Positions 1 to 64,000 of a DNA stretch of 64,000 bases are shown here, piece by piece. Under the pieces are notes generated by a model. That model did not search any database. It was not told where the DNA came from and was given only the letters and a program-made list of their open reading frames with translations. Each line of letters begins with the position of its first letter. Position 1 is the stretch's first letter. The DNA lies in the NCBI GenBank assembly GCA_965116495.1, contig OZ220696.1, positions 2,400,001-2,464,000 on the forward strand, read 5' to 3'. The translations under genes and the position numbers were made by a program. The DNA is from Gammaproteobacteria bacterium. GTDB taxonomy: Bacteria > Pseudomonadota > Gammaproteobacteria > Eutrophobiales > Eutrophobiaceae.

Positions 1-553
1 AGCTCACCCCCGTCGCCTTTAATGTCTGCATAGCCCCGACCAGCCGTTCCGTATTTCCGGTGCCTACCGGGATCACCGTGCAGCCTATCTTGTCAAATCC
101 ATTGTAAACAGCCCCCGCTACGAAAGGCCCGGCATTAAATCCGACAACGATGCGTTGACCTCTCGAAAAGCCACCCGCGGTATATCCGCGGGCAGCGTTT
201 GTTGCGTAAACGTCCAGGTCGTTGCGAGTCAGCCCAAGACGGGACGGCACCCCCGTCGTGCCGCTGGTATTGTAGACTCGCAACAGTTCTTCCGGTGGGC
301 AAGCCAGGTGGTCGCCGAACGGAGGAGAGGCAGCCTGAGTTGCCCGGATCTCGTCTTTTTCCGTAAATGGCAGACCGGCGATATTATCCAGTTCGCCCAC
401 CTCGGCGGGACTATGAAAGCCGGCCTCAGTCAGCTTTCGCCGGTAAAATGCGGAGCGGTCGAACAAGTACCGGATTTGTTTCCGGTAGCTCTCCCGATCT
501 ATTGAGAACTGTTCTTCTAGCGGGCGAGTTTCGATTTCCTGGTCGTACATCAT
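1..553 (-). CDS. Phenylacetate-CoA ligase family (AMP-dependent CoA ligase), N-terminal part; runs off the window edge
   Basis: Manual translation from ATG at 553: MMYDQEIETRP...FYRRKL...LPFTEKDEIR...YNTSGTTGVP...IGCTVIPVGTGNTERL. The TSGTTG AMP-binding loop and PaaK-like N-terminus are present. Not in the ORF track because it is open at the edge. Confidence 0.85.
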   Translation of the reverse strand, partial: MMYDQEIETRPLEEQFSIDRESYRKQIRYLFDRSAFYRRKLTEAGFHSPAEVGELDNIAGLPFTEKDEIRATQAASPPFGDHLACPPEELLRVYNTSGTTGVPSRLGLTRNDLDVYATNAARGYTAGGFSRGQRIVVGFNAGPFVAGAVYNGFDKIGCTVIPVGTGNTERLVGAMQTLKATGVS

Positions 554-731
554 GGGGTTAACTGTATAAATTTTGCGCAACGAAATCCATTTATTTATTG
601 ACCGCATACTGATATCCGAAAGTATTCCCGGGCATGCCAGCGCTGCGGCGCCGCCTGATTCGATTGTGCTATAGTGATTCTTCCAGGTCTCGTGCCTGCG
701 TTTTCCCTATTCTCATAACAAGGAGACTTCG

Positions 732-1502
732 ATGAGTGGCAATGAAAAACTGCCGCCCGGTACGGCAATCAGCGGGTTTGACGAAGAGAACATCCTGATT
801 CGGGGAAAGAATCTTGTGAGCGAATTGATGGGCAACTATTCGTTCACTGAATTGTTTTTGCTGCAGGCGCTTGGCAGGGAGGCGACGGACGCGCAATGCC
901 GCATCGTGGATGCCGTGCTGGTGACCATCATGGAGCACGGTCTGGTACCTTCTTCGATAGCCACAAGGTTGACCCACCTTGGCGCGCCTGAATCGTTTCA
1001 GGGCGCGGTAGCTGCCGGTTTGCTGGGAGTTGGGGATCGCTATGCCGGTACTGCCGGCGAATGCGGAGAGCTGCTGGAACAAATCGTTGCGGCGCCGGCA
1101 CCGGAGCGAAAATCCAAAGCGATTGATAAGGTCAGGGCCTACCGGGAGATGCGCCGTCCAATCCCCGGTTTCGGTCATCCTGTTCACCATGGAGGCGACC
1201 CGCGGGTTGGGAAACTTCTGGAGATCACAAAGGAGACGGGAGTGAGCGGCGATTACCTGCGTGCGCTCGAGATTCTCGAAGTCAGTGTGCGGGAGGTAGT
1301 TAACAAGCCGCTGGTAATGAACGTCAGCGCCGTTATCGCGGCAGCGCTCGGGGAAGCCGGTGTGCCGGCGCCCCTGATGCGCGGTATTGTGCTGATCGCA
1401 CGTTGTGCCGGCCTGGTAGGGCACCTGTTTGAGGAAAAGAACAACCCAATCGGGCAGGAATTGTGGTTCGCTGCGCAGAAGAGTGTCGACTATCAGGACT
1501 GA
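732..1502 (+). CDS. Citryl-CoA lyase / citrate synthase-like family protein
   Basis: Motifs IRGKNLVSEL, EHGLVPSS, PGFGHPVH..GDPR and ARCAGLVGH; AGGAG RBS upstream. Confidence 0.85.
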   Translation: MSGNEKLPPGTAISGFDEENILIRGKNLVSELMGNYSFTELFLLQALGREATDAQCRIVDAVLVTIMEHGLVPSSIATRLTHLGAPESFQGAVAAGLLGVGDRYAGTAGECGELLEQIVAAPAPERKSKAIDKVRAYREMRRPIPGFGHPVHHGGDPRVGKLLEITKETGVSGDYLRALEILEVSVREVVNKPLVMNVSAVIAAALGEAGVPAPLMRGIVLIARCAGLVGHLFEEKNNPIGQELWFAAQKSVDYQD

Positions 1503-2245
1503 TTACTAGTACTCTTTCCAGGTTTGGGCAACGCAGCTACGGTAGTTTCAATCCATTCCTCTACTTCCCGGGTGATCTGCGCGGCTTTCTTCCCCCGGGT
1601 GTGGACAGGTGCGCCGATTACCATCCGTATGGTGCCGGGCCATTTCAGAAAGCTGTTGCGGGGCCACAGGTAGCCGGCATTGTGCGCAATCGGGATGACG
1701 GGACGACCGGATTTTTCTGCCAGCATACCGCCGCCAGGGTAGTATTTCTGCCGTTTGCCGGGTGCAATCCGAGTGCCTTCCGGGAAGACAACCACCCATA
1801 AACCCGCGTTCAACCGTTCTACACCCTGACGCACGAGCTGCTTCAATGAGCGCACCCCCAGGGATCGGTCAATAGCAATGGGTCGCATGGTTGCCAGACC
1901 CCAGCCGTAGATCGGGATCCATAGCAATTCCCGCTTCAGTATCCAGACCTGGGGCGGAAACAATAACTGGATAACCAGGGTCTCCCAGGTGGATTGATGT
2001 TTGCACATGATGATGGCGGGTTGATCGATAATATTTTCCAATCCTTCTATCTCCGGGGTGATGTTGCAAACAGTGTGCAACCACCACAGGTTGAACCTGG
2101 CCCAGTTGGATACCAGGCGAAACCTGATGGGGAAAGGTACCGCCAGCAGGATGAAAGTGATGGGAACAGCGATGAGAATGGAAATTACCATTCCCAGCAG
2201 GAATATCGATGACCTGATGAAGACAGGAAAGGCTGGATAATTCAT
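1493..2245 (-). CDS. plsC: 1-acyl-sn-glycerol-3-phosphate acyltransferase
   Basis: KHQSTWET, LKRELL and FPEGTR motifs; conserved glyQS-gmhB-plsC order. Confidence 0.93.
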   Translation of the reverse strand: MNYPAFPVFIRSSIFLLGMVISILIAVPITFILLAVPFPIRFRLVSNWARFNLWWLHTVCNITPEIEGLENIIDQPAIIMCKHQSTWETLVIQLLFPPQVWILKRELLWIPIYGWGLATMRPIAIDRSLGVRSLKQLVRQGVERLNAGLWVVVFPEGTRIAPGKRQKYYPGGGMLAEKSGRPVIPIAHNAGYLWPRNSFLKWPGTIRMVIGAPVHTRGKKAAQITREVEEWIETTVAALPKPGKSTSNQS

Positions 2246-2250
2246 TATTG

Positions 2251-2790
2251 TTACCTGCCGGCAAGCAAATCCGCTGTTGCCTGTGCCAAGTCATCATAGA
2301 CAGGAATATCGTCCGGGATCAGGCCTTCATCCAGTTGTTTTTGTCCTTTGCCGGTCCTGACCAGGATGGGCCTGGCGCCGACGGCCTGCGCGGCCTGGAT
2401 GTCGCTCAGCCGATCACCTATGACGGGAACACCGTGCAGGGACGTATGCAGTCTTCTCTCAATATCCCTGAATAATCCAGGTTCTGGTTTACGGCAGGCG
2501 CAACCCTCGTCAGGGTCATGGGGACAGAAGAAAATGCCATCAATCACCCCACCGAACTGGGCCAGGTGGGTATGCATTTTCTTGTGAATCCTGTTCAACT
2601 CTCTGAGTGTCAGCTTGCCCCTGGCCAGCCCTGACTGGTTGGTTGCAGTGACGACATGAAAACCACTGTGGTTAAGCCGTGCGATTGCCTGCAGGCTGCC
2701 GGGGATTGCCTGCCATTCCTGCTCCGTCTTGATGAAGTCGTGAGAGTCCTGGTTAATCACGCCGTCCATATCGAGGATTATCAGCTTCAT
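2251..2790 (-). CDS. gmhB: D-glycero-beta-D-manno-heptose 1,7-bisphosphate 7-phosphatase
   Basis: HAD motif LDMDGVIN, TNQSG, CPH..C.CRKP.PG and GDRLSD. Confidence 0.95.
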   Translation of the reverse strand: MKLIILDMDGVINQDSHDFIKTEQEWQAIPGSLQAIARLNHSGFHVVTATNQSGLARGKLTLRELNRIHKKMHTHLAQFGGVIDGIFFCPHDPDEGCACRKPEPGLFRDIERRLHTSLHGVPVIGDRLSDIQAAQAVGARPILVRTGKGQKQLDEGLIPDDIPVYDDLAQATADLLAGR

Positions 2791-4856
2791 TGCAGTCTGG
2801 AGACGTCCGCGCTGGTAAGGAACAGTTTTCTCAACTCGCTTAATAAGGCGAGGCGGTTATTTCTCAGCATCTTGTCATCGCATAAGACCATCACTTCATC
2901 AAAAAAGGCGTCCACCTGATCTCTCAGGCCGGCCAGGGCTGACAGTACGGCGCCGTAATCGGCGCGTCCGATGTGCTTCCCTGCCCCACATGCATGCATC
3001 TGTTTATAGAGATCCATTTCCGTTTTTTCAACCAGCAATGTTTCATCCGCCCCGGTATCGCCGCTATAGTCTGCCTGTTTAAGGATATTCCGGATACGCT
3101 TGTTGGCTGTCACCAGGCTGTCTGCTTCGGGTAACTGCAGGAACTCGCCCACCGCGAGAACCCTCAGGTTGAAGTCATGGGGCCGGGTTGGCCGGCACGC
3201 CTGTACCGCGTCGAACACGGCAGGACTGACACCGTTATCGAGGTAATAACGCCGCAGTCTCTCCAGCATAAAATCAAATACCCCGGATTCTATAGACCGG
3301 GTATTGACAGCGTCAGGAAAAGTGCCGGCAGAATGCGCTATACAGGCTTCAAGGTCCAGGGGCAATGCACATTCAATCATGATCCGCAAACACCCCAGGG
3401 CGGCTCGGCGCAGGCCAAAGGGATCCTTGTCACCGGTGGGCGCCTTACCGATGGCAAAAATCCCTGTCAGGGTATCCAGTTTGTCGGCCAGCGCAAGTAT
3501 CCTGCCTGTATCGGTTTCCGGCAGTCCGGCACCGGCATACCTGGGCATGTACTGTTCATCAAGCGCCTGGGCGACTTCCGGCTGTTCATTGCTCTCCAGG
3601 GCGTAATAGCGTCCCATAATCCCCTGCAATTCCGGAAACTCACCAACCATATCGGTCATCAGGTCGCATTTCGCCAAATGGGATGCGCGCTCGACCAGGT
3701 CCGGCTCGATGCCCAGTTGTCCCGCCATATACCCCCCGAGGCTTTTGATGCGCGCAGTCCTGTCGGCAAGCGTTCCCAGCTTTTGCTGGAAGACAACCTT
3801 TTCCGTGCGTGAGTTGAACTGCTCCAGTGGTTGCTTGCGATCCCGCTCCCAGAAAAAGGCAGCGTCACTCAGCCGCGGCCGGATGACCCGTTCATTACCC
3901 TGTCTGACTACGTCAGGGGACGCGCTGTCAATATTGGCTATGGTAATAAAACTGGCAGTCAATTCTCCCGTGTCCGGATGCAGAACCGGAAAGTATTTCT
4001 GGTGTGACTGCATGGTGGCGATAAGCACCTCCCGGGGGAGTTTGAGGAACTCATCATCGAACGATCCGGATATGGCGACGGGCCATTCCACCAGCGCGGT
4101 TGCCTCATCAAGCAGGTCCTCATCGATCAATGCCTGCCCTCCACAAGCCCGGGCAGCTTCAACTACGGATTGCCTGATTTGTTTCTTCCTCTCCCCGAAA
4201 TCGGCGACGACACGGCCTTCAGCGAGCAGCCTGTCCAAATACTCGCCGGCAAGCGGCAGGCTTATCGCTCCAGGATGGTGAAAACGGTGGCCGCGGGTTT
4301 CCCGTCCTGTTTCTATTCCCAGGACGGTTGTGCGGATGACATCATTGCCTAACAGCAGAACCACCCAATGGACGGGCCTGACGAACTCGGTGTCGCCATC
4401 CCCCCAGCGCATGCGTTTTGATATGGGTAACCCGGCAAGTGTCCGATCGATGATGTCCGGTACCAGTTCGGCGCTACGGGCTCCCTGCACCAGGGCATTG
4501 TATGACAGCCAGCTGCCCTTGTCCGTTTCCAGGCGCTCCAGGTCTGCAACCGTTACCCCACATGAACGGGCAAAGCCCTCCGCAGCCCGGGTGGGGTTGC
4601 CCGCCTGGTCATAGGCCGAAGCGATTGCCGGCCCGCGTTTTACTACCTGCCTGTCCGCCTGGGTAACCACAAGGTCACGCACCATGACTGCAAGCCGGCG
4701 TGGGGAGGCACACCAGAAATAATCACCGTGGGCAAGGTCCTTATCCTGCAATCCCCCATGGATGCCTTCGGCAAGGGCAGCAGCCAACCTGGTTAACGAC
4801 TTCGGCGGTAACTCTTCCACCCCTATTTCGAGCAGTAAATCTTTTTTGTCAGTGAT
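2787..4856 (-). CDS. glyS: Glycine-tRNA ligase beta subunit (start probably ATC at 4856, upstream of the ORF-track GTG at 4820)
   Basis: DLLLEIGVEELPP, MRWG, FVRPVHW, GEFPELQG, KDPFGLRR and NRLALL motifs; lies directly after glyQ. Confidence 0.95.
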   Translation of the reverse strand: MTDKKDLLLEIGVEELPPKSLTRLAAALAEGIHGGLQDKDLAHGDYFWCASPRRLAVMVRDLVVTQADRQVVKRGPAIASAYDQAGNPTRAAEGFARSCGVTVADLERLETDKGSWLSYNALVQGARSAELVPDIIDRTLAGLPISKRMRWGDGDTEFVRPVHWVVLLLGNDVIRTTVLGIETGRETRGHRFHHPGAISLPLAGEYLDRLLAEGRVVADFGERKKQIRQSVVEAARACGGQALIDEDLLDEATALVEWPVAISGSFDDEFLKLPREVLIATMQSHQKYFPVLHPDTGELTASFITIANIDSASPDVVRQGNERVIRPRLSDAAFFWERDRKQPLEQFNSRTEKVVFQQKLGTLADRTARIKSLGGYMAGQLGIEPDLVERASHLAKCDLMTDMVGEFPELQGIMGRYYALESNEQPEVAQALDEQYMPRYAGAGLPETDTGRILALADKLDTLTGIFAIGKAPTGDKDPFGLRRAALGCLRIMIECALPLDLEACIAHSAGTFPDAVNTRSIESGVFDFMLERLRRYYLDNGVSPAVFDAVQACRPTRPHDFNLRVLAVGEFLQLPEADSLVTANKRIRNILKQADYSGDTGADETLLVEKTEMDLYKQMHACGAGKHIGRADYGAVLSALAGLRDQVDAFFDEVMVLCDDKMLRNNRLALLSELRKLFLTSADVSRLQ

Positions 4857-4876
4857 ATCTGTGTCCTCTGATGCTG

Positions 4877-5755
4877 TTATTTACGTAATGGAAATCCCAG
4901 TTGTTCCCGCTTGTCGTAATAACTCCGGGCTACCGCACGCGCCGTTGTTCTGACCCTCAGTATGAAGCGTTGTCGTTCGGTAACACTGATGGCATGCCTG
5001 GCATCCAACAGGTTGAAGATATGGGATGCTTTCAATACCAGTTCGTAAGCGGGCAAGGGCAGGTCTTCCTCAACCAGTTCCTGGCACTGGGCTTCACATT
5101 CGTCGAACCAGCGGAACAGGCTTTCCGTGTCTGCCTTCTCGAAATTATAGGTGGACATTTCCACTTCATCCTGGTGGTGGATAGCGCCGTAGGTTACCGA
5201 GCCGTCGTCGGCATCGGACCAGACCAGGTCGTACACATTATCCACGTTTTGCAGGTAGACGGCTATTCGTTCCAGGCCGTAGGTGATCTCACCGGAAACC
5301 GGTCTGCACTCCAGCCCTCCGACCTGTTGAAAATAAGTGAACTGGCTTATCTCCATACCATTCAGCCAGACTTCCCAGCCCAGTCCCCAGGCGCCCAGGG
5401 TCGGTGATTCCCAATTGTCTTCGATGAACCGGACATCATGGGTGAGCGTATCGATTCCCAGGTGTTGTAACGATTTCAGGTAGAGTTCCTGGATATCAGC
5501 CGGCGAGGGCTTTAATATCACCTGGAACTGGTAGTAGCGTTGCAGGCGGTTTGGGTTTTCGCCATAACGCCCGTCTGCAGGCCGTCTGGAAGGTTGCACG
5601 TACGCGGCATTCCAGGGTTCCGGGCCGATAGCGCGCAGGAAAGTGGCCGGATGAAAAGTGCCGGCGCCCACTTCCATATCATAGGGTTGTTGTATGACGC
5701 AACCCTGCTCTGACCAGTACTGCTGCAAGGTAACAATCAAATCCTGGAACGTCAT
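4877..5755 (-). CDS. glyQ: Glycine-tRNA ligase alpha subunit
   Basis: [43 protein letters not shown] and EITYGLER motifs. Confidence 0.98.
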
Positions 5756-5815
5756 TGTCTATGAGTAGTCTTTTTTGAATATAAACCACGGAGAACATTT
5801 ACAGCCGCCACTATT

Positions 5816-6062
5816 TTAACCCGGATTTCTCACCAGTTGATGCGAAGATCGCGCCGGATTTTTTGCGCCAGCGGGCACCTGCGACCGAAAGCATAGCCGT
5901 AGCTATGGTTGAGGAAGCACGTGCGCGCTGGCGCAAAAAAGACAAGCGAGGGCGTATCAAGCGCAGTCTGCTATGTCGTTATAGTGAGCAGACTATCATA
6001 ACGTATTAACAGCAAACAACTATCCGATGATGACAAGCGGACTGGTGAGAAATCCGGGTTAA
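5816..6062. mobile_element. MITE-like element, family A, copy 1 (247 bp)
   Basis: Perfect 22-bp terminal inverted repeat TTAACCCGGATTTCTCACCAGT (5816-5837 / 6041-6062) and an inner 19/20-bp stem (5859-5878 / 5921-5940). A related copy lies at 56874-56996. Confidence 0.8.
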
Positions 6063-6070
6063 CAGGGTAG

Positions 6071-6099
6071 AAATAAAAAAGCCGCCCTCTCGGGCGGCT
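6071..6099 (-). terminator. Intrinsic terminator of the phasin gene
   Basis: Stem AGCCGCCC-loop-GGGCGGCT followed by a T-run on the minus strand. Confidence 0.8.
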
Positions 6100-6155
6100 G
6101 ACCAACCGCAAGCTTTGGGGGGAAAGCCAGCGGTAAGGAGGGAAAGGTTGACTGC

Positions 6156-6539
6156 TTATTTGCTTCTGGAAGCAGCTTTCGCGGCCGTTGCCGGTTCAGT
6201 CCTGGCTGCCGCAGCTTTCATGATAGTCTCAGGCTTGATGGTTTCCGTCATGATCTGCTGTACCTTGTCGGTATAGCTGGTGCCAAGCTCCAGGGCGGCC
6301 TGTGTGTCTTTAACAAAACGTTCACCAAGAGATTTCGCCAGTTCAGCCTGGTCGGTAAAGTATTTCTTCAGACCATCGACGTCCTTGATATCGGCTGCAG
6401 ACTTCAACTGCTCTACGCCAAGCCTGGTGGTGTCATTGATTGACTTCAGTTGAATGTCCAGCAATTTTTCAACGTTTTCCAGTGCCAGGGTGTTAATCTC
6501 CCTGACGGGTTCCAAGTATTTTTCGGTTTGTACATTCAT
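6156..6539 (-). CDS. phaP: Phasin family protein (PHA granule-associated)
   Basis: Short helical protein with a phasin-like pattern (ENVEKLLDIQL...IKDVDGL...QAELAK), an Ala/Lys-rich tail and a GAGG RBS. Confidence 0.75.
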   Translation of the reverse strand: MNVQTEKYLEPVREINTLALENVEKLLDIQLKSINDTTRLGVEQLKSAADIKDVDGLKKYFTDQAELAKSLGERFVKDTQAALELGTSYTDKVQQIMTETIKPETIMKAAAARTEPATAAKAASRSK

Positions 6540-6568
6540 AGCGGATATTTCCTCTGTCTAGTTAATGT

Positions 6569-6604
6569 TGCAACGCATCATAACCGAATAATTTGTGCGA
6601 TGCA
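6569..6604. promoter_or_regulatory. Two TGC-N3-GCA motifs, candidate PhaR operators
   Basis: TGCAACGCA (6569-6577) and TGCGATGCA (6596-6604) directly upstream of the phasin gene. The pattern resembles described PhaR boxes. Confidence 0.55.
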
Positions 6605-6827
6605 ACAGAAAATTACAATTTTTTGAAAAAAACCGTAACTTTTTATTTATCCATATAAAACATATGGTTATAAAAAAATAATAGGTTTTTATGATTCGTG
6701 GTTGATGTGAAAATACAAATATTGTCCGAGAAAATACCGATCTAGTCAGTGATTCCAACGCTACAGGCGCGCCCCTGCATGCTGTAATCAGGGCTTCCCC
6801 GAACTATCTGTCGGGAGTGTCGAACTA

Positions 6828-7931
6828 TTATTCTGCGTCCTCTGCGGCTTCAGTTTCCGGATCGCGTACCAGGCCGGACAGGGACTGGTTGAACAGTTCC
6901 GCCTTTGAGGTGGATAACCGGTAGGCCCACCCTTGTACCAGTTTGTTCAATGTTTCGGCTTCCTGCTCCGGAGTTACTTCAACTTCCTCTTCAGCATCAT
7001 TCTCGCCGGCTTCTTCATCTGCCCCGTCAGTACCGGCCATACGGTCAGTATCAGCAGCAAACGAAAATTGCGCATAGGCATGCTCCCCGCTTTTCATCAC
7101 CTTTACGTTTGCTGTCAGACCATCAAACGTTGTCACATCGATAATTGAAGCAGGCCTGGTGGAATCAATACTGTCCGCCTTTCTCACCCCGTCCACGAAT
7201 ATGTTTTCCAGTACGGTCCCCATACGACTGACCAGATACTCGGATTGTTGCTCCTTGCCCTCCGGGATGTTCTGCAATTCAAGGTCGTCGGCAGGACCGT
7301 CCTTTTTCAGAATTGCCTCCCGCCTGTCTGCCGGTTGTATATGGACACTATTGACCCGGTCTCCTTCGATATTGATGATATCCCGTTTGATCCACTGAAT
7401 AACATCTGCGCTGACAGTCAGCCTGCCTTCCACCAGCAGCGCCTGTTGCCGGCTGGGTATGCGTACATACAAACCCGGGGCGCTTGACGCGGATTTGCTT
7501 CTCCTGGCCTGGCCGGCTATCAGTGTTGCCAGTTCATCCCCGTCGGCATTCAGCGTCAACAGGTGAGAGGTGGCGCCCAGGCTGTCAGGGTCTTCAACAC
7601 CCAGTCTCTTGTAGAGGTCGGGATTGTTTGTCTTTTCCGCAACCACCTGAAGGCCTGAAACGGCAAGTACGGTTTGCTTTACCTTGTCCACCAGGGCGGG
7701 GTAATCATCCGCTTCCGCTATACTCCATTTCCCCGCTACACGGTGTACAGTCAATGTGGTCTGACCGTCATGGACAAGCAGTTCGTTCACGTCGTTAATT
7801 CTCTGTGAAAGTTCCGGGAAAAGGCTGGTTTTTTCCTTGCTTGTCTGTGGCGCCCTTTGTTGACTGACGATAACCGCCGCAATCACGACAATAAGAGTCA
7901 GTGCCGTAACGATAATGTTCCTGTTCTTCAT
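6828..7931 (-). CDS. DUF4340-type membrane-anchored protein of a Gld-like ABC operon
   Basis: N-terminal TM segment, W...ADDYPA, LGVEDP and YVR motifs; last gene of the operon. Confidence 0.75.
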   Translation of the reverse strand: MKNRNIIVTALTLIVVIAAVIVSQQRAPQTSKEKTSLFPELSQRINDVNELLVHDGQTTLTVHRVAGKWSIAEADDYPALVDKVKQTVLAVSGLQVVAEKTNNPDLYKRLGVEDPDSLGATSHLLTLNADGDELATLIAGQARRSKSASSAPGLYVRIPSRQQALLVEGRLTVSADVIQWIKRDIINIEGDRVNSVHIQPADRREAILKKDGPADDLELQNIPEGKEQQSEYLVSRMGTVLENIFVDGVRKADSIDSTRPASIIDVTTFDGLTANVKVMKSGEHAYAQFSFAADTDRMAGTDGADEEAGENDAEEEVEVTPEQEAETLNKLVQGWAYRLSTSKAELFNQSLSGLVRDPETEAAEDAE

Positions 7932-9793
7932 CAGACTTTGCGGCGCGCCCGGTGAATACCCGCAAACAGGGCAAGCAGCGCGATGATTAAGGGTATCAAT
8001 CCGATATTGATAAATTTGAGCTGCGTACCCAGGCGCTCTATATTCTTTTGCAACTCGTGCTGGACCGCGCGTAATTCCTTCCGGGTCCTGATTTGCTGAA
8101 GCCGGAACTTTTCAATTTCGGCGGCCTGTTCCTGGGTCAGTAGCAACGCGCCTTCGCCGCCTTCCTGTTGCAACTGGGCAATTTTCTGTTCCGTTTCTTC
8201 CAGACGGGTCTGTAATTCCTGCTCCTGTTCGCGGAACTGGGTTTCCGCATCCCGGCGTATCTCCTCAACCACGGTAAACGGCCGGGAAAATTCGCCCCGG
8301 CTGCGCAGGCTTATCAGGTCGGTGTTGCCCGCCAGGTTATCCAGGGTATTGACGACAAAGTCGCCATTATTGGCAATACTCTGGGGAATTTGCACACCGA
8401 AGAAACTTTGCCGCCTGATCCAGAAATGATCCGCCAGGATATCGGTATCCCCGACCAGCACGGCATCGATCCTGCCCTCCTTGATCACATCATCCATGGA
8501 GGCTGTGTCCCCTTCCCCATCATCTTCCGGCAAGCCATCGGGGTATGCGCTGGGGACATTACCGCTGATTCTTGCCGCAAGCACCAGGGCTTTATTCTCC
8601 GCTTCGAAATTGGCCAGCATTACATTAGGATCCCGTTGAAAGAAAATCAGGTCTCTTTCCATTTTCATCGAGTCCGTGGTGGTCTGCAGCAGCGGCGTGA
8701 ATTCAATGGTCGCATCTTCCAGCCGTTCGATTATGCCCGCGGTACCCATGTGGATCAGGTTCAACTCACTGGTGCTGAAGTCCTCACGGTTCAAGTTGTC
8801 GATACCCAGTTGCATCCAGGGCAGATAGTTACTCTCCTGGGGGCCGCGGGCGCCCTGGGTCTGCACCCTCATGGCCAGGTTGATATCTGCGGCAATTTTG
8901 CCCGGGTCGACTTCCAGGCCCCAGCCATCCAGCAGAATTTTCAGGTTGGAGGACATATCCGGCATGACATACGGGTTTGCCGGGTCCGGTTCGGGATTGT
9001 CCCCCTCAGCCAGGGGATCCACAAATAACATGGCATGGCCCCCTTCAAGTAAATACTGGTCTATGGCAAACAAGGTCCGTTCGGTAAGCCCTTTGGGGTG
9101 CACGACCATCAATACGTCCACGTCTTCATCGATCCGGTCGGTACTGACACCGAGATTGCGCACTTCGAAGAACTCCTCCATGATATCAATGATAGCCCAG
9201 CGTTCCATGATGCCCTGTGCGGGATTGCCGAACAACGGCAGGCCCGACATGACGCCGACCACGCGCTTTTCCGGGTTGGCGAGGCCGTAAATCAGCTTGG
9301 TAATGTCGTACTCCAGCGCCTGTTCCCGACTTGCCTGGAAGAATGGAATATTGGCTTCATCATCAGTAGAGTTGACGCCTACCAAACCGAAGTAGGCGCG
9401 GTCACCGGCAGCATTAATGGAAATCCCGTTTAACCCGCTGGCCACGGCCTGGTCTTCTTCCTCAGAGAAAGGCTCCGGTTCGATGACGGTCAATTCAATC
9501 TTGCCGGCCGATTTCGCAGCATATTCTTCCAGCAGGTCACGTACCCTGACGGCGTAGTTCATCAGTTGCGGGAAGTCTGCCAGGGTTTTTCGGGACAGGT
9601 AGAAATCCAGGGAAATGGGTTCTTCCAGCGTGGTGATAATGTTAATCGTGCCCGGTGACAAGGTAAAAAGTTTGTTTTCCGTCAGGTCAAGCCGGACTCC
9701 GGTAAACAGGTTGTTGCTGATTATTATCAGGGCCACCGCCAGTACGGCCGCCACCAGGATGCCCGAGCCGGATATGAGATGTCTATAGTTCAT
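7931..9793 (-). CDS. GldG-family ABC transporter auxiliary protein
   Basis: RLDLTENKLFTLSPGT, LEYDITKLI, AIDQYLL.GG and NGDFVVN motifs; C-terminal coiled coil plus TM. Confidence 0.85.
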   Translation of the reverse strand: MNYRHLISGSGILVAAVLAVALIIISNNLFTGVRLDLTENKLFTLSPGTINIITTLEEPISLDFYLSRKTLADFPQLMNYAVRVRDLLEEYAAKSAGKIELTVIEPEPFSEEEDQAVASGLNGISINAAGDRAYFGLVGVNSTDDEANIPFFQASREQALEYDITKLIYGLANPEKRVVGVMSGLPLFGNPAQGIMERWAIIDIMEEFFEVRNLGVSTDRIDEDVDVLMVVHPKGLTERTLFAIDQYLLEGGHAMLFVDPLAEGDNPEPDPANPYVMPDMSSNLKILLDGWGLEVDPGKIAADINLAMRVQTQGARGPQESNYLPWMQLGIDNLNREDFSTSELNLIHMGTAGIIERLEDATIEFTPLLQTTTDSMKMERDLIFFQRDPNVMLANFEAENKALVLAARISGNVPSAYPDGLPEDDGEGDTASMDDVIKEGRIDAVLVGDTDILADHFWIRRQSFFGVQIPQSIANNGDFVVNTLDNLAGNTDLISLRSRGEFSRPFTVVEEIRRDAETQFREQEQELQTRLEETEQKIAQLQQEGGEGALLLTQEQAAEIEKFRLQQIRTRKELRAVQHELQKNIERLGTQLKFINIGLIPLIIALLALFAGIHRARRKV

Positions 9794-9802
9794 GCCAGCT
9801 CC

Positions 9803-10540
9803 TCAATGGGCCTTACGGGAATCGATAACCACGACGTTGGCATACAGCCAGAAGGAGATAAGCACGAGATAATAAATAATGTCGCGCAAATCTATCACAC
9901 CTTTGTTGATGGAATCGAAGTGGGTCAGAAAACTGAGCGATGAGATTACTTCCACCAGGGCCTGGGGCGCCCAGCCCTGGAAAAAATCCAGTACCAGCGG
10001 AAAGCCGCTGAGGATGAAAAGGAAGCAGATCACGACACTGACCACGAAAGCAATCACCTGGCTTTTTGACAAGGCGGAGATACAGGAACCGATGGCCAGA
10101 AAACCGCCGGCCATCAACAGGCTGCCGAGGTAACCGGCGAGAATAACGGCGTTATCCGGTTCGCCCAGGTAATTTACGGTGATCCACATGGGAAAAGTCA
10201 GTACCAGGGCGATTGCCGTAAAACACCATGCAGCAAGATATTTGCCCAGCACCGCGTCCGTGACGGAAATCGGCAGTGTCATCAGCAGTTCAATGGTGCC
10301 GGACTTCCTCTCTTCAGACCAGAGCCGCATGGCTATTGCTGGTATCAGGAACAGGTAAAGCCACGGATGAAACCGGAAAAAAGGCTCCAGGTCGGCCTGG
10401 CCGCGTTCATAGAAAGCTCCCAGGTAAAAACTGAATATACCGGTCAGGAACAGGAAGATAATAATAAAGACATAGGCGACGGGAGTATGGAAATAACCAT
10501 ACAATTCACGTTTGAATATGGCCCTGATATTTTTGTTCAT
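9803..10540 (-). CDS. ABC-2 permease (GldF-like)
   Basis: KRELYGYF.TPVAY, MRLWSEERKSGTIELLMTLP and KGVIDLRD motifs. Confidence 0.9.
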   Translation of the reverse strand: MNKNIRAIFKRELYGYFHTPVAYVFIIIFLFLTGIFSFYLGAFYERGQADLEPFFRFHPWLYLFLIPAIAMRLWSEERKSGTIELLMTLPISVTDAVLGKYLAAWCFTAIALVLTFPMWITVNYLGEPDNAVILAGYLGSLLMAGGFLAIGSCISALSKSQVIAFVVSVVICFLFILSGFPLVLDFFQGWAPQALVEVISSLSFLTHFDSINKGVIDLRDIIYYLVLISFWLYANVVVIDSRKAH

Positions 10541-11307
10541 GACTGGGCTGCCTCTCCCTGGCTGGAATAGAACCTGCTGGTGATGGTACGGAACGCGTCA
10601 TCATAGTCATTGATCCCTGACTGCGCCCGCAGTTCAGACGGCGTGCCGTCAAACAGGATGCGGCCGGCGGCAATAATAATTGCCCGGCTGCATACGGCAT
10701 CGACCTCCTCCAGGATATGGGTGGAAATGACGATTGCCTTGTTCTCGGCCATCTCCTTGATCAGGCTTCTTACTTCATGCTTCTGGTTGGGATCCAGGCC
10801 GTCCGTGGGTTCGTCCATGACCAGTACATCAGGGTCGTGCAACAGGGCCTGGGCCACCCCGACCCGGCGTTTGAACCCTTTGGACAGGGTCTCGACGGTC
10901 TGGTCCAGAACGGTATCAAGGTGGATCTGGTCGATGACCTTATCGATCCGTTGTTGTTTTTCCGGGCCGTCAAAACCGCGTATCTCCGCTATGAATTTCA
11001 GAAATCGGATGACCGTCATCTCCGCATAGGCAGGCGCGCCTTCAGGCAGGTAGCCGATGGATGCCTTAACGCTGATAGGATCCGTCAGGACGTCATGCCC
11101 GTTTACCAGCACCGTACCATCGGTCGGTTCCAGGAAACCGGTGATCATCTTCATGGTGGTGGACTTGCCCGCGCCGTTCGGTCCCAGGAATCCCAGGACC
11201 TCGCCATGGCTTACGGAGAAAGATACATCCCGTACGGCATGAATAGGGCCGAAGCGTTTATCCAGCCCCCTGACCTCAATGGCCGGCGACCTGTCATTCA
11301 CTGTCAT
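10537..11307 (-). CDS. ABC transporter ATP-binding protein (GldA-like)
   Basis: Walker A GPNGAGKST, signature LSKGFKRRVG, Walker B LVMDEPT. Confidence 0.93.
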   Translation of the reverse strand: MTVNDRSPAIEVRGLDKRFGPIHAVRDVSFSVSHGEVLGFLGPNGAGKSTTMKMITGFLEPTDGTVLVNGHDVLTDPISVKASIGYLPEGAPAYAEMTVIRFLKFIAEIRGFDGPEKQQRIDKVIDQIHLDTVLDQTVETLSKGFKRRVGVAQALLHDPDVLVMDEPTDGLDPNQKHEVRSLIKEMAENKAIVISTHILEEVDAVCSRAIIIAAGRILFDGTPSELRAQSGINDYDDAFRTITSRFYSSQGEAAQS

Positions 11308-11428
11308 AATCCGTAGTCAGCTAATTATTTCGATTAACGGGGTTTGTTACTGCCCAGGCAGAAAACCTGTGAGATGCGTTATTCTGCATATTTATCAGGA
11401 ATCGTCAACCCGTAGAATAAACTTTTCG

Positions 11429-12292
11429 CTATTTTCGGGGTCTTTTCAGTCGATACAGGGCAGAAATGTCTTCATCGCCGTATCCCTGCTCCATCAATTG
11501 CTCGTATTGCTCGAGGGTGGTATCAACCAGCGGCAGTGAGATATTATCCAGGCCCTTTGTCATGGCTTTACAGATGGCCAGGTCCTTGTGGTGCAGGTTC
11601 AGCTTGAACCCGGTAGCGTTATCATCGACCAGCATGGTCTTGCCGCGATGGTCCAGGAACCAGTTCCCGGCGGCGCCCTTCGCCACAACGTCCACGACCT
11701 TGTTCATGTCCAGCCCCATGGCCTCGCCGAAGGACAGCGCCTCGGTCACAGCCTGGTTGACGCCGGCGCACATGATCTGGTTCACCGCCTTACAGGCCTG
11801 GCCGCTGCCGTTGGAGCCTATCAGGGTAATCGTGGCGGCAATCGAACCCAGTGTATCTTCCGCCCTGGCCAGCACCTCGGCATCGCCGCCTGCCATCATG
11901 GCCAGGGTACCGTTTTTAGCCCCTTCCACGCCGCCGGAAACGGGACAGTCCAGGAAAGCCACGTTTTTTTCCGCCAATATACCCGCGGCCCGTTGCGCCG
12001 TGGCGCTGCTAACGGTGGACGTGTCCACGACAATCGTGCCGGCGGCTACGGATAAGGCAACCTGCTCCACCATTTCCAGTACGTCCGCATCCCTGGACAC
12101 ACAGAGGATTACCAGTTCACATTCCGACGCCAGTCGCGCCGGTGATTCAAACAGTATTACGCCGGTCTGCACGGCGATCCGTTCCGCCTTGCCGCGGGTA
12201 CGGTTCCATACCCCATGCAGGCGCCCTGCCTTGTGCAGGTTCAAAGCCATGCCGCTGCCCATGGCACCGAGGCCGATTACTCCGGTTTTCAT
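11429..12292 (-). CDS. NAD(P)-dependent beta-hydroxyacid dehydrogenase (3-hydroxyisobutyrate dehydrogenase / tartronate semialdehyde reductase family)
   Basis: GLGAMGSGMA, DCPVSGG, KAVNQ and KDL motifs. Confidence 0.9.
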   Translation of the reverse strand: MKTGVIGLGAMGSGMALNLHKAGRLHGVWNRTRGKAERIAVQTGVILFESPARLASECELVILCVSRDADVLEMVEQVALSVAAGTIVVDTSTVSSATAQRAAGILAEKNVAFLDCPVSGGVEGAKNGTLAMMAGGDAEVLARAEDTLGSIAATITLIGSNGSGQACKAVNQIMCAGVNQAVTEALSFGEAMGLDMNKVVDVVAKGAAGNWFLDHRGKTMLVDDNATGFKLNLHHKDLAICKAMTKGLDNISLPLVDTTLEQYEQLMEQGYGDEDISALYRLKRPRK

Positions 12293-12355
12293 CTTTCTAT
12301 TATAACCAAAGAGGACGCCGAGGGCACAGAGGAGAAGACCCGGTTGGGGGAACTC

Positions 12356-12387
12356 GTCATACCGGACAGGGATTGTCCGGTATCCAG
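12356..12387. repeat. Short palindromic repeat, GTCAT-CCGG...CCGG-ATCCA type
   Basis: GTCATACCGGACAGGGATTGTCCGGTATCCAG; similar to the palindromes inside the element at 40638-40809. Confidence 0.5.
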
Positions 12388-12487
12388 TAACAAGGATGTG
12401 AAGCAGGGCTTCTCTTGGTATTGCACTACCGGCATTCCAGGACTACACTCGACATAAATAAGTATTCTTAGGGAGAGGATTTTGGCC

Positions 12488-12670
12488 ATGTTCAAGATCA
12501 GGCAACGTTCCAGAGAGGAAGTATCCGAGCTTCTTGAAGATGCCGCGAGAAGGTTCTTTCAGGATCCGAAGGCCCAGGAAATTCTGAGAGCTGAACCTGA
12601 AACCAGTAAAATGCTTGATGAGGCACTCGAACGGCAACAACTCAGGGAGAATAGTCAGCCGACGCTATAA
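12488..12670 (+). CDS. Small hypothetical protein (~60 aa)
   Basis: GGAGAGGA RBS before MFKIRQRSREEV...; helical-looking sequence, no recognisable motif. Confidence 0.45.
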   Translation: MFKIRQRSREEVSELLEDAARRFFQDPKAQEILRAEPETSKMLDEALERQQLRENSQPTL

Positions 12671-12733
12671 CAGGTTGATTGAAAACAAGTATGAAAAGGA
12701 AATTTCGCAACGCTATCAAAATAGCTGCAACTA

Positions 12734-13696
12734 TCAGGAAGGATGACCGTCGCGACGTGCTGATCGATCTCCTGATACATCATTTATCCAGCCGTCGTCC
12801 GAAGTCCAACGTCCTGGCATTTGACGCTCGTCGATAGCTCCATGAGCCGCCGGCATAATGAAGTCACCGATCTCGCGAATGACTGTGGGCAAATCCGGTT
12901 CGTCGATCAGTAGCGGCTCGCGTGCGAGGAAGGAGCGCCACTGCTGCACCTTTTGGGGATCGTCTGAAAAGATGCCGGTCAACGAAGGGGGACGTTCGCG
13001 TGGAACGGCAGTCGCCCGCCTCTCAAACGTAGCCTGTATCGCGGCGGCGAGCGTTACGCCTTTGAAGGCGAAGAGCCGTGACATCGCGAGAAGGTCGTAG
13101 AAGTCTTTCATCCTGCTGTTTGCGAGATCCAGCGCCACTATCGCTTCGAACTTCTCGGCGGCCACAGTGTCACGCGGATAGGCGTAGAGCACGGGCGCCG
13201 GCTGATCCAGAAGAACCGGAAATTCGAGCTCCAATGGGCCAGGCGTCACGGCGTCCCCAAAACCAATATCGACCTGAACCGGGATGACGGCGGTAGCGAG
13301 GCGCGCCGATGTACGCAACCGAAGACCTCCATATATCCGGTCGTCGCGAATCTGTTCGGCAACGATGTGCTCTGTAGCGAAGATCAATCCATCCTCATCA
13401 ACCGCTTGAGTACAAATGTCGCGGAAAATCGCCACGAGAGGCTCGATTTCGCGGCTCTCTAAGGAAAGAATATCCAGATCGCGCGTCGTTTGAAAAGGGT
13501 CTTCGAGCCAAGCAGCATAAAGCATGGCGCCTTTGAGAACGAAACGATTTTTGTGAGGCGAGACACTCAGGCGGAAGAGAAGCCTTTCCAACGCATAGCG
13601 CGTCAGTATGCGCTGGAAATTCGCCTGTTTCTTCCTAGCGACGTTTTGAAGCCGCGCACGCACCGAAGCGCCGATATTCGTCACTTCACGCGCCAT
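12734..13696 (-). CDS. abiEii: AbiEii-type nucleotidyltransferase toxin (type IV TA)
   Basis: Likely start MAREVTNIGASVRARL overlapping the antitoxin end; LERLLFRL, FVLKGA, TRDLD, DIGFGD, AEKFEA and NSRMKDFYDL motifs. Confidence 0.9.
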   Translation of the reverse strand: MAREVTNIGASVRARLQNVARKKQANFQRILTRYALERLLFRLSVSPHKNRFVLKGAMLYAAWLEDPFQTTRDLDILSLESREIEPLVAIFRDICTQAVDEDGLIFATEHIVAEQIRDDRIYGGLRLRTSARLATAVIPVQVDIGFGDAVTPGPLELEFPVLLDQPAPVLYAYPRDTVAAEKFEAIVALDLANSRMKDFYDLLAMSRLFAFKGVTLAAAIQATFERRATAVPRERPPSLTGIFSDDPQKVQQWRSFLAREPLLIDEPDLPTVIREIGDFIMPAAHGAIDERQMPGRWTSDDGWINDVSGDRSARRDGHPS

Positions 13697-14312
13697 CAGC
13701 GACCACCATTTCGAGGTAAGGCTGCAGAACCGACCAGATACGGGTAGCGCGGGCGTATCGAACAATCTCTACCGGTTTGACCTTGCCCGACCTTATGACA
13801 TTGTGGAGGCCTTCAAGCGCAACATCGAAACCGATGTACTTCCTGAATCGAAAACAATCCACCACTGTTTTTGCTGGGTCGAAGATAGGCACCGGCACGC
13901 CATCGATGGTGTGGGTTTGGACGCCGATCGAAAGCGTCTGCATCCCAAACCGTACAACTCGGGTCGGGGGGTATTCGATCTTGGGCTTGCGCGCCTTTGG
14001 GCCTATAGCAAGCCAGACTCGGCTCGGCGTCTGGAGCGTGAGTTCGTGGAACTGAAGGGCAGAGACAAGGCAGATGACCCCTTTCGGCACAAGCTTCGCG
14101 ACCTCGGCCAGGTCATGTGGCGCTGTGATGTCGGCATCGGTGAGTTGGTAGAGCCCGCGGGTAACGCGGGTGAGGATTTCTTCCCCCAGCAGCCGCGAGA
14201 GAGTTTCCGGGTGGACACCAGCGTTGCTCAGCTCAATGCGACGCATGGCACCGCGCTCCTTGAGAAGCTCGACAACCCGATCTCTCTGCGATATCTTGGT
14301 TATAGCTACCAT
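13686..14312 (-). CDS. abiEi: AbiEi-type antitoxin / transcriptional regulator
   Basis: N-terminal wHTH (RVTRGLYQL), GVICLVSALQFHELT and AKTVVDCFRFR motifs. Start uncertain (14312 or 14351). Confidence 0.88.
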   Translation of the reverse strand: MVAITKISQRDRVVELLKERGAMRRIELSNAGVHPETLSRLLGEEILTRVTRGLYQLTDADITAPHDLAEVAKLVPKGVICLVSALQFHELTLQTPSRVWLAIGPKARKPKIEYPPTRVVRFGMQTLSIGVQTHTIDGVPVPIFDPAKTVVDCFRFRKYIGFDVALEGLHNVIRSGKVKPVEIVRYARATRIWSVLQPYLEMVVADGA

Positions 14313-14477
14313 GTGACTAAACGTCGGTTGTTGGGTTCCAACTTCCGACATTTTGTCACAAACTCATCTACCAGGAAAGCAAAAGGAACGCAGCCAGATT
14401 GCTTCTCAACAAAAACGACACAGCTCTGTATTAACTTGAAGCAATTTCGCTAAGATGGTTTGATATGATTATCGTAT

Positions 14478-15810
14478 CACTAGTGTCCGGAATATCCGAT
14501 GAAGATTAAATTTAACTTACTGTAATTCATCATCTATTACTGTTTTTATGGGTGTCACCGACTTGAACTGCCAACCCCACTTATATCAAGCTCTCCCATA
14601 CCATAGCAAGATGGGAGCCCACACACATGTACCACGGCAAACTGATCTTTGCCCAGGCAATCGATCATCTTCCCCACCATACCCTGCGTCGCTGTATTCA
14701 ACGCTACCAGGGCAATCATCACGTCAAACGCTTCAGTTGCCAGGACCAGTATCGCTGTATGGCCTTTGCGCAACTCACCTATCGCGAGAGCCTGCGCGCT
14801 ATCGAAGCCTGCCTGCGCGCCCAAAGCAACAAACTCTATCATATGGGCATACGCAGCACGGTGTCCCGCAGTACCCTGGCCGACGCCAACGAGCAACGCG
14901 ACTGGCGTATATACGCCGACGTTGCACAATCCCTGATACACACCGCGCGTCGCCTCTATCTCAACCACAGCTTCGGCGTCGAACTCGACAACACGGTCTA
15001 CGCACTCGATGCCACGACCATCGACCTATGTCTCTCCGTGTTCCCCTGGGCACACTTTCGCCGCACCAAAGGCGCGGTAAAAGTACACACATTACTGGAC
15101 CTGCGTGGCAATATCCCCACGTTTATCCATGTTTCACCGGGCAAACTGCACGACGTCAAGGTGCTCGATACCTTGCTGCCGGAGCCCGGCGCATTCTATA
15201 TCATGGACCGCGCCTACCTCGACTTCGAGCGACTGCATCGGCTCACGCTGGCCTCGTCCTGCTTCGTTATCCGGGCCAAATCCAATCTCAAGTTTCGTCG
15301 TCTTTACTCCCGGCAGGTCGACAAGACCACCGGACTGCGTTGCGACCAGACCGGCGTGCTGACCGGCTTCTACTCGTCCCAGCGCTATCCCGATACACTG
15401 CGTCGGATCAGGTATCACGATGCAAACACCGGCAAAAAACTGGTGTTTCTCACCAACAACGTTACCCTGCCGGCACGCACCATCACCGAGTTGTACCAAT
15501 GCCGTTGGCAGGTCGAATTGTTCTTCAAATGGATCAAACAACACCTGCGCATCAAGTCGTTCTTCGGCACCTCAGAGAACGCGGTGAAGACGCAGATATG
15601 GATAGCTGTCTCCGTGTACGTGCTGGTCGCGATCATCAAGAAGCGCCTGAACTGCGACATGAGTCTCTACACAATTCTACAGATTTTAAGCTTGACACTT
15701 TTCGAAAGAACTCCTTTAAATCAACTACTTATCAATTGTGAGGCTGACATGAATTATGACCCTTTCTCTAACCAATTGAATTTATTCGACTAATATTCCG
15801 GACACTAGTG
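14478..15810 (+). mobile_element. Complete IS4-family insertion sequence
   Basis: Perfect inverted ends (AT)CACTAGTGTCCGGAATAT at 14476-14495 and 15793-15812 enclose the transposase. No long TSD is visible. Confidence 0.9.
14627..15793 (+). CDS. IS4-family DDE transposase (DUF4372-type N-terminus)
   Basis: FAQLTYRESLR, DATTI, MDRAY and Y..RW.VELFFKWIKQ (YREK-like) motifs. Confidence 0.95.
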   Translation: MYHGKLIFAQAIDHLPHHTLRRCIQRYQGNHHVKRFSCQDQYRCMAFAQLTYRESLRAIEACLRAQSNKLYHMGIRSTVSRSTLADANEQRDWRIYADVAQSLIHTARRLYLNHSFGVELDNTVYALDATTIDLCLSVFPWAHFRRTKGAVKVHTLLDLRGNIPTFIHVSPGKLHDVKVLDTLLPEPGAFYIMDRAYLDFERLHRLTLASSCFVIRAKSNLKFRRLYSRQVDKTTGLRCDQTGVLTGFYSSQRYPDTLRRIRYHDANTGKKLVFLTNNVTLPARTITELYQCRWQVELFFKWIKQHLRIKSFFGTSENAVKTQIWIAVSVYVLVAIIKKRLNCDMSLYTILQILSLTLFERTPLNQLLINCEADMNYDPFSNQLNLFD

Positions 15811-16571
15811 ATTTCTTTAATAATTTTTTCGATTGGATCATAACCAAGACGACCACTTATCACACTCCAACCACTAAACATCTGCCATAAAAACCCGATC
15901 AAGATATTATCATCCTCACGATATGGTTCGACGTTGGGTGGCTGGAGATTTTCCATCTTTAATATGTCTATCTGTAGGAGTTTCAGAATGTTAAGCTCTT
16001 GACTACTAAGCATTTTGTAATTTTGTAATACAAAATCTATCTGTTTTGAAAGTAGTTGTAGATTTGAAATAATTTCTTTGAATTCCATGCCATCCTTACC
16101 AAGTCCATTTTGAAACGCATACCATCCTTCATCTGCTTCATTTCCTCCCGCAAAGACAGATCTAAACCCGTCAACAGTCATTAAGCTATCTATTGTGTCA
16201 CTATCATTAGTGATACCCTGAATTCCTCCTTTTCTACTGGCACAAATAATCTCGACCAAAATATCACGTTTAATAATTACATACATCTTGTGGAGGTTGG
16301 ATTTGATTATGAAATGTCTACGACGCTCTGGTATATTGACAACTAAGTAATAAAAGAAAATAGATATGATAACTCCAGGGAGAAAAGTTGATGTTATTCT
16401 ATGAAATTCTTCCCACGTATTGTGTGTTAAATCTGAATATTGGTTAATGTGATAGCATTCGAAAATCGCGTACAGTGCAATGGTTATTATCAGACATAGC
16501 AAAGTCTTCGAAAGGACAACATAGGTACAACATTCAAAGTAAGACTGGTATTTTTTTTCGTTGCGAATCAT
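15768..16571 (-). CDS. AT-rich hypothetical membrane protein; C-terminus replaced by IS sequence
   Basis: Long ORF, visibly AT-rich, two N-terminal hydrophobic segments; its last ~13 codons lie inside the IS4 right end. Confidence 0.65.
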   Translation of the reverse strand: MIRNEKKYQSYFECCTYVVLSKTLLCLIITIALYAIFECYHINQYSDLTHNTWEEFHRITSTFLPGVIISIFFYYLVVNIPERRRHFIIKSNLHKMYVIIKRDILVEIICASRKGGIQGITNDSDTIDSLMTVDGFRSVFAGGNEADEGWYAFQNGLGKDGMEFKEIISNLQLLSKQIDFVLQNYKMLSSQELNILKLLQIDILKMENLQPPNVEPYREDDNILIGFLWQMFSGWSVISGRLGYDPIEKIIKEITSVRNISRINSIG

Positions 16572-16607
16572 GTCACACAGTCCTAAATATATTTCCTGAT
16601 TCCTTTC

Positions 16608-16716
16608 TTACTCAATTACCACCAGCAGGCTGTCAGGTATCAACCACGTAGTTGGGACTGACGACTACTTGTTTCACGATGCCGCTCTTCCCGGCAGAAT
16701 CGTAGATTGCATTTTC
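16608..16716 (-). pseudogene. Degenerate duplicate of the last ~109 bp of pyc
   Basis: Aligns by eye to 18125-18233. Translates approximately KMQSTI...KSGIVKQVVVSPNYVVD...LLVVIE*, with two compensating 1-bp indels. Confidence 0.85.
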
Positions 16717-16834
16717 GCGGGGCTTTGGGCCAGAATCGATTCTGTCCTGATCATAAACTGCCATCTTACCATAGTAGACAAGCATCTATTTTAAACCTTG
16801 CATTTTCAAAGTCTATATTTTAAACTGCTATGTA

Positions 16835-18088
16835 ATGAAACGGCAATATCACAAACTCATCGAGGATTACCTCAGCTATTTTCCCTGTGTTGTTATCGTC
16901 GGCGCACGGCAGACCGGCAAAAGCACATTGCTCAGGATGGTGGATGACAAACGGGAACTGTTTGACCTGGAAAGCCGGGCGGATTTCGACCAGGTTGCCC
17001 GGGACCCGGACTTGTTTTTACGTCTCCACGACAAACCCATTGCCATCGACGAAGCGCAACTTTTACCGGCATTATTTCCTGCGCTCAGGGTTGCCATAGA
17101 CAGGGACCGCCAGACTTTGGGAAAATATCTGCTATCCGGTTCCAGTTCACCGGAATTGTTGACGGACATTGCCGAATCCCTGGCCGGACGGGTGGGTATT
17201 ATCGAACTGGCACCATTCAGTTTTTCCGAAACGCAGGAGGTTGATACGCCGCACCTGTTGCAGTTGTTTGCCGATGGATTTGACCCGAACAGCCTCAGGG
17301 GACTGGCTGTCCCCGCAGAAACCGGCGGGTTCGAACAGGCGCTTGTGCGCTACTGGTTGCAGGGCGGTTATCCCGAACCCTGGTTGCGGAAACTGGGCAA
17401 GTTTCAGGAAGTCTGGCGGGAACAATACCTGAAAACCTATATAGAGCGGGATATTACACGCCTGTTTCCGCGCCTTAACCCGGTACGGTTTCGACGTTTT
17501 GTCGAGCTGCTGGCGGGTTGTTCCGGGTCGATAATCAACTACTCCAATATCGCCGGCCTGCTGGACGTGTCGCAACCCACAGCGAAAGACTATTTCAGGA
17601 TTGCCCACGGCGCCTTTATCTGGCGACAACTCCCGCCTTACCATAAAAAACCGGGTAAACGTGTGTCAAAACATCCACGCGGGTATTTGCGCGACACCGG
17701 CCTGTTGCACCATATCCTGCAAATACCAGGCCATAAACGCCTGTTGTCTCATCCGCAAATGGGCGCGAGTTGGGAAGGACTGCTGATCGAGGAATTACTG
17801 CGCACACTCAGCGCGGCAGGCGTGCGGCATACTGCATATTATTATCGCACTGCCGGTGGAGCCGAGGTAGATCTGGTACTGGAAGGTCCATTCGGTCTGA
17901 TCCCTTTTGAAATCAAGCATACCCAGAACGTAAACCCGCGTCACCTGCGAGGTATCAGGGATTTTATCCGCGGATTCAATTGCCCTTTTGGCATCGTTAT
18001 CAATAATGATGAGAAAGTCAGGGTATATGACGAGAAATTGTTTGGGGTACCCTTCGCCTTGCTGGTGACACAGCCGCGTCATTCGTAA
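16835..18088 (+). CDS. AAA+ ATPase (AAA_14 / DUF4143-type) with C-terminal PD-(D/E)xK-like segment
   Basis: GARQTGKS, IDEAQ, LSGSS, ESLAGR, GGYPE, DTGLL and EVDLVLE...FEIK motifs. Confidence 0.88.
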   Translation: MKRQYHKLIEDYLSYFPCVVIVGARQTGKSTLLRMVDDKRELFDLESRADFDQVARDPDLFLRLHDKPIAIDEAQLLPALFPALRVAIDRDRQTLGKYLLSGSSSPELLTDIAESLAGRVGIIELAPFSFSETQEVDTPHLLQLFADGFDPNSLRGLAVPAETGGFEQALVRYWLQGGYPEPWLRKLGKFQEVWREQYLKTYIERDITRLFPRLNPVRFRRFVELLAGCSGSIINYSNIAGLLDVSQPTAKDYFRIAHGAFIWRQLPPYHKKPGKRVSKHPRGYLRDTGLLHHILQIPGHKRLLSHPQMGASWEGLLIEELLRTLSAAGVRHTAYYYRTAGGAEVDLVLEGPFGLIPFEIKHTQNVNPRHLRGIRDFIRGFNCPFGIVINNDEKVRVYDEKLFGVPFALLVTQPRHS

Positions 18089-18124
18089 TGACATGACACA
18101 GGGATCATCGAGCGCCTCACAACA

Positions 18125-21100
18125 TCACTCAATCACTACCAGCAGGTCGCCGCTGTCAACCACGTGGTCGGGACTGACGACGATCCGTTTGACGATGCCG
18201 CTTTTCTCCGCGGGGATGGCCGACTGCATTTTCATTGCCTCCAGCACGACTACCGTATCACCTTGCCGGATACGTTCCCCCGCTGATACCTCGACCGCGA
18301 CGACCAGTCCGGGCATGGGCGCGGCCAGGTGATCGGGATTGGCGGGGTCTGCCTGTTCGTTCTGGTGGACCTCATAGCTCAGGTTATTGTCCCTGACGAT
18401 GACAGTCTGCGGCTGGCCGTTCAGTTCAAAAAATACCCGCCGCATTCCCTCTTCATCCGGTTCGGACGTGGCCAGGTAATGTACGATTGCCTGCCGGTTA
18501 TCCTCAAAGGATAAAACGGTTTCCTCCCCGCTTTCCAGTCCGTAGAAAAAGATATGGGTAGGCAGAATACTGACATCGCCGAATTTGCGTTCCATTTCCG
18601 CGTAGGCAAGAAAAACATTCGGGTACATCAGGTATGAAGCCAGGTCGAAATCGGATACTTCTTCCTTGAGCTGGCCTGAAAGGGTTTCCCGGGTATGTTC
18701 CAGGTCAATGGGTGACAGTGATTCGCCGGGGCGGCCCTGCAAGGGTGATTTGCCATTCAGGACCTTGGCCTGCAATGCCTGTGGGAATCCGCCGACAGGC
18801 TGCCCCATTTCCCCGTGAAAAAATTGAACCACTGATTCCGGGAAAGCGGTTTCCTTGTCGGGATCGAGTACGTCCTGTTTCGTCAATCCGGCCGTAACCA
18901 TCGCCAGGGCCATATCGCCGACCACCTTGGAGGTAGGGGTAACCTTGACGATGTCTCCGAACAACTCATTTACATCAGAATAGGCCTGGGCAATTTCGGA
19001 CCAACGTCTATCGATCCCCATAGCGCGCGCCTGTTCTCTCAGATTAGTATACTGGCCTCCGGGCATTTCATGGATGTAAACTTCCGAGGCGCCCGACCGG
19101 ATGCCGGGTTCAAAAGCGCAATACTGTTCTCTCACTTCTTCCCAATAGCCGCTGATAACCCGGATAGACTCCGTATCCAGCCCGGTTCCCCTATCCGTGT
19201 GTTCCAGGGATGCGACAATCGCGCCCATATTCGGTTGTGACGTGAGTCCGCTCATGCTGTCGATGGCGGCATCGACTATATCCGCGCCGGCTTCCACGGC
19301 AGCCAGCACGGTCGCTGCGGAAATACCGCTGGTATCATGGGTATGCAGATGCACCGGCAGGTCAATCTCCTGCTTTAATGCAGTAACCAGCAACCTTGCG
19401 GCACCCGGCTTGAGCAGGCCGGCCATGTCTTTTATACCCAGTATGTGCGCGCCCATATCCTGGTAGCGGCCGGCCAGGTCCAGGTAATAGTCCAGGTTGT
19501 ACTTTTGCTTTGTGGGGTTCTGGATATCACCGGTATAGCAGATTGCGGCCTCGATAATTTTTCCGGTTTCACCGACCGCATCGATGGCGACCTGCATGTT
19601 TTCCGGCCAGTTAAGGCTATCGAATATCCTGAATACATCAATGCCCGCATCGGCTGCCTGCTGAATAAAAAACCTGACCACGTTATCCGGATAATTTTTG
19701 TAGCCTACGGCATTCGACGCACGCAATAACATCTGTTGCATGATATTGGGCATGGCCGCGCTTAAATCGAACAGTCTCTGCCACGGGTCTTCATGCAGGA
19801 AGCGCAGCGCCACGTCGAACGTGGCCCCGCCCCAGGACTCGACGGAAAAAAGGCCGGACATGTTACGGGCATAACAGGGGGCTATCGCGATGAGGTCCCT
19901 GGCCCTGAGCCGGGTTGCCAGCAATGACTGGTGTGCATCGCGAAACGTGGTATCTGTGATGAGAGGCCGTTTTTGTTCTCCGATCCAGTTAACCAGGCCC
20001 CTGGCGCCGTACTCATCGAAAACAGCCTTGGCTCCGTTTGCCGGCAGTGCTCCAACGGCTACCGGTGGCGCGGGATCCCGTAAAGAGAGCGGGGCCGGCC
20101 TGTCCTTTACATCCTGGTTGCCGTTCACGATCACGTCGGCAATGAACCTCAGTAGCCGTTCAACCTGGCCCTGACCCCCGCTGGCCTCGAACAATTCCGC
20201 TGTCTCGTCGATGAAACGCGTGTTGTATTCACCGGATTGAAAGTCAGGGTGGGTCAAAAGCTGTAACAAGAACGGCAGGTTGGTTGCAACGCCGCGCACG
20301 CGGAATTCCATTAACGCCCGCCTCATCCGGTTGATGCTTTCATCACCGTCGCTGCCGCGCGCGGTGACCTTGACCAGCAGGCTGTCGTAGGCGCGCGAGA
20401 TCCAGGCCCCGGTATAGGCGGTGCCGCCGTCAAGCCGGATACCTGGCCCTGAAGGGCTCCGGTAGGCGATGATATTGCCGTAATCCGGGATAAAGTTGTT
20501 GTGCGGGTCCTCAGCGGTAACCCGGCATTGAATGGCGGTACCAGAGACGCGGATATCGGATTGCGACGGTACCAGGGAACCGGACTTGCCGATCTTTTCG
20601 CCTTCCGCGATCCTGATCTGCGCCTTCACGAGATCAATGCCCGTTATTTCTTCGGTGACCGTGTGCTCAACCTGGATCCTCGGGTTGACCTCGATGAAAT
20701 AGAAGGCCTTGTCGGTCTTGTTGTAGAGGAACTCGACGGTGGCGGCATTATTGAGTTTTGCCTTACGGGCCAGCTTGACCGCCGCCCGGCAGATTTCGGT
20801 ACGTACTTTTTGCGGCAGGTAAATGGCCGGGGCGCGCTCGATGACTTTTTGGTGGCGGCGCTGTAACGAACAGTCACGTTCATACAAATGCACGACATTA
20901 CCGTAATGATCGCCGAGGATTTGCACTTCGATATGCATCGCATCCTCAACCAGTTTTTCGAAAAATACTTCATCATTGCCGAAAGAGGTGTGCGCCTCCT
21001 GGCGCGCACGCTTCACCGTGTCGTGCATTCCCCCGGAATCCCTGATAACCCTCATGCCGCGACCGCCGCCGCCCCAACTGGCCTTCAGCATCAGGGGGAA

Positions 21101-21577
21101 CCCGATTGCCCTGGCAATATGTTCCGTTTCCTGCTCGTCCTCGGGCAGCGGACCCGACGCCGGCATCACCGCAATACCGGCCTTGACGGCCAGCTCCCGC
21201 GCCTTGACCTTGTTGCCCAGGTCCCGCAGCACTCCTGCCTCCGGGCCGATAAAACTGATGCCGTGCTGTTCACACAGTTCGGCGAAATCAGCATTCTCGG
21301 ATAAGAAGCCATAACCCGGATGAAGCGCGTCACACTCGGATTCCACGGCGGTGCGCACTATATCCGCACCGTTCAGGTATGCCTCGACAGGACCCGAGCC
21401 TATGCCTACCTGGTAAGACTGGTCCGGCTTGAACCGGTGCAGGGCAAGACGATCTTCCTCTGAGAAGATACCCACCGTACCGATACCCAGTTCTTTCGCT
21501 GCGCGTATGACCCGAATGGCGATCTCGCCGCGGTTGGCGATGAGTATCCGATTGAAATTGTGTTTTGTTTTCAGCAA
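18125..21577 (-). CDS. pyc: Pyruvate carboxylase
   Basis: Biotin carboxylase motifs ANRGEIAIR and RDCSLQRRHQK; carboxyltransferase motifs RDAHQSLLATR and HEMPGGQYTNL; biotin site EAMKM. Confidence 0.97.
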   Translation of the reverse strand: MLKTKHNFNRILIANRGEIAIRVIRAAKELGIGTVGIFSEEDRLALHRFKPDQSYQVGIGSGPVEAYLNGADIVRTAVESECDALHPGYGFLSENADFAELCEQHGISFIGPEAGVLRDLGNKVKARELAVKAGIAVMPASGPLPEDEQETEHIARAIGFPLMLKASWGGGGRGMRVIRDSGGMHDTVKRARQEAHTSFGNDEVFFEKLVEDAMHIEVQILGDHYGNVVHLYERDCSLQRRHQKVIERAPAIYLPQKVRTEICRAAVKLARKAKLNNAATVEFLYNKTDKAFYFIEVNPRIQVEHTVTEEITGIDLVKAQIRIAEGEKIGKSGSLVPSQSDIRVSGTAIQCRVTAEDPHNNFIPDYGNIIAYRSPSGPGIRLDGGTAYTGAWISRAYDSLLVKVTARGSDGDESINRMRRALMEFRVRGVATNLPFLLQLLTHPDFQSGEYNTRFIDETAELFEASGGQGQVERLLRFIADVIVNGNQDVKDRPAPLSLRDPAPPVAVGALPANGAKAVFDEYGARGLVNWIGEQKRPLITDTTFRDAHQSLLATRLRARDLIAIAPCYARNMSGLFSVESWGGATFDVALRFLHEDPWQRLFDLSAAMPNIMQQMLLRASNAVGYKNYPDNVVRFFIQQAADAGIDVFRIFDSLNWPENMQVAIDAVGETGKIIEAAICYTGDIQNPTKQKYNLDYYLDLAGRYQDMGAHILGIKDMAGLLKPGAARLLVTALKQEIDLPVHLHTHDTSGISAATVLAAVEAGADIVDAAIDSMSGLTSQPNMGAIVASLEHTDRGTGLDTESIRVISGYWEEVREQYCAFEPGIRSGASEVYIHEMPGGQYTNLREQARAMGIDRRWSEIAQAYSDVNELFGDIVKVTPTSKVVGDMALAMVTAGLTKQDVLDPDKETAFPESVVQFFHGEMGQPVGGFPQALQAKVLNGKSPLQGRPGESLSPIDLEHTRETLSGQLKEEVSDFDLASYLMYPNVFLAYAEMERKFGDVSILPTHIFFYGLESGEETVLSFEDNRQAIVHYLATSEPDEEGMRRVFFELNGQPQTVIVRDNNLSYEVHQNEQADPANPDHLAAPMPGLVVAVEVSAGERIRQGDTVVVLEAMKMQSAIPAEKSGIVKRIVVSPDHVVDSGDLLVVIE

Positions 21578-21728
21578 AAACAGAGTGTCTCTGGGTGCTT
21601 ACCGGTACAAATATATTATCCTAATATAAGCTCTCAGTCGCTTCCGATTTCAGGTTCGGTACGAGAGCCAGCTGCGCGCTAATTGTATCCCAGGCAGAGC
21701 CCGGTTCTTCCTGAACAAGGCCAACCAT

Positions 21729-21877
21729 CTCCCAACTTCGACGGTTTATTCCGCTAAGTAGTTGATTTTATTGAAGGCGAGTTTGCCCGTAGGCACTACA
21801 ACGGCCCGTCTGGACACCCGCGTTGATTTATATGGAGTTTTCAGCCCGTCAGGACGCTAAACCGTCGAAGTCGGGAG
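21729..21877. mobile_element. MITE-like / IS-end remnant (149 bp)
   Basis: Inverted repeat CTCCCAACTTCGACGGTTTA ... TAAACCGTCGAAGTCGGGAG (19/20 match); no coding capacity, no clear TSD. Confidence 0.65.
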
Positions 21878-21924
21878 CTTCCTGACTTGGTTCTGGCTTG
21901 GCCAGGTTAGGACGGAAGAATAAT

Positions 21925-21984
21925 ATGCCTCATTTTATCCTGGAATATTCGGCCAATCTTGATGATGACCTGGACCTGGCCTAA
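21925..21984 (+). pseudogene. N-terminal fragment of 5-carboxymethyl-2-hydroxymuconate isomerase (tautomerase fold)
   Basis: MPHFILEYSANLDDDLDLA*, the typical Pro-1 CHMI start, with an early TAA. Confidence 0.6.
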
Positions 21985-22029
21985 GCCGCCTGGAGCCTGC
22001 CTCCGTGCAGGCGGCCTGTTCCAACCGCT

Positions 22030-22300
22030 GATGCTACGGGCCGCGCTATCGAAACTGCAAATCGTGGGAACCCTGGCCGCGGGCCTGCTGTTTATGAACA
22101 TACTCAAACTCAGCGCCTATTCCTGGTACGGCTTCGATTACAGCCCCTATTACAGCGTCATCCTGGCCGCCATCCCCGGCGCCTTCCTGGGAAAGAAACT
22201 GCTGCACCACATCCCCGAAGACCGCTTCAGGCTGATCTTCAGACTCATCATGAACTGCTTCGCCCTGAGACTCTTGCACTGGGCCTGGGTGTTGTTTTGA
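22030..22300 (+). pseudogene. C-terminal fragment of a TauE/SafE-like membrane protein
   Basis: Hydrophobic segment ...IPGAFLGKKLLHHIPEDRFRLIF..., lacking the N-terminal half; left boundary approximate. Confidence 0.5.
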
Positions 22301-22316
22301 TGAATCTGCCATCCTG

Positions 22317-22604
22317 TCATTCAAAGTCATCAGGCCATTTTCTGGCTGAATGATAGACGCGCAGGATTTCCAATGCGTTTTTCTTAACTTGGTAAGGGAC
22401 AATGAAAGGAGCGCCCGAAAGCACCAGTCCCCGAGTTCCGGGAACCCTGCCAACTCTCCCAAGATTGGGATGTTCGCTGAGGTGATGAATTTCGCTGTAT
22501 ATCACATCCAGTGTTTTATCGGCGGCCAGTGGATTATCCGCAAGGATGTAATCGAAGATTTCAATTAAATCCTGTTCTGCCTCAGGCGATATCCTTATCT
22601 TCAT
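22317..22604 (-). CDS. RelE/ParE-family toxin
   Basis: MKIRISPEAEQDLIEIFDYI..DNP.AA, HPNLGR.GRVPGTR and EILRVYHSAR.W motifs. Confidence 0.9.
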   Translation of the reverse strand: MKIRISPEAEQDLIEIFDYILADNPLAADKTLDVIYSEIHHLSEHPNLGRVGRVPGTRGLVLSGAPFIVPYQVKKNALEILRVYHSARKWPDDFE

Positions 22605-22614
22605 TTGCTCCTGA

Positions 22615-22857
22615 CTATTGCTTGTGTCGGATTTTGGCTCGCAGCTCCTCGACGACTGCCTCAAAATCTTTGCCGGTGCCTCTTGCAAGTGTTAATTGCG
22701 CCTGCTCAATACCTAGCCTGTGTTGATCAGTTTGCTCTGAAATATACTGCTTTAATGCAACTTCAATTACCTGATCCCTTGGTTTATTCATCACCTTTGC
22801 AAGCCGATCCAACCCGGTCGAAACCTCATCGGTCGTATGGATGTTGATAGTTGACAC
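22615..22857 (-). CDS. RHH/CopG-type antitoxin
   Basis: 80 aa with TINIH...LDRLAK...R..VIE.AL..Y; directly upstream of the toxin. Confidence 0.8.
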   Translation of the reverse strand: MSTINIHTTDEVSTGLDRLAKVMNKPRDQVIEVALKQYISEQTDQHRLGIEQAQLTLARGTGKDFEAVVEELRAKIRHKQ

Positions 22858-23005
22858 CTTTCATTCTTCTAATTGATTGCAGTGCAATTATCTCCCTCCT
22901 ATGTCAGAGCTGTCAAGAGGATAATCGGGGTTGATTGATACACTCCTTGCATGTCCGGTTAAGGGCTGGTTCGTACCGATAGAATCTACTGGCACGGGTA
23001 GTGTC

Positions 23006-23020
23006 GTATTTTGAAAATAC
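23006..23020. promoter_or_regulatory. Palindrome upstream of vapBC, candidate autoregulatory operator
   Basis: GTATTTT-G-AAAATAC in the intergenic region between the divergent TA pairs. Confidence 0.4.
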
Positions 23021-23076
23021 ACGATATAAAATGCCTATTATGCTATCATTAATACTTCTCTGATTGAGGATGATAC

Positions 23077-23322
23077 ATGCAATTATCGTTAACCAACCTG
23101 CGCTCGGGCACCCATGAGCTACGACAGGCTATTGAACGCGGAGAAGTAGTTGAACTGACCTTTCACGGCAAAGTCATCGGGCAGGTCAATCCTGCCAGAA
23201 TGGAGAATTATAAAATTGATGAGCGAATCGTAAATGCCTATTTCAACCGAAGGGAGGGGGATGACCCTTATGCCGCAATAGAGCAACTCAAACAGGCAAG
23301 AAGAAGACGTGGTACCAAATGA
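23077..23322 (+). CDS. vapB: Phd/YefM-like antitoxin
   Basis: SLTNLR...AIERGEVVELT.HGK pattern; overlaps the PIN toxin start by 4 bp. Confidence 0.75.
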   Translation: MQLSLTNLRSGTHELRQAIERGEVVELTFHGKVIGQVNPARMENYKIDERIVNAYFNRREGDDPYAAIEQLKQARRRRGTK

Positions 23323-23702
23323 TATTTGATACGGACATCTTCATTTTTGCGGAAAGAGGTGACAAAAAAGCGCAGGAAGCTATTCTTGGCGAGAAGGATA
23401 TAAGAATATCAGTGGTTTCTCGTATGGAACTTGTGCAGGGCTGCCGGAATAAAAAAGAACTCGCTGACCTAGAGAATTTTTTACAGACGATAAAATGCCG
23501 CATTATTCACTGTTCCAATGAAATCAGTATCACTGCCGACGTTTTAATCCGGCAATATGCGCTCAGTAATAACCTCAGCCTGGGCGATGCGTTTATTGCA
23601 GCAACAGCGCTTCATCATCAGGAGACCTTGCATACGGCCAATTACAAGGATTTCCGTTTTATTGACGGACTGACCGTTAAGCGTTTCAGACCGTCATTGT
23701 AG
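23319..23702 (+). CDS. vapC: PIN-domain ribonuclease toxin
   Basis: IFDTDIFI, MELVQG, DAFIAATAL and TAN.KDF motifs. Confidence 0.92.
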   Translation: MIFDTDIFIFAERGDKKAQEAILGEKDIRISVVSRMELVQGCRNKKELADLENFLQTIKCRIIHCSNEISITADVLIRQYALSNNLSLGDAFIAATALHHQETLHTANYKDFRFIDGLTVKRFRPSL

Positions 23703-23744
23703 TCGGGGTAGCATTTAAACCGATGTGGATATTACGAAAAGCAA

Positions 23745-24569
23745 CTACGGCAGCTTGCCCGAGGGATTGGTACGGTCCGTGGTGAACGCCTCCTGCCACT
23801 CGCCCAGTTTTTCCTCGAAATCTTCCCACTCGCTCAGTTCGGTCTTGTTCCTGTACATGGCGAACGGGCGCAGGCTGTCAAAATAAAACTGCACCTGCTC
23901 ATCGGTCCTGAACTTTTCCGCTTCGTAGCGGTTCCAGTGAACCACCTGCCGCAGGGGCCGGCGGTACCTTGAGGAGACGTCTTTCGCAGGAAAGCCTATG
24001 GGGATGGTGCCGTAGGCCCTGAGAAACGGGGGGTATCCAAGCAGTTCGCTCAACTCCTCGTTGGTCTGCTGCTCGCCGCCGCCGGACAGCCAGGCCGAGG
24101 TCAGGCCGTTGGCTGTGATCGCCAGTTGTATGTTCTGGATTGCAGCGCCGATGGAACAATAAAAGATATTTTCGTTATTCTGTTGGTAATCTGCTTCACT
24201 TTCCGGGGTCACGCCGTGGGGAAAATTGATATTCCAGCGCCGGTCCCCCAGTACGATGAAAATGGCTACCGTGTTATTCAGGTAACTCTTGTAAACGGAA
24301 GGGAACCCTTTTGCGTATTTCTTCAGGCGGTCGGCCTGCCGCAGGAACACCTCCACCACCCGGTCCCGCATGTCCGGGTCTTCCACGACAATGAAGTCCC
24401 AGGGTTGCACGTTGGCGCCGCTCGGCGCCCAGCGCCCGGCCTCGGCAATACGTTCCAGCACCTCGCGGGAGATGGATCGTCCCTTCTCGAAGCGGCGCAC
24501 GCTACGCCGCTTGCGGATTATATCGATGAACGAATCGTAGTCGGGATTGTTCAGCTTTACGTTAGCCAC
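23745..24569 (-). CDS. Nitroreductase-family flavoprotein
   Basis: RRSVRRF, WAPSGANVQPWDFIVV and GAAIQNIQLA motifs; likely GTG start overlapping the receptor stop. Confidence 0.88.
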   Translation of the reverse strand: MANVKLNNPDYDSFIDIIRKRRSVRRFEKGRSISREVLERIAEAGRWAPSGANVQPWDFIVVEDPDMRDRVVEVFLRQADRLKKYAKGFPSVYKSYLNNTVAIFIVLGDRRWNINFPHGVTPESEADYQQNNENIFYCSIGAAIQNIQLAITANGLTSAWLSGGGEQQTNEELSELLGYPPFLRAYGTIPIGFPAKDVSSRYRRPLRQVVHWNRYEAEKFRTDEQVQFYFDSLRPFAMYRNKTELSEWEDFEEKLGEWQEAFTTDRTNPSGKLP

Positions 24570-26844
24570 CCCAGTTATATCGAACGGTTCCGCCAAACCA
24601 GCGCGGCGGGTTGGGCACATCGATGAGTGTCCCCACGAAAGTGCTCAGATCGAATACGGTTGCCACGTAATCTTCATTGGTGAAATTCTTCAGCCACAAA
24701 CCGAGTTCCCACCTGCCGTCGCTGGTGGTGTAGTCAACCCTGGCGTTTGCTACGATATAAGAACCATCAAACAGGGCGGGATGGTCAATACCGTTCAGGG
24801 CCCGCCGGTCAACATAGTTGAAATCAACCTGGGCAGCCATCGAGCCTCCGAGCATGGGCCATGCATAGCGGCCCAGACCGTTAAACGTCACATCAGGCGC
24901 ATTCGGCATGGGCATGTCCCGGGTAGCTCCGGCAAATGTGATGTCTTTTTGTTTGGCATCCTGCAGGGAGAGGCCAAGAAGGAGTTCCAGGCCGTCGAAC
25001 GGATTGGCAATCAGCTCGATTTCAGCTCCCGTGTTCTCGGCGTCAGTATTAAATACTATCAGGTTAATCCCCTGCGCAGAAAAATTCTGGAAGCCTTGAT
25101 AGTCATAATGAAACACGCTTGCATTGAAGCGCGCCCTGCCATTAAACAGGCTGGCTTTAACTCCACCTTCATAACTCTTCAACACCTCACCGTCGAATTC
25201 GAATAAGGTATCTGCATCAAACAGGAACGTCGCCCCGGCGTTGAAGCCACCCGCTTTATTGCCGCGACTGTATTTTGCATATACCAGCAAATCGTCAGTG
25301 GGCGTCCAATCCAGTTCAAACACTCCCGACCATTCTCCCTCACTGCGCTTTCTGGCAAGAGGTGGGCCGAGCTGCGCCAAGCCCCCGAAAAAGAAGTCAC
25401 AGGGGTCGGCAGGCAAGCCGAATGCTTCACCCGGTCCTGCATTGTGACAGAGCGGTATTGCAGCAATATCTTTTTTGTCCTCCGTCCAGCGGAACCCGCC
25501 TATGACTGTAAACTGATCGGTTAACGCATACTCAGCCTGCAGGAAGAACGCATAGCTTTCCGTTTCAAGTTCGATGTGATTGTCGAAATCAACCAGGCAA
25601 CAGTTCACCAGATCCGTATAAACTCCAATGTCATTGTCAATATTCAGGTAATAGGCGCCGGCCACCCATTTCAACTGATCTGTTTCACCGTGTATTTGTA
25701 GTTCCTGGGAAATCTGATTGCTATCCACATCCTGGTAATATGTAAACAACGGGGCCGGTGTGCTATCCGTATCTTCCAGGTATTGCTTCTCAAAATCCTG
25801 CCAGTTGGTAATGGACACGATTTTCAATCCGTCACTTATGGCCCATTCGATCTTGCCTGTTATTCCATAGTGATCACGTTTAAAAAATCCCGGTTCATCC
25901 AGGGCGACCTTGTTGTCACCGTCGTCCGGTTCGGTAAATCCGAAACAGTCGGTTGCTCCGGGCGCCAATGGGAACGGCGGTCCCAACCAGGCTGCGCAAA
26001 AGGCATCCTGCTGCGCAGTCGTCCCTATCTTGGTCAAACCATCGCCGACAAGTCCGGGTATCGCGCCTGGGGCGAAATCGTTCAATCCGGATCGAACATG
26101 ATATCCCTGGCCGTAAGCGTCGTCGCGGCTGTAGGTTCCGGTTATGTGTATGGACAAATCATCACTGGGTTCAAAAAGTAATTGGGCGCGGCCACTGAAA
26201 TTATCGACGTCGTTTACATCCGGGCCGATCCGGTTTTCCTGGTACCCGTCGGTATTTTCATAAGCAAGGGATAAACGGCCTGACAAGCTGTCCCCGAGAG
26301 GTCCGCTTGCAGCGCCTTCGGCGCGTATCTGGCCGAATTCCCCACCTGTCAGTTCAAGATATCCTTCGTTCTCACGGGTCGGTTTGTTGGAGATTACATG
26401 CACCAGCCCGCCTGTTGCGTTACGTCCGAACAGGGTGCCCTGTGGGCCGCGTAGAACCTCGATGCGGTCGATGTCAAAAAAGCTGAACGCGACACCACCC
26501 ATATAACTGTTGTAAATTCCGTCCGAATAAACGGCGACCGGAGGTTCCTGGTGGTCGGCAAAGTCCAACTGGGCCGACCCGCGGATGGTGAACTGGGTAG
26601 TCGTACCGCTGCCGAAGTCCGTCACCAAAAGGCCGGGGACCATATCATCCAGTTGCAGTGTCGAGGTAATGCCCAGCTGTTTAAGCTGTTTGCCGGAGTA
26701 AGCGGTGATGGAAATACCGACATCCTGCAAGCTTTGTTCGCGTTTCTGCGCGGTGACAACTACTTCCTCCAGGACCTGTGCAAACGGATGCGCGGTAAAC
26801 AGCAAAACGGTTACAAACACTGCAACACGACTGGTAATTTTCAT
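24562..26844 (-). CDS. TonB-dependent receptor
   Basis: Signal peptide, LEEVVVTAQKREQSLQDV, IEVLRGPQGTLFGRNATGG, C-terminal PRWFGGTVRYNW. Confidence 0.95.
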   Translation of the reverse strand: MKITSRVAVFVTVLLFTAHPFAQVLEEVVVTAQKREQSLQDVGISITAYSGKQLKQLGITSTLQLDDMVPGLLVTDFGSGTTTQFTIRGSAQLDFADHQEPPVAVYSDGIYNSYMGGVAFSFFDIDRIEVLRGPQGTLFGRNATGGLVHVISNKPTRENEGYLELTGGEFGQIRAEGAASGPLGDSLSGRLSLAYENTDGYQENRIGPDVNDVDNFSGRAQLLFEPSDDLSIHITGTYSRDDAYGQGYHVRSGLNDFAPGAIPGLVGDGLTKIGTTAQQDAFCAAWLGPPFPLAPGATDCFGFTEPDDGDNKVALDEPGFFKRDHYGITGKIEWAISDGLKIVSITNWQDFEKQYLEDTDSTPAPLFTYYQDVDSNQISQELQIHGETDQLKWVAGAYYLNIDNDIGVYTDLVNCCLVDFDNHIELETESYAFFLQAEYALTDQFTVIGGFRWTEDKKDIAAIPLCHNAGPGEAFGLPADPCDFFFGGLAQLGPPLARKRSEGEWSGVFELDWTPTDDLLVYAKYSRGNKAGGFNAGATFLFDADTLFEFDGEVLKSYEGGVKASLFNGRARFNASVFHYDYQGFQNFSAQGINLIVFNTDAENTGAEIELIANPFDGLELLLGLSLQDAKQKDITFAGATRDMPMPNAPDVTFNGLGRYAWPMLGGSMAAQVDFNYVDRRALNGIDHPALFDGSYIVANARVDYTTSDGRWELGLWLKNFTNEDYVATVFDLSTFVGTLIDVPNPPRWFGGTVRYNWGG

Positions 26845-26893
26845 TTCGTCTCCCCTTTTTTTAACCAATTTCGTTTGGGCATTATAGTCACAA

Positions 26894-27496
26894 CTATTCC
26901 GGATTAGCAAAACCCACGCGCATTGCAATCCGGGTACACTTCTTGTTATTGCAGTCTGTTACATCATCGGCGCACGCGCTTACCGCCACCAAGCAGTCTG
27001 TTTCCGCCCTTAATTCGATGTGGTCGCCTTTTCTGGATGGCGCTGCTGCAACAAATAGTTCACCATCTTCCCGCACCCCGGTATTCATGAATATATTGAA
27101 GGGATCAGGCAGGTTATCTGCAGATATTCCAAACGGCTCTATGGCCGCAGACAGGTTCTCGAAACAGCCGTTGCGCGGACCGACGCCCAGTAAGTGTTCA
27201 TAAATATAAGAATGGCAGGGGCAGAAAACAATATCATGGACGCCGACGCTATCCGCCACGATTGTAAACATGACGTTATCGCGATTTGATATGAGTTGGG
27301 AGCCGACCGTGAGCTGTGTGCTCCAGTTGCGCACCCGGGTTTTGGCCTGGGAGAATTTTTCCGCATAATCGGTAAGTGAGAAGCAGACGAAATCGGCAAC
27401 CTGCCCGCCGTCCAGGTCTTCCACACGCAGAACCTGTCCCCGTTTTACCTGAACCGCCTTACCGGACTTGGGTTCGATAACGATTTTATTATTCAT
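26894..27496 (-). CDS. DUF1989 (urea carboxylase-associated family) protein
   Basis: GQVLRVED..GGQVAD, HDIVFCPC, GCFENL, PFNIFMN and SAC......CN motifs. Confidence 0.85.
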   Translation of the reverse strand: MNNKIVIEPKSGKAVQVKRGQVLRVEDLDGGQVADFVCFSLTDYAEKFSQAKTRVRNWSTQLTVGSQLISNRDNVMFTIVADSVGVHDIVFCPCHSYIYEHLLGVGPRNGCFENLSAAIEPFGISADNLPDPFNIFMNTGVREDGELFVAAAPSRKGDHIELRAETDCLVAVSACADDVTDCNNKKCTRIAMRVGFANPE

Positions 27497-27629
27497 TCTG
27501 CCCTCCACATATATATCGCATTCTGAGTGATCATTGTACTGTTTGCCAAAAGTTCCTGACATACTCATATAGGGTTACATCCATGGGCCTGCCTTAATGA
27601 TATTATCGGGAATTATATACTTAATTGTA

Positions 27630-28832
27630 CTAGGCCGCCAGTTTAGCAACCAGGTATTCCTGCCCCCGGTCTCCCTTCACGGAATTGCAGTACCCGCAAA
27701 GTAACTGCAAGTTGTAGAGGTGATCAGTTCCGCCCTTGCTTCGTGGGATGATATGGTCAACTGTAAAATTCTGCATCAGGAAATGCTCCTTACAGCCGTT
27801 ACAGTGGCCGCCCTGTTCGCCGTAAAGCGCCTTTTTGTTATCAGCGTGGTTGTACTTCTTCAGTGGCGCAATGTCGGTGCGCTGGGGGATGTCGGTGCGG
27901 ACGATGCCCTGGTAGAACATGCCCAGTTCCTTGTCCATGCGCAACTTGACCAATTCGGCGGCCTTCGGGGATATGTCAATACCGGCCCACTCCCTGCCCT
28001 CTATCTCCGCCGCTATGCAGGCTGTGGCACAGCCACAGAAGGGGTCAAGGATAATTCCGTCTTCTGGACAGGAAGCTTTTATGACGCGTTGTAACAGCTT
28101 TAATGGTTTTTGAGTGGGGTAGCCTACGCGTTCTGTGGCGTTTGCATTAAGATAGGATATTTCCCACACATCGCGCATGGCTTTCATTCCGCTATTATCA
28201 ACATATTCTTGCTGGAGTGCGCCGTCTTCCGCAATGTGACTCGCTCTGTTTTTGCCCTTATGTCGATGCTGTCCTTTCGGGCTATGGGGTTCAAGCAGCT
28301 GCTTAAATACAGCATCGGTTGAGCGCGCATACATCAACAAAACATCGTGCATTCTTTGAAAGTGCTTGGTTGCCCCTGTCCATCTCTGATAACTCCATAT
28401 AATTTCATTCCTGAACATCTTACGCCCAAACACCGCATCCATAACCAGCTTGAGATAGTGCGACATGGTAGGATCACAGTGCAGGTAAATACTGCCTGTG
28501 TCCTTCAATATCCGTTTCATTTCAAGCAGCCTTGCGGCCATGTAAATGAGATAGGACTTGTCGCTTTTCGTCATGGCGGCATGGATAACCTTGTTCAGGG
28601 TCGGGTGCTTGGCTTCTATCAGGTCAAGCCACGCGATATCCAGATCGTCCAAGTTCCAGGTGTCTTTGAACTCTGCGCCGGCGGCCTGGGAGCCGATAGG
28701 CGCGGCATAGTTGGTTTTGGAATTAAATGGCGGGTCTAGGTAAATCAGATCAACGCTGTGATCGTTCATGCCCCGCAGGACAGGGAGATTGTCGGCAGTC
28801 CAGATGGTCTGGTTTGCCCAGTTAGCGGACAC
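27630..28832 (-). CDS. Site-specific DNA methyltransferase (N6/N4 class) fused to a C-terminal HNH endonuclease domain
   Basis: DLIYLDPPF, YPTQKP..LL and LDPFCGCAT motifs; C-terminal CNGC...DHIIPRSKGG....NLQLLC..CN..KG. The stop codon lies in the left TIR. Confidence 0.92.
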   Translation of the reverse strand: MSANWANQTIWTADNLPVLRGMNDHSVDLIYLDPPFNSKTNYAAPIGSQAAGAEFKDTWNLDDLDIAWLDLIEAKHPTLNKVIHAAMTKSDKSYLIYMAARLLEMKRILKDTGSIYLHCDPTMSHYLKLVMDAVFGRKMFRNEIIWSYQRWTGATKHFQRMHDVLLMYARSTDAVFKQLLEPHSPKGQHRHKGKNRASHIAEDGALQQEYVDNSGMKAMRDVWEISYLNANATERVGYPTQKPLKLLQRVIKASCPEDGIILDPFCGCATACIAAEIEGREWAGIDISPKAAELVKLRMDKELGMFYQGIVRTDIPQRTDIAPLKKYNHADNKKALYGEQGGHCNGCKEHFLMQNFTVDHIIPRSKGGTDHLYNLQLLCGYCNSVKGDRGQEYLVAKLAA

Positions 28833-28871
28833 GATAATGTCCGCTTTAAGGTCGGGCTGTAGGGTCGACTC

Positions 28872-29030
28872 CTAATCGGACTGGCGGACTGGCGGACTGG
28901 CGGACTGGCGGACTGGCCGCTTTTTCACTTTATCACGTTTTTGTTTTACCGTCCCGTCTCCTGCTTTCACCACCCGCTTTATTGCTTCTTTAAACGTCAT
29001 GTTCAACGGCTCTATGATGCCCCGCTTCAT
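28872..29030 (-). CDS. 52-aa leader ORF containing an 8-bp tandem repeat
   Basis: ATG overlaps the transposase TGA (TGATG): MKRGIIEPLNMTFKEAIKRVVK...RPVRQSASPPVRQSD*. Same frame as the MTase. Confidence 0.55.
   Translation of the reverse strand: MKRGIIEPLNMTFKEAIKRVVKAGDGTVKQKRDKVKKRPVRQSASPPVRQSD
28878..28917. repeat. Simple sequence repeat (GGACTGGC)5
   Basis: Five perfect 8-mers, 45 bp upstream of the MTase start. Confidence 0.95.
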
Positions 29031-29947
29031 CATGCGACCTCCCGGATTAGTTCGTTGTATGGAAGCCTTTTACCGATGCCCCCTTTGATCACTTTGCCGA
29101 TTGCGGCGGCGCCTGTCAAGCACCGATTGTTATGGCGATGCACATACTCGGTGACGTAGCGATGAGTATGCTTCATGCTCCACCAGTGATGCGTACCGAT
29201 ATAACCGCGCTTGACCAATGCCCAGAAAGACTCGATCCCGTTTGTGTTAACCTGCGCGTTCACATACTCGCCTGCGCTGTGCCTCACCGTCCCATGTTGG
29301 TAGAACAGGCTGTGCAGGCCGGCATAGCCTCTATGCTCATCCGTATAGACCTGCGAGCCAATCTCAACGTGCTGGTGGATAGCGCCGTGCAGAGTCTCTT
29401 TGTCGGTGCGCCGGATCGGGAAGGCCCGGACTTCGCCACCGCGTTGCAGGATGCCTAATACCGGCTGTTTGCCAACCGTGCCGCGCCCCGCCTTCATACG
29501 GTGCTGTACGTGTTTGTTGCCTTCCTTGCCGCCCAGGTACGTCTCATCCACCTCAACCTCACCCGTCAACGGGTTAATCCCGTCCGTGCAGGCTTCCCGG
29601 ATGCGATTTGACAGATACCAGGCTGTCTTTTGCGTAACGCCCAGGTTCTTTGCAAACTGAACGCTTGATATCCCCTTGCGGGCAGTGGTCATTATGTTAA
29701 TTGCCAGTAACCATGTCTGCAATGGCAGGCGGGAGCTTTCCATGATCATGCCGGTACGGACACTGAAACGCTCCTTGCACTCGGCGCACTTGTAACCCAT
29801 GCCGCCCTTGATCTCATATACCTTGTCATGTCCACAATGCGGGCAGGTAATACCATCAGACCAACGCTGTTCGATGATGAACTGCTTGCAGGACTCCTCA
29901 GTCGGAAACTGCTGGTAAAATTCGGGAATGCTCATGTAGTCTTTCAT
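29030..29947 (-). CDS. IS1595-family transposase
   Basis: Zn ribbon CPHCG...YKCAEC, EVEVDETYLGG, YTDE, HSAGEYV and NTNGIESFWA..KR motifs. Confidence 0.95.
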   Translation of the reverse strand: MKDYMSIPEFYQQFPTEESCKQFIIEQRWSDGITCPHCGHDKVYEIKGGMGYKCAECKERFSVRTGMIMESSRLPLQTWLLAINIMTTARKGISSVQFAKNLGVTQKTAWYLSNRIREACTDGINPLTGEVEVDETYLGGKEGNKHVQHRMKAGRGTVGKQPVLGILQRGGEVRAFPIRRTDKETLHGAIHQHVEIGSQVYTDEHRGYAGLHSLFYQHGTVRHSAGEYVNAQVNTNGIESFWALVKRGYIGTHHWWSMKHTHRYVTEYVHRHNNRCLTGAAAIGKVIKGGIGKRLPYNELIREVA

Positions 29948-30089
29948 CTGTTTTTCCTTGCAAATCAATTAACTGATACTTAATTGTACCAATAATTGAG
30001 CAAGTGTCAACAGTTTTTTACAACTTTTTTCGGATTATTTCAGGGTGGAAATAGCGCGCGGGTATACGGTAGGATCGGAGAGTTGTTAG

Positions 30090-30235
30090 AGTGGGGACGG
30101 TGCGGAAACACCGTCCCTCAATTTCCACCGCGTAAGCGGAAGTGTCTGGCCGGACAGGTAAAGTATAACCTCTCCTGTCCTGCCGTCAAGTTCGTTCTGT
30201 TTACGCCTTCATGCCGCGTATGCGGCAGGAGGATT
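30090..30235 (+). ncRNA. Candidate structured 5' leader RNA inside the IS1595 element
   Basis: Successive hairpins GGGACGGTG-CGGAAA-CACCGTCCC, CCGC-GTAA-GCGG, GGACAGG...CCTGTCC and TGCCGC-GTAT-GCGGCA; no family recognised. Confidence 0.4.
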
Positions 30236-30239
30236 GATC

Positions 30240-30299
30240 ATGGCCAATCGCCGAAAGACGGTGCCGGTCAAAGCGCACAAGCGCAGACCACCGAAGTAA
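30240..30299 (+). CDS. 19-aa basic peptide MANRRKTVPVKAHKRRPPK
   Basis: Strong AGGAGGA RBS just upstream; followed by an intrinsic terminator. Confidence 0.55.
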   Translation: MANRRKTVPVKAHKRRPPK

Positions 30300-30306
30300 C
30301 CAGTAC

Positions 30307-30334
30307 GGCCCCGTACTCAGTGCGGGGTTTTTCG
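30307..30334 (+). terminator. Intrinsic terminator just inside the right TIR
   Basis: CCCCGTAC-TCA-GTGCGGGG stem followed by TTTTT. Confidence 0.7.
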
Positions 30335-30512
30335 TATAGTACAATTAGGTATATAATTCCCATATTATCTGTATGTCATGATTGCCAGATTCCTTCCGAT
30401 GGTAATAGAGACACTTGGCAAGAAAAGTCGAAAGTGATTGCTGCGGCTGGTAAATTTGTGGAAGGGTAGACATAATTTCTTTGTTTACGGGCATATATCG
30501 GACATCCATAAT

Positions 30513-31553
30513 ATGCAACAAGCGGCGCTGGAAAACAAACTCCTGCAATTGGCTACGGGACATCAGCTGGCGGCTGCCCTTTACTTCGTTACGGTCAACA
30601 AAATTCCCGATTGCCTCAAGGATGGCCCACGAACGGCAGGGGACATAGCGGCTGCAGTCGGATTGCCCGCCGGGTCCGTTTACCGCCTGCTGCGGGCGAT
30701 GACCACATCCGGAATATTCCGTTTGCAGGACGGCAGGTTCTCATTGACGGAGATAAGCGACCTGTTGCGTACGGACCATGCCCGGAGCCAGCGTTCCAAG
30801 ATCCTGCTCGCTGCCAGCGACCTGGATGTATGGTCCAGGTTGGGCGAGGCCGTGGAACTGGAAGACGCCCTACCCGACGTAAAGAAGGACTGGTATCTCG
30901 AGTGGGGTAAGGACGAGGACCCCATCATGATTTTCGACAAGGCCATGCGCTCCTACTATTTTGATGCGCCAGCCCCCTTGCTTGGAATTTACGATTTCAG
31001 CAGCATCAATACACTGGTGGATATTGCCGGTGGCGATGGCGGACACCTGATTGAAATTCTGAAGGCATTCCCCGACATGACGGGTATTCTATTCGAGCAG
31101 ACTGAAACAGCGCAGCGCGCGGAGGCCTACATTCGTGAGGCCGGCCTATCGGAAAGATGTATGTGTGCCGCAGGGAATTTTTTCAAACCGGAAACCATAC
31201 CTGAAGATGGTGATGCCTACATGATGCGTAACATCATGCACTGTTGGGCCGATGATCCCTGCAGGCAGATTCTGACAAACATCACTGCGCGCATGCCCGA
31301 TACTGCGCGTATCCTTGTCATGGAGCAGAAACTCCCCTCTAGTGATGAACAACTGAATGACTGCGCGGAACATTGGGGAGTCACGCCGGCGTGGTGGGAT
31401 ATGTTGATGTTGCTGTGGTTCGGGGGAGCGGAACGCACCGTGGAAGAATTCAACACATTGTACGAGTCTGCCGGTATGAAGCTGGCCAATGTTATGGAGG
31501 GCAAACTGGGTACCGTTGTTTATGAAGGAGTCAAAACTTCTCAGAAATCCTGA
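30513..31553 (+). CDS. SAM-dependent O-/N-methyltransferase (Methyltransf_2 family with dimerisation domain)
   Basis: YRLLRAM wHTH-like region, LVDIAGGDG, GNFF, MRNIMHCWADD and GAERTVEEF motifs. Start uncertain. Confidence 0.9.
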   Translation: MQQAALENKLLQLATGHQLAAALYFVTVNKIPDCLKDGPRTAGDIAAAVGLPAGSVYRLLRAMTTSGIFRLQDGRFSLTEISDLLRTDHARSQRSKILLAASDLDVWSRLGEAVELEDALPDVKKDWYLEWGKDEDPIMIFDKAMRSYYFDAPAPLLGIYDFSSINTLVDIAGGDGGHLIEILKAFPDMTGILFEQTETAQRAEAYIREAGLSERCMCAAGNFFKPETIPEDGDAYMMRNIMHCWADDPCRQILTNITARMPDTARILVMEQKLPSSDEQLNDCAEHWGVTPAWWDMLMLLWFGGAERTVEEFNTLYESAGMKLANVMEGKLGTVVYEGVKTSQKS

Positions 31554-31588
31554 GAATCAATACGCTTTACAATCAAAAGAAGCGGGAA

Positions 31589-32836
31589 ATGGTCACTGAT
31601 ATCGAAGCATTAATTGGCCGGCGTCAGACCGGTTACAGCCTGCCCGGGCCATTCTATACCGACACTGACGTTTACCGGCTTGACGCAGACCGCGTCTTCA
31701 GCAAACTCTGGATGCTGGCCGGCCATGTTTCCCAAATCCCGGAACCAGGCGATTATTTCCTGGCTGAAATTGCCGGTGAGTCCATTTGCATCGTGCGCCG
31801 GGGCGAAGGGGAAATCAGCGCTTTTTACAATGTGTGCCGGCATCGCGGGTCGCGCATATGCCGGGAACAACGGGGCAATACCCGGGCGTTTGTCTGTCCG
31901 TACCATGCCTGGTCCTACAACCTGGACGGTTCACTCCGTGCTGCCCGGCTGATGCCCGAAGATTTCACCAGGGAAGACATGGGGCTCCACCCTTGTCACG
32001 TGCTCGTATACGAAGGGTTGATATTCATCTGTCTCGCCGAAGATTCTCCGCCTGAGGTCGATTCCATACTGCAGCAAATGGAACCTTTCATCAAACCACA
32101 AAAATTACGCGACGCCAAAGTCATTCATGAAACGGTATTCACTACCAATGCGAACTGGAAACTGGTCGTCGAGAATTTCTGGGAATGTTATCACTGCCAG
32201 CCTTCGCATCCTGAATTCATGGCGGTACATGACGAGAACTGGGTGCTGGCGATGGGTGCTGGCCTGGGCGCGTGCGTCTCGGAACAGGCTGAAATGAACT
32301 ACCAGCAGGAATTCAAGGCATTTGAAGACCGCGCTAGACAACTTGATCATCCTTTCGGTTCATCCCCGAAGCTGGGTCCGGGATTGACGGAGTTCTGGCA
32401 GGTCCTGCGTTCCCCACTGGCGGACGGATGTTACTCGGAGACACGGGACGGCAGAAAAGTGGGGCCGTTGATGGGAGACCTCAATGACTTTGATGGTGGC
32501 ATGACCCACATCAGTTTTAATCCGCTGGCTTCACTCTGGTTGTGCAATGATCATGCGGTCACATTCAACTTTCACCCGATGGGTCCCAACTCTACGGATG
32601 TACATATCATGTGGCTGGTGGACGGGGAAGCGGAACAGGACAGGGATTTCACGGTGGAAGATGTCGCGTGGATGTGGACGACAACCGGGCTACAGGACAA
32701 GACGATCACCGAAAATAACCAGTCCGGCGTAAACTCGGGTCGTTATGAACCGGGGCCATACTCACTGATGGAGGGGCAACTCGAAGACTTTGTGCAATGG
32801 TATTTCGCACGGCTGCGAGAGGCTGATACTGCCTAA
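31589..32836 (+). CDS. Rieske non-heme iron oxygenase alpha subunit (GbcA/Stc2-like)
   Basis: NVCRHRG...CPYHAWSY Rieske site; ANWK...ENFWECYHC...HP mononuclear Fe site; QD...ENNQ.G. Confidence 0.9.
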   Translation: MVTDIEALIGRRQTGYSLPGPFYTDTDVYRLDADRVFSKLWMLAGHVSQIPEPGDYFLAEIAGESICIVRRGEGEISAFYNVCRHRGSRICREQRGNTRAFVCPYHAWSYNLDGSLRAARLMPEDFTREDMGLHPCHVLVYEGLIFICLAEDSPPEVDSILQQMEPFIKPQKLRDAKVIHETVFTTNANWKLVVENFWECYHCQPSHPEFMAVHDENWVLAMGAGLGACVSEQAEMNYQQEFKAFEDRARQLDHPFGSSPKLGPGLTEFWQVLRSPLADGCYSETRDGRKVGPLMGDLNDFDGGMTHISFNPLASLWLCNDHAVTFNFHPMGPNSTDVHIMWLVDGEAEQDRDFTVEDVAWMWTTTGLQDKTITENNQSGVNSGRYEPGPYSLMEGQLEDFVQWYFARLREADTA

Positions 32837-32917
32837 TGATTGACAATTTTGTATAACGCCGGCGCACGTAATCCATGCAATAAACACCAATAATAATAAA
32901 ACGGAGCACAACATCCA

Positions 32918-34051
32918 ATGTCCAGACTGAACCCACCTTTTCGCGCCGAACACGTCGGCAGTCTGCTGCGACCGAAAGTCCTGCTCGAGGCGCGCGAGCG
33001 GCTGGAGGGAGACGTTTACAGCGAGCATAAGGGAAGCATTGCCAGGGGCGAACTTCGGAGCCTTGAAAATGAATGTATAACCGAGGTAATCAAAATGCAG
33101 GAAGACGTCGGCCTGCAGGGCATCACTGACGGAGAGTTTCGCCGCCGCTCCTGGTTCCAGGACTTCATGCTGGAATTGAACGGTGCGTCTATAAAATTCG
33201 TGGAAGGGACGTTCGTGGACAGCAAAGGGCATAAGCTTCCCACGCCGACACCGCATTTCGAGGAGAAACTCCAGCCCCGCACGGGAATTACCACGGACGC
33301 ATATACATTTCTGGCAGGCAGGACGGGTCGAACTGCCAAGGCGACTATACCCTCGCCGAACATGGCCCACGTGTTCGGCGGCAGGGCAGCCATCAGCGCA
33401 ACCGTGTATCCCGACCTGGGTGAGTTCTGGGAGGACCTGGCGCAGATATACCGGCAGGAAATTACCCACCTCGCAGAGCTCGGATGCCGCTATATTCAGG
33501 TCGACGATTGTGCGTTCACGATGCTGCTGGATAACGATGTGCGCGGGCGCCTGCAGGAACGCGGCGACGACCCGGGACAACTGCTGGATACCTATATCCG
33601 GGCCATCAACCTGGCCGTAAAGGACCGTCCGGAGGGGGTCGTCATAGGTACGCACCTCTGTCGCGGTAATAACAAGGGGCACTGGCTGGCTTCCGGAGGC
33701 TACGATGCGGTCGCTGAGAAATTGTTCAACCAACTGGAAGTTGACGCGTTTTTCCTCGAATATGACTCCTCGCGCGCCGGCACGTTTGCGCCGCTTCGGT
33801 TCATGCCCGGGGATAAAACGGTTGTACTCGGGCTTATTTCATCCAAGGTTCCGGATCTTGAAGACAGCAATGACGTCAAAAGCCGCATTGAACAGGCGAG
33901 TAGACATGTGCCGTTGGAGAACCTTTGCCTCAGCCCGCAATGCGGTTTCGCCAGTGTGTTCCAGGGCAATCCCGTCACCGAAGAACACCAGCGCGCCAAG
34001 CTGTCACTGATCGTCGATGTGGCGGATGATATGTGGGGCAGCGGCGGGTAA
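32918..34051 (+). CDS. Cobalamin-independent methionine synthase II-family protein (single-barrel MetE-like)
   Basis: HVGSLLRP, TDGEFRR, Zn ligands in HLCRGN, FLEYD and LSPQCGFAS. Confidence 0.88.
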   Translation: MSRLNPPFRAEHVGSLLRPKVLLEARERLEGDVYSEHKGSIARGELRSLENECITEVIKMQEDVGLQGITDGEFRRRSWFQDFMLELNGASIKFVEGTFVDSKGHKLPTPTPHFEEKLQPRTGITTDAYTFLAGRTGRTAKATIPSPNMAHVFGGRAAISATVYPDLGEFWEDLAQIYRQEITHLAELGCRYIQVDDCAFTMLLDNDVRGRLQERGDDPGQLLDTYIRAINLAVKDRPEGVVIGTHLCRGNNKGHWLASGGYDAVAEKLFNQLEVDAFFLEYDSSRAGTFAPLRFMPGDKTVVLGLISSKVPDLEDSNDVKSRIEQASRHVPLENLCLSPQCGFASVFQGNPVTEEHQRAKLSLIVDVADDMWGSGG

Positions 34052-34058
34052 AAGCGGA

Positions 34059-34595
34059 TTACAGCGTAAATTCGGCCACGAGACTGTCTGTCAGTGGAAA
34101 AAAGCTGTCGGCGGCATCCTTCAGTTCGTTTGACGGATCGGCCCGGTATTCGAAGAAGGCGTTCTCGACTGTCTTGCCCTGCCTTTGCAGCGCTTCGATC
34201 GCGGGACTCAGTGTCGGGCGGCGGCTCAGGATAACAGCCGTATCGTAGCTGTTATTAATGCCTTGCTCGAACATCTCCAGTGCCAGCATCACGTCGACTC
34301 CATAGTCCAGGTACATCCCGCCTCTTACCTGCATCCGTGTTGCACGGGTGTTAAAACCCTGGCCGGCCATAAGCTGCAGCAACTCACGCTGCGCTGTTTC
34401 CTTTTTCGGGTAACACTCCCCGGGATAGGTGGCAAGACAGGCATATTTTCCCGTTACTGTTCTCCCACCTGCGATATGGTCGACCAGACCGGCATAATCA
34501 ATCCTCCACGGCAAGCCCTGTCCCCTGAGCCCATCCAGCAGCCAGCCGGCGTCTATGAAAGCGCTAACCCGGATGTTTTGCTTCTCTGTCGCCAT
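34059..34595 (-). CDS. NYN/LabA-like domain protein, divergent
   Basis: AFIDAG, GVDVMLALEM, YDTAVILS and LKDAADSF motifs; the usual SGD.DF motif is degenerate (SRRPTL). Confidence 0.7.
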   Translation of the reverse strand: MATEKQNIRVSAFIDAGWLLDGLRGQGLPWRIDYAGLVDHIAGGRTVTGKYACLATYPGECYPKKETAQRELLQLMAGQGFNTRATRMQVRGGMYLDYGVDVMLALEMFEQGINNSYDTAVILSRRPTLSPAIEALQRQGKTVENAFFEYRADPSNELKDAADSFFPLTDSLVAEFTL

Positions 34596-34631
34596 GCTCT
34601 CTCCTGTTATAATATCAAGCGATACCCCAGG

Positions 34632-35558
34632 TCAGCAGGACTCGGCGAAATGCAGGATTGCCTGCGAGATTTCGCTGTCGGAATAAAATAACCTGAATAT
34701 GTTGGTGGTATGGTCCTCACCTTCGACGTCGAGGTAATCGGCCCGCAAGCCCTTTCCCCTCCAGGCCGCTACAAATTCTTCTGATTGCCTATGGAATTCC
34801 ACCGATTCTTCCGCGCCCAACGCGACCAGCAGTGGCGGCCCGGTATCGGGAATATGAAACAGTGGGCTTTCGTTGAATACGGTATCGCCGGTAAGCTGCA
34901 GCTTTGCCTGCAGCCAGCAATATCTGAAAGGGCGCAGGTCAAACAGCCCGCTGATGGGAATGCCGCCCTTTATGACGTCGGCCGGTAATCCGTAGTCCTC
35001 CCAGTTGGTTATCGCTAGCATCCCCACCTGGTGTCCTCCGGCAGAATGGCCGGTAACGAAAATCCTGTTGGCGTCGCCATTGATACTCGCTGCGTTACGG
35101 TAGGCCCAGGCAACAGCGAGTCTGCTCGCTGATGTGATATCCGGGATTCCGACCTTCGGACACAAGGCGTAATCACTGGAAATACATGCAAACCCCAGGT
35201 CGGCCAGTCCTTTTATACAGAAGTTGAACAGCTTTCTCGTCCCCAGACGCCACCATCCACCGTGAATGAAGATGATGATTGGGGAGTCCTTTTTCCTGGC
35301 GGGGAATACGTCAATCCGTTCCTCGTCCCGGGCGCCAACAGGTATATCCGCCTGGTGTTCAAGCAGTTCAAGGGTCCTGGAACTTCTGTGAAGAAACGTA
35401 TCGAAGTAGGGAATGATATCCCATAGGTGGTTCTCGATATCAAGCTGCGGATCAATCTGCGCTTGATCCATAAAATTATCATACGGACTCACTTTCGCTT
35501 CCTGGTGGTTGTCCCGGGTATCGTCTTCTATTGACCGGCCAGTCCAGAATACCAGCAT
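34632..35558 (-). CDS. Alpha/beta hydrolase, arylformamidase (kynurenine formamidase)-like
   Basis: FIHGGWW, DYALCP, GHSAGGH, SGLFDL and EFHRQS motifs. Start uncertain. Confidence 0.82.
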   Translation of the reverse strand: MLVFWTGRSIEDDTRDNHQEAKVSPYDNFMDQAQIDPQLDIENHLWDIIPYFDTFLHRSSRTLELLEHQADIPVGARDEERIDVFPARKKDSPIIIFIHGGWWRLGTRKLFNFCIKGLADLGFACISSDYALCPKVGIPDITSASRLAVAWAYRNAASINGDANRIFVTGHSAGGHQVGMLAITNWEDYGLPADVIKGGIPISGLFDLRPFRYCWLQAKLQLTGDTVFNESPLFHIPDTGPPLLVALGAEESVEFHRQSEEFVAAWRGKGLRADYLDVEGEDHTTNIFRLFYSDSEISQAILHFAESC

Positions 35559-35708
35559 GTAACATCCGGAGTAAATACCATTGAAATGTTACATGGGGGC
35601 CACTGCTCATCCATATAAATTCGTAAATTGCAGTGCCAGGGTTTTTGTGAATTCCACACCGCATGCTATATAATCCCGGGTAATCCGGAACTGGGAGGAC
35701 TGATACCG

Positions 35709-36524
35709 ATGTTGCAACGGGTGACTCCAATCGTCGATGCCATCGGGAAAGACATGTTCTGTGACCTGGTTTCTGAATTCTGCGAAGACTCGGTCAATGC
35801 CGCAGAGGTCGCCTTGTTTTACTTTCCCGTGAATGATGAACCACGCTGTTTGTCTACTGATGTCAAAGTCCACGATGCCGTAGTCGAATATGTAGAGGGG
35901 GCTTACCGGCGCGACGCTAACTTTAAACGCCTGTCATCACAGGTTGGCGCACAGAGTGATTTTGCGATCGGGTCACTGCATATGAAACAGATCAGCAACC
36001 CCGTATATTCCGAGCAATTTTACAAGAGGACCGGCGTGGAAAAGAAACTGAGCCTGGTTGCCCAATTGGACGGCGGACTGGTGTACGGGAATTTTTACCG
36101 CCGGCCCAACCAAGCGGATTTTAACAGGCAAGACATGCACAGACTTCAAACAGTCTGGAATTTCTGCCTGAGTTGCTTCAGGCAGCATGTACGTTTTGCC
36201 AGTATATCAGTCCCGGATTTCACGGACAGGCAAGCCCGGCTCGCGGTTGTGCGCAAGTTTCTTCATGTCGAAGGCCTGAGCCGGCGCGAGGCGGATGTGA
36301 CATCGCGCATAGTACTGGGTTATTCCACAACGGCAATCGCCCTGGATCTGGATATTGCTGAAAACACGGTTTCCACTTTGCGGCGGCGGGCCTACGAGAA
36401 GTTGGGAATCTGCAGCCAGAACGAGCTCTTTGAGATTTGTTTTCGCAGGATGAATGACGTGTTGCGCGGAATACCGGACGAACATTACGACAAATTCATG
36501 CAGGAAGGCGCGATATCCCTTTAA
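35709..36524 (+). CDS. LuxR-family transcriptional regulator
   Basis: C-terminal LSRREADV...GYSTTAIA..L.IAENTV.T...RAYEKLGI.SQ.EL; GGAGG RBS. Confidence 0.88.
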   Translation: MLQRVTPIVDAIGKDMFCDLVSEFCEDSVNAAEVALFYFPVNDEPRCLSTDVKVHDAVVEYVEGAYRRDANFKRLSSQVGAQSDFAIGSLHMKQISNPVYSEQFYKRTGVEKKLSLVAQLDGGLVYGNFYRRPNQADFNRQDMHRLQTVWNFCLSCFRQHVRFASISVPDFTDRQARLAVVRKFLHVEGLSRREADVTSRIVLGYSTTAIALDLDIAENTVSTLRRRAYEKLGICSQNELFEICFRRMNDVLRGIPDEHYDKFMQEGAISL

Positions 36525-37730
36525 TCAGTCTTCAAACAATTCCGGCGCGGCTGATTTCAGGCTTTCTATATACCATTTGTGAAAATGCCAGAGCGTTGCC
36601 TCGGTATGCGAGGTTCTCCCCTGCGCGGCAAACGCTGAGCGCTTTCCTCTGTACATCTCCGTAATGCCCCAGAAGTCTTCATCTATCACCAGTTTGGCGT
36701 TCTGCTTGTAGGCTTCAAATTTCTCCATAAAATCCGGAGCTTCTGCCGCTTCCTTACTGATGCCGATGCCGTAGCGTCCCGTTGTCCTGTTGTGGGTCTG
36801 CGGGTTCATCTGTGTAATGAACAAGAGATCCGGATTGAAATACCAGCTGAAATTGGGAAAGACGATGCCTCCAACCGCGACATTCATATCGGATTCATCA
36901 AGATTGCCCGGCAGGGCAAAACCGCCGGTCAGGGCATAATCGTCGGGGTTCAACAGGTCCGCATCCCCTCCTGAGGGAAGGCGAAACATGCAATAAGCAG
37001 GCATATCGGTATTTTCTATTATGGTCTTGCTTGCCGGAACGGAATCGCCCAGGGATTTTTCATGGATTGAATCCGTGTGGTAGTTCTCTGCGAATATATC
37101 GACGACGCACTTCCAGTTTGCTTCCAGGTCAATTTCGCCCATCTGGAAATAGACCATATCATCCGTTTCATGACGCAGGAATTTCGGCTCCAGGTCTACG
37201 ATCCGGGGAGCAAGTTCGGGAACGGTCCCGCGCGCCATGTTCACGAAAATAAACCCGCGCCAGATTTCATGGTGAAATTCATGAAGCCGCCAGTCCCCGG
37301 TTGAAAAATCTTCTGCGTTCTCCATGAGCGGCGCGCCCCGGAGTGAACCATCGAGGTTATATACCCAGTTATGGTAGCGGCACCTGAGCAGGTTACAGTT
37401 GCCCCGATCATGGGCAACAGGGAAATTCCGGTGGACGCAAACATTGGACAACGCATGCAGTTCGTTATCCCTGTCGCGGATGATCAGTATCGGCTCCTCA
37501 CAAAAATCAACGGTGAAGTAATCGCCGGGATTGCTGACCTCGCTTATATGACCGACAGGAAACCACGACGATTTGAGCAATCGCTCCTTTTCCAACTCGA
37601 ATATCGCCGGATCGCTGTAGAAGCGGGGAGGTATGGTCGCTGCCGAGTTGTATTCCAGCAGGCAGTCCTGTATTTCCCCAGGTTGAAACCGGTCCGGTAT
37701 CTGACTGGTGTTGCCGGGATTTGTCGACAT
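36525..37730 (-). CDS. Rieske non-heme iron oxygenase alpha subunit (choline monooxygenase / CntA-like)
   Basis: NVCVHR...CRYHNWVY, ANWK....FAENYH...IH and DED motifs. Confidence 0.88.
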   Translation of the reverse strand: MSTNPGNTSQIPDRFQPGEIQDCLLEYNSAATIPPRFYSDPAIFELEKERLLKSSWFPVGHISEVSNPGDYFTVDFCEEPILIIRDRDNELHALSNVCVHRNFPVAHDRGNCNLLRCRYHNWVYNLDGSLRGAPLMENAEDFSTGDWRLHEFHHEIWRGFIFVNMARGTVPELAPRIVDLEPKFLRHETDDMVYFQMGEIDLEANWKCVVDIFAENYHTDSIHEKSLGDSVPASKTIIENTDMPAYCMFRLPSGGDADLLNPDDYALTGGFALPGNLDESDMNVAVGGIVFPNFSWYFNPDLLFITQMNPQTHNRTTGRYGIGISKEAAEAPDFMEKFEAYKQNAKLVIDEDFWGITEMYRGKRSAFAAQGRTSHTEATLWHFHKWYIESLKSAAPELFED

Positions 37731-37828
37731 GGGATTTTCCTCAATAATTGACTTTATTGCCCTTGGCTGGACGCTATCCTGCAGGAACAGCAAGGTGTGT
37801 ATATGTAAAGTGTGACATAGGATATTGT

Positions 37829-38824
37829 TTATCCCCCATCGCCATCGCTACCTACCTGATAGCGATCAGGCAACACATTTACGGGAGCGCGCATTCCTTT
37901 GGCTGCGGCAGAGATGCGCATTCGCCTGGCCTCTTCAAACTGGTCAGGACTCATCCACGAACGGTCATGGCCCCATAGACTTGCTCCGTCCGTCAACTCT
38001 ACCGGCCGCCAGTTCGAAGGGTCAATCTCCAGGCCGCCCCAGCCACATTCCACCATGAAAGGTGATGGGGAATTTACATAAAACGAGGTCATCAGATCAT
38101 TGGTATGCCGGCCAAGTGTCACGCCGATTTTATGATCATTTGCAACCATGACATCGTACCCTTGCCCAATATCATCGAACATCGTGTACTCCACCATTAT
38201 ATGATGGACACCGTTTTGTTCACGTTCTATCAATGCAAGATTATGGTGCCGCTTATTGATATGAAAGAAGTAGGCATGAAACGGTTTAAACATATAATCA
38301 CTGATTCGAAATCCCAACAAGTCGTGGTAGAAAGCTTTCATCCCATCGATATCCGGGGTTATAAGCACGACGTGACCGAGGCCGAAGGAACCGGTACGAA
38401 ACCCGGAATGAACGCGGCCCGGCACGAATGGTGTATCAAGCAAATCCGGTTCACAAAATACTTCCAGGCGGTTTCCTGCAGGGTCGGGGAAGCTGATGAG
38501 GTCTTTCACCATTCGTTCAGCCGCGCGCGCACTCTGCCCATGCTGCACATCTATCCCGGCCTGTTCCAGCCTGGATGCAATTCGGTCCAGCGCCTGTGCC
38601 GAATGTGCCTGCCAGCCGATGGTATAGCGCGCCGGTTGCGGCGAGTTCGTTATCACTAACCGTTGTGTGCGGTCGTCCATTCGGAAAGCAATGGTATCCG
38701 TGCTTTTATCAACTACCTGCATACCCAGCCCCGGACCCGCGAAACGTCTCCATTCGTCCAGCTCGCCTGATTCAACGACGAGGTAACCCAGTGAGGTGAT
38801 GTCAAATTGATAATTGTCGGCCAT
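37829..38824 (-). CDS. Type I extradiol ring-cleavage dioxygenase (BphC/HsaC-like, VOC fold)
   Basis: ITSLGYL, FRMDD, DPAGNRLE, GLGHVVL, RHHNLA, HHIMVE and GRHTND..TSFY..SPS....E.GW motifs. Confidence 0.92.
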   Translation of the reverse strand: MADNYQFDITSLGYLVVESGELDEWRRFAGPGLGMQVVDKSTDTIAFRMDDRTQRLVITNSPQPARYTIGWQAHSAQALDRIASRLEQAGIDVQHGQSARAAERMVKDLISFPDPAGNRLEVFCEPDLLDTPFVPGRVHSGFRTGSFGLGHVVLITPDIDGMKAFYHDLLGFRISDYMFKPFHAYFFHINKRHHNLALIEREQNGVHHIMVEYTMFDDIGQGYDVMVANDHKIGVTLGRHTNDLMTSFYVNSPSPFMVECGWGGLEIDPSNWRPVELTDGASLWGHDRSWMSPDQFEEARRMRISAAAKGMRAPVNVLPDRYQVGSDGDGG

Positions 38825-38876
38825 TTATCTCTTCGTTCCCAGTTTCGACGGTCTGTTCGATTGCATGCGTTTCAGA

Positions 38877-39407
38877 TCACCTGGGTATCCCCAGGTATTC
38901 AATGATGAGTCTTCGCTGTTCTGCATTTCTCATCCCGCCAAGCGCCATACGGTTGCCCGGGATCAGTTCGGCCGGCTTTTCAAGAAAGCTGTCCAGACCC
39001 TCCGGAGTCCATTGTTTGCCGTAAGCCCGCATCGCTTCGGAATAAGCAAAACCTGCAACGGAACCGGCTGATCTGCCGAAAATTCCTGCGAGGTGGGGAC
39101 CTATGGCAGACGGCCGGTCAGGGTCAATTGAGTGACAGGCGCCGCAACGAAGCCTGAAAAGTATCTCACCTTCACTGCTGATAGCGACGTCGGTTGTCTG
39201 TGTATCAATTGTATGCCTGTCCCCCTCGTTGCGCATGGAACCGGGCGTATCGCCGCCGTTGCATCCTGACAGGTAACAGGCCCCCAGAACCAGCACGCTG
39301 TACAGCCCGGATTTCCTCTTTACCAGTTTTCCGGTAATAGAAGAAACCTGTATCAATATTTGCTTATGCCTGTTCAAGAGTTTGCCGGTGTGCCTGGTCA
39401 GGAACAT
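38877..39407 (-). CDS. Class I cytochrome c (c2-like), possible lipoprotein
   Basis: CGACH heme motif, GPHL.GI.GR.AGS..GFAYS.AM, PGNRM; LSGC lipobox-like segment. Start uncertain. Confidence 0.85.
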   Translation of the reverse strand: MFLTRHTGKLLNRHKQILIQVSSITGKLVKRKSGLYSVLVLGACYLSGCNGGDTPGSMRNEGDRHTIDTQTTDVAISSEGEILFRLRCGACHSIDPDRPSAIGPHLAGIFGRSAGSVAGFAYSEAMRAYGKQWTPEGLDSFLEKPAELIPGNRMALGGMRNAEQRRLIIEYLGIPR

Positions 39408-40554
39408 TCTCTTTCTGAGACCGGTTCACGATAAGGAATAGATACCATGCAGACGTATTGGCTATCAATACAATCCAGCCCATCGAAGCGGCGCCAAAGT
39501 TCTCGATAACATATCCGCCAAGATACGGCCCGACCGCGCCAGTTAACAGGAAAGCGCCGGCGGTGACTGCCGCATCGCGCCCGGATGGGTCCTGGTCGGC
39601 CGCATAACCAAGGAAATAGGGAACAAGAAAGTACATGCCCACTACGTTCAGGGCAGCTCCCAGGCGAAATGCAAGCGGGTGATGCCAATGGGACATGGTA
39701 TTGATCGCGACAATCAGGACTATGATGCCTGCTGTAACAGGAAGTAAGCGCCCAAACCTGGCGCCGACCAGCGTTGCCAGCAACGCGCCGAATACTGAAA
39801 CCAGTGCCGCCGTTCCCACCGCGTTGTGAACCTGTACCTCACTCAGGCCTGCCATGTCACCCAACAGGTAATAGAAAGACCACATTGCGCCTGCTCCAAG
39901 AGAAACAACAAATACTGCAGTTACCAGGAGCAGGAGTTTCGGGGAGAAGATCCCGTGAGCGGGGGAGGTAGTGCCGGATGAGCGCAGTTGACCGCGGATC
40001 GGACTCCGCGGCAGCATGGGTATAAGTAACGACAATACGGCTATGCCTGCAAAAATCGTCGGAAAAACATTGTGTTCCAGGTTGAAATATCCGGCCGTTA
40101 CGGGAAGAGAGAAAACGGCCGCGGAACAAAACAGGATGGCAGCGATGTTAATGATGCCGTAGGCCCTGTCGGGATCCCTGAAGTTCGCCAGTGAAGCGCT
40201 GGCGGCAGCAAGCATGGCCCCCTCGCCGAAACCGGTAACCAGGCGCGAAATCAAAAGTAAATCATAATCCTGAATCGTAATAGACCATGCCGCGCCGGAA
40301 AGTGAAACGACAACACCGATCGATGCAATCCGGCGCAACGACAACCTGCCGAGCAGTTTGCCGAACAAGGCGGCGCTCAAAGCGATCACAGTCATCTCAG
40401 CCGATGCAACCAGCCCTGCTGCAGCTTCTCCCACGTCATACCGAACGATTACCTCATGTATGAGGGAAGGCTGCAGCCACCAGGCAATATTGGCAATACA
40501 ATAGGCCGCTGCGCTGGCTGCAAGAATCCTGCCCTGAAGTGTGTATGACGCCAT
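39364..40554 (-). CDS. MFS transporter
   Basis: About 12 hydrophobic segments; RLVTGFGEG motif. Confidence 0.85.
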   Translation of the reverse strand: MASYTLQGRILAASAAAYCIANIAWWLQPSLIHEVIVRYDVGEAAAGLVASAEMTVIALSAALFGKLLGRLSLRRIASIGVVVSLSGAAWSITIQDYDLLLISRLVTGFGEGAMLAAASASLANFRDPDRAYGIINIAAILFCSAAVFSLPVTAGYFNLEHNVFPTIFAGIAVLSLLIPMLPRSPIRGQLRSSGTTSPAHGIFSPKLLLLVTAVFVVSLGAGAMWSFYYLLGDMAGLSEVQVHNAVGTAALVSVFGALLATLVGARFGRLLPVTAGIIVLIVAINTMSHWHHPLAFRLGAALNVVGMYFLVPYFLGYAADQDPSGRDAAVTAGAFLLTGAVGPYLGGYVIENFGAASMGWIVLIANTSAWYLFLIVNRSQKENVPDQAHRQTLEQA

Positions 40555-40637
40555 AAACGAATTTTTAACCCAGGGTGGCAGTAAACCAGCATCATAGCCT
40601 ATCTCACTGTCACATTCCTGTCTGTCACACTCGTATG

Positions 40638-40809
40638 CAGGGCAATCTTAAAGTCATTACCCGCTTTCAAATCTCCCACCCGTCATTCCTGCACAAGCAG
40701 GAATCCCGTCAAACAATCATTCATTGTTTATAAAAAATTACGTTTTCATTGGATTCCGGATCAAGCCCGGAATGACAGCGGGGCGTATACCGACTTTGAG
40801 ATAGCCCTG
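40638..40809. mobile_element. MITE-like element (172 bp) with internal palindromes
   Basis: TIR CAGGGCAATCTTAAAGTC / GACTTTGAGATAGCCCTG (16/18 match); flanking 10-bp near-duplication CACTCG(T/C)ATG; internal GTCATTCC...GGAATCC and GGATTCC...GGAATGAC palindromes. Confidence 0.7.
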
Positions 40810-40946
40810 CACTCGCATGTTACACGGCGATTCGATTTGCCGGGAAGCTTAAAACCGTATGCTATGATGCTGAAGAAGAATTCGCGAACCAGGCCCCCCC
40901 GGTATCCGATCGAGAGTCGGGATTGGGAAATTCAGGAGGGTGAATC

Positions 40947-42413
40947 ATGGCCAAACCAGAAAGAGTGCCGGGAACACAGGGTAGTCAGGAAGGGATAAGC
41001 CGTAGAGGTGTGCTAGGCGGTATGGCGGTCATCGGCAGCGCGGTTGCCGCGGGGTCCGCGATGCAGGGTTGTACGACCGGTAAGGATGCTGGAACACCGG
41101 ATGTCATTGTCATTGGGGGAGGATTCGCAGGCTGCGTCTGCGCGCGCGACCTGGCTCACAGGGGTCACAATGTCACATTGCTCGAAGCGAAGGGGCGGCT
41201 TGGCGGCCGGGCTTTCACCTCGGAATTTGCAGGGAAGCTTTACGAGGTCGGCGCACTGATGTTGTCCTGGAAGGAACCCTTCATATGGGCAGAGGTCACC
41301 CGTTACGGACTCGAAATAGAGCCTATTTCCGGCGCCCTGGCGCCGGAGTTGTGTTACTGGATTACCGACGGCAAGAGCATGAGCGGCGCCCCTGAAGAAT
41401 TCTATGAAATTTGGGTGCCGCCGATTTTTAAATTTTTTGAGGATGCGGGAACTGTATTTCCCTATCCCTATGCGCCTTTGACAAACAGGGAAACTGTGGA
41501 GGAACTGGACAAGTTGTCTGTCATGGACCGGGTGATGACACTACCTACCCAGCAGGAGCGTGATTTCGCTGACAACTGGGCCTCAGCGCCGTTGGGACGT
41601 GCCGGGGCCGATGTCGGGCTCGCCTCATCGCTTGCACTCACGAGTGCCTTTGGCGGCGTTCAGTCGTCGTTGGAAGGAGCGAGTTATCGTTTGAAGAAAG
41701 GGTCAAGCCACCTGGTGGAGAAGATCGTTGAAGATGGCGGTTTTGAGTACCGCTTGCAGGCCCCCGTGTCCTCCATAGAACAATCCGGCACGGGAGTAAC
41801 GGTAGCGATTGAAGGCGGCGAAACGCTACAGGCATCAGTTGCCGTGTTGGCAGCACCCGTCAACACTTATGAAAATATCGAATTTACCCCGCCCCTGAGC
41901 CCGGACAAAATGACAGTCTCGAAGGGAAACATGGCCGGCGGACAAGGCATACATATCAACGCGCGGTTGAAAGGTAGGATGCCGCCGATACTGGCTGTCG
42001 CACCCAGTCACATGCCGCTGCACCTGCTGTTGACAACTGACATCCTGGAAGACAGTGTGATAGTCGACGGCTACGGGCCGGATGCGAAACTTTTTGACGG
42101 TGGAGACCCCCAGGCCGTTCAGGAGGTGATTCGCCAGTGGATTCCTGACGCCGAGGTTATGGAGACAGTTTCCTACAGGTGGGATCTCGATCATTATTCA
42201 CAGGGTACGTGGTGCGGCTTCGGCCCCGGTGTGCTCAGCAAGTACTTCGAAGCCCTGCGTGAACCGGAAGGCAATGTATATTTTGCGAGCGGTGACAGCG
42301 CAAGTGCTTTCAGGGGCTTTATGGAAGGTGCGGTCGAGTCGGGTGTGCGGGTTGCCCGGGATGTCCACAACGTTCTAAAAACCCGAAAAGAGAGCGAAGG
42401 CGCTTCTGTTTAA
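40947..42413 (+). CDS. Tat-exported flavin amine oxidoreductase (MAO/NicA2 family)
   Basis: Twin-Arg SRRGVLG, lipobox-like MQGC, VIGGGFAG, LEAKGRLGGR, W..D.YS.G.W and GFMEGAVESG motifs. Confidence 0.88.
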   Translation: MAKPERVPGTQGSQEGISRRGVLGGMAVIGSAVAAGSAMQGCTTGKDAGTPDVIVIGGGFAGCVCARDLAHRGHNVTLLEAKGRLGGRAFTSEFAGKLYEVGALMLSWKEPFIWAEVTRYGLEIEPISGALAPELCYWITDGKSMSGAPEEFYEIWVPPIFKFFEDAGTVFPYPYAPLTNRETVEELDKLSVMDRVMTLPTQQERDFADNWASAPLGRAGADVGLASSLALTSAFGGVQSSLEGASYRLKKGSSHLVEKIVEDGGFEYRLQAPVSSIEQSGTGVTVAIEGGETLQASVAVLAAPVNTYENIEFTPPLSPDKMTVSKGNMAGGQGIHINARLKGRMPPILAVAPSHMPLHLLLTTDILEDSVIVDGYGPDAKLFDGGDPQAVQEVIRQWIPDAEVMETVSYRWDLDHYSQGTWCGFGPGVLSKYFEALREPEGNVYFASGDSASAFRGFMEGAVESGVRVARDVHNVLKTRKESEGASV

Positions 42414-42490
42414 GCCACCTGGTTGCTCGCAATATACACGCCTGGCAGGTTTTTTTGACGTCAAGTCCATAGCACGGAATAAGTGACCCC

Positions 42491-42934
42491 ATGACATCTG
42501 TAGCCGGATGGTGGACGTTATTGTCCTGGAAGCAAAAATACGACGATGGCCGGGAGATGGCGCCATTCGGCGAAGACGTTGTCGGTCGCCTTTGCTACAG
42601 TGAAACGGGTAATTTTACCGTGATCATTTCGCGCAGCGACCGCCGGCCCTTCAAGACAGGCGGGCAATGGACTGCCGATAATAGCGAAAAGGCAAAGTCA
42701 TATGAAGGTATGCTGGCCTATTTCGGACGCTATGAATTCGACGGCAACAAGATGCTTCATCATGTCGAAGCCAGCCTTTACCCCAATTGGGCCGGACATA
42801 CCCAGATTCGTCTTGCCGCTATTGATAATGACATCCTGACCCTGAGTGCGCGTTTGGAAGAGGGAACAAGTGAGGCGAGAACAGCTGAACTGATCTGGAG
42901 GTGCTTAGGGGAGGATAGCGAAACTGGAGATTGA
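42491..42934 (+). CDS. Lipocalin-like domain protein (Lipocalin_5 type)
   Basis: G.W.L.SW, PFG....G.L.Y, AYFGRY, HHVE.SLYPNW.G..Q.R and L.W.R pattern. Confidence 0.8.
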   Translation: MTSVAGWWTLLSWKQKYDDGREMAPFGEDVVGRLCYSETGNFTVIISRSDRRPFKTGGQWTADNSEKAKSYEGMLAYFGRYEFDGNKMLHHVEASLYPNWAGHTQIRLAAIDNDILTLSARLEEGTSEARTAELIWRCLGEDSETGD

Positions 42935-43061
42935 CGCCGAAACGGCGCGACTCCTTTACCCAGGTAACCTTTTGGCCCGGAGTTGAACATGGCAGAAAAA
43001 TTCATATCCGGGGAGCCGCCGGCCTGATCCAAAAGTCCCATAACTGAGAATTCAGAACATA

Positions 43062-44573
43062 TCAGTAGAGTTTGAACTTGTAATCCGGGTCGTCGATGAT
43101 TGCAAGTTCCCGTTTTGCCAGCTTGACCGCCAGTTCGTCCTGCAGGTCGGTTGCGTGCTCCAGCATTAGGTTGAGCTGCTGCCTGAGTTGTTCCCGGTAG
43201 TCGGCCTGGTAGTAAAGGTTCCCAGTTTCGCCGGGATCATTGACCATATCGAACAGGGCATTACTGCGCGCCCTGGGGTCCGCGGTAAAATCGCGCAATA
43301 TCAGTTTCCATGCTTCAGAGCGCATTGCGCGTTCGTCGTACCAAGAGTTGTCGATGGCGGCCTCCGGGACGTTCTGCATGAATACCGGAGCCGGCCAGTC
43401 GTCCGTACCCGATGTGACCTCGGCAATCAGGTCCCTGCCGTGAAACGGCGAGCCTTCGCGGCCGGTAATGATCTCCATGATACGGCTTTTCGTGTTAATG
43501 CCGGCGGCGCCAAGTATGGTCGGCGCGAGGTCGACCAGGTTGACGCCGGACTGCCAGGCTACGCCCTGCGGCAGTCCCGCGGGCCAGTGCATGATCATGG
43601 GTATCTTCGCGGCCTCATCGTAGGCGATGCCCATGCCCCGGTACGACCCCGGGCGTTCCTGAAACGAACCACCATGGTCGGTGGAGAGGATGATCAAGGT
43701 GTCATCCAGTAACCCCCGTTCTTCCAGGGTCTGCACAATACGCCCCACGTTGTGATCCAGGCTGGTTACGGATGCATAATAATTTTTGTGGTCTATCTCC
43801 CTGTCCCGGTACATTTCGGCAAATTTGCGCGGCGGCTGGAAAGGCGCGTGCGGGGTGTAGTAGGACTGGTAGAGGAAAAACGGCCGATCCACATTTTCCT
43901 GGATAAAACGAATGCCTTCAGCGGTCTGAATATCCTCGCGGTAAGCGGATTGGTCCGGTTCGCCGACCCAGTGCGGCATGAGTGAATTATACGACTTGAA
44001 CAGGTCGAAAAATCCGGGGTTGCCGGCGCCCAAGTGCCACTTGCCGATATGGGCGGTGGCATATCCCGAATTGGTGATGTATTTCACGAAGTTTATCGCC
44101 AGGTTGAAGCGCCCGTCGGCAAAGGGATCGGCAATCGGATCGTGGTACATGGTGGGCAGGTTCCCGGTAATGCCGGGTTCGTACATGGTCTTGCGCACCC
44201 CGTGGGCATGGGGATAGAGGCCGGTCATGATCGAAGCCCGCGCCGGACTGCACAGGGTGGCCGGCGTATAGGCATTGTCAAACCGGATGCCACGTTCGGC
44301 CAGCCTGTCTATATTGGGTGTTGCTACGTCCTTGTCCGAGTAAACGCCCAGCGCATCGCGCCGGGCCCAGTCAAACAGGATAAGCACAATATTGGGCGGG
44401 CGTTGCTGTCCGTTGTTATAGACAGGGTGAAGGGGAGAGTCCTGTGACCGGACTGCCAGGACCCCCACCAGAAAAAATGTGACAAGCGCGGCCAGGCACA
44501 GCCGGGCAGCCCCACGCATGGTATTGTTGTATAACACTTCTCTTGTATATTCCTGTCTGGAAATCGTTGCCAT
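43062..44573 (-). CDS. Cys-type sulfatase
   Basis: PNIVLIL.D, TPNIDRLA, LCSPARAS..TG, GKWHLG and TDHG motifs; signal peptide. Confidence 0.92.
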   Translation of the reverse strand: MATISRQEYTREVLYNNTMRGAARLCLAALVTFFLVGVLAVRSQDSPLHPVYNNGQQRPPNIVLILFDWARRDALGVYSDKDVATPNIDRLAERGIRFDNAYTPATLCSPARASIMTGLYPHAHGVRKTMYEPGITGNLPTMYHDPIADPFADGRFNLAINFVKYITNSGYATAHIGKWHLGAGNPGFFDLFKSYNSLMPHWVGEPDQSAYREDIQTAEGIRFIQENVDRPFFLYQSYYTPHAPFQPPRKFAEMYRDREIDHKNYYASVTSLDHNVGRIVQTLEERGLLDDTLIILSTDHGGSFQERPGSYRGMGIAYDEAAKIPMIMHWPAGLPQGVAWQSGVNLVDLAPTILGAAGINTKSRIMEIITGREGSPFHGRDLIAEVTSGTDDWPAPVFMQNVPEAAIDNSWYDERAMRSEAWKLILRDFTADPRARSNALFDMVNDPGETGNLYYQADYREQLRQQLNLMLEHATDLQDELAVKLAKRELAIIDDPDYKFKLY

Positions 44574-44646
44574 ACCTGTTCAGTAATATACTGTACTATG
44601 AGGAAGACCAGGCAAAGTACAATATCATCATACAGCCTGAAACATA

Positions 44647-46026
44647 TTGATTCCGGGTTTGCAGTTTGTTGAACTAATGAAAACCGCTCTCATTATGCTG
44701 ATTTTCAGCATCGTAATACAAGCTCTTTGCAGCCCCCTGGCTGCTGCTGCAACGTCGCCTAACATCATTTTGATCCTGGCCGATGATCTCGGCTATGGCG
44801 ATGTCGGCGCCTACGGTGCAACGCTGATCGAGACGCCCCACCTCGACAGGCTGGCAGCTGAAGGGGTACGTTTTACAAATTTTTATGCAAGCGCCAACGT
44901 CTGCAGCCCGTCCCGGGCCGGAATCATGACCGGCCGCTACGCAATTCGGGAGGGATTAGCCAACAAAACGATCACCGCCACAGACCGGCGTGGATTGCCT
45001 GACGGAGTGACGACGCTTGCATCGATGTTGAAACACAACGGTTATCGAACGGCATTGATCGGCAAGTGGCATCTCGGCCATCACTCACCGGGGCAACGCC
45101 CGAACGCACATGGTTTTGATTTGTTCTACGGGTTATTGCAGCCCAACGATGCCGCCGAGCTGATCATCTACCGCGATACCCGTCCTGCGGAGGAAACCGT
45201 TGACCAAAGTGCGCTGACCCGGCGCTTTACCGAAGAAGCCGTTGGCTTTATTGAGCGTAATTCAGGCGCGCCATTCTTTCTCTATATGTCTCACAGCGCG
45301 CCGCACATCCCCCTGGTGCCGTCCCCTGCCTTTGCAAATTCTTCCCGGGCGGGCGCCTACGGCGATGTGGTACAGGAGCTTGATTGGAGTGTTGGCGAGT
45401 TGCTCAGTGCCGTCCGCAGCAATGGCCTTGCCGACAACACGGTGATATTATTTACCAGCGATAACGGTCCGTTTCCCGAAGGCAGTACCGGCGGACTGCG
45501 CGGCGGAAAGGGCACCGGCTGGGACGGCGGCTACCGGGTGCCGTTCATCGCGCGCTGGCCGGGGCACATCGTGCCGGGAAGCACGGCAACCGCCATGGCC
45601 ATGAATATCGATTTTCTGCCGACTTTTGCGGCAATTGCCGGGCTATCGTTAGCGCCGTCGCTACAACTCGACGGCCGGAATATTCTGCCGTTACTGACCG
45701 GCGGCCCGGATCAGTCGCCGCATGAAGTATTGTATTTCTTCAATAATGAACGCATCGCCGCGCTGCGCACCCGGCGCTGGCGCTTGGTGCTGAGTGACTA
45801 TCCACCCTGGCGCGATGCGAAACCTGTTTTATTCGAAGCAACGAAGAACCGGTCGATACTGATGTTCGACATGCACAACGATCCCGGTGAGGAGTATGAC
45901 ATGTCCCGCGAACATGCGGGCGCCAGACAGCAACTCCTCATACACCTGGCGCGTGGGCGCGAGACACTCGAAAAGTTGTCGACCATCGGCGACGGCGAAA
46001 TGTATGAAGGCGTCGACAAAAACTGA
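44647..46026 (+). CDS. Cys-type arylsulfatase
   Basis: PNIILILADDLGYGD, VCSPSRAG..TGRY, GKWHLG and SDNG motifs; start may be the ATG at 44677. Confidence 0.93.
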   Translation: MIPGLQFVELMKTALIMLIFSIVIQALCSPLAAAATSPNIILILADDLGYGDVGAYGATLIETPHLDRLAAEGVRFTNFYASANVCSPSRAGIMTGRYAIREGLANKTITATDRRGLPDGVTTLASMLKHNGYRTALIGKWHLGHHSPGQRPNAHGFDLFYGLLQPNDAAELIIYRDTRPAEETVDQSALTRRFTEEAVGFIERNSGAPFFLYMSHSAPHIPLVPSPAFANSSRAGAYGDVVQELDWSVGELLSAVRSNGLADNTVILFTSDNGPFPEGSTGGLRGGKGTGWDGGYRVPFIARWPGHIVPGSTATAMAMNIDFLPTFAAIAGLSLAPSLQLDGRNILPLLTGGPDQSPHEVLYFFNNERIAALRTRRWRLVLSDYPPWRDAKPVLFEATKNRSILMFDMHNDPGEEYDMSREHAGARQQLLIHLARGRETLEKLSTIGDGEMYEGVDKN

Positions 46027-47320
46027 CAAGAGAGTCTGGAGCTTACAGGTCGTCGGCCTGGTTTGCCTTTATTGTATCTCATTCACTACGGTTGCGAGTG
46101 AGCGGTTGCCGAACATTATTGTCGTGCTGGCAGACGACCTGGGTTACGGCGACCTGGGAGTTTACGGTTCCACGTTGCTGGAAACACCCCGGCTTGATGC
46201 AATGGCGCAGGAGGGTGTGATCCTGACGGACTTTTATGCGAGCGCCTCGAACTGCACACCGAGTCGCGCCGGCCTGTTGACCGGCCGCTACGCCATCCGC
46301 AGCGGACTGGCCCACCAGGTGCTTTTTGTCCACGACAGGCACGGTCTGCCCCGGGAAGAAGTCACCATTGCCGAAATGCTGCAGCCGCTGGGTTACCGCT
46401 CTGCAATCATCGGTAAATGGCATCTCGGCCATACCTCTGAGCATTGGCCTACAACCCAGGGCTTCGACCACTACTACGGGCTGCCGTACAGCAATAACCA
46501 GACCCCTCTGGCGCTGTATCGCAACGGCGCGAAGATTGAAGAACCTGTCCGGCAAGCGACCCTGACGGAACGCTACACCGCCGAAGCCATCCGTTTTATT
46601 GAACAGAACAGGGATCAGCCGTTCTTCATTTATCTCTCGCATACGGCGCCGCATGTCCCGCTGCATGTATCCGGGGACTTCACAGGCAAATCGCGCGGCG
46701 GTTTGTACGGCGACGCCGTCATGTCCCTGGACTGGAGTACGGGGGAGTTACTCGATGCATTGCAACGGCTTGGACTGGATGAACGGACACTGGTAATCTT
46801 CACCAGCGACAACGGTCCTTATCCGCAAGGAAGTGCCGGCGGCTTGCGCGGCAGCAAGGGCACACCATGGGAAGGCGGGTACCGGGTACCGTTTATCGCG
46901 CGCTGGCCCGGCAACATTCCTGCCGGCGCCATAGCAAACGGCATTTCGATGAACATAGATATCCTGCCGACACTGCAGGCCATAACCGGAGCCGTTTTAC
47001 CTGCGGGGATCGAACTGGACGGCAAAAACATCGAAGAACTGTTCCAGGGGAGTTCAGGTTCGCCACATGAGGTACTGTATTACTTCAGTGACGAACGCAT
47101 TGCCGCGCTGCGCACCCGGGACTGGAAAATGGTGGTGCAGGCGCGTTATCGCGGCATCGACCGCCGCTTACCGGAGCACGGCGTCCTGTTGCTGTTCGAT
47201 ATGCGGAAAGACCCCATGGAACGTTACAGCATGGAAGCGCATCGACCTGACAAATGGCGGGAATTGCACACCTACCTGGAACGCGGGCAACGTGAACTCG
47301 AATCGCTGGCGAAAAAGTGA
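46004..47320 (+). CDS. Cys-type arylsulfatase, paralogue of the preceding gene
   Basis: PNIIVVLADDLGYGD, NCTPSRAG..TGRY and GKWHLG motifs; start overlaps the upstream gene. Confidence 0.92.
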   Translation: MKASTKTDKRVWSLQVVGLVCLYCISFTTVASERLPNIIVVLADDLGYGDLGVYGSTLLETPRLDAMAQEGVILTDFYASASNCTPSRAGLLTGRYAIRSGLAHQVLFVHDRHGLPREEVTIAEMLQPLGYRSAIIGKWHLGHTSEHWPTTQGFDHYYGLPYSNNQTPLALYRNGAKIEEPVRQATLTERYTAEAIRFIEQNRDQPFFIYLSHTAPHVPLHVSGDFTGKSRGGLYGDAVMSLDWSTGELLDALQRLGLDERTLVIFTSDNGPYPQGSAGGLRGSKGTPWEGGYRVPFIARWPGNIPAGAIANGISMNIDILPTLQAITGAVLPAGIELDGKNIEELFQGSSGSPHEVLYYFSDERIAALRTRDWKMVVQARYRGIDRRLPEHGVLLLFDMRKDPMERYSMEAHRPDKWRELHTYLERGQRELESLAKK

Positions 47321-47507
47321 ACCACTCCGATCTCAACTGGATAACAACGAAGTTTGCTTCCATATTAAACGCAGCATTTAACAAGGCAGCGATTAAGACT
47401 TAAAAAATCTCAACCATTGCATTACCTCGCTTTGTTATTTAAACTTAGACCATTAAAGTTTAATAACGTTCCCGGCTATTCAGAAACTTTTAATAAGAGA
47501 CACCCTT

Positions 47508-48671
47508 ATGCAGCGCAAGGAAACAGGCCGATATGAAACCATAAGTATTGTGGGCGAACGAGTCCGCGCCTTTGTGCCGGCGCCATTGCCACCTGAACCC
47601 ACCCTGACGTTGGATGGCTCATTCCAGCGTCTGCTTGAAACGGCGATGCTTGCATTAGGCCGCCTTGACGGAATAACGACACTGCTGCCGGACAAGACCC
47701 TGTTTTTGTACTCTTATGTACGTAAGGAAGCAGTGCTTTCCTCCCAGATCGAGGGAACACAATCGTCTTTTTCTGACCTGTTGCTCTTCGAACTGGATGA
47801 AGCGCCCGGAGCGCCACTTGAGGACGCGCTCGAAGTTTCAAACTATGTCGCGGCGCTGGAACATGGCCTACGCCGTTTGAAAGAAGGTTTTCCATTATCC
47901 AACCGGCTAATTCGAGAGATTCACGGAGTACTTTTATCCAGTGGGCGCGGCAGTACAAAAGATCCCGGGGAATTTCGCCGTTCGCAGAACTGGATCGGTG
48001 GCTCCAGACCAGGTAATGCTGTTTTCGTGCCGGCGCCGCCCAGCGCGGTACCCGACTGCATGTCCGCGTTGGAACGTTTTCTTCACACTGAAGATGACGG
48101 ATTACCGACACTGCTTCGGGCCGGACTTGCTCACGTGCAGTTTGAAACCATACACCCCTTTCTTGACGGCAACGGGCGCGTGGGACGCTTGCTCGTGACG
48201 CTCCTGTTATGTCATGCCGAAACATTAAGCGAACCCCTTTTGTACCTGAGTCTCTATCTCAAGCAACACAGGAATGAATACTACCGGCAATTGAACCAGG
48301 TCCGCCAAACCGGCGATTGGGAGACATGGCTGAGCTTCTTTCTGGAGGGAGTAAAACAGACCGCTGAGGGCGCAGTCAGCACGGCCCAACGCTTGTCCCG
48401 GATGTTTCAGGATGACCGCATTCGTATTGAAACGATCGGACGCCGCGCCGGGTCAGCCTTGCGTCTATACGAGGCGCTTAAGACGAACCCCATACTGAGG
48501 CTGTCGGCGGCCAAACATCTTTCCGGACTCTCTTTTCCCACCACTTCCTCAGCCATGGAAGCGCTTGTCCGGCTGGGAATCGCACGGGAGATCACCGGAA
48601 AGCGCCGTGATCGGCTGTTCGTGTACGACCAGTATCTTTCCATTTTCAACGAAGGCACGGAGGTGACGTAA
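47508..48671 (+). CDS. Fic family protein with internal inhibitory motif
   Basis: HPFLDGNGRVGR catalytic motif, SSQIEG inhibitory motif, C-terminal HTH-like region. Confidence 0.93.
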   Translation: MQRKETGRYETISIVGERVRAFVPAPLPPEPTLTLDGSFQRLLETAMLALGRLDGITTLLPDKTLFLYSYVRKEAVLSSQIEGTQSSFSDLLLFELDEAPGAPLEDALEVSNYVAALEHGLRRLKEGFPLSNRLIREIHGVLLSSGRGSTKDPGEFRRSQNWIGGSRPGNAVFVPAPPSAVPDCMSALERFLHTEDDGLPTLLRAGLAHVQFETIHPFLDGNGRVGRLLVTLLLCHAETLSEPLLYLSLYLKQHRNEYYRQLNQVRQTGDWETWLSFFLEGVKQTAEGAVSTAQRLSRMFQDDRIRIETIGRRAGSALRLYEALKTNPILRLSAAKHLSGLSFPTTSSAMEALVRLGIAREITGKRRDRLFVYDQYLSIFNEGTEVT

Positions 48672-48711
48672 TGCACTGTATCAGTGTGTTCCGATTGGCA
48701 GAGGACGAGAC

Positions 48712-49359
48712 ATGACGCCGGCGCGTTTTGTAAAGGAATTAACCAGCCTGAAATTTAACCATACGTTCAACCCTTATTCTGACCGATGCGCTGTCCACGA
48801 CCTGGATGGCGCGCCACGTAGCCGGTCACAGACATTACAGGCTATGCTTGAGGCAGCAACGGAACGGGAAATTGATTCCTTGTGGATTGGGAGAGATCTT
48901 GGTTATCGCGGCGGCAGGAGGACAGGGCTTGCCCTGACTGACGACGTGCATGTTCAGACTCACGCCGAACGCTGGGAGTTGTCGGTTGAGCGGCCAACGA
49001 AGGGCGGAGAAGTCGCCGAACAAACTGCAGCCATCGTCTGGCGGGTTCTCTCACAAATCAAGGTACCTGTTTTTCTTTGGAATGTTTTCCCGTTACATCC
49101 TCACGAACCCGGCAATCCTTTCAGCAATCGTTCTCATAATGCTCGCGAACGCAGGGCCGGGGAAGAATTTCTCTCTGAGCTCATCCTGCTTTTGAAACCA
49201 TGCCGGCTTGTTGCAATCGGCAATGACGCGGCGCGAGCTGCACGTCATTTAGATGATCAACAGGGAGTCATCCAGGTGCGGCATCCCAGCTATGGCGGAC
49301 AGACACAATTTTTGACACAAATGGGTGAATTGTACGACCTGTCTGGAAATAGCGCATAG
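48712..49359 (+). CDS. Uracil-DNA glycosylase superfamily protein
   Basis: FNPY, IGRDLGYRGGRRTG...TD, LWNVFPLHPH...SNR and RHPSYGG motifs. Confidence 0.8.
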   Translation: MTPARFVKELTSLKFNHTFNPYSDRCAVHDLDGAPRSRSQTLQAMLEAATEREIDSLWIGRDLGYRGGRRTGLALTDDVHVQTHAERWELSVERPTKGGEVAEQTAAIVWRVLSQIKVPVFLWNVFPLHPHEPGNPFSNRSHNARERRAGEEFLSELILLLKPCRLVAIGNDAARAARHLDDQQGVIQVRHPSYGGQTQFLTQMGELYDLSGNSA

Positions 49360-49370
49360 GAAATTGAGAC

Positions 49371-51440
49371 GTGATGTATAAACCGGAACGCGCCCTGGAA
49401 CTGCTGAGATTGGGATCCGGGCTGCCTGGTGCAGAGTTCCGGGAGGGTCAGGAAGGAGCCATCCGACATATCGTGGCGGGAAATGGTCGTCTGTTGGTTG
49501 TGCAAAAAACGGGCTGGGGTAAAAGCTTTGTTTATTTCATTGCAACGAAACTGCTACGTGAAGCGGGTATGGGTCCGGGGCTTCTCATCAGTCCTCTACT
49601 ATCACTTATGCGTAACCAGATAGCCGCGGCAATGCGTATGGGTGTTCACGCGGAAACTGTTAATTCTGATAACCAGGACCGCTGGGAGAAGGTTGAAAAT
49701 GCCATAGATCGTAATGAGGTAGATATACTGCTTATCTCACCCGAAAGGCTCGCCAATGAACATTTTCGCACCCAGGTACTGGCAAAGATCAGCAATCGGA
49801 TCGCGCTCCTTGTGATTGATGAAGCGCATTGTATCTCTGACTGGGGTCACGACTTTCGCCCACACTACCGGTTAATCGAACGCATCATCCGCTTCTTGCC
49901 GCCTAATCTCCGTCTGTTGGCGACAACGGCAACGGCGAATAACCGGGTAATTGATGATTTGACAGAAGTACTTGGCCCAAACCTGGAAATATCACGTGGT
50001 GATCTCAACCGGCCCTCCCTTACTCTTCAGACAATCCGTTTGCCGACCCAGGCTGAACGACTCGCATGGTTAGCCGAACAGTTACCTGTGCTACCAGGTA
50101 ACGGGATAATTTATGCACTCACAAAACGTGATGTGGAACAGGTAAGTGAATGGCTGAAATCCTGTGGGTTGAATGTTGCCGCATATACGAGCGAGACAGG
50201 TGACCTGCGGCCTCAGTTAGAAGATGCACTTCTTCAAAACAAGGTAAAGGCACTGGTCGCAACAACAGCATTGGGAATGGGTTTCGACAAACCGGACTTG
50301 GCTTTTGTTATTCACTACCAGACACCAGGATCTGCAGTAGCCTATTACCAGCAGGTCGGTCGCGCGGGGAGGGCACTTGCCGCAGCATACGGAGTGCTGT
50401 TGGGCGGACAGGAGGAAACCGAGATCACTGACTACTTTATCAAGAGTGCATTTCCAACACGCGAGGAAGTGCAGGAAATACTGGATGCCTTGGAGAATGA
50501 ACCTGGAGGGTTGTCAGTTCCCATGATTGAGGCAACGGTCAACATCAGTAACAAGCGTATAAAGAAGACCACACTGCTCCTTTCTTTGGAAGCGCCTGCT
50601 CCCATTGCCAAGCAAGGAACCAAGTGGCAACTGACCCCTGAAACACTGAGTCCCACCTTCTGGGAACGAGCAGAGCGTCTAACGGAACTACGAAGAGTGG
50701 AACAGGAGCAAATGCAGGAATACGCAGGGTTGACTTCCAATCACATGAACTTCCTTATTCAAGCGCTGGATGGGAAACCAAGCAGTATCCTTCCACCAAG
50801 CTTGCCACCTTTAGCCACGGAACCTGATACGGTGCTGGTTCGGAAAGCGGTCGCTTTCCTGCGGCGCACGAGTCTATCGTTCGAACCGAGAAAGCAGTGG
50901 CCGTCCGGAGGGTTGCAGCATTACAATTTATCCGGGCGAATAGCTTCTGGTCTACAGGCTCAACCTGGCAAGGCGCTTTGCATTTGGGGCGACGCCGGTT
51001 GGGGTGGTTTAGTACGAGAAGGGAAATATCATGATGGATACTTCTCCGATGAACTGGTAGATGCTTGTCACGAATTGATCAAAAAATGGAACCCAAAACC
51101 CTTCCCGGAATGGGTGACTTGTATTCCTTCACGACGTCATCCGGATCTGGCGCCTGATTTTACCAAGCGTCTTGCCAAATCTCTTAACCTCCCGTTCAAG
51201 CAGGTATTAGTCAAGACAGAAGACCGCCCGGAGCAAAAGACAATGGCGAACAGCGCTCAACAGGCCCGTAACATTGACGGTTCGCTGGCGCTGACCGATG
51301 AGGTATTGAGTGACAAGCCATTGTTGCTTGTGGACGACATGGTAGACTCACGCTGGACTTTCACTATTGCAGCCTGGTTGCTCCGATCAAATCATAGCAG
51401 TGAGGTGTGGCCGTTGGCGCTTGCCCAAGTGGGAAACTGA
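49371..51440 (+). CDS. RecQ-like DEAH helicase fused to a C-terminal phosphoribosyltransferase (ComF-like) domain
   Basis: [32 protein letters not shown] and [10 protein letters not shown] motifs; C-terminal [11 protein letters not shown]. Confidence 0.9.
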
Positions 51441-51442
51441 GG

Positions 51443-52723
51443 ATGAATGAGACACTTTCCCTGAACACGAAGGCGATTCTGCTATTGACCGCGCCCTTGA
51501 TCCTGGGCCGCGGCAAAGGCAAAGAATCCAACGACCTGCTCAAGCCGCGGGAATACACAAAACTCGCCTGTTATCTCCAGGATACGAGCAGGCAACCCGC
51601 CGATTTACTGGGTTTGGAAGCGGATCAAATTCTCAGAGATTCCCACCACATAGTTGGCAAGGATCGGCTCAGGCGTTTGCTGGACCGAGGCTTTCTGTTG
51701 AGTCAGACTGCAGAACGCTGGGGAGCAAGAGGGATCTGGGTGCTTAGCAGGGCTGATGACGATTATCCGAAGAAACTCAAAATACGCTTGAAACAGGATT
51801 CACCAAGCCTGCTGTACGGTTGTGGAGACCGGGAGATACTTAATAGTGGAGGATTGGCGGTTGTCGGTTCACGCAACGCGAATGATGCACTGCTTGAGTA
51901 CACTCAGGAAGTCGGACGATTAACGACAAAGGCTGGCAGAACTATAGTCTCCGGTGGGGCAAGGGGTATTGACCAGGCGGCCATGTCCGGCGCATTAGAG
52001 GCGGGAGGCAGAGTCACGGGCGTTCTGGCGGATGGCCTTGAAAAAACAGTAATGAAACGTGACAATCGAAATCGACTACTGGAAGATCAACTCGTCCTGA
52101 TCTCACCCTACGACCCAAACGCGGGCTTTAACGCCGGCCACGCAATGCAGCGCAACAAAGTGATCTATGCCTTGGCGGACGCGGCTCTGGTAGTAAACGC
52201 GGAGATAAACAAAGGCGGAACCTGGGCCGGGACAAAAGAGCAATTGGAAAAGCTCCGCCTAGTGCCTGTTTATGTGCGTTCCACCGGTGAGAAATCTGGA
52301 GCGCTTGATGCCTTAAAAAGCAAAGGCGCCATGCCGTGGCCGAATCCGGCAGATGCAGACGATCTCAACGCTGTCTTTCAGACTGGATCGTCCAAGGCTA
52401 CAACCCCTCCGACCCAAAGTAATTTAGCTTTCGATGCTCAACATGAATCCGTGAAACCTGGGTTAATGACGGGTGTAACACCCGATTTACAGGTAGCCGA
52501 AGATCCGGTTCTCAGCCCCGCCGAAGAACTGTACCAAACGATACAGTCGTTGATTATCCATATCCTTGAAAAACCCAAAAAAACTGTGGAAGTTGCTACG
52601 GAACTGAATGTCACGAAACGTCAAGCGGAAGATTGGCTGAACCGGCTCGTTGTGGAAGGTATTCTGGAGAAAGGCGGCAGGCCGATAAGGTATGCTATTC
52701 GGCAAAACAGCTTGCCGGGGTAG
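51443..52723 (+). CDS. DprA/Smf-like DNA-binding protein with extended C-terminal wHTH
   Basis: [20 protein letters not shown] and [13 protein letters not shown]...GGTWAG motifs. Confidence 0.88.
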
Positions 52724-52751
52724 AGATAACCCGGTGATTAAACCTGAATAA

Positions 52752-53732
52752 ATGAACGGCAACCTGTCCGAAACCCAAGACCTGAAAGAATCGCGTCTAC
52801 TGAAATTGCCTGAACCGGAAATTCAGGAGAATAACCCGTGGGCAGATGATGCACTGAGACGATCCGATATCGCTGAAAAACTGACGAAACTCATCAGCGG
52901 ACAGTCTCACCCATTCGTCATCAGCCTGCTGGAGGAGCAACGACAGGCCGTCATCCATCGCGCAGTAACCCGGGGCCTCGACCCGAATGTTCGCCTCAAA
53001 CCCTCCGGGGTCGAGTGGCTAGGAGATATTCCAGCGCATTGGGAATGCAGAAGACTGAAGACGATGGGGCGTATCCGCTATGGCTTAGGCCAACCACCTC
53101 GTGAAATGCCAGATGGATTACCTTTAATTCGCGCTGCCAACGTAGACCATGGCCATATCATTGATAAGGATCTGGTCTACGTCGACCCCTCAGCGGTGCC
53201 TGATGGTCGCGATGCTATTCTCAGGGAAAAGGAAATTATAGTGGTTCGGAGTGGCGCATATACGGCTGACTCAGCTATTATTCCAAAAGACTTCGAAGGC
53301 GCTGTCACAGGTTACGACATGGTTGTAACTATAACAAAAGCAATGCCTGAATTCGTTGCTATGGTATTGCTTTGCGCATCTGTGCGGGATGATCAATTAA
53401 TAGTGGAAAGTACCCGCTCTGCCCAACCACACGTGAACGCCGAAGAACTGGGAATGTCGCTACTGTTACTTCCCCCCATAGAGGAACAGTCGGCAATAGT
53501 TGAGTATCTTGACAAAGTCATCGCCGACATTGACACGGCTATTAACCGCGCCCGCCGCGAAATCGAACTCCTGAAAGAATATCGCACCCGCCTGATCGCC
53601 GATGTGGTTACCGGGAAACTTGACATGCGTGAAGCGGCATTTAAACTACCAGAAGTACCTGACGAGTTGACCCTTTCAAACAAGGTTGATGACGTAACCC
53701 GGATGAAGACGTTCGAAGATCACGTTCATTGA
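52752..53732 (+). CDS. Chimeric ORF: KAP-NTPase-like N-terminal stub fused to the C-terminal half of a type I RM specificity subunit
   Basis: First ~57 aa (PWADDALRR..IAE.LT.LI....PFVISL) resemble the start of a KAP P-loop protein. The rest (EQRQAVIHRAVTRGLDP...SGVEWLGDIP.HW...PPIEEQ.AI...LKEYR..LIADVVTGK) is HsdS-like. Confidence 0.75.
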   Translation: MNGNLSETQDLKESRLLKLPEPEIQENNPWADDALRRSDIAEKLTKLISGQSHPFVISLLEEQRQAVIHRAVTRGLDPNVRLKPSGVEWLGDIPAHWECRRLKTMGRIRYGLGQPPREMPDGLPLIRAANVDHGHIIDKDLVYVDPSAVPDGRDAILREKEIIVVRSGAYTADSAIIPKDFEGAVTGYDMVVTITKAMPEFVAMVLLCASVRDDQLIVESTRSAQPHVNAEELGMSLLLLPPIEEQSAIVEYLDKVIADIDTAINRARREIELLKEYRTRLIADVVTGKLDMREAAFKLPEVPDELTLSNKVDDVTRMKTFEDHVH

Positions 53733-53742
53733 AGCCCTGAAA

Positions 53743-54381
53743 ATGCCAGCACCATGTGAGCCAAAAATATACCACATTGTTCATATAGACCGTCTGGCCT
53801 CGATTATTAAAGACGGCTATCTCTCGTGCGACAAAGAAATAGCGCAACACCCACCTCCCGGAACTACCATTGGGATGAGCAATATCAAGGAGCGACGACT
53901 CAGACTGACCTTAAACAGTCATCCAGACTTGCATGTGGGTGACTGTGTGCCATTTTATTTCTGTCCGCGTTCAGTCATGCTTTATGTTTTATTCCGAGCG
54001 AACCATCCCGAATTGCCTTATCGAGGAGGGCAAGAACCAATTATTCATCTTGAGGCAGACTTACAACAAACCGTCAAATGGGCAGACCGGAACAATCTGC
54101 GTTGGGCTTTTACTCTTTCGAATGCTGGCGCCTTCTACTTTGAAGACCGGTGCGACATGGCGCAGTTGAATGAGATTAACTGGGGGGCTGTCGAAGCCTT
54201 GAACTGGCAGGACTGTCAAGAGGGTAAACAGGCAGAATTCCTGATTGAAAAGCAGTTCCCGTGGTCGTTGGTTTCTCGTATCGGCCTCCGGACGCAAATG
54301 GTAAAAAAGCAAGTGAATGATATACTCAATAATGCTCCGCATAATCCACAGGCCGAAATTATCACTAAGTGGTATTATTAG
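53743..54381 (+). CDS. darT: DNA ADP-ribosyltransferase toxin (DUF4433)
   Basis: IYHIVH..RL.SI, CVPFYF.PRS.ML, FTLSNAG and KQAEFL motifs. Confidence 0.92.
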   Translation: MPAPCEPKIYHIVHIDRLASIIKDGYLSCDKEIAQHPPPGTTIGMSNIKERRLRLTLNSHPDLHVGDCVPFYFCPRSVMLYVLFRANHPELPYRGGQEPIIHLEADLQQTVKWADRNNLRWAFTLSNAGAFYFEDRCDMAQLNEINWGAVEALNWQDCQEGKQAEFLIEKQFPWSLVSRIGLRTQMVKKQVNDILNNAPHNPQAEIITKWYY

Positions 54382-54396
54382 AGGGGGTGCAGGAAT

Positions 54397-55458
54397 ATGA
54401 TCGAGTTCAAGACAGGCAACATCCTCACCGAAGATGCCGAAGCATTGGTCAATACCGTTAATTGCGTTGGTTTTATGGGGCGCGGTATAGCGCTTCAGTT
54501 CAAAAAAGCCTTTCCCGATAACTTCAAGTCCTATTCCGCAGCCTGTAAACGAGAGGAAGTACGGCCGGGACAGATGTTTGTCTTCCAGACTGGTCAACTG
54601 ACGAATCCCCACCACATCATCAACTTTCCTACAAAACGGCACTGGAAAGGCAAGAGTCGCATGGAGGATATTGACTCTGGTCTTATGGCACTGGCAGAGG
54701 AAATCCGGTCACGCAATATTCAGTCGATCGCTATACCACCTTTGGGCAGCGGGCTGGGAGGGCTGGATTGGTTTGAAGTGAGGCCGCGCATTGAGAAGAT
54801 GTTGCAACAATTTAATAACTTGAGAGCTATTGTGTATGAGCCAGATGATTCATTGGCAGATACCAAGGTTAATCGCTCGACTGATGTGCCTGCCATGACA
54901 GCAGGAAAAGCCGTTTTGATTAGTCTGATAGATCGCTACATTCGTGGGCTCCTAGACCCGTTTATTACCCTGTTGGAAGTGCATAAACTCATGTATTTCA
55001 TGCAGATTGCGGGAGAACCCTTGCAACTTCATTATAAAAAAGCCATCTATGGGCCTTATGCTGAAAATCTTCGGCATGTGCTGAATGCCATTGAAGGACA
55101 TCTAGTATCCGGCTATGCGGATGGCGGTGACGACCCTGACAAGCAATTAAACCTCGTCCCTGGCGCGCTGGAAGATGCGAATGAATTTCTACAGGATCAG
55201 GAGCAAACCAGGGAGCGATTTGAGCGAGTTTCCGAACTTGTCGAAGGCTTCGAATCCTCATTTGGACTGGAATTGTTATCCACAGTGCACTGGGTTATAA
55301 GTCAGGAAGCAGCCGAAAGTCTGGAAGATGTAGTTAAACGAACCTATGCTTGGAATGACAGGAAGAAACAGTTTTCCCGCCGTCAAATTGAGCTTGTAAT
55401 CAACGTACTTGCGCGGAAAGGCTGGATTGAGAATGCAGGCGCATTGAATACAGCATGA
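54397..55458 (+). CDS. darG: Macrodomain antitoxin
   Basis: ALVNTVNCVG.MGRGIALQFK, INFPTK.HW and SIAIPPLG.GLGGL motifs; C-terminal YGPYA and LELLSTVHW. Confidence 0.94.
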   Translation: MIEFKTGNILTEDAEALVNTVNCVGFMGRGIALQFKKAFPDNFKSYSAACKREEVRPGQMFVFQTGQLTNPHHIINFPTKRHWKGKSRMEDIDSGLMALAEEIRSRNIQSIAIPPLGSGLGGLDWFEVRPRIEKMLQQFNNLRAIVYEPDDSLADTKVNRSTDVPAMTAGKAVLISLIDRYIRGLLDPFITLLEVHKLMYFMQIAGEPLQLHYKKAIYGPYAENLRHVLNAIEGHLVSGYADGGDDPDKQLNLVPGALEDANEFLQDQEQTRERFERVSELVEGFESSFGLELLSTVHWVISQEAAESLEDVVKRTYAWNDRKKQFSRRQIELVINVLARKGWIENAGALNTA

Positions 55459-55755
55459 CCACTGACACCACGGAGCGCGGTCTGGAAAGAATAATATGCG
55501 CCGCGCTGACGGGTCATCCCCGTGACCCGCCTAGGGATAATACGCTTACGGAAATTCCGCCGACTCAAAAGCAAGTAATTTTCGATGAAATAGGAAAAAC
55601 AAGGGTCCCATACGGTGGTGCAGGCAATCCCCCCAACCCCAACGGCCTCAAGATTGACTACCTGTGGAAATAGATTCTGAAACGGGAGAGCCTGACAAAC
55701 ATCATTGAAAACTATGCCCAGGTGGTGACTACGAAAGACGAGAAGACCGGGCAGC
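55455..55755 (+). pseudogene. hsdR: Remnant of a type I restriction subunit R
   Basis: MTTDTTERGLE..I N-terminus, then GNPPNPNGLKIDYLWK*ILKRESLTNIIENYAQ; contains an internal TAG, an apparent internal deletion and a truncation. Confidence 0.75.
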
Positions 55756-55785
55756 AGCTTAGACGAGCTTTATAAACATCCACAC

Positions 55786-56865
55786 TTACCCCGCATAACA
55801 CGTCAGCGTATCGTCCAGGTCCGCCTCTTCAAAATCCGGCGTAACCACGGCCTTGCCTATCCCCTGGAGCAACGCCAGGTACAGGCGGCCATGCCTGGTT
55901 TTCTTGTCCACGGCCATCAGTTCCCTGAGTTGTTCGCGCCGGATTGTATCCGGCAGACTGACCGGCAATCCTGCTTTTTCCAGCAACGCGTTAATTCGTC
56001 CGGCGTCGGCTTCGGCCAACCCGGTAGTTTTTACGGACAGGTGAGCGGCCATGGACATGCCCGCGGCCACCGCTTCACCGTGCAGCAAGGTCTCGTAATT
56101 CAAGGCCGTCTCTATAGCGTGGCCGAAGGTGTGTCCCAGGTTAAGCGTGGCGCGCAACCCGGATTCACGTTCGTCCCGGGCTACGATTCCTGCCTTGTTG
56201 CGGCAGGAAACTTCAATTGCATGGACGAGACAGGCCGCGTCGCGCTGGATGAGGCCTTCCATGTTGTCCTCCAGCCAACAGAAGAACTCGTTGTCATTGA
56301 TCAGCCCGTACTTGATAATCTCGGCCACCCCGGCGCGAAACTCACGCGCCGGTAAGGACGCGAGGACATCCGTATCGCTGAGCACCGCGGCAGGCTGGTG
56401 AAATGCGCCGATCATATTTTTCCCCAGTGCGTGATTCACCGCAGTCTTACCGCCCACGGCAGAATCGACCTGTGCAAGTAACGTGGTGGGCACCTGGATA
56501 TAGCGGACTCCGCGCTGGTAACAGGCCGCGGCAAACCCGGTCACATCGCCGATAACCCCGCCGCCCAGGGCGACCAGGGTACAGGTTCGGTTGAACTGAT
56601 GTTCCAGCAACCGGGTAATGATCCCGTTCATGGTTTCAATGGTCTTATGGCGCTCGCCATCCTCGATAATCAGGGTACTGGCCTGCTTGCCGGTTAAACC
56701 TTCCAGCAATGTTTCCAGGTACATGGGGGCGACTACGGTGTTACTGACAATCAGGGTCTGCCCGCTCAGTTGGTTACCGATAAAATCAGCGGCCCGCGAC
56801 AACAGGCCGGCGCCTATATGTATAGGATAGGATCGATTTCCCAGTTCTACGATAACCTGTTTCAT
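55786..56865 (-). CDS. aroB: 3-dehydroquinate synthase
   Basis: GGGVIGD, PTTLLAQVDSAVGGKT, KNMIGAF, LNLGHTFGHAIE and HGEAVA motifs. Confidence 0.97.
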   Translation of the reverse strand: MKQVIVELGNRSYPIHIGAGLLSRAADFIGNQLSGQTLIVSNTVVAPMYLETLLEGLTGKQASTLIIEDGERHKTIETMNGIITRLLEHQFNRTCTLVALGGGVIGDVTGFAAACYQRGVRYIQVPTTLLAQVDSAVGGKTAVNHALGKNMIGAFHQPAAVLSDTDVLASLPAREFRAGVAEIIKYGLINDNEFFCWLEDNMEGLIQRDAACLVHAIEVSCRNKAGIVARDERESGLRATLNLGHTFGHAIETALNYETLLHGEAVAAGMSMAAHLSVKTTGLAEADAGRINALLEKAGLPVSLPDTIRREQLRELMAVDKKTRHGRLYLALLQGIGKAVVTPDFEEADLDDTLTCYAG

Positions 56866-56873
56866 GCCTGTCT

Positions 56874-56996
56874 TAACCCGGATTTCTCACTAGGTGATGC
56901 GCTCTCGCTTGTCGGGATACTAAACGGGTTGTCATAGCTGGTTATAGTAAACATATTTCGGATGACAACAAGCGGCCTAGTGAGAAATCCGGGTTA
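56874..56996. mobile_element. MITE-like element, family A, copy 2 (123 bp)
   Basis: Perfect 21-bp TIR TAACCCGGATTTCTCACTAGG (56874-56894 / 56976-56996); shares subterminal sequence with copy 1. Confidence 0.8.
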
Positions 56997-57513
56997 CTAT
57001 CCTGCTGATCTCTCTGACCACACTCGGTATGCTCCTGTTATTGGTCTCTACCACCGTGTCTGCCAGTTGCCGGTAAATCGGTTCTCTCTGGGCGAGCAGT
57101 TCACGGATCTTCGCCAGCTTGTCGCCGGACTGGAGCAACGGGCGTCTGCGGTCCAGCCTGACCCTGCCGGCCAGGTGTTCCGCCGCTGCCCGCAGGTAAA
57201 TTATCCAGCCGTTATCCTTGAGTAGCTGCTGGTTTTCCGCAGCCAGCACTGCCCCGCCACCGGTTGCCAGCACGATCCCGCGTTTTTCCACCTGTTCCCT
57301 CAGCATACCCGTTTCCCGCCGGCGGAACCCCTGCTCCCCTTCAATGTCAAATATCACATCTATGCTGACGCCGGTCCTATTTTCAATTTCACTGTCGGAA
57401 TCCAGGAAATCCTTACCCAGTTCCCGCGCCAGTTGCTTGCCGATAGTGGATTTACCTGCGCCCATCAGGCCGATGAGAAAGATATTATCGATGTTGGTTT
57501 TTTTGTTATCCAC
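56977..57513 (-). CDS. aroK: Shikimate kinase
   Basis: GLMGAGKSTIG, DSD.EIE, GE..FR.RE, ATGGG and RPLL motifs. Confidence 0.96.
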   Translation of the reverse strand: MDNKKTNIDNIFLIGLMGAGKSTIGKQLARELGKDFLDSDSEIENRTGVSIDVIFDIEGEQGFRRRETGMLREQVEKRGIVLATGGGAVLAAENQQLLKDNGWIIYLRAAAEHLAGRVRLDRRRPLLQSGDKLAKIRELLAQREPIYRQLADTVVETNNRSIPSVVREISRIVTRISH

Positions 57514-57614
57514 AGGTTACACAGATTATCACAGATGATTCAATGACGAATAAGGAGTTTGTCGCTTAATGCCTGTTCCTCAACGGCGTTAAGCAAGGCA
57601 CGAGCGCAAGGAAA

Positions 57615-60062
57615 ATGCGTTATTATGGAATTATGCGATTGTCCTGGTTTTTATTGAAAGCGCTGGTGGTGGTTTTTATCGCCGGCGGCATCTTTGCGGT
57701 CTTTTACATTGTTTCCAACCTGCCGGATATCGATATGTTGCGCGATGTACGTATGCAGGTCCCCTTGCGCGTCTACAGCCAGGACGGATCGCTGATCGCT
57801 GAATTCGGCGAAAAGCGGCGCGCACCGCTTTCGATCGATGACGTTCCCGAACAATTGATCCAGGCATTTATTGCGGCTGAAGACGACCGTTTCTTCGATC
57901 ATCCGGGAGTAGATTGGCAGGGCCTGGTACGGGCCGCTATCTCCCTGCTCAGGACCGGAGAGAAAAAACAGGGCGGCAGCACCATCACGATGCAAGTTGC
58001 CCGCAATTTTTTCCTGTCACGGGAAAAATCCTACATGAGAAAACTGAACGAGATTTTCCTGGCGTTCAAGATAGAGAGAGATCTGAGCAAGAACGAAATA
58101 CTCGAACTTTACCTGAATAAAATCTACCTGGGCCAACGCGCCTATGGCGTAGGCGCCGCGGCCCAGGTCTATTACGGCACCGATATAACCCACCTGAACC
58201 TGGCGCAACACGCGATGCTGGCGGGACTACCCAAGGCTCCCTCCAGAACGAATCCGGTAACAGACCCGGAACAGGCGGTCAACCGCAGGTCTTATGTACT
58301 GCGGCGGATGCTCGAACTCGGTTACATAGACAGTGTCCGTTTCCACGTGGCAGACGGCGCGCCCGTCAGCGCGTCACTGCACAGTCCGAGTATTGACCTG
58401 GAGGCGCCCTATGTTGCCGAGATGGTGCGCAAGCACATGGTTGATGAGTATGGGGACAGCGCCTACAGTGCCGGCTACGTGGTTACGACTACCGTTCGCG
58501 ACACGCTCCAGGATGCCGCGAACCGGGCCCTGAAACTGGCCCTGCTGCAATACGATGAAAGACACGGTTACCGCGGCCCCGAAAGCAATTACGAGCTGGA
58601 ACCTGATGATGCCGGGGATGAGTGGGATCAACTGCTTGGACCGTATTCCGCCATAGGCGGCCTGTTACCGGCATTGGTTACCGAAGTGCGTGATCTTTCC
58701 GCATCGGCCTGGCTTTCCGGTACCGGTTTAATCGATATCGAATGGAACGGCATGAGTTGGGCGCGCAGGTATTTCAATGAAAACCGGCGCGGACGAGCGC
58801 CCAGGAATGCCGACGAAATCGTCAAACCCGGTGATATCGTCAGGGTAAGAAAGGACCCTGAAACGGGGTGGCGCCTGGCGCAGATACCCACCATCGAAGG
58901 GAGCCTGGTTTCAATGGACCCGCACAACGGGGCCACCCTGGCCCTGGTCGGCGGCTTTGATTTCTATCGCAGTAAATTCAATCGTATCACCCAGGCCGAA
59001 CGCCAACCCGGTTCAAGCTTCAAACCGTTTATCTACTCGGCTGCGTTGGAGAACGGCTTTTCCGCAGCCAGCATCATCAATGATGCGCCTATCGTTTACA
59101 ACGATCCCAGTATCGAAGATAAATGGCGTCCTGAAAATTACAGCGGCAGGACATTCGGCCCGACCGGGTTGCGGGAGGCTCTGCGCCGCTCAAGAAACCT
59201 CGTATCCATCCGTCTGCTGCACGCAATCGGAGTTCGGAAAGCACTCCGGCACGTTGCCAAGTTCGGATTTGATGTTGACGCATTGCCTGGTAATCTTTCC
59301 CTGGCCCTGGGTAGCGGCGCCATAACCCCCTGGCAACTGGCCAGTTCCTACACGGTGTTCGCCAATGGCGGTTACCGCGTCGAACCATTCTTCATCGAGC
59401 GGATTGAGACCTATACCGGAGACCTGCTGTTTCAGGCGAAACCTGTTACCGTATGTGCCGGTTGCCCTGCCGGCGCTACCGGCGAGAATGAACCTGCAAG
59501 CACAGGTACAGTGGAGTCAGACGAGACCCCCGATGCGGTCCCGGTTGAACTGAACATTGCCAAACGTGTAGTCAACCCGCAAAATGCTTGGATAATGAAC
59601 GAGCTTACCCGGGACGCCGTCAGGCGCGGCACCGGCGCGAGGGCCTACCGGGAACTGAAACGGGATGATCTCTCCGGAAAGACGGGCACCACAAACGAGC
59701 AACGTGATGCCTGGTTTGCCGGCTATAATCCATCTGTCGTAGCCGTAACCTGGGTAGGTTTCGATGATTTCGGGCCGATGGGTCAGGGTGAAACAGGCAG
59801 CAGAAGCGCTTTATCGATATGGATTGATTATATGCGGACCGCCCTGGATGACGTTCCGGTGAACCTGGGAGAACGTCCCGCGGATATTGTTACCATCAGG
59901 ATCAACAGGGAAACAGGCTGTCCGGCAAAAGCCGGCGATACGGATGCGGAATTTGAAGTTTTTATGGCGAACCGGTTGCCCGATGCCAGGGAGTGCAGCA
60001 GGATTGATTTGCCCTTTGACAGCAGTCCTGAAAAGCCTGATGCTCCCGACCGGCTGTTCTGA
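57615..60062 (+). CDS. mrcA: Penicillin-binding protein 1A
   Basis: EDDRF, GGSTITMQ, RKLNE, YLNKIYLG transglycosylase motifs; SSFK, SRN and KTGT transpeptidase motifs. Confidence 0.96.
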   Translation: MRYYGIMRLSWFLLKALVVVFIAGGIFAVFYIVSNLPDIDMLRDVRMQVPLRVYSQDGSLIAEFGEKRRAPLSIDDVPEQLIQAFIAAEDDRFFDHPGVDWQGLVRAAISLLRTGEKKQGGSTITMQVARNFFLSREKSYMRKLNEIFLAFKIERDLSKNEILELYLNKIYLGQRAYGVGAAAQVYYGTDITHLNLAQHAMLAGLPKAPSRTNPVTDPEQAVNRRSYVLRRMLELGYIDSVRFHVADGAPVSASLHSPSIDLEAPYVAEMVRKHMVDEYGDSAYSAGYVVTTTVRDTLQDAANRALKLALLQYDERHGYRGPESNYELEPDDAGDEWDQLLGPYSAIGGLLPALVTEVRDLSASAWLSGTGLIDIEWNGMSWARRYFNENRRGRAPRNADEIVKPGDIVRVRKDPETGWRLAQIPTIEGSLVSMDPHNGATLALVGGFDFYRSKFNRITQAERQPGSSFKPFIYSAALENGFSAASIINDAPIVYNDPSIEDKWRPENYSGRTFGPTGLREALRRSRNLVSIRLLHAIGVRKALRHVAKFGFDVDALPGNLSLALGSGAITPWQLASSYTVFANGGYRVEPFFIERIETYTGDLLFQAKPVTVCAGCPAGATGENEPASTGTVESDETPDAVPVELNIAKRVVNPQNAWIMNELTRDAVRRGTGARAYRELKRDDLSGKTGTTNEQRDAWFAGYNPSVVAVTWVGFDDFGPMGQGETGSRSALSIWIDYMRTALDDVPVNLGERPADIVTIRINRETGCPAKAGDTDAEFEVFMANRLPDARECSRIDLPFDSSPEKPDAPDRLF

Positions 60063-60066
60063 CGTA

Positions 60067-62268
60067 GTGAAAAAACAATATTTGCAAGTGGCATTGCCGG
60101 TGCCGTTACGCCGTCACTACGACTATGTAATCGGGGAAAATTTCAGTCAGGTCGAGTTTCTGCCGGGAACGCGGGTTAGCGTGCCGTTCGGCCGGCGTAA
60201 GGATCAGGTCGGTATGGTCCTCGGTGTCGCTGGCCACTCTACCCTGCAACCCGACAGGCTCAAGTCCGTTAACAACGTCATAGATTATGAACCGCTTATT
60301 TCGCCGCACCATCTTGAGTTACTGCGCTGGGCCGCGGACTACTACCATCATCCGGTCGGCGAGGTATTGTTCAGCACTATCCCAGGACTGTTGCGCCAGG
60401 GAAAAGCGCTTGAAAGAGGCTACGACGAGATATTTGCAGTCAGTGCCGAGGGAAGAGAGATGGACCCGGGAAACAATGCTCCTGCACAGAGATCATTGTT
60501 ACAGCTGTTGCGCTGCTTTCCGGGAGGCTTGACTCGGCAGGAACTGAGAACCAGACAGGCTCAATACGCCAGGCCGCTGAAGCTGCTGCTTGAAAAAGGG
60601 CTGGTCATGCGGATCAGGACCGGAGTGAGCAGTCCCGCCAAGGCTGTGGCGGTGGACAGGGGGTTTGCGTTAAACCAGCAGCAAATCCAGGCGGTTAATT
60701 CGATTACGGCAGAGACAGATGCCCATCATACCCACGTATTGCAGGGGATTACCGGCAGCGGCAAGACCGAAGTCTACGTAGAAGCTGTCAGGCGCGTGAT
60801 TGCGCAGAACAGGCAGGCCCTTATCCTGGTACCGGAAATCGGTCTGACCACGCAGTTCATTGACCGGCTCAAACAACGGCTGCCTGTGGATATCAGGGTA
60901 CAGCATTCCTCGTTGAATGAAACGGAGCGATTGCGCAACTGGCTGGCGGCGAGAAACGGTGATGCTGCAGTGGTCATCGGCACCCGTTCGGCAGTCTGGA
61001 CCCCGCTTAAAGCACCTGGGATATACGTTGTGGACGAGGAACATGACCCGTCATACAAACAGGACAGCGGGTTTCGTTATTCCGCCAAGGACATTGCTGT
61101 TGTCCGGGGCAAGTTCGACAACGTGCCGGTCGTGCTCGGTTCCGCAACGCCCTCCCTTGAGACCATAAAGAATATAAAAAGCCGGAAATATGAAGCACAA
61201 CACCTGCCGACACGGGCATCCGGCGCCAAGTCGCCGGAAATCCGCTTCATAAATCTCCGAAGTGAACCTGTCTCCGGCGCCGTATCGAAGACCCTGCTCA
61301 ATGAGATCGCCGCCACCCTGGAAAAAAATAACCAGGTGCTGTTGTTTCTGAACCGGAGAGGCTATGCGCCGGTCATCCTGTGCCACAGTTGCGGCTGGTA
61401 TGCGGAATGCGGTCATTGCAGCGCCAAGATGACTTACCACAAGGATAAAAACAGGTTGATCTGTCATCACTGTGATGCGCGCCGGGTGTTGCCTGCCAGC
61501 TGTCCGGATTGTAACGAGGCGCAACTGATTGAAGTGGGCCACGGCACCCAGCGCCTGGACCAGACCCTCAGCGGACATTTTCCCGGTGCGAGGATAGTGC
61601 GTATTGACCGCGACAGCACCCGGCGCAAGGGGTCAATGGAGAAGATGATAAGAGAGATCACAACGGGTAATGCCGACATACTGATCGGCACCCAGATGCT
61701 TGCCAAGGGTCACCACTTTCCCAGGTTGACCCTGGTGGGGATTATCGACGCGGACGCGGGTCTCCTGAGCACCGACTTTCGCGCCAGCGAGCGTTTGGCG
61801 CAACTGATTGTTCAGGTGAGCGGCAGGGCGGGACGCGCAGATCAGGCGGGCGTCGTATTCATCCAGACCCATTTCCCCGGACACCCGTTGCTGCACACCC
61901 TGGTGACACAGGGTTATGACCGGTTTGCCGGCCAGTTGCTTGCGGAACGGAAAAATGCGCAACTGCCCCCTTATTCCTATCTCGCCTTACTGGGCGCTGA
62001 GGCAACCGGCCGGGAAGCCGCAGAAACTTTTCTGAACGAGGCCGGTAGCCATCTCAAAAAACACCATGCCGGACTGAGAATTTTCGGGCCTGTCAGCGCA
62101 CCCATAGAAAAGCGAAGAGGACGTTACCGCAATCAATTGCTCATCCAGGCAGGGAACAGGAATATGCTCAGGACAGCGCTGGCGCCGTGGTGCCGGTCAC
62201 TGGAATCGATACCGGGAGCAAACCGGACAAGGTGGTTTCTGGATATCGACCCCCAGGACATGTTATAG
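60067..62268 (+). CDS. priA: Primosomal protein N'
   Basis: GITGSGKTEVY, DEEHD.SYKQ, SATPS, NRRGYAP, CxxC clusters and GTQMLAKGHHF; likely GTG start at 60067. Confidence 0.96.
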   Translation: MKKQYLQVALPVPLRRHYDYVIGENFSQVEFLPGTRVSVPFGRRKDQVGMVLGVAGHSTLQPDRLKSVNNVIDYEPLISPHHLELLRWAADYYHHPVGEVLFSTIPGLLRQGKALERGYDEIFAVSAEGREMDPGNNAPAQRSLLQLLRCFPGGLTRQELRTRQAQYARPLKLLLEKGLVMRIRTGVSSPAKAVAVDRGFALNQQQIQAVNSITAETDAHHTHVLQGITGSGKTEVYVEAVRRVIAQNRQALILVPEIGLTTQFIDRLKQRLPVDIRVQHSSLNETERLRNWLAARNGDAAVVIGTRSAVWTPLKAPGIYVVDEEHDPSYKQDSGFRYSAKDIAVVRGKFDNVPVVLGSATPSLETIKNIKSRKYEAQHLPTRASGAKSPEIRFINLRSEPVSGAVSKTLLNEIAATLEKNNQVLLFLNRRGYAPVILCHSCGWYAECGHCSAKMTYHKDKNRLICHHCDARRVLPASCPDCNEAQLIEVGHGTQRLDQTLSGHFPGARIVRIDRDSTRRKGSMEKMIREITTGNADILIGTQMLAKGHHFPRLTLVGIIDADAGLLSTDFRASERLAQLIVQVSGRAGRADQAGVVFIQTHFPGHPLLHTLVTQGYDRFAGQLLAERKNAQLPPYSYLALLGAEATGREAAETFLNEAGSHLKKHHAGLRIFGPVSAPIEKRRGRYRNQLLIQAGNRNMLRTALAPWCRSLESIPGANRTRWFLDIDPQDML

Positions 62269-62278
62269 ATATGTGGGG

Positions 62279-62941
62279 TCAGGTCGTATCCTGACCCTCC
62301 CGCAACTCCAGCAGCATGAATTCTATCTGGTTGTCTTCCAGTCTGCTGCTGATGTCTTTCATCTCGTCCATGGTCTTATACGGGCCGAGTCTCACCCGGT
62401 GACGAACATCCTGCCCATTGAGCATAACCCGTTGGATATCGGCAAAAATACCCAGGAAAGCGAGTTCCGCCTTGATTTTGTCTGCGGAACTGAAGTCCCT
62501 GAATGAACCCACCTGGAGGATGTAGCCATATACATCGTCTTTTACATCGCGCTGCCGCGCTGCGAACTGCTCCGGGCTGTCACCACTCTCCTGACTCTCG
62601 TCCTGCCCACGGGTCTCGTTCATTTTCTCGCCGACATCATCTTCCGGACTATCCTTATTACCGGCAACCCACTCGGAGATATTGACCTTCTTGTTGCGTA
62701 GCGTGTCGTAAAACTCAAACTTGAGTTCCGGTTTCTGCTCGTCGGTTTGTACCCGGTCCTCAGCGGCAGGACTTGCTACCTCGCGGGGCGTACCGGGCTC
62801 AACCAATTGGTAGCGGAGAAAGACAATGAACGCGACCAGTAACCCGATAGACAACCCGGAAAGAAAGGATAATAGATTTCCGGCCACAAAGGCCCGTTGC
62901 CGCCTGGGGTTGTACCTGATTTTCTTGTAGTCTCTCGGCAT
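62279..62941 (-). CDS. SPOR-domain cell division protein (FtsN-like)
   Basis: MPRDY N-terminus, TM segment, FEFYD.L and C-terminal LQVGSF...RVRLGPY. Confidence 0.8.
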   Translation of the reverse strand: MPRDYKKIRYNPRRQRAFVAGNLLSFLSGLSIGLLVAFIVFLRYQLVEPGTPREVASPAAEDRVQTDEQKPELKFEFYDTLRNKKVNISEWVAGNKDSPEDDVGEKMNETRGQDESQESGDSPEQFAARQRDVKDDVYGYILQVGSFRDFSSADKIKAELAFLGIFADIQRVMLNGQDVRHRVRLGPYKTMDEMKDISSRLEDNQIEFMLLELREGQDTT

Positions 62942-63044
62942 TACCCTTTTTTCGGGGAGCGGTTATTTTCAGAATTCGGTGACAGTTCCAATTTTATTCG
63001 AAACAGTCGCATAATTTAGCATACATGTATGACTATAGGTAACA

Positions 63045-63776
63045 TTACGGCCTCCCCGCCTCGATCAATGCCTCAGCCAGAATGTTCGGGTTGGTGTAAC
63101 AGACTTCATGGCTGCCCGGCTTTTGCACCACCCTGCATAAACCCAGGCGTTCCGCCATCCTGGGATACCAGGCAAGATCTCCATGGGGCAGGACAGTATC
63201 ATCGGTGAAGTTGATGTAGCTCCTGGGGACATTCAGCCGTTGAAAGCCCCGCATACTGATCTTTTCATTCTGTGCATAAACGCAGACCGGTTTCAGCCCG
63301 GCATAGACCTCCCTGGCTGTTTCCAGGTCCGCATCGTTAATAAACCTTTCCCGAAAAACCTCGAACGGCAACATCCAGTTGGTTCTCTCACCCTCTTTTT
63401 TTATGATCGCGTCAAACATCTCCCGGTGCCCGGGTGTCACCACGTCATAGATGCACTCCCCGTCTTCCAGCACCAGAGCATTCTGGAAGACTACCCGGTT
63501 GACCCGGTCGGCCACCTGCTCGGCGACGTTCGGTATCACGATCCCGGCAAAGCTGTGGCCCGCCAGGATAAAATCGCGGATGTCCCTCTCCAGGATGTAA
63601 TCGACCACCGACTCCACACAATCCGCCTGGGTGAAAAAATTGCCGGCATCCTCGCCATGGCCAGCCATGGTCGGCGCATAAGCGACATGACCCTGCCTGT
63701 TAAGCTCTGCAATAACCTGGTCCCAGCAGGAACCGTCGTGCATGGAACCATGCACCAGCACAAACGTCAGTTTCAA
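63045..63776 (-). CDS. Alpha/beta hydrolase (salicylate esterase-like)
   Basis: FVLVHG..H.G.CW, GHSFAG and GSHE motifs; GAGGAGG RBS before TTG. Confidence 0.88.
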   Translation of the reverse strand: MKLTFVLVHGSMHDGSCWDQVIAELNRQGHVAYAPTMAGHGEDAGNFFTQADCVESVVDYILERDIRDFILAGHSFAGIVIPNVAEQVADRVNRVVFQNALVLEDGECIYDVVTPGHREMFDAIIKKEGERTNWMLPFEVFRERFINDADLETAREVYAGLKPVCVYAQNEKISMRGFQRLNVPRSYINFTDDTVLPHGDLAWYPRMAERLGLCRVVQKPGSHEVCYTNPNILAEALIEAGRP

Positions 63777-63858
63777 CTGTATTTCCTCCTCTATTCCGTT
63801 ACATATCTGTTGTAATCATGATATGAATCACCCGGAGGTTATTCTACACGATAGTTCC

Positions 63859-64000
63859 TCAGTGACGGCTGCCGGCCGCCTCGGCAAGGGCCGAATCCCA
63901 GGCGATGATTGCCCGTTTGCGTTCAATTCCCCAATGATAACCGCCCAATTCCCCCGACGAACGGAGAATGCGGTGACAGGGTATCAGGTAAGAGACAGGA
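63859..64000 (-). CDS. Methylated-DNA-protein-cysteine methyltransferase (Ada/Ogt), C-terminal end; partial
   Basis: Manual translation PVSYLIPCHRILRSSGELGGYHWGIERKRAIIAWD...; contains the PCHR active site. Confidence 0.9.
   Translation of the reverse strand, partial: PVSYLIPCHRILRSSGELGGYHWGIERKRAIIAWDSALAEAAGSRH

Follow-up and report, generated by a model that had tools for sequence, protein, structure and literature searches.

Results

An IS1595-family element carries a methyltransferase-HNH gene behind a leader with an 8-mer repeat

The window, by which we mean the whole stretch of 64,000 nucleotides analysed, contains an intact IS1595-family element (27608-30361) in which a transposase, a small leader ORF, an (GCCAGTCC)5 array and a beta-class methyltransferase gene with an HNH domain (MTase-HNH) follow one another in this order (Table 1). 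It is the one full copy of the element in the 4.34-Mb genome. The transposase is of the IS1595 DDE type with an N-terminal zinc ribbon (PF12762, PF12760) and scores 190 bits against NF033547, whose cutoff is 75; judged from sequence, its true start is likely ATG 29947, because the homologue at the sister locus L118 begins at the matching Met. The transposase promoter overlaps an internal 14-nt copy of the terminal repeat, a layout also seen in the sister element L174, and we infer that a single transcript runs from it through transposase, leader and MTase-HNH; no RNA data set was found among the listed holders of the junction sequence.

The cargo product matches PF01555 (1e-42) and PF01844 (2.5e-13), and the nearest folds to its predicted structure are M.BceJIV and M.RsrI. 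Its YLDPPF (residues 31-36) precedes DPFCG (263-267), motifs that we take to be the catalytic (DPPF-type) and SAM-binding ones, respectively. The named records of homologues are metagenome-assembled genomes, for example of Poribacteria and Arenicellales, and records of this type are probably largely sponge-associated.

Table 1. Features of the element and of the leader-MTase junction, in window positions
Feature	Position	Strand	Remark
Target-site duplication ATATTATC, 8 bp, copy 1	27600..27607	.	identical to 30362-30369
Terminal inverted repeat, cargo end	27608..27632	.	25 nt, 96% complementary to 30337-30361; overlaps MTase-HNH stop
Beta-class amino-MTase with C-terminal HNH domain	27630..28832	-	400 aa, GTG start; frame intact
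Hairpin over weak SD-like sequence and GTG	28824..28845	-	predicted; no homologous hairpin found
TAA closing the ancestral read-through frame	28846..28848	-	reached with 1, 4 or 7 units
Exit motif NNTTAG(G)	28871..28877	-	'LG' in read-through frame, TAG stop in present frame
Leader ORF of a small-ORF family with slippery tail	28872..29033	-	52-53 aa
(GCCAGTCC)5 simple sequence repeat	28878..28917	-	five perfect units
TGnTAnnnT, extended -10-like element	28927..28935	-	9 nt before repeat; possible internal promoter
IS1595-family (ISXO2-like) transposase	29030..29968	-	PF12762 3.9e-41, PF12760
Sigma70-like promoter TTGACA-16-TACAAT with TG	29976..30010	-	11/12 consensus matches; strong, near-consensus
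Terminal inverted repeat, transposase end	30337..30361	.	25 nt, pairs with cargo-end arm
Target-site duplication ATATTATC, 8 bp, copy 2	30362..30369	.	identical to copy 1

The transposase end of the element also holds a 19-aa basic ORF (30240-30299, plus strand) and a terminator-like hairpin (30307-30329), and a 135-nt copy of this region, 86% identical, lies at G000:C1:1590160-1590294 near another end-like motif. Elsewhere in the window (22317-23702), two adjacent gene pairs look toxin-antitoxin-like when their translations are judged by eye; presumably they resemble the RelE/ParE-like and PIN-like systems.

The number of repeat units sets where the leader stops

An earlier, sequence-only reading of this DNA described a 52-aa leader ORF coupled to the transposase stop and holding five repeat units, and our analysis confirms it. 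Translation could begin at ATG 29033 (53 aa, ATGA overlap with the transposase stop) or at ATG 29030 (52 aa, TGATG overlap), the latter being better spaced, at 5 nt by our script's count, from a strong SD-like GGGAGGT (29043-29037, duplex of about -11 kcal/mol). With both strands considered, the 4.34-Mb genome has no run of at least two units besides the GCCAGTCC run at 28917-28878. With a threshold of at least three units, taken from the available part of Atack et al. (2018; PMC5909438), it is a non-triplet repeat at the 5' end of the MTase gene, ending 45 nt before the GTG.

Other repeats were observed in the same genome outside the window. At G000:C1:680698, (GACCGCA)21 lies just after the ATG of an ORF located upstream of one for an RTX-like repeat protein, and this is likely a further contingency locus. 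At G000:C1:1881303-1881375 (minus strand), nine 8-nt units are followed in the same frame by a small protein that is signal-peptide-like, and in-gene phase variation is likely. About a dozen sites across the genome have short arrays in which a GAATTA(C/G)-type heptamer is present 4-9 times.

When the unit number was varied in silico, 2, 5 or 8 units ended the leader at TAG 28874-28872, 1, 4 or 7 units at TAA 28848-28846, and 0, 3 or 6 units at TGA 28768-28766, overlapping Met 28769. This reproduces the stops calculated by hand earlier for 5, 4 and 3 or 6 units, among them the 4-unit stop at the base of the hairpin, and it bears out the statement that slippage cannot fuse the leader to the MTase, since all three exit frames stop first.

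At five units, the observed state, the leader shares the MTase frame and a single TAG intervenes 14 codons ahead of the GTG. Rare read-through of this UAG could yield a low level of fusion protein at five units and none at other counts, an explanation that we consider very unlikely: the same position is a stop in the 5-unit frame at three of the four sister loci described below, where it is merely off frame, no tRNA with a CUA anticodon is present among the 45 tRNA genes, which led us to reject amber suppression, the MTase gene itself ends in TAG, and an open run of 14 codons is unremarkable.

A predicted hairpin covers the GTG start codon

The stem-loop at 28845-28824, proposed earlier to bury the MTase GTG, does fold in this way in our predictions. 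A 41-nt window around it, picked post hoc, has a folding energy of -16.8 kcal/mol (z -3.6, 0 of 200 shuffles as good). Over a 40-nt start window the value is -15.2 kcal/mol here against -10.9 to -1.0 in 31 homologues, making this the strongest start-codon hairpin among 32 MTase-HNH family start regions; equally strong folding was found at 19 of 800 crudely called ORF starts of the genome, so the hairpin is less exceptional genome-wide. None of the 31 family start regions has a homologous hairpin, and the search for homologues of the spacer and hairpin in 22 congeners gave none, the best matches covering the MTase coding start alone and the rest being at chance level. The hairpin and spacer being without a homologue in these two sets, they provide no covariation support for a coupling of MTase translation to the leader.

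A leader ribosome is predicted to reach the hairpin at 4 or 6 units and not at 5. In the opening-cost model, the GTG site takes 16-18 kcal/mol to open, and only a ribosome at the 4-unit stop reduces this to 4-5 kcal/mol, a drop accounted for in part by the footprint overlapping the GTG site itself; at the 5-unit stop the cost is almost unchanged. The modelled prediction is therefore an off state at five units and a partly open one at four. The constrained model leaves the GTG mostly re-paired downstream in an alternative fold, with an unpaired probability of 0.01-0.16. The geometry of stop, hairpin and GTG is thus suggestive, and as modelled it may be read either way: stable structure directly 3' of a stop inhibits re-initiation according to the available part of Chemla et al. 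(2020; PMC7518266), which would predict insulation of the MTase at four units.

The MTase family starts at the GTG, not at the internal methionine

The sequence-only reading had the leader pass through the hairpin with 3 or 6 units and stop in an overlap with Met 28769, which raises re-initiation there as a possible productive state. The ATGA overlap at this position is exact and the modelled opening cost at Met 28769 falls to about 0 in that state, as such a route would have it. Met 28769 is residue 22 of the MTase, however, and homologues start at the position equivalent to the GTG, which has a weak SD (-3.2 kcal/mol). Of 120 listed homologues, 97 fit a strict N-terminal pattern placed ahead of the internal Met, and most of these 97 start 3-4 residues before this pattern, like the GTG here; the remaining 23 comprise some pattern variants and some proteins called from the internal Met region. 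In an alignment of 73 full-length sequences, residues N4, D14 and G21 never vary; this alignment (A2, 73 of the 120 proteins) favours N-terminal conservation by leaving out the proteins called from the internal Met. A product lacking residues 1-21 would lose these three residues together with a predicted strand (9-12) and helix (15-21; pLDDT about 90), and alignments to solved Mod enzymes begin at residues 7-11. Judged from these sequences, the GTG is the start of the MTase family. The N-terminal conservation and the predicted strand and helix indicate that the 3/6-unit product would be truncated and probably inactive, and of all the explanations weighed here we give a functional ON state at Met 28769 the slightest chance.

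The leader-repeat module recurs at sister loci, mostly open into the cargo

The GCCAGTCC module was found at four further loci in 3 of 22 congeners, with 3, 12, 12 and 23 units. An A-rich leader end, the GCCAGTCC array and the NNTTA exit motif, the last common to all five loci in their alignment, are kept throughout, and the sister cargoes are one restriction-modification methylase, one decayed MTase and two surface proteins. At three of the four sister loci, a leader that leaves the repeat in exit frame 2 continues into the cargo; the same frame stops at TAA 28848 here, which places the ancestral read-through frame exactly at the 4-unit stop.

In congener G005, the module lies in a sister element with inverted ends and a transposase 69% identical to ours. 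Four units at this locus (L118) would fuse the leader to the N-terminus of an MTase whose similarity to solved MTases, from their residue 7-8 on, begins ahead of any start codon of the gene itself, and which is followed by an MvaI/BcnI nuclease; the repeat lies within the MTase reading frame, as in phasevarions, at L118 and outside it at the locus studied here. G005 carries an MTase-HNH gene as well, at a separate locus. A hairpin at L118:1665-1720, which may be a by-product of conserved codons, begins at the present off-frame stop and covers the first internal ATG of that MTase. At the G022 locus, frame 2 after the module opens into a decayed gene of the MTase-HNH family, and the spacer weakly resembles ours (28 of 2000 shuffles as good). 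G020 has the module before two paralogues (L117, L125) whose products have Pro/Glu repeats and N-termini resembling signal peptides: frame 2 reads through at one paralogue, whereas the second paralogue is entered in frame 1, its frame 2, that of the present 12 units, stopping just past the ATG. At L125 a transposase-like insertion, which we take to be ISAs1-like, splits the leader and yet 23 units are kept; an intact leader protein, P0125, has 2 units against those 23.

Leader proteins from other assemblies imply 2, 3, 6 and 9 units, and others have a degenerate, non-slippery tail. An MTase start of the form LG-x-I-H/Y-x-GD can be read off frame in two of three tested tails, compared with 185 of 20,000 random tails. 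Most module copies (P0125, P0126, P0129, P0132, L116, L118 and L125) exit in frame 1, not frame 0, an excess that could be a gene-calling bias or a preferred off state. Beyond the genus, no copy was found in 126 genomes of the order or in 400 other genomes of the class, and a single match on a viral contig has an unrelated context. No fused leader-cargo protein was seen among 24 longer candidates, a weak test, nor among 10 short matches of the 13 in a representative search, a check that took in these ten and set aside the 3 long multi-stretch matches. The read-through frames into the sister cargoes indicate, on sequence grounds, that the ordinary function of the module is classic in-frame frameshifting, and the junction in our element may then be a remnant that was rewired, not a device built for the purpose.

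TGnTAnnnT is the consensus of an extended -10 element, and this pattern stands 8-9 nt ahead of the repeat at all five module loci despite amino-acid changes, as a perfect TGGTATAAT at both G020 loci. An internal promoter here would put the repeat in a 5' untranslated leader and let it tune expression through length or structure, as might fit the 23 units retained behind the insertion-split leader of L125 and as has a precedent in Haemophilus influenzae hmw1A (PMC12721329, in the part available). We nonetheless regard such transcript-level tuning as improbable. A unit of 8, not a multiple of 3, and an exit frame conserved into cargo genes without their own start are signatures of translation, a -35/-10 scan reported no promoter pair at 28927..28935, and a strong promoter exists upstream.

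A mean of five units wherever the locus could be measured

Misassembly at the repeat junction was considered and ruled out: unitigs of runs X1-X3 match 28300-28906 and 28888-29500 without differences, and a unitig of X5, from a second study, matches 28685-28906 likewise, although X1-X4 may include the source sample of the assembly. Logan unitigs break at the repeat into 33-nt and 35-nt pieces that an n-unit allele crosses n-3 and n-4 times, respectively, so that their depth ratio gives the number of units. This yielded mean values of 4.96, 5.00, 5.03 and 4.93 units in X1-X4, four runs from three samples of one study. Flank-based estimates were 4.81-5.23, and no 3-unit junction was listed among the unitigs of X1-X4; these figures are means from contigs and would not reveal variants that are rare or balanced. 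A 98%-identical leader, P0121, on a different 4.62-Mb contig also ends as five units would. Invariance of the repeat in reads and homologues had been named as evidence against a switch, and the outcome is divided: the locus itself shows no variation (mean 5.0 in 4 of 4 runs), whereas the array varies among homologues (3, 12, 12 and 23 units).

Repeats near the start are frequent across the MTase-HNH family

Repeats no more than 120 nt from the conserved N-terminus were found at 12 of 53 non-redundant close MTase-HNH family loci. The controls had them in 9 of 3253 tiles and at 3 of 490 starts of other ORFs; the P values of this enrichment are overstated since related family loci are not independent. 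The 53 loci remain from 114 after removal of duplicates, the window locus and loci with no N-terminal match or with less than 120 nt upstream; 35 more distant MTases, also left out, had no repeat in any case (0/35). Ten of the 12 repeats are poly-G or poly-C, one is (GCAA)6 and one (GCCAGCCC)7. There is neither a start nor a stop between repeat and gene body at any of the 12 loci, and the nearest upstream start is in frame at four. The comparison with the controls points to selection for switchable MTase-HNH expression as a general feature of the family. Unlike these 12, the window locus has a stop as well as a separate start codon after the repeat.

Discussion

Our analysis suggests, tentatively, that the leader-repeat locus is a rewired switch acting through the position of the leader stop, off at five units and on at four or seven. 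The IS1595 transposon would have inherited a leader with an 8-mer frameshift module, and its junction, likely remodelled by a cargo swap or a small indel with a hairpin acquired or inherited locally, would no longer permit fusion. Translation of the leader would proceed from its strong SD, and the hairpin would silence the weak-SD GTG. At five units, ribosomes would come off 26 nt ahead of the hairpin without contacting it, keeping MTase-HNH off. At four or seven units they would end at the hairpin foot, melt its 5' arm and re-initiate 14 nt further on, turning MTase-HNH on, or less off, and at three or six units they would pass through the hairpin, giving at best the truncated Met 28769 protein or some leakage from the GTG. 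Because every frame stops before the MTase and its start is predicted to be locked in the hairpin, the gene is likely off at the present five units. The parts of the earlier coupling proposal that held up are a length-variable module, the exclusion of fusion and a 4-unit stop at the hairpin foot; variation at the locus itself and conservation of the hairpin did not. The coupling reading is in keeping with an intact MTase-HNH gene and perfect target duplications of the element, and has against it that the ordinary in-gene design is found at every one of the 12 family loci with a repeat.

It is quite possible, and close behind the coupling switch in our judgement, that the junction is a decoupled relic whose fusion frame was closed by a cargo swap or an indel. 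The repeat would then be irrelevant and MTase-HNH silent or weakly constitutive from its GTG, the hairpin being a chance structure or simply keeping a nuclease gene quiet. A unit number that is constant wherever measurable and an unconserved hairpin would both be expected of such a relic, as would inhibition of re-initiation by structure after stops (PMC7518266, in the part available). The materials of a swap are also at hand, in the decayed MTase-HNH-family gene of G022, open in frame 2 behind a weakly similar spacer, and in the separate module and MTase-HNH loci of G005, as a swap would need. It is harder to reconcile with a relic that the strongest start hairpin among the 32 family regions has the end of the ancestral ON frame exactly at its foot. 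That gene and repeat are undecayed also speaks against it, a point weakened since the element looks recent. Promoter or untranslated-region tuning, read-through of the TAG and the Met 28769 route are all less likely than these two explanations.

If the coupling switch is real, phase variation can act via a separate leader ORF, and surveys limited to repeats inside genes or promoters would miss such switches. Even if the junction is a relic, the comparison of loci shows that a mobile element delivers a ready-made repeat switch, reused by a congener before surface-protein genes. More broadly, the MTase-HNH family is widespread in uncultured marine bacteria, and the several unrelated kinds of repeat at the 5' end of its genes extend to these organisms a mechanism described mostly from pathogens. 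The most inclusive proposal, that a transposon-spread module gates any gene placed behind it, methylase or surface protein, and here evolved from an in-frame fusion switch into a three-state coupling switch that leaves the protein N-terminus untouched, we consider unlikely as a whole. Word searches of the open-access literature returned no title on a repeat-in-leader coupling switch or on the MTase-HNH family, which does not imply absence from print.

Passenger genes are carried by the transporter IS (tIS) class of the IS1595 family. The present element resembles them in its ISXO2-like transposase, inverted ends of about 25 bp, 8-bp target duplication and passenger gene, and differs in the slippery leader module between transposase and passenger, a module that in one congener also precedes chromosomal surface-protein genes. 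In plasmid rep genes (repY-repZ of ColIb-P9, repB-repA of pMU720, tap-repA of R1), antisense RNA controls a translational coupling that depends on a leader peptide, and the IncI/IncB plasmids have pseudoknots as a further element. Common to these and to our locus is a short upstream ORF, here with its own putative ribosome-binding site (GGGAGGT), whose stop would decide the use of a structure-masked start; in our case the proposed input is instead heritable repeat slippage.

The 4-unit state, with a stable hairpin immediately 3' of the stop, resembles the termination structures in the available part of Chemla et al. (2020; PMC7518266), although their effect is inhibition, the opposite of the proposed switch, and our hairpin also holds the downstream start. 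The hmw1A 5'-UTR of H. influenzae, as presented in the accessible text of PMC12721329, contains an (ATCTTTC)n repeat that itself forms a hairpin on which RNase III acts. There, as proposed here, a repeat outside the regulated coding frame has a post-transcriptional effect via RNA structure, but the repeat in our element is translated and separate from the hairpin. With the phasevarion mod methyltransferases, as far as the available part of Atack et al. (2018; PMC5909438) describes them, our locus shares a non-triplet repeat near the 5' end of a beta-class MTase, and the G005 sister element and the 12 family loci have exactly their in-gene layout; unlike these, our repeat lies in a separate upstream ORF where no count restores a fusion, and the MTase-HNH is a single polypeptide encoded by an IS1595 element rather than a Type III Mod. 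The leader-repeat locus is a candidate form of repeat-mediated phase variation that falls outside the in-gene phasevarion class, because the repeat is not within the MTase reading frame, and what it adds is the non-fusion junction and the reuse of the module.
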